The position numbers and the translations under genes are program-made. Shown piece after piece: positions 1-51,820 of a DNA stretch of 51,820 nucleotides. The DNA is taken from the NCBI RefSeq assembly GCF_001194135.2, contig NC_068993.1, positions 61,675,975 to 61,727,794 of the forward strand, given 5' to 3'. The stretch comes from Octopus bimaculoides. Taxonomy: Eukaryota. Position 1 is the first letter of the stretch. Each line of letters begins with the position of its first letter. The notes under the pieces are model-generated. The model did no database searches and was not told the DNA's origin. It worked only from the letters and a program-made list of their open reading frames with translations.

Positions 1-56
1 CCACGCCTGCGCCTATCTGTCTAGATGTTCGTTGCAGCATGCACGATTATACTTAC

Positions 57-228
57 TTCAATGCTACAATGACAATCAAACTTGGTGGAATAATTGAAGC
101 GTATAACAGATGTTGCCATTTAGGAAATACATATGCCACACCAGCGAGAATCATTGCTCCAATACCGAAAGTTCCATGCATGAGGTAATTCAAACGCATT
201 CTGTAGTTTTGGGTGACACATTCTTGCA
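57..228 (-). CDS. Gene C exon 5 (QECVTQNYRMRLNYLMHGTFGIGAMILAGVAYVFPKWQHLLYASIIPPSLIVIVALK)
   Basis: 172 nt, AG/GTAAGT, open frame. Confidence 0.92.
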
Positions 229-3200
229 CTGTTATATAGAAAAAGACATCAAGCTAAAATGTCTTAATATAATATATTACAAATACAAATAGGGGCTTCA
301 ATTTTTGTCACAAGGCCAGCAATTTTAGGGGATCCCAATGTTCACCTGGTTTTTATTTTATCAACACCGAAAGGATGAAAGGCAAAGTCGGCCTCGGCGG
401 AATTTGAACTCAGTTTTCAACCATCGGTTCAATCAAAGTTACACTTCACCAGAATTTGCAGCGTTTACCCTTTACTTGTTTCAGTCATTAGAGTGCGACC
501 ATGCTGGGGTACGGCTTTCAAGAATTTTTAGTCAATAGTATCGACCCCAGTACTTATTTTTGAAAGCCTGTTTATTCTATCGGTTTCTATTGTCGAACTG
601 CTAAGTTACAGAGACGTAAGCACACCAGCACCGATTTCAAGAGATGCTGGGGGACAAACTCAGATAGAAAGATACACACACATATGTGCATATATACGGT
701 GGTCTTGCTTCAGTATCTGCGTACCAGACCCATTCACAATACTTTGGTCGGCCTGAGGCTATAGTAGAAGACACTTGCTCAAGGTCTCACACAATGGGAC
801 TGAGCCCGGAACCATGTGGTCGGAGAAGCAAGCTTCTCGCCACACAACCACGCCTGCAGTTGTCTTGTCTCACAGTTATAAATTGATAATATCTCCATGT
901 TCATCGAAGGTCACGATGAAGTACTTTGTATTTCTTCCTTGTGACACATCACTGAATGCCTCTTTCATTACTCACCGATCCGTATCAGATATAAATAATA
1001 AACAATATTTACAGGAATGTCCCTTTCATTAAGACACCTTTATAGCCTTCCTCTTTTAAGGGCCATATGGAAAAACCAAATGTCTTTCGTACATTTCTTG
1101 ACCTGTACTGTGGTAGGGTTGTAAAAACTCCCAATCGTTTTCTTTTGCATGCATCTTTAGTTCACTTGTGGTAATGCCGGTAACTCATGTCTCACGTTGT
1201 CTCCGTTTCTTCATGAACCCCCACTTAATAGGCAAACGAATACACTGTTCTCGGTAGTATAATAATTTTTTTCAGATGGTTCTGCCGTAGTAAGAGAGCA
1301 CCAGGAAATATACCACTAGTGAATAGCAGACAATGTTTCAGATGTAGACAAAAAAAAGAAAACAACAACAAAAAGCCACGATTTACATGCTAAAACTATC
1401 TACTTTAGAAAAGGAGTAATCCAATGGGACTATATTTCTACTCTTCTGATGGTCTTGCTATTTTAAATCAACAAACAAGGCCGGATTTGGATACAAATGT
1501 TATAGAAAAACAATCAACCATCGTTTGTAAACGAGCGTCTTCAAGTTGTATAATCCTCATGATAAACTCGTAATACTAAAGCAAGCAGCAGATGAATTCA
1601 TCAGAGAAATGTATATGAAATAGAGATTAGAAACATACAACAGAATAACGTTCAACAGGTAAAAATTAAGAACGATATCCTGTTAGATACAGTCACAGAA
1701 ATAATAAGAGAATTCAACCAAACACAGATATCTGGGAAGTGTACAATATACAAATTAAAGAAAATATTACATAATAAAGGACATATTTGATGCTCCTACA
1801 ATATGAAATATTCGTGGGCTGAGTGTCATTGATCATAGATATATTTTTTAATTAGGGCTGACCATAGGCTACAAAGCAATCAATTNNNNNNNNNNNNNNN
1901 NNNNNNNNNNNNNNNNNNNNNNNNNNNNNNNNNNNNNNNNNNNNNNNNNNNNNNNNNNNNNNNNNNNNNNNNNNNNNNNNNNNNNNNNNNNNNNNNNNNN
2001 NNNNNNNNNNNNNNNNNNNNNNNNNNNNNNNNNNNNNNNNNNNNNNNNNNNNNNNNNNNNNNNNNNNNNNNNNNNNNNNNNNNNNNNNNNNNNNNNNNNN
2101 NNNNNNNNNNNNNNNNNNNNNNNNNNNNNNNNNNNNNNNNNNNNNNNNNNNNNNNNNNNNNNNNNNNNNNNNNNNNNNNNNNNNNNNNNNNNNNNNNNNN
2201 NNNNNNNNNNNNNNNNNNNNNNNNNNNNNNNNNNNNNNNNNNNNNNNNNNNNNNNNNNNNNNNNNNNNNNNNNNNNNNNNNNNNNNNNNNNNNNNNNNNN
2301 NNNNNNNNNNNNNNNNNTATATATATACATACCCACGCATTGTGCATTTGGACTGTGTGATTTTGTTTGGTAGAGTGGCATATTTCTTTACAACGCATGT
2401 AACTTGCTGGCGTAATCGTTTCTTCGAAAACTTTCAGATGATTGGGTGTTTCTTATTCTAATATTCCTTAAGTCTCTTCATGTTGTCTGTCGAGAGATTT
2501 TCCCTGGCCTTTCTGTAAAATTCGTATCGGTTTCGGTTCAGTTAGAAAGTCCACTGGGATTTTTCTCGACAGTGCTGTTGCGCTTGCGATAGCTGACTTC
2601 GGATTTTTTCGTTGCCATGGTGTATGTATAGTAATTTCCCTTGTGATATGAATTAACTTAATTTCAGTGTTGATTACTATTTCGATCTTCGCAGGAAAGG
2701 TTGTTTCTTTGTATTTACTCAAAAAAGATAACCATTTCTTTTGGCGAGGCTTGTACTAATGGCAAACATTTATAGGAGACTGTATTCACTAACCGGTAGA
2801 ATGAATAAACCTCTATGTCAACGTTTCTGGATTCGACGCCATGATGCTTATGTATATATATATATGTATCTGTGAATATATCTATATGTGTGTGCGTGTG
2901 TGCGTGTGTGCGTAGGTAGGTAGGTAGGCAGGAAGCCATAATAATAATGTTGGTTTCAAATTTCAAGGCCAGTAATTTCGGGGGGAGAGGGTAATCCAAT
3001 TACATTGGCTCTAGTGCTGAACTTGTACTTATTTCATCGACCTGAAAAGGATGAAATATGAAGTGGTTCTCGGTGGAATTTGAGCTCAGGACGAAAGGAC
3101 GGACGAAAGGACGGACGAAAGGACGGACGAAAGGACAGACGAAATGCCGCGAAGTATTTTGCACGGCTTGCTAACGATTTTTGCCTGTTCGCCACCTTAA

Positions 3201-3600
3201 TAATTATTATAATGATATTAGCATTCTGAATTGATCATTATATTGTTAGTAAAATGTAAGATTTGAACTTCAAAATCAGTTATTTAGTTAAAGATATATT
3301 TACAGCTATTGGATGCCATACTGACCCACAAACTACAAACTGACTTGCAATATGGTTAAAAGATCACAAACCATAGATCTATCATTGTTCAGACAAAACA
3401 CATAGTGCACCTGGTTGGCGTCTTAGAGAAAGTAAAGATTATATACTTACGCGTCTGAAAGTGTACCAAAAACTATATTTCCAACAAGAAATCCTGCAAA
3501 CATTGCTGACACCGCAATGTTTTTCAACCAGTTTCTTTCGCAAACCAAATCAAACTGAAGAAAATCAGAATAACATTTTAAACAGCGCTAATTATTAAAG

Positions 3601-3653
<53 letters not shown>

Positions 3654-6600
3654 TGTGTATCAAACATAGCAATATTTGCCGTGGGAGAACCTTTTATACA
3701 GGCGGCAATGTATATCCTACATTCAGTAGGATCTACATCGCCATTTGGAATTAATGCAGCTCCCGTCGCTAATATTTATATTTAGATAATTTAATTAAAA
3801 ATAGTGATAAGTTCATTGACGAATGTCAAACATTCTGAATGAACTCGAATTTGTCCTTAATTTAAAGAGCAGAAACGAAAATATGGTGGAAAATACTGGG
3901 GACCCTCGGAGAAAAGTAAATATTTGATTTTATATCTCTTCAACCTTTAAGATTAGTGAATATATTTATATATATATATTCCATGAAGGAATAAATTACA
4001 AACATTTCGTCAGCCGGAATCTATAGAAATATAGAAAGTGGACGACTTTATCTACATTGGTATCCCTAACCCACTTTGTTTATTTCTTTTCATTGCCGTA
4101 CATTTTAATCATTACAATTTTCCACTAAATTTCGTATTTCTTCTGCCACACGGAATTTTCTGTCTAGAAAATTTCCTTTCTCACTGCATAAATAATCATT
4201 AAATGCTGCAAACTGTGGAATTGTTTTTCGCAAAGATTTCCCTTTACGTTAATCAGAAAACTAAAATTTATCTACAACATCTACTGAAATTTCCGTTTAT
4301 TGAAATCACGATTTTATAAGACTTANNNNNNNNNNNNNNNNNNNNNNNNNNNNNNNNNNNNNNNNNNNNNNNNNNNATTACACGGTTCCTTTGTAGAATT
4401 ACTGGTGGGAAGGATATAAAACCCTTCTTTAGTATCCAGGTTATACACAGAGCATCTCTCATCTTCGACAGCTGCTTTGTTTAAGAATTCATCCAAGGTG
4501 ATATTTGGTGGAATCAAAGATTCATTGAAATTTGAAGGATAACAAGCAAACGGAACTCCCTCTCTTATAAACACCATTGTTAATATAGCTTGAGAGTGAG
4601 ATATTACAAAAATTAAAGTATAAATAGTAAGTTTCTTTTGAAATAAACCAAATCCACCACATTTCTTCAATATTTCTTCTGTAATTTCAGATACTGACAA
4701 ATCTAAAATTGAAAACAAAGCAAACATTCTTTCGTAAATAAATTTCAAATGAATCGTTATCATTTAACCTTTTGGGGTCGATAAAATAAATATCTGATGA
4801 GCATTGGGTTTGATGTAATCGATAGCCCCCAACCTCAAATTTAAGACCTTGTGCCTATAGTAGAAAAGATATTAATTACTAGCCTACTATAAGGCGACGA
4901 GTTGGTAGAAACGTTAGCACGCCGGACGTAATGCTTAGCGATATTTCGTCCGCCATTACGTTCTGAGTTCAAATTCCACCTAGATCGACTTTGCCTTTCA
5001 TCCTTTCGGGTTCGATTAAATAAGTACCAGTTACGCACTGGGGTAGATATAATCGACTTAATCCGTTTGTCTGTCCTTGTTTGTCCCCTCTGTGTGTAAC
5101 CCCTTGTGGGCAGTAAAGAAATAGGTATTTCGTTTGTCTTTACGTTCTGAGTTCAAATTCCGCCAAAGTCGACTTTACTTTCATCCTTTCGGGGTCGATA
5201 AATTAAGTACCAGTTCCGTACTGAGGTCGATCTAACCTACTGGCCCTCCAAAAATTTCGGCCTTGAGCCTAGAGTAGAAAAAAAAAAGAGTTACTAGCCC
5301 ACTATGGAGCTCACGCTTATTAAACCTTATTATTGACATAATCTCCGGTATTTACATAACTTTCTCTGGCGCGGTTTAAAAGTTTTTTTTTTAAATTGCA
5401 TCCTTAATATTTCCTCGGCGATTTCAGATATTAACTAATCTGAAATTTTAAATGAAACAAAATTTATTCTGATAATTAATTTGTAAGAAATATTAGTTTC
5501 TTAACAATTCTTTCTACAATAGGCACAAAACCGGAAATTTTAGATACCGGCTCCAATTTTAAAACTGGTACTTATTTTATCGATTTCGATGGAATTTGAA
5601 CTCAGCCGGAAGAAATGTCGCCAAGTACTATGTCCGGCGTGCAAACAATTCTGCCAGCGAGCCGTCTTATTTCCACTTAAGCCTTTCTCTTATAAGAACG
5701 AAGCCTGTAATATTATTTGGTGCGTTAATTCGATCACATCGATCCCAGTGTTCAGTTGATAGTTATGTTATCGACCCCCCCACCACAAAGAGATGAAAGG
5801 TAAAGAAGACTTTGGTTGGATTTTGAACTCAGAACATAACGAAATGCCGCTAAGCATTTTCCCGGAACGCCAAGGATTCCGCCTGCTCCCCGCCTTTCCT
5901 TATCTTAGTAACAAAGAATTGCAGTGTAACTTTGAGTAACCTAGTTTGTCTGTAATTAATACCAAAGGGGAAATTCTTACAGGAAGCAGTTTATTTTTTT
6001 TATTCCGGTTCTTTTTTTTATATTTCCAGGTTTTATGATTCAGCTTGAAAATCCAGACCGGATAGTTATGGACGCCGTTGGGAAGGTTTATCATTTCTAT
6101 ATAAATACGCTAGTGTATGTATCATGTGTTGCAATGGGGAAAAAGGGAGGTAAAGAGATAGGTCGAAATAGAGGGAGAAAGAAAGAAAGAAGGAAAGAAA
6201 GAAAGAAAGAGGGAGAGAAAGAAAGAAAAAGAGAGAGTGGTATGAACTTTTCTCTTTAACGAAAATGAAGTTTTAAAACAACAGAGTATTAAGCATTGTG
6301 AGAGCTTTACCAAATAATCGAACCATAACAGACAGTCCGTATTCCTAGCATAATTATAATATCGGCGGCATCGGTTAGATGTTCTTCAAGTGATATAGCA
6401 TTAATAAACGTTTAACTGAGGGTTGTTTATTCTTTCTGACTAGTGAGGATAAACAACCCTCAGTTAAACGTTTATTGATGCTACATCGCCCGAAGAAACG
6501 AATCCTTGAAGATGATCTACACTACGGATTACAAGATAATTACTGTTGTTATTACTATATATATATACATACTCCTACACCGACAACAGCACACACAGGT

Positions 6601-6817
6601 GAGCATACACATAAAAACACACATACACACACACATATAGAAACAAATATACGCACACATATACATTTATGTACATTCATTCAAACACAGAAAACATGAT
6701 GGCATTATAAAATGAAAAAAAAAAAAAATGAGAGTAAACGAAAATATTCAGACCTTTGAATTCTCCAACATCTAATTCCTCGTGTAATTCCTTTAAAACG
6801 CTTGGCTCATCCTCCAT
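57..6817 (-). CDS. SLC22-family gene C, 5' part (exons 1, 2, 3, 5 visible; exon 4 not visible; continues left of the window)
   Basis: Exons 6754-6817, about 4327-4702 (3' end in an N gap), 3451-3554 and 57-228 are homologous to gene B exons, with identical sizes where both ends are visible. Confidence 0.85.
291..415 (-). mobile_element. SINE family B fragment
   Basis: Matches the other family B copies (ggatgaaaggcaaagtcg...aatttgaactcag). Confidence 0.8.
471..858 (-). mobile_element. tRNA-derived SINE family A, near full length
   Basis: Shares head, body and tail with 30832-31228, 41512-41935, 43955-44392. Confidence 0.85.
2958..3200 (-). mobile_element. SINE family B with internal 12-nt tandem repeat (ggacgaaaggac)x4
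   Basis: Homology to the other B copies. Confidence 0.85.
3451..3554 (-). CDS. Gene C exon 3 (FDLVCERNWLKNIAVSAMFAGFLVGNIVFGTLSDA)
   Basis: 104 nt, AG/GTAAGT. Confidence 0.92.
4327..4702 (-). CDS. Gene C exon 2 (last ~50 nt in N gap)
   Basis: ORF 4323..4763. The 51-N gap fits the 48 nt of coding sequence plus the donor G expected from gene B; taagt follows the gap. Confidence 0.9.
4775..5285 (+). mobile_element. SINE family B: 3' half (4775-4875) plus full dimeric copy (4890-5285)
   Basis: Head aaggcgacgagttggtagaaacgttagcacgcc; the ttacgttctgagttcaaattcc unit is internally duplicated. Confidence 0.9.
5520..5897 (-). mobile_element. Two SINE family B copies (5520-5672, 5722-5897)
   Basis: Homology to family B, inverted relative to 4890-5285. 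Confidence 0.8.
6383..6496. repeat. Long inverted repeat (48-bp arms, 18-nt loop)
   Basis: 6403-6430 is the exact reverse complement of 6449-6476; the stem extends to 43/48 matches. Confidence 0.95.
6754..6817 (-). CDS. Gene C coding exon 1 (MEDEPSVLKELHEELDVGEFK+G)
   Basis: aacATGG, 64 nt, donor GTCTGA; aligns with gene B exon 1, including its flanks. Confidence 0.8.
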
Positions 6818-7367
6818 GTTACAATCAGTAGTTGTCTCGTTGCAATCTCTACTGAAAAACGCCGCCTAATGACGTGATTATGAAAACAGACTGGTTCATA
6901 CAATTATATTATGGAGCGTAAAAAACGAAAAAAGCGATAAGCTGACAGAATCATTAGCATGCCGAATAAATTGCTTATCGGCATTTCGTCCGTCATACGT
7001 TCTGAATTTAAATTCTGTCACAATTCGACTCGGTAAGACTAGGCAGCAGTGATAGAAGGGGGTCTAGTCAGGTTAAAACTCTTCAACTTTCAAGATTGCA
7101 GGGCAAGTCACTCACCATCAGGTCTTCTGACAGATTCTCATGTGCTGTGCCCACAATGCCGAGAAGCGGAGAATCGTTAAGCTCGAGTTACAGTCAAAAA
7201 GGTTTCTTTCTTCGCGGGTTGTAGGTACCAGCATCCTTGGTTTCTAGAATATCGCTCTTCTCTGTCAAATTAGAACGATATAGTCATGATTTTTTCCGTT
7301 TCGCTTTTGCTACCCTCCTGTATATAGAGTATAATTAAAACAAATCATTTAGCAGGACATACATACT

Positions 7368-7502
<135 letters not shown>

Positions 7503-7721
7503 GTGTCTATGAGTATCTGTTCGTCTCTATGTGGTCATGTGTTCGTGAATATCTAATTGTGAGTTTATGCAACTTTTGAGACGTGTAACAGTTTCTTATG
7601 TTTATCTGCCTTCGTGTCTGCCCATACATGTTAATATATCCATATATGTTAATACATGCATACATATATACATACATACACACACACATAATACATACAT
7701 ACATAATACATACCTACATAC

Positions 7722-7800
<79 letters not shown>

Positions 7801-7809
7801 TGTGTACAT

Positions 7810-8625
7810 ATACAAGATGCAGTCAATATATTGTCTGAATTATGCAAAAATGAAAATATCACTGACGTCTCATTTTAACAGATATATTTACCAAATTTAC
7901 ATAAAAGATATCTCGAAATACTAAAGAGTAAATTTATTCAATAAAATCGCCATTGGCTTCAACAACTGTCTCGAGACGACTTCGGAATCTCCTGCAACTC
8001 TTCTGGACGGTCTCCTTGTTGAAGTTGGTGAATAGTGACATAATCCTTGCCTTCAGTTCATCTTTGATGTTACAAGGAGTTTTGTTGGTCTCCCGCTCAA
8101 CTGCGCCCCACATATAATAATCAAGGGGTTGAAGTCTGGGGAGTTAGGTGGCCAGATGTTAGGAGTGATGTGGTTGCAAAAATTCTCTGACAGCCATGAC
8201 TGGCTTCTCCTACTTCCCCTGGCACGGTGCAGAGTCTTGTTACCAGGCCTAGGATTTTCCAGCAGCCACCCTTTTCACCCAGAGCAGCACTACTTCCCCC
8301 ACGCACTTGATGTAGGCCTCCGTGCTGAGTTTGAGGCCGTGTGGGAAGATGAATGGAGGCATAACGTCGCCATCACAAGTGATCACTCCAAACACCATGA
8401 TGTTGACTGGATGTTTGATCTTTATCACTCTCAGTACATGTCCTCAGATTGCACTGTCCTCAGATCGACACCCAAACACTTTGAAATATTCGTATCGGAG
8501 CTTGCGGCGTGAATACAAGCTGTACGGTACGTCGTTTCCAATTTTCTGGCAGAATGAATTGCGTCATGGTGCTGTTTTTCTCTGTATCTAGCGTGGTGGT
8601 ATCTTTTAGATACCCTTAATTATAA
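7810..8625 (-). mobile_element. Internally deleted maT (DD37D) Tc1/mariner-superfamily transposon relic
   Basis: The minus strand gives QDSAPC...WLSENFCNHITPNIWPPNSPDFNPLDYYMWGAVERETNKTPCNIKDELKARI...EANGDFIE, with a frameshift. D-to-D spacing is 37 once the frameshift is corrected. The N-terminus MTQFILPENWKR is fused directly to the IKHPVNIMVFGVI region. Confidence 0.85.
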
Positions 8626-8689
8626 TTTTAATAATAATTATTACCTATGTATGTATATAACTGTATAATCTGGTCGTAATCCGGTCGAA

Positions 8690-9310
8690 AAACGTTTCTT
8701 GTTGCGTAAAAGAAGGGAAGACGACACTTCAAAACGGCGTTTTTTTTTTTTTTGGTTGTCGTTCAATTCGTGCGGCACCCATTTCTCAAGTATTTTTGTT
8801 TTTCCAATCTCTTTCAAGTGGTTGGAAATTGTCGTATACGTTACGTCTAATTCAGAAGCAAGCTCTCGAACAGTTGTGCGTGGATTGGCTTCCACGAAAG
8901 CTCTCAGTTGATCGTTGTCAACATCCGATGGCCGACCACTACGCTTAGCATCTTCAAGACTCTCGTCACCGCTACGAAATTTCTTGAACCACCATTATGC
9001 TGTACGTTCATTAGTGGTTCCTGGGCCAAACACATCGTTGATATCGCGAGCTGCTTCAGTAGTTTTTCGGCCTAGCTTGAACTAGAATAAGAAAATTGTG
9101 CGAATTTGCATTTTGGGAATGTTGTATTCAACTTTCCGGAAAAAATGGCGTAATTATTCAAAAAGAAAAAGAGTAACACGATTAGATAGAGCGAAAACAG
9201 ACTTTAAAATGATGTATAAAGTCAAAGTAATTTAAGGAGAATTAATTTGAAAATACATCATTTAAAAACAAAATTAAACATTTCGCAAGAACTTTCTTGA
9301 CCACCTAATA
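8690..9310 (-). mobile_element. Mariner transposon 5' half (TIR plus DNA-binding domain), truncated before the catalytic domain
   Basis: GRPSDVDNDQL...ANPRTTVRELASEL...KWVPHEL; begins TA-TTAGGTGGTCAAGAAAG, typical of a mariner TIR. Confidence 0.9.
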
Positions 9311-9315
9311 TTTCC

Positions 9316-9800
9316 GACTCATCGATGGTGACACTGCTTGGCGACGTCTAATGCTTTTAGAAGCAAAGGTCTGGATATTGACCGGTAAAAGTCGACAATA
9401 TTAAACTGTATAAACTTGCAATTATGCTTATGGCTAATCCCTTTAAACCAATCTATTACTGACTTGCTATTATTCCAAATCCGTAAATTTAATTCACTAT
9501 CTAACTTAGTTAAAATACAATCTAAAATATATTTGCTAATAAAACCTATTTCAGTTTTAGCAGGATTAATCAATCTACATTTAGGGTTTCTATTAAAATT
9601 AGCTTTATGGTCTTTTAGGGTAATAAAAGGGTGGCGCGGAGGGAGATATTCTATCCTATCACTAACTTTAAGATTGTTAGCAATTCTTCTTGCCTCCAAA
9701 TTCACTTCTTTGTATATATTTGCGTTGTCTTCTTTGTATGTATCTGTGATGTTATTCGAAATTAGACGCTTTTAAACGTCCTTATCAACTGCATATAAGA
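9316..9800 (-). mobile_element. Penelope-like element, reverse transcriptase relic
   Basis: ITLKDHKANFNRNPKCRLINPAKTEIG...FIQFNIVDFYRSIS..LLLKAL matches Penelope-type RT motifs. Confidence 0.85.
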
Positions 9801-10689
9801 TCTTTGTCTTATCAAAGTTCACGAAGATCATATATACATAAACGTATAGATGTATGCATATTCCTATGAACATTCGTGTATGAGTATGTGAGAGAGTGAG
9901 ATAGTGGGAGGGAGAGAATGTATAATTATATAATTGTATAACAGTAAATAATAACCTCCCTGTTGATTACTCCATTATTTTCGCTAACGCTCATTGCAAA
10001 CAACTATAGTCTTATACCTGTAAAGTATAATCTGATTTGGGTTAATTTCATATGATCAAGTCTGACTAGATAGCACGTTCTGTCGTTGAACAACGTACTC
10101 TATTACATGATGCTGTATTCTGTTTACTTGACCATGGGTACCAGTCTGAAAGTAGTGCTGCTCTTTCTCTCCTCGGGTGTCACATTCTTGATATTTGGCT
10201 GGTACATGCCCAGGAGGGTCTGTTTCTGCTTGTGATTACATAGGCATGTAAAACAATGATCGTGCTAACTTGAGAGTGCCGAATGAACCGCTGGACTGAC
10301 TGATGGTCAGGTTGATGGATGTATAACTGACTATTCCGAGATCGTCTCCGCTGTTTACATCATCTTTCGTGTTGCTGTTTATTGGAATCAACGGATGACT
10401 GTACTATTAAGTTCTGTTTAGGTGAAACTTCTAAACATCAAAGTGCTAACATTTAAATATAAATAAAACGTGACAGTTGTACAAAATATTACATTACATA
10501 TAGAGTAAAAACACAACGGGGTAGACTTATCAGAAGGGACTATAATGAACGAGGGGGTTGTAGAAAGGAGACAAAAACAGACGATGTAGATGCAAAGGAA
10601 AGGAATGGAATATGAAATTTACACTCAAACACACGCACACACGCACACGCACGCGCGCACACACACACACGCACACACACACACACACA

Positions 10690-10870
10690 CAGTGTGCGTT
10701 GGGTAAAATCTCGCCAGTTTATATTTTTAATTTCGCGCATGCGCATTGTAAGATTTTGGTTTTGTTGATTACTCAGTATAGTAGAGTCAGTTGGGCACCG
10801 TCTGTGAGAAAAACAGCACCATGACGGACTTCTATCTTCCAGAAAACTGGGAACGGCATGCTGCACCAAC
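10690..10870 (+). mobile_element. 5' end of a second maT-like element
   Basis: gagaaaaacagcaccATGACG is shared with 8545-8585 in the opposite orientation and translates to MTDFYLPENWERHA. Confidence 0.65.
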
Positions 10871-11118
10871 GAAACATATTGCAATATGGAATATATATAC
10901 CTCTGCTATATATGCTATATCAACTCTCGTTCCAACATAAATTTCCGGATTATTCACACAAGGATTAATTTGCACGAATTTCTACACGGACATTTACCAC
11001 TGGAATGAAAATACACTTCAAGTACTGTTCTCTCTTTTTTCAGCACATCACACTCTTTACCACTTCATACTAAAAATATCCGCCTATGGATATAATAATA
11101 GATTACTTTATTTTTTCT

Positions 11119-11167
11119 GTCTCCGATGAAGGGATGTACTGGATCTTCCCAGAAACAGCTGTAAGAC
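11119..11167 (+). ncRNA. Minimal type I hammerhead ribozyme-like motif (Penelope terminal-repeat relic)
   Basis: gtct-CCGATGA-a-GGGA...TCCC-a-GAAAC-AGCT-GTA-agac: helix I 4 bp, helix II 4 bp, palindromic helix III ACAGCTGT, GUA triplet. Confidence 0.6.
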
Positions 11168-11569
11168 TCTATCCATAAAATTCTTCAACCTTACCTTTGC
11201 TCTCTTTATCTTTNNNNNNNNNNNNNNNNNNNNNNNNNNNNNNNNNNNNNNNNNNNNNNNNNNNNNNNNNNNNNNNNNNNNNNNNNNNNNNNNNNNNNNN
11301 NNNNNNNNNNNNNNNNNNNNNNNNNNNNNNNNNNNNNNNNNNNNNNNNNNNNNNNNNNNNNNNNNNNNNNNNNNNNNNNNNNNNNNNNNNNNNNNNNNNN
11401 NNNNNNNNNNNNNNNNNNNNNNNNNNNNNNNNNNNNNNNNNNNNNNNNNNNNNNNNNNNNNNNNNNNNNNNNNNNNNNNNNNNNNNNNNNNNNNNNNNNN
11501 NNNNNNNNNNNNNNNNNNNNNNNNNNNNNNNNNNNNNNNNNNNNNNNNNNNCGATTATTCAGTAGCCAT

Positions 11570-11630
11570 GATAAACCTCCGAGTTTCGGATGTCGGGGCG
11601 GAAATCCACGCCGGCATCTCTTCAGTTATC
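11570..11630 (-). ncRNA. Decayed hammerhead-like motif
   Basis: gataa-CTGAAGA-gatg...catc-c-GAAAC-tcggag-gt-ttatc; small indels near helix II and the cleavage site. Confidence 0.4.
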
Positions 11631-12189
11631 GGGCCATCAAAAAAACTGCTATGAAAATGACCGTTAAACAAAGGGAAAATACTGAGTGAATGACTGTTAT
11701 TGAGACAAAAGAGCTATTAGAATTGCCGCTGGAGTCGAGTTTACCTTTCCTTCTTTCGGGGTCGGTAACTTAAATAGTAATAGAAAACTGAAATCAATGT
11801 ACTTGATCTTCCCCTCCCCAGTAATTGATGGCCTTCTGCCAAAATTTGAAACGAATATCTTTCGAAATATTTCGCACAAGCAGAAATTTTTTAATGAATT
11901 GTGAAAACAACTTGTTTTGGCCTGATGAATATTGCGTACATTTGCACTGAATTTTATTGGGTTACACTTTCTGTTATAATAAAAATGTTTACTTTGCATT
12001 ATTTAATTATGTTGCGAACATTTTTCACTTTGCTGTTTTTCATTCTATTTTACAGGGTGGGCCAATAGTCAAGCACAAAATGGTTTCAATACCCTCCGGA
12101 ATTGTCAAAGAGTTGCCTTAATATTTCTAAAACTGAATAAAATAAAATAATGATGAATACACAATTATTTGTACATGTTGAACAAAATG

Positions 12190-12232
<43 letters not shown>

Positions 12233-12252
12233 GCAGCAGCAGCAGAAGCAGC

Positions 12253-12291
<39 letters not shown>

Positions 12292-12304
12292 TGTAGTAGT
12301 AGTT

Positions 12305-12338
<34 letters not shown>
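12190..12338. repeat. Compound (CAG)n/(TAG)n microsatellite
   Basis: Direct reading. Confidence 0.99.
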
Positions 12339-12339
<1 letters not shown>

Positions 12340-12829
12340 CTTGTCTTGGTATAAAAGATGGGCCACAGTAAATATTCTGCTCAATACCACAGATTTGTTT
12401 GTTAGTTGCTTGACCGTAACCAGTTGAGCATGTCTCTTGGTGGCTGACGATATGTGCATCTCTGATCAGGAGCAGAAGTAGTGGGAGAACATAATAGCCA
12501 TGTGTCGAGAGGAATTTTTTGGGGTTTGAATTATTCACATCTGGAAACTTGAGTATTTCGTTCATCATCTTCAAACAAACCTTATTCAGAGACCTTTTGA
12601 GCGGGATGGGCTACTCGACCTGAAGAAAATATTCTAACTGGGTCCCACCTACAAGGTCATGCATTGTTAATCTTGATATGAGATCACCATGTCGCGCACA
12701 TATGGTTGTGAGGCATGTGCCTGGTGTACCCTTAGCAGACGGGTAGTCATGATGGGTATAATGGGCTTCGTATGTTTTAACCCAGTGTCTCTTTGATGGA
12801 ACGCACTGCTCTCTCATTCATTAATGATG

Positions 12830-12891
<62 letters not shown>

Positions 12892-12915
12892 TATAATAAT
12901 AACAACAATAATAAT
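12340..12915 (+). mobile_element. Probable 3' end of a non-LTR retroelement ending in (AAT)n and flanked by microsatellites (R4/Dong-like, tentative)
   Basis: About 480 nt of unique-looking sequence between a (CAG)/(TAG)n tract and an (AAT)n tail. The clade assignment is inference. Confidence 0.45.
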
Positions 12916-12916
12916 A
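12828..12916. repeat. (AAT)n microsatellite
   Basis: Direct reading. Confidence 0.99.
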
Positions 12917-13034
12917 ACGGACGCACGTACCGTTCGTTTTCGCCAGGACGGACGTACGTTCAGGCAAAAGCGACGGACGCACGTAGAAAGTCGAAAACTT
13001 GTGAGAAATTAACATAAGTATAATTACTAAATTT

Positions 13035-13240
13035 TGCTTTAAAATTTTGGCACAATGCCAGCAATTTCAAGGGTTAGAGTAAGTCGGTTACAATGACCCC
13101 AGTGCTCAACTGGTACTTAATTTATCGACTTCGAAAGGATGAAAGGCTAAGTTGACCTCAGTGGAATTTGAACTCAGAACGCAAAGACGAACGAAACGCC
13201 GTTAAGCATTTTGCTAACGATTCTGCCAGCTCACCGCTTT
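13035..13240 (-). mobile_element. SINE family B just 3' of the gene B stop (probable 3' UTR)
   Basis: Homology to family B. Confidence 0.85.
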
Positions 13241-13349
13241 GTTACAATGTAATATATTGACATAAATTTGATAGTAATTACTTGAACGCTTGTTTGTATT
13301 AAACTAATCGCAAGAGTAGTTCAATAAGAACCAAATCGATATGCCAAAT

Positions 13350-26835
<13,486 letters not shown>

Positions 26836-27179
26836 GTTACAGCTCGTAGTTATCCTGCTGCTGTGAAACCTTACTGTAGAATTCCACCGAGTGATGTGTT
26901 CATCATAGCAGGCAGGAGCACAATATATTTGCATTACAAGGTCTAAAATAATTTTTTAACACTTTCATACGTGCAAAGTACATACCTGCACGCACCTACG
27001 TTTCATGGTACATTCCGTTATATCAAATTGCATTTATAAAATGACAATATATTATGCTATATCGTATAATATTGTATATTATTACATTATATTATATTAC
27101 TTTTTTGTATTAAGCGTAAGTAGCTGTGTTGTTAAGACAACTTGTGCACGTGTAGTTTCTGCTTCAGTCCCACTGCACC

Positions 27180-27975
27180 ACGCTTTTGTCAAGGGCCTTT
27201 TACTATAGCCCCGGGTTGACCGGTGGGAATTTGATAGACAGAATCCGAATGGAAGCCCGTCGTATATATATATATANNNNNNNNNNNNNNNNNNNNNNNN
27301 NNNNNNNNNNNNNNNNNNNNNNNNNNNNNNNTATATACATACATATATATATATATATACATATCTATGTATGTATGTATATATGAGTTATAAGTGTGTC
27401 TGTCTGTATGTTTCCCCTCCCACCCTCTCACACACCACTCAACCACTGTATTTAGCTTGTTTGTATCTCCGTAACTTAGCAGGTTGGTCTAACAGACCTA
27501 TACAATAAGTACCAGACTTTGAAATAAGTACGGGGGAATGCGAAGTTTTATTCGCCATTTGAACTCAGAACGTAATGATGGACGAAATGGCGCAAAGCAT
27601 TTTGGCAGACGTCCTAAAAATTCTGCCAGCTCGCTGCCTTATTGAAGATTAATATCATCAGCTCTGGAAGAATGAATAGCAACATTGACTTGAGCGTGAA
27701 ACGAACTCAGAACATAAGTACTAATCATGTGTTTTGTAATTCTCCGCCTATTCTAATATTGATTTCAAATTTTGGCACAAGGCCATGAATTTCAGCGCAA
27801 AAAGTAAGGTGATTACATCGACCCCGACACTCGACTGGTGTTTATTTTATCGACTCCGAAACAATAGAAGGCAGAGCCGACCTCGGCGGAACTTGAACTC
27901 AGAACAAAGACAGACGAAATGCCCCTAAGCATTTTGCCCGGCGCGCTAACGATTCAGCCAGCTCGCCGCCTTCCC
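27180..27975. mobile_element. SINE cluster: family A (+, about 27180-27530) and two family B (-, about 27500-27645 and 27758-27975)
   Basis: Homology to families A and B. Confidence 0.7.
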
Positions 27976-28017
27976 TATTCTAATATTAACAGTATCAAGA
28001 GCACTGAGAGAGCGCAA

Positions 28018-28386
28018 ACCTCCGCCAAGGCAACACCAGTGTCCTCTCAACGATTAGCCAGAGATGATTTTTAAAATGAGAATATCTGAAATAAACCTGA
28101 CTGCTCTCACAAACGAGAATACTAAAAAAAGAACCCGACCGCTCTCAAAAATTAAGTAAAAAAGAAAATAAAGAGAAAAACAGGAAAAATAATCCAGAAT
28201 CCTTGTCCGGTACCGGATCAATCCTCAAATCTAATCAGTTCGTGCCAGTCACGAAGCCAAACATCCCTGAAAGTTTCATCCGAATCCATCCAGCAATTCT
28301 TGAGATATCTTGTCCACGGACAAACCATCAAGCAAACAAACAAATACGACTGAAAACAATACCTCGGCCTTCGCGAAGACGGAGGT
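28018..28386. mobile_element. Non-autonomous DNA element with short inverted ends (ACCTCCG...CGGAGGT)
   Basis: 7-bp terminal inverted match and a subterminal hairpin-like cttcgcgaag; no TSD seen; family not assigned. Confidence 0.4.
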
Positions 28387-28499
28387 GATGATGATTTTTG
28401 TGTGTATGTGTTAGCGTGTATTAGTGTATGTGAGTGTGTAGGCCTGTGCGAGTTTGTGAGAAAAGTTCAGAGCCAAGACACAATGTACAGATACTGGTT

Positions 28500-28635
28500 T
28501 TAAATCTTGGTATACGACCAGTAGTTTCGGGACGGGGGGCGAAATTGATGACATCGACCCCATTGCTCGACTGGTACTTATTTTATCGGTCCCTAAAAGA
28601 TGAAAGGAAAGGTCGACGTCAGCGGAATTCGAACA
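28500..28635 (-). mobile_element. SINE family B fragment
   Basis: Homology to family B. Confidence 0.75.
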
Positions 28636-28664
28636 CAAGACGAGAAATGGATCAGTCTGGTTAC

Positions 28665-29045
28665 GGAGAAGCGATGAGCAATTTTCATATCTGCGCATTT
28701 TCTGATTTTCATTCAAATCGTGTGGTACGCATTTGTCGAGCTTTTTTGATTTTCCGATCGCATGCAAATGGTTGCAGGCAATTTTCTGGCTAACTTGAAG
28801 TTCTTTTCCCATTTCTCGAGTGGTTTTACGTTGCATTTTCTCAATGACAATCTTTATTTAACCTTCATCGATGACAGATTGGCGTCCACTAGGCTCACAA
28901 TCTTCAAGGCTCAGGTCTCCACTGCGAAATCGTTTAAACCATTTTTAAGCTGACCACTCTCTGGTCATTTCCTCATCAAATATTTCGTTGATATCGCGAG
29001 CAGTTTTAGCTGATTTACCTCCTTTTCTGAAGTTGAATAGCTAAA
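28665..29045 (-). mobile_element. Mariner transposase N-terminal relic
   Basis: RKTTREMGKELQVSQKIACNHLHAIGKSKKLDKCVPHDLNENQK...LLRNQTDPFL, cut off by a SINE. Confidence 0.85.
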
Positions 29046-29914
29046 TTGCTCGAATATCACGCTTTCACAGTTCCATTTCAGACGATTGCAACAAGAGAAA
29101 AAAATATCAATGTTAATCTATTGATGCATTTGAGCAAGTCTATGTCTGTATTAGCAGACAATTGTAAAAAGATGTTTAAAAAATTAAAAACTCAGCAAAA
29201 CTCCGGTACAAATTCTTCAAAATGTTGCTTACTTTTTACTCAACCTGGCATATATATATATATATATATTAGTGAAAATTAAAGTATAAGCATGGTTTCC
29301 TTTGCCGCGATAGTAAGTTTCTACTGAAGATGAAATTTTTCTGTTTCGTGGATGGCGTGACATTTTCTCGTGCCAACCTTGTCAGTTAGACCGCAAACGC
29401 AGGAATGATGAATCCAACGCTAAAAAGCGGAAAATGGTTTCGCCCAAATTTTGCGCCGGTCATTGTTGTGAACTCCTGCGTCCTTGGTCTTTAGAATGCC
29501 TCTCTTTGGCAAATTTGTTTGATGGAGCCGTGCTCAAGGATGGAACACTATGATGTCGATGGTTGATTCAGCATATATTACTGGCTGTTTATCTTGGTTA
29601 CACTATTGGTGTCCTATATACATAGAACAGTTAAGCCCAAGTATGCAGCAGAAAATGTATACTTTGCGTGTGGGGTATTTTTTCAGTCTATTGCGAGACT
29701 GTATGTAGGTGAATGTGAGGGGCTATGCATGTGCATGCAGTCGTATTTATGTATATGTACATATGTGTGTGTGTATCCTACATATATATATATATATATA
29801 TATAGACAAATACATATATAAATACATACACACACACAGATATATATATATTTCGTGTAACTGTGTATGTATCCCAAGATGCACACACACACACACACAT
29901 ATATACATACAAAC

Positions 29915-29962
<48 letters not shown>

Positions 29963-30061
29963 CCATATATGTGTAGGTGGGTATATGAACAGGAGTCAAG
30001 GTTAGCTACTGAAAGACTGGCATATTCAACGACTTGACAGTTCTATGAGAGGTACCCAATA

Positions 30062-30101
<40 letters not shown>

Positions 30102-30354
30102 TTTATTAAAAAGCAGTAAAAATATAAAAATAGCACNNNNNNNNNNNNNNNNNNNNNNNNNNNNNNNNNNNNNNNNNNNNNNNNNNNNNNNNNNNNNNNN
30201 NNNNNNNNNNNNNNNNNNNNNNNNNNNNNNNNNNNNNNNNNNNNNNNNNNNNNNNNNNNNNNNNNNNNNNNNNNNNNNNNNNNNNNNNNNNNNNNNNNNN
30301 NNNNNNNNNNNNNNNNNNNNNNNNNNNNNNNNNNNNNNNNNNNNNNNNNNNNNN

Positions 30355-30395
<41 letters not shown>

Positions 30396-30646
30396 GTTAT
30401 TTCGTTGCCACTTATCATCGGAAACAATATACTGGCGTATTTATGCATATTATAATTCCAACAAACTAATTAAATTTCATGGTAAGCAGAAGATACGTGA
30501 CTTGGCTTAATTTAAGTCTGTTATCAGTTACACCAGATTATTGAGACTGAAGGCTTAACTCTGTCTGAAGGACGTCGCATGGACTATTCATGAGTGCATC
30601 TACACTCATTTACATGCATACATGTATGAATATACACATATACATA

Positions 30647-30724
<78 letters not shown>

Positions 30725-30831
30725 TGCATATATATCATATTATATGTGTTACGTGTGTATATATTTATACACATACGCGCGCGCGCAAATATATATGTGT
30801 GTATGTGTATATATATGTGTGTGTGTGTGTG

Positions 30832-31228
30832 TTTTACTCTTTTACTTGTTTCAGTCATTTGACTGTGGCCATGCTGGAGTACCGCCTTTTAGTCGAGCAA
30901 ATCGACCCCAGAACTTATTCTTTGTAAGCCTAGTACTTATTCTATCGGTCTCTTTTTGCTGAACTGCTAAGTTACGGGGACGTAAACGCACCAACATCGG
31001 TTGTCAAGCGATGTTGAGTGGACAAACACAGACACACAGACATTTATAAATATACATATATACGACGGGCTTCTTTCAGTTTCCGTCTACCAAATCCACT
31101 CACAAGGCCATGGTCGGTCCGAGGCTATTGTTGAAGACACTTGCCCAACGTGCCATTCAGTGGGTCTGAATCCGGAACCATGTGGTTAGTAAGCAAGCTA
31201 CTTACCACACGGCCACTGCTACGCCTTT
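30832..31228 (-). mobile_element. SINE family A, full length
   Basis: Homology to family A. Confidence 0.9.
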
Positions 31229-33163
31229 GTGTAAATTTATAGATGAATACATATGGAAATCTATGTATACATTAATATCCATGGTGTGAAACTCGAGTTA
31301 CGAGATAAGCTCTCAGATTCAGTTTCCAAAATCTCTTTCTGTGTGTTTGTTTGTGTGTGCGCGTGTGTGTATATATATTTATAAATACCTGTGTTTATAT
31401 ATATATGTATATATANNNNNNNNNNNNNNNNNNNNNNNNNNNNNNNNNNNNNNNNNNNNNNNNNNNNNNNNNNNNNNNNNTGTGTGGTGGCTTCAGTAAG
31501 AAGATCCATTATACAAGGAATGCATTGCTTAAAAAGAAATTGGGCAGATTTTCCTTAATTTAGCAGAATTAAACATTGGTACCCCTTCTGTGAATGGTCG
31601 AAGATATCGTAATCCCTTTAATTATAATATAGTAAGGAACCCAATAGCTAATAGGTAGATTACGAATAAATCCTCAAGAAAATGAGAAGTCATATGGTTT
31701 ACCCCTCCTTTTCCCTTCAAATCAGAAATCTCTCCAAGTTATTGTTTCAGATTGTTGAAAAGAGTTCCCCTTACGTCAAAAATATCATCCTATTTTTGAT
31801 AGGTCTAGTCTAAAATTATTGCATTCGACTACGCCTGACTTAGGTTCTATAATCGCGGCGAATAAGTTTAAGCTTAGACATAATATTATTGACAGAGACT
31901 CTTATATAACAATACGGATAATAATATTGAAATTAAAAATACAAAGGCGGAACTTGTAAATAAGACCCGTAATTGTTGTTCCTGGGATTCATGTCTATTA
32001 AAGTGTTTTTGTTTGAGGAGAAACGTAGTGTATAAATGTAAGGTTATGACCCTTAATGAATCCAACAAAAAACAATATATATAGGAAGCACAATAGGTTT
32101 TAAAACTAGATATAGGGTACATACACATTCGTTTATAAATCAGGACACGAAAAGTTCAACTGCACTAACCGTTTATATTAATAGCTTTAAAATGTGAAAC
32201 AAAGAGCATAGACGTAATTGGTCGATTATCACTGAAACTACTCCATACCACACACATACAAGAATATGCAAATTGTGTACAAAAGAATCAATTGACATAC
32301 TTCCTACCGATAGAAAAACTATTACTTAAGATTTTTTGATTTTCAATAGACATAAATATTTCTCAACTTTCAAATTTTTCTCTCCATAAATGGTCAGATT
32401 GTATATGATTTTAACCTTCAACCCTTATTATATTTTGGACTCATCTTAAAGTATTTTATTTCAGGCACCAATTTTTAAACATATTAGAATTTTTTTTTTA
32501 TTCTTTTAAATCATCCTAAGGAATCTCTGAATAAAGAAATGTGAATAAGTGAGATGGATGGAAATGGTTCACCCATTTCATACCACATGTACATGAAACG
32601 GCCGTAAGAATTTGAACTTCCACTGGATTTATCTATGGATTCCTCTTAAAATCATTTTGAACCACCCTCTCATCCATTTAATAATTTGGATTAATGCAAT
32701 ATTGACCGTGCATGTATAATAGTTTTCTCATTGATTCCAAACACGGACATACAATTTCATACGATGTCATGCGAGTATATTTATGTTTATATTTTATATT
32801 GTGTCTACATATATACATTTACGTATATTTTTATGAAGTATTCCGATGTTGAGAAATATATTGACGAATTGAATTCTGACTCCTGAAATGGAATTCACGA
32901 TTTTCTTTATTAAGAACAACGATCGTTCCGATCCATCTGGCATTAGGCCCTGCCAGGTGAGATACTGTACAACTACTTGTTATGCATCCTTCGGTGCAGA
33001 TGCATCTCGTCATGGGACTTTTCAAAAGGTACCTCGCTCTATAAACTCGGTTTCACTTGGTTCTATTATAATGCCTGAAGAACTGGTTGCACACAGGTAC
33101 CTTGGTTTGGAATGACATGGGATACTTTTAATTTTCATATGCAGTTAATAGGTCTACACACAC

Positions 33164-33201
<38 letters not shown>

Positions 33202-33297
33202 AGAATTCACAAAAAAAAACAAAAGACGAAGACAGGTGGTGTAGAAAACAAACAGATGTATTAGTATAACACCCGGGAAGTGAAAAAGTTTCTCTCT

Positions 33298-33418
<121 letters not shown>

Positions 33419-36061
33419 CCGACAGAGGAGAGATTGAGATAGATAGGTAGATAAATAGATAAACAGACACACAGGCAGACAGATATAGCCAATTAGGTAA
33501 AAATCATATAAATGAAAATAAACTTAAAAATTAAAATTGATAATTAAATACTGAAAATGAATTAAAGATATACACATATACCTATGTATGTATACATGCA
33601 CACACCTACACATTATATATAAGCACAAGCGGAGGCAGAATTTGAAAAATCTCTCATTACCGCTATAGATTTTAGTTTCGGTAAAAATGACCCATTTAAA
33701 TTCATAGCTAATATTTTAGGAATTGAGTGAATGAATATTTTCAGCTAAACGAGGTATTAGATTTCAAGTAAACTTAACGAAAACTGTGCTTGTATGTTGA
33801 GATCTTGAGTTTCTTCGAGTTAGTAGTGGTTTCAATAAAATAACTAGTATTGGAACCTGTAGTTATCACCATTCGTACACCACATTAACTTGGACCAATT
33901 TCCATTCAATGGACACTTATGTGTATGTATATATATATATATATATATATATNNNNNNNNNNNNNNNNNNNNNNNNNNNNNNNNNNNNNNNNNNNNNNNN
34001 NNNNNNNNNNNNNNNNNNNNNNNNNNNNNNNNNNNNNNNNNNNNNNNNNNNNNNNNNNNNNNNNNNNNNNNNNNNNNNNNNNNNNNNNNNNNNNNNNNNN
34101 NNNNNNNNNNNNNNNNNNNNNNNNNNNNNNNNNNNNNNNNNNNNNNNNNNNNNNNNNNNNNNNNNNNNNNNNNNNNNNNNNNNNNNNNNNNNNNNNNNNN
34201 NNNNNNNNNNNNNNNNNNNNNNNNNNNNNNNNNNNNNNNNNNNNNNNNNNNNNNNNNNNNNNNNNNNNNNNNNNNNNNNNNNNNNNNNNNNNNNNNNNNN
34301 NCTGCATGAAAACAAAGATTTTTAAAATAGCTAAAATAAAGACTTTACAATTTTGGTTTATTCAATAGTAAAGAGGAGCACAATTACTGATAAAATCAAA
34401 GACACAGCATTGGAAAATGAATTCAAAATTGAAAGCCTTCCCTTGCTGCTTCAACCCAACAATGCATCACCGTGCAGGAAGCACGATTTGTGCGTTCTAT
34501 GGTAAGATTCTACTCTCCACAGACTCTTAAATCTCAACATTCAGCGGGAAAGTACTCAAGCTTTAAATGCTACAGTGATTCATGTTCTGAAGAAGCGTAT
34601 GTTTCTTCTCCTGAAAACAATCCACCTATTCTTTTATCTTGAACCAACGAAATCTATCTTGAACTAATGAAAGAGGTTTCCACACAACCACTAGAACTGT
34701 AAGAAATATTTATGGATCTGCTTCAGATGATATTCGAACGTCTTAAAAAAGGACATACTGGATAAGTTTGTCTTGTGCTCCTCAAAAACAATGGATGGGG
34801 ATATAAAACTGGTTTGAAAAATACGAACATTTAGACACGGAGTATAAACGAAGAAGGTATCTGTTGATATGAAACAGAAACGAACTGGAAAACTAGTTGT
34901 GAAGCGGTTATTTATAAAAAAGACTTTCGTCAAATACAACTTGAATAGATATATATATTACACGCGTTCAGTCAGACCAAAAGTCGAGACCAAAAGGAGA
35001 ATAAGAAGAAGCGGGAAGGATCAGCCGGAGTATGTGGCATGAAAGGAAGGGCGAGTGAGGGACGGGTGGAGAGAGTAGGGTAGAACTGGGAAATATAGTG
35101 AGATAAAAAAATATAGTGAAAAAGAAACAAATCAGTTACGAAGAAAAGTGGGATTGTGTATGCTGGAAATGATAACCAATTCCTTCTACACTGGCATTTA
35201 TTCATTATAGGAGACAGGAAAAGAAAATTCAAAGAAATAAAGTTAAAATGAAGGAAGTATAAAAAGAGAGATGAAGGTTTAAGAACGAAAAAAGAAGGAA
35301 TGGTGCAAAATCGTGAACGCGACTGTTATAATGTAAGCACTTCGTAATATTGATTGACTTATGAAATAAAGTATGGGGGAGGGGATGAAATCTGTTCAGA
35401 TATTGGTGAAAATAAAGGAAGGGTAAGAAGACAGGCGGTCAAAGAGTAAAGAAAGATAAATCAAAATATCAGCCAGATGTCTATGAAATCATAGTTCAGA
35501 AAGAAACTTGGAAAAAGGAAAATAATTACAAGGTCACCGTTGAAACATTTATATTCGCTGGACAACAATTTGCCATACTTGTATTCATGAATGTTGTCAG
35601 ATTAGTTTTGTAAAACAAAGCTAAACATGAAACACTTTTATACCAGGCTTCTTGTTATAATATCCCAAAAGTCGACGACCAGAATTCCTAAAAATCTCCA
35701 TATCTCACTCAATGTTATATATATATATATACAAAATTTTAGCCAATCAGTACTCTTCATTTTTGTGCAGTGTGGACGATCTGATTATTAAATTCATAGA
35801 TTGGGGTAAATTTTCAGAATTCGGAATTACATGACATTATCCTGATAAAATCCGAGTTCTTATTTCCTTACATTCTTTTTATTCTTCTCAACTCAGATGA
35901 GATTATCATCGACAAACTTGAAAAATTGTAGGGAAATAATATAAGTGTAATAAATATTTAGTAAATATTTAAAACAACATAAGTTTTATATTGAATGCTA
36001 GAGCACTGCGCTCTTGTTTACGTTAAACTATTTGAAAGAGATTTTCCACGATAAACCAAAT

Positions 36062-51137
<15,076 letters not shown>

Positions 51138-51364
51138 CTAAAATTGAAAAAAAAAGCAAACATTATTTCGTTAATAAAATACCTAATAAATCATTATAAT
51201 TTACAAATAGTTGGCAGATCCTCTGATCAAATAATTACTCAACATGGGTACTCAACTAGCTATTCATCAGACCGGAGATATCCTGCTCGAAGCCTACATG
51301 CATCCTACATTTAGATCCTCGGATCTTACGATTACTAATCGATATATATATATATATATATTCT

Positions 51365-51610
51365 TTTAATCGTACCAGTCATTTGACTGCGGCCATGCTG
51401 GAGTACCGCCTNNNNNNNNNNCCAGTCATTTGACTGCGGCCATGCTGGAGTACCGCCTTTAGTCGAACAAATCGACCCCATGACTTATTCTTTGTAAGCC
51501 TAGTACTTATTCTATCGGTCGCTTTATTGCCGAATCGCTAGGTTACGGGGACGTAAACACACCAACACCGGTTCTCAAGCAATGGTCGGGGGACAAACAC
51601 AGACACACGT
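51365..51610 (-). mobile_element. SINE family A 3' half
   Basis: Homology to family A. Confidence 0.85.
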
Positions 51611-51611
51611 G

Positions 51612-51820
51612 ACCGCGTGTGCATCGTTGGCGATTTTCTTTCTCTGTCTTCCCTTCTTTGGACTTTTCCTATATTTCTGACGAAGAGCTCCGCTCGAAAT
51701 ATGAAATCCTCTTTCTTTTCTTTCCTTTTCTGAGCGTCCAATAACACTGTACTTATTCCACGTCGCGTTGTTGTTTTTTCGTGTTTTTTCTTGCCTGTTC
51801 ATGTTTGGATTGATTTTAGA
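51612..51820 (+). mobile_element. Probable Penelope terminal-repeat (retrozyme-like) fragment
   Basis: Pyrimidine-rich sequence containing the hammerhead core at 51673-51707. Confidence 0.45.
51673..51707 (+). ncRNA. Minimal type I hammerhead-like motif
   Basis: attt-CTGACGA-a-GAGC-tcc-GCTC-GAAA-TAT-G-aaat; perfect 4-bp helix II; G at position 17. Confidence 0.6.

What the first reader, a model, noticed from the sequence alone, without database searches (positions are those of the whole stretch)
4377..4577. Sharp gene-conversion-like tract makes the extracellular loops of paralogs B and C nearly identical
Seen: this 201-nt part of gene C exon 2 differs from gene B (about 21973-22173) at only 3 positions (98.5%). 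The adjoining 125 nt of the same exon (TM1) differs at 29, exon 3 at 21/104 and exon 5 at about 45/172. In exon 5, A and B are closer (about 28/172), so the gene tree flips for this tract only. The tract covers the glycosylated, Cys-containing loop (NESL, NITL, NSTK sequons). Established: the SLC22 large extracellular loop supports folding, trafficking and oligomerisation, while the TM helices form the substrate cavity. Inference: ectopic conversion homogenises the loop while the cavities diverge. That could keep B and C able to hetero-oligomerise while carrying different substrates, a modular mode of transporter evolution.
Basis: partly seen in the sequence, partly recalled or inferred. Interest (0 to 1): 0.75.

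Follow-up and report, generated by a model that had tools for sequence, protein, structure and literature searches.

The report
Gene-conversion patch between two transporter paralogs
Two neighbouring copies of an SLC22-type transporter gene share a 200-300 base patch that is almost identical although the rest of the genes differ by about 20%. This most likely records one recent copy-and-paste repair event (gene conversion), an ordinary process, but it touches an assembly gap and needs confirmation from reads.

Summary
The window holds three tandem SLC22-like genes on the minus strand: A, B and C. C 4377-4577 differs from B 21972-22172 at 3 of 201 positions. The same pair differs at 29/125 in the adjoining TM1 part of exon 2, 21/104 in exon 3 and 45/172 in exon 5.

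Synonymous divergence is 0.05 in the tract and 0.35-0.63 elsewhere. Paralog A is 17% diverged in the same loop (dS 0.66), so nucleotide-level constraint is excluded. None of 200,000 permutations reproduces the tract.

The best explanation is one recent non-allelic gene conversion, probably B to C, 201 to about 300 nt long (confidence about 0.7).

The main rival is an assembly artefact (about 0.2), because the tract ends at a 51-N gap. Four points argue against it:
- The tract is the end of a 6.8-kb contig.
- It carries three differences from B, and two of them match paralog A.
- One difference lies 19 nt from C-specific sequence.
- Ordinary paralog pairs share no exact run longer than 29 nt.

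No reads from the same species could be found, so this rival stays open.

The functional story (loop homogenised to allow hetero-oligomers) has no support. A is not homogenised, only one event is visible, and the tract does not match the domain boundaries. The phenomenon is ordinary and of modest interest.

The parts
4377..4577 (-). Near-identical tract in gene C exon 2. It covers codons [21 protein letters not shown]...NSTKEPCN: the last turn of TM1 plus the first ~60 residues of the large extracellular loop. It is the probable acceptor of the conversion.
   Evidence: 3/201 mismatches to B; dS 0.049; it forms the end of contig 4377-11213.
21972..22172 (-). Matching tract in gene B exon 2, the probable donor.
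   Evidence: The tract's distance to A (34/201 = 16.9%) equals A-B distances elsewhere (16-18%), not A-C distances (21-25%).
4326..4376 (.). A 51-N assembly gap. By homology with B it hides the last 48 nt of C exon 2 and about 52 nt of intron 2, and with them the far boundary of the tract.
   Evidence: Unlike 10 of the 15 gaps in the window, it is not in microsatellite sequence.
4578..4702 (-). The 5' part of gene C exon 2 (N-terminus and TM1), lying in the same contig as the tract and diverged from B.
   Evidence: 29/125 differences, dS 0.51.
4263..4325 (-). Gene C intron 2 flank on the other side of the gap. It is homologous to B 21813-21871 but diverged, so the patch is bounded on both sides.
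   Evidence: 74% identity over 65 columns with indels; local score 38 against a shuffle maximum of 27.
50812..51012 (-). The same loop segment in paralog A, used as the comparison copy. It is not homogenised.
   Evidence: 33-34/201 differences to B and C; dS 0.55-0.66.
21924..22297 (-). Complete exon 2 of gene B. The rest of the B coding sequence lies at 21241-21345, 19882-20034, 19385-19556, 18117-18404, 15214-15426, 14314-14421 and 13353-13556.
   Evidence: tblastn exon map; Pfam Sugar_tr and MFS_1; best PDB matches are SLC22A3, OCT1/2, OCTN2 and OAT1.
3451..3554 (-). Gene C exon 3 (FDLVCERNWLKN...). It encodes the end of the extracellular loop and TM2, and it is diverged from B.
   Evidence: 21 differences in 104 nt.
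57..228 (-). Gene C exon 5, where A and B are closer to each other than either is to C.
   Evidence: B-C 45, A-B 28, A-C 42 differences.

Best explanation
A single, fairly recent non-allelic (interlocus) gene conversion between two tandem, same-strand SLC22-like paralogs 17.6 kb apart. The inferred mechanism is that a break in exon 2 of gene C was repaired from the homologous exon of gene B, for example by synthesis-dependent strand annealing. This overwrote 201 to about 300 nt of C with B sequence. The patch runs from the last turn of TM1 through most of the exon-2-encoded extracellular loop. It ends inside the N gap, within the last 48 nt of exon 2 or the first ~50 nt of intron 2. Three substitutions have accumulated since: two in B and one in C, judged against paralog A. 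The result is that 66 of 67 loop residues are identical in B and C. No selection needs to be invoked. Shown directly: the mosaic identity pattern, the identity at synonymous sites, the tree incongruence and the diverged flanks on both sides. Inferred: the repair mechanism, the B-to-C direction, and that the C copy is truly present in the genome.
For: 3/201 differences in the tract, against 29/125, 21/104 and 45/172 in the neighbouring coding segments of the same pair. dS is 0.049 in the tract and 0.35-0.63 elsewhere. The loop is free to vary at the nucleotide level: A-B 34/201 with dS 0.66, and the Logan homologues L001 and L006 are 14-23% diverged. Permutation: 0 of 200,000 shuffles reach the observed value. 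A GENECONV-like run of 16 concordant variable sites exceeds the maximum of 14 seen in 100,000 shuffles. The pattern is mosaic on both sides: the right boundary at 4577/4578 lies inside one contig, and the left flank across the gap is only 74% identical to B intron 2. Exons 3 and 5 and TM1 place A with B, while the tract places B with C. The genes are tandem and on the same strand. Against an artefact: the tract is the end of a 6.8-kb contig. It is not 100% identical to B, and at two of the three differences C carries the base found in A. The 4559 variant lies 19 nt from the first C-specific base. Ordinary paralog pairs share exact runs of at most 29 nt, too short for a read-overlap or k-mer chimera. 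No other segment in the window exceeds 91% identity to another.
Against: The tract ends exactly at an N gap in a fragmented short-read-style assembly with 15 gaps in 52 kb. One boundary is therefore unseen and a gap-filling error cannot be excluded. The inferred direction, B into C, is also what misplacement of B-derived reads would produce. No independent reads, long-read assembly or orthologues from the same species could be retrieved. The arguments about assembler behaviour are inference.
Confidence: 0.7

Rival explanations
1. Assembly artefact. The true loop of gene C is diverged, and the contig end next to the gap was extended during gap closing with reads from gene B or from a second haplotype of B, producing a chimeric C.
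For: The tract abuts the 51-N gap. The assembly is fragmented, and unmerged overlapping contig ends at the 10-N gaps show imperfect finishing. The tract is B-like in its distance to A. Three differences in 201 nt could be allelic variation in a heterozygous species.
Against: Collapsed or duplicated repeats normally give 100% identity, whereas here there are 3 differences and 2 of them match paralog A, so they are not sequencing errors. The tract is continuous with 6.8 kb of C-specific sequence. A chimeric join would have to use only 18 nt of shared sequence (4560-4577), or else the true C would have to share a long exact run with B, and ordinary paralog pairs share at most 29 nt. No other near-identical duplicate occurs at any of the other 14 gaps. 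A genuine near-identical paralogous repeat is itself a good reason for a contig to break here, in one of the few gaps not in microsatellite sequence.
Confidence: 0.2
2. The extracellular loop is kept homogeneous between B and C by recurrent or selected conversion, so that they can hetero-oligomerise while their substrate cavities diverge.
For: The tract falls in the loop that mediates homo-oligomerisation in rat Oct1, rat Oat1 and human OCT2 (PMC11119549). At the protein level the loop is the most constrained segment examined: A-B dN/dS is about 0.16, against 0.24-0.50 in TM1, exon 3 and exon 5.
Against: A is not homogenised. Only one tract exists in one pair. The tract begins inside TM1, and the exon-3-encoded part of the loop is not converted. 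The tract length is typical of a single neutral event. The two homologues recovered from other sequencing runs differ by 21% in the loop. There are no expression or interaction data.
Confidence: 0.05
3. A one-sided exchange rather than a patch: unequal crossing-over created a hybrid gene, or contig 4377-11213 belongs to another paralog and was mis-scaffolded next to C intron 2.
For: The second boundary is seen only across a scaffold gap.
Against: The sequence left of the gap is homologous to intron 2 in the right orientation and at the right distance, and it is followed by a C-type exon 3. The estimated gap size is compatible with the roughly 100 nt that are missing.
Confidence: 0.04
4. Purifying selection on the nucleotide sequence, for example an embedded regulatory or RNA element, keeps B and C identical.
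For: None beyond the identity itself.
Against: Synonymous sites are identical only in the B-C pair. A, L001 and L006 differ at 14-23% of sites in the same segment. Rfam has no match.
Confidence: 0.01

Closest known systems
Non-allelic (interlocus) gene conversion between tandem duplicates, as described for globins, red/green opsins, RHD/RHCE, CYP21A2/CYP21A1P and olfactory receptors (my own knowledge).
   Same: A short patch of a few hundred nt, near-identical at synonymous sites as well, embedded in diverged paralogs that are close together and in the same orientation. Local gene-tree incongruence.
   Different: Only one tract in one pair is visible here. One boundary is hidden by an assembly gap, and there is no population or cross-species confirmation.
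Region-restricted conversion in clustered protocadherin genes, where some ectodomain regions are homogenised and specificity-determining regions are spared (Noonan et al. 2004, from memory, not checked here).
   Same: Part of an extracellular domain is homogenised among tandem paralogs while other parts diverge.
   Different: In protocadherins the pattern recurs across many paralogs and species, which supports selection on where conversion is tolerated. Here paralog A is not involved and recurrence is untested.
Vertebrate SLC22 transporters (OCT1-3, OCTN2, OAT1, URAT1).
   Same: An MFS fold with a large, Cys-containing loop between TM1 and TM2 that carries N-glycosylation sequons. E-values to solved structures are 1e-47 to 5e-68. 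Tandem genomic clustering.
   Different: These are mollusc-type paralogs of unknown substrate. I found no report of conversion between the loops of SLC22 paralogs.
Paralog collapse or gap-filling artefacts in short-read scaffolds.
   Same: A highly similar paralogous sequence ends at an N gap.
   Different: The sequence is not 100% identical to B, is not an isolated small contig, and carries differences that match a third paralog.

Membership tests
Interlocus gene conversion tract | A segment with significantly higher identity than the rest of the paralog alignment. | tested here: met
   3/201 in the tract against 95/405 elsewhere. 0 of 200,000 permutations reach this.
Interlocus gene conversion tract | The elevated identity includes synonymous/neutral sites and is not shared by the other paralogs. 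| tested here: met
   dS for B-C is 0.049 in the tract, while dS for A-B and A-C in the same segment is 0.55-0.66.
Interlocus gene conversion tract | Diverged homologous sequence on both sides, making a patch rather than a crossover. | tested here: inconclusive
   The right boundary lies inside one contig. The left flank is 74% identical to B intron 2 but is seen only across the N gap.
Interlocus gene conversion tract | Phylogenetic incongruence between the tract and its flanks. | tested here: met
   Exon 5, exon 3 and TM1 show A-B closest (28/171, 17/105, 23/129). The tract shows B-C closest (3/201).
Interlocus gene conversion tract | Both copies are physically present in the genome, confirmed by independent reads. 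| not testable with these tools
   No reads or second assembly from the same species could be retrieved. Protein searches returned only two Logan ORFs, both diverged from A, B and C.
SLC22 transporter (MFS) | MFS/Sugar_tr fold, with closest similarity to SLC22 members. | tested here: met
   Pfam Sugar_tr 1.5e-28 and MFS_1 3e-19. PDB SLC22A3 5e-68, OCT2 1.5e-66, OCTN2 and OAT1.
SLC22 transporter (MFS) | A large extracellular loop between TM1 and TM2 with conserved Cys residues and N-glycosylation sequons. | tested here: met
   The translations show NESL, NITL and NSTK and Cys in FACYP, ERCSV and EPCNN. Glycosylation itself was not tested.
Concerted evolution / selected domain homogenisation | Homogenisation recurs across the paralogs of the cluster. 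| tested here: not met
   A is 16-17% diverged in the loop. A-B and A-C have no low-divergence window, with a minimum of 31-32 differences per 201 nt.
Concerted evolution / selected domain homogenisation | The pattern recurs in related species. | not testable with these tools
   Only two exon-2 homologues from other runs were found (L001, L006). They are 21% diverged in the loop and their orthology is unclear.
Assembly duplication artefact | The duplicated copy is identical to the source and forms a small isolated contig or gap fill. | tested here: not met
   There are 3 differences, 2 of which match paralog A. The tract is the end of a 6837-nt contig.
Assembly duplication artefact | The copy lies adjacent to a scaffold gap. 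| tested here: met
   The tract starts at the first base after N run 4326-4376.

The most novel reading that the evidence does not exclude
Conversion in this cluster is tolerated or favoured specifically in the extracellular loop. On this reading B and C keep a common oligomerisation surface while their transmembrane cavities diverge, which would be a modular mode of transporter evolution like the region-restricted conversion of clustered protocadherins.
Probability: 0.04. Interest if true: 0.6.

Novelty: new member of a known kind. Interest (0 to 1): 0.25.

Why it matters
If real, this is a clean, datable example of interlocus gene conversion in an invertebrate SLC22 cluster. Per-exon or per-domain trees of these paralogs would then be misleading in exon 2. 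The extracellular loops of B and C would be functionally interchangeable, which is useful for chimera experiments separating loop from cavity functions. In practice it also marks a spot where short-read assembly and read mapping will be ambiguous. It does not by itself reveal a new evolutionary mechanism.

Tried and rejected
- **Independent sequence for the C loop.** I ran two searches of the 5.8-billion-protein collection, one with the C exon-2 peptide and one with a 5-sequence profile. Both returned only two Logan ORFs, P0001 and P0002. Their contigs (L001-L006, runs SRR11869384-94) are 14-29% diverged from A, B and C, and no orthology can be assigned. Neither the same-species test nor the sister-species test was therefore possible.
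- **Identity of those runs.** A full-text search for the run accessions gave an unrelated paper.
- **Other conversion tracts or gap-flank duplicates.** A self-BLAST of the window found nothing above 91% identity. A-B and A-C have no low-divergence window.
- **Nucleotide-level constraint or an embedded RNA.** This is rejected by the dS of the other paralog pairs and by empty Rfam and tRNA scans.
- **Published precedent.** A literature search for gene conversion in SLC22 found nothing relevant.
- **Assembler k-mer size.** I considered inferring it from the overlapping ends at the 10-N gaps. The overlaps are 40, 37 and 7 nt, which is not consistent enough to name a k, so the assembler argument is kept qualitative.

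Full report
**What is in the window.** Three paralogous genes lie head-to-tail on the minus strand. A tblastn map with the exon peptides of the middle gene places:
- gene A at about 51141-36065;
- gene B at 22297-13353, in eight coding exons after a short upstream exon;
- gene C from 4702 leftwards, running off the window after exon 5.

The concatenated B peptide matches Pfam Sugar_tr (1.5e-28) and MFS_1. Its best matches among solved structures are SLC22A3/OCT3 (5e-68), OCT2, OCTN2, OCT1 and OAT1. These are therefore SLC22-type transporters.

That loop carries the sequons NESL, NITL and NSTK and three cysteines. C exon 4 was not found and probably lies in the 432-N gap at 1886-2317.

**Check of the observation.** C 4377-4577 aligns without gaps to B 21972-22172 with three mismatches, at C 4467, 4494 and 4559. 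From 4578 onward mismatches come every few bases. The B-C comparison by segment:

| Segment | B-C differences | B-C dS |
|---|---|---|
| Tract (201 nt) | 3/201 | 0.049 |
| Adjoining coding part of exon 2 (TM1, 125 nt) | 29 | 0.51 |
| Exon 3 | 21 | 0.35 |
| Exon 5 | 45 | 0.63 |

A-B differs at 28 sites in exon 5.

In the same 201 nt, paralog A differs from B at 34 sites and from C at 33, with dS 0.55-0.66. Two homologous exons recovered from public sequencing runs (L001, L006) differ from B and C by 14-18% and from A by 19-23%. The loop is therefore not conserved at the nucleotide level in general.

The statistics are unambiguous:
- Binomial P is 7e-16 at 20% divergence.
- None of 200,000 permutations of the 98 B-C differences gives a 201-nt window with fewer than 12 differences.
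- A GENECONV-like run of 16 concordant variable sites exceeds the maximum of 14 found in 100,000 shuffles.

**Anatomy of the patch.** The right boundary (4577/4578) lies inside a continuous contig and falls in the last turn of TM1 (…LT|MVFIRE…). The left end coincides with the 51-N gap at 4326-4376.

Beyond the gap, C 4263-4325 aligns to B intron 2 (21813-21871) at only 74% identity with indels. The local alignment score is 38 against a shuffle maximum of 27. By homology with B, about 100 nt are missing: 48 nt of exon 2 and about 52 nt of intron 2. The patch is therefore bounded on both sides and is 201 to about 300 nt long.

Intron 1 and the alignable stretches of intron 3 are 70-80% identical between B and C, which is the background level for this pair.

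**Gene tree and direction.** Exon 5 (A-B 28, A-C 42, B-C 45), exon 3 (17, 22, 21) and TM1 (23, 27, 29) all place A with B. The tract places B with C.

The tract's distance to A is 16.4-16.9%. This equals A-B distances elsewhere (16-18%) rather than A-C distances (21-25%), so the shared sequence is B-type and C is the likely recipient. This evidence is moderate, because the loop could simply evolve more slowly than the other segments.

At two of the three differences (4494, 4467) C carries the base found in A, and at the third (4559) B does. The simplest reading is two substitutions in B and one in C since the event.

The ratio of dS in the tract to dS outside it puts the event at roughly a tenth of the age of the B/C split.

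**Real or artefact?** This is the crucial question. It cannot be settled with the tools available, because no reads or alternative assembly from the same species could be retrieved.

The window is clearly from a fragmented scaffold assembly:
- It has 15 N runs in 52 kb, and contig pieces of 0.4-7.4 kb.
- Ten of the gaps sit in TA/CA microsatellites.
- The three 10-N gaps have flanks that overlap by 40, 37 and 7 nt, so they are unmerged contig ends.

Five observations argue against an artefact:
1. The tract is the end of a 6837-nt contig (4377-11213), not an island between gaps.
2. It is not identical to B, and two of its three differences match a third paralog. It therefore derives from reads distinct from those that built B, not from a collapsed repeat or from sequencing errors.
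3. The C variant at 4559 lies only 19 nt from the first C-specific base. Any read or k-mer linking them carries B-like sequence further into the loop.
4. A chimeric join needs a shared exact overlap, but ordinary paralog pairs in this exon share runs of at most 29 nt and mostly 20 nt or fewer. B and C share runs of 90, 64 and 26 nt.
5. Nothing else in the window is more than 91% identical to anything else, so gap-adjacent paralog copies are not a habit of this assembly.

A genuine near-identical repeat is also a natural cause of a contig break in non-repetitive sequence. On that reading the gap is a consequence of the tract rather than a reason to doubt it.

Against this, gap-closing programs can mis-extend contig ends, and a second haplotype of B could supply the three differences. 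I put the artefact at about 0.2.

**Mechanism.** The most likely history is a single non-allelic gene conversion: C exon 2 was repaired from B, 17.6 kb away on the same strand. The mosaic pattern is shown directly. The repair pathway and the direction are inferred. Tract length, sharp edges, tandem arrangement and same orientation are all typical of this process.

**The functional interpretation.** The literature supports a role for the large SLC22 loop and its cysteines in homo-oligomerisation of rat Oct1, rat Oat1 and human OCT2 (review PMC11119549). Nothing in the sequence indicates that the conversion was selected:
- A is not homogenised, and A-B and A-C show no tract.
- The tract starts inside TM1.
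- The part of the loop encoded by exon 3 remains different (FDLACENEW in B, FDLVCERNW in C).
- A single neutral event suffices to explain the pattern.

One fact mildly favours functional importance of this loop segment. Its A-B dN/dS of about 0.16 is lower than in TM1 (0.50), exon 3 (0.24) or exon 5 (0.41). That shows purifying selection on the protein, not selection for identity between paralogs.

**Comparison with what is known.** This is a standard interlocus gene-conversion signature. The closest parallel to the 'modular' idea is the region-restricted conversion described for clustered protocadherins (from my own knowledge, not checked here), where recurrence across many paralogs and species supports selection. 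That recurrence is absent or untested here. A full-text search found no report of conversion between SLC22 paralog loops. This is thus a new instance of a known kind.

**Verdict.**
- Gene conversion is the best explanation (about 0.7).
- An assembly artefact remains a live rival (about 0.2) until reads are examined.
- The hetero-oligomerisation model is unsupported (about 0.05).
- Interest is modest.

Noticed in passing
window 5405-5482 (minus strand): A dead partial copy of the intron 1/exon 2 junction lies about 700 nt upstream of gene C exon 2. It has the acceptor region plus about 50 nt of exon-2-like sequence (…ISEIAEEIL…), 72-85% identical to the real exons, with an in-frame stop, and it ends in an A-rich run. 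It suggests past partial duplication or rearrangement in the cluster.
   Followed up: partly
window 24092-24181, 51375-51458, 44216-44239: The three 10-N gaps are flanked by sequences that overlap exactly (40, 37 and 7 nt). They are unmerged contig ends, and they create artificial short duplications in the scaffold.
   Followed up: yes
window 8748-9105 (minus strand); similar copy at 28698-29055: A degenerate mariner/Mos1-type transposase fragment with in-frame stops (Pfam HTH_48, 7e-17) lies downstream of gene B. A second copy, 65% identical, lies downstream of gene A.
   Followed up: partly
window 4891-5063, 5124-5289, 13017-13240, 22753-22936, 26378-26595, 27754-27972, 28491-28637, 36294-36520, 50363-50525 and others: An interspersed repeat of about 150-220 nt (SINE-like) has at least ten copies, 67-85% identical, in both orientations, in introns and between the genes. 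ARAGORN found no tRNA-like part and Rfam found no match.
   Followed up: partly
window 1886-2317: Exon 4 of gene C was not found by tblastn. From the spacing in B, it probably lies in this 432-N gap, although loss of the exon (C as a pseudogene) is not excluded.
   Followed up: partly
window exon 2 loop segments 50812-51012 / 21972-22172: The N-terminal two-thirds of the extracellular loop is more constrained at the protein level (A-B dN/dS about 0.16) than TM1 (0.50), exon 3 (0.24) or exon 5 (0.41). This is the reverse of the common expectation that the loop is the variable part.
   Followed up: partly
L001 1233-1766: The Logan ORF P0001 matches its contig only if TGA is read as Trp, so the gene caller applied a non-standard code to a eukaryotic intron-exon stretch. 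The 'protein' is therefore an exon with read-through into intron sequence, not a real product.
   Followed up: yes
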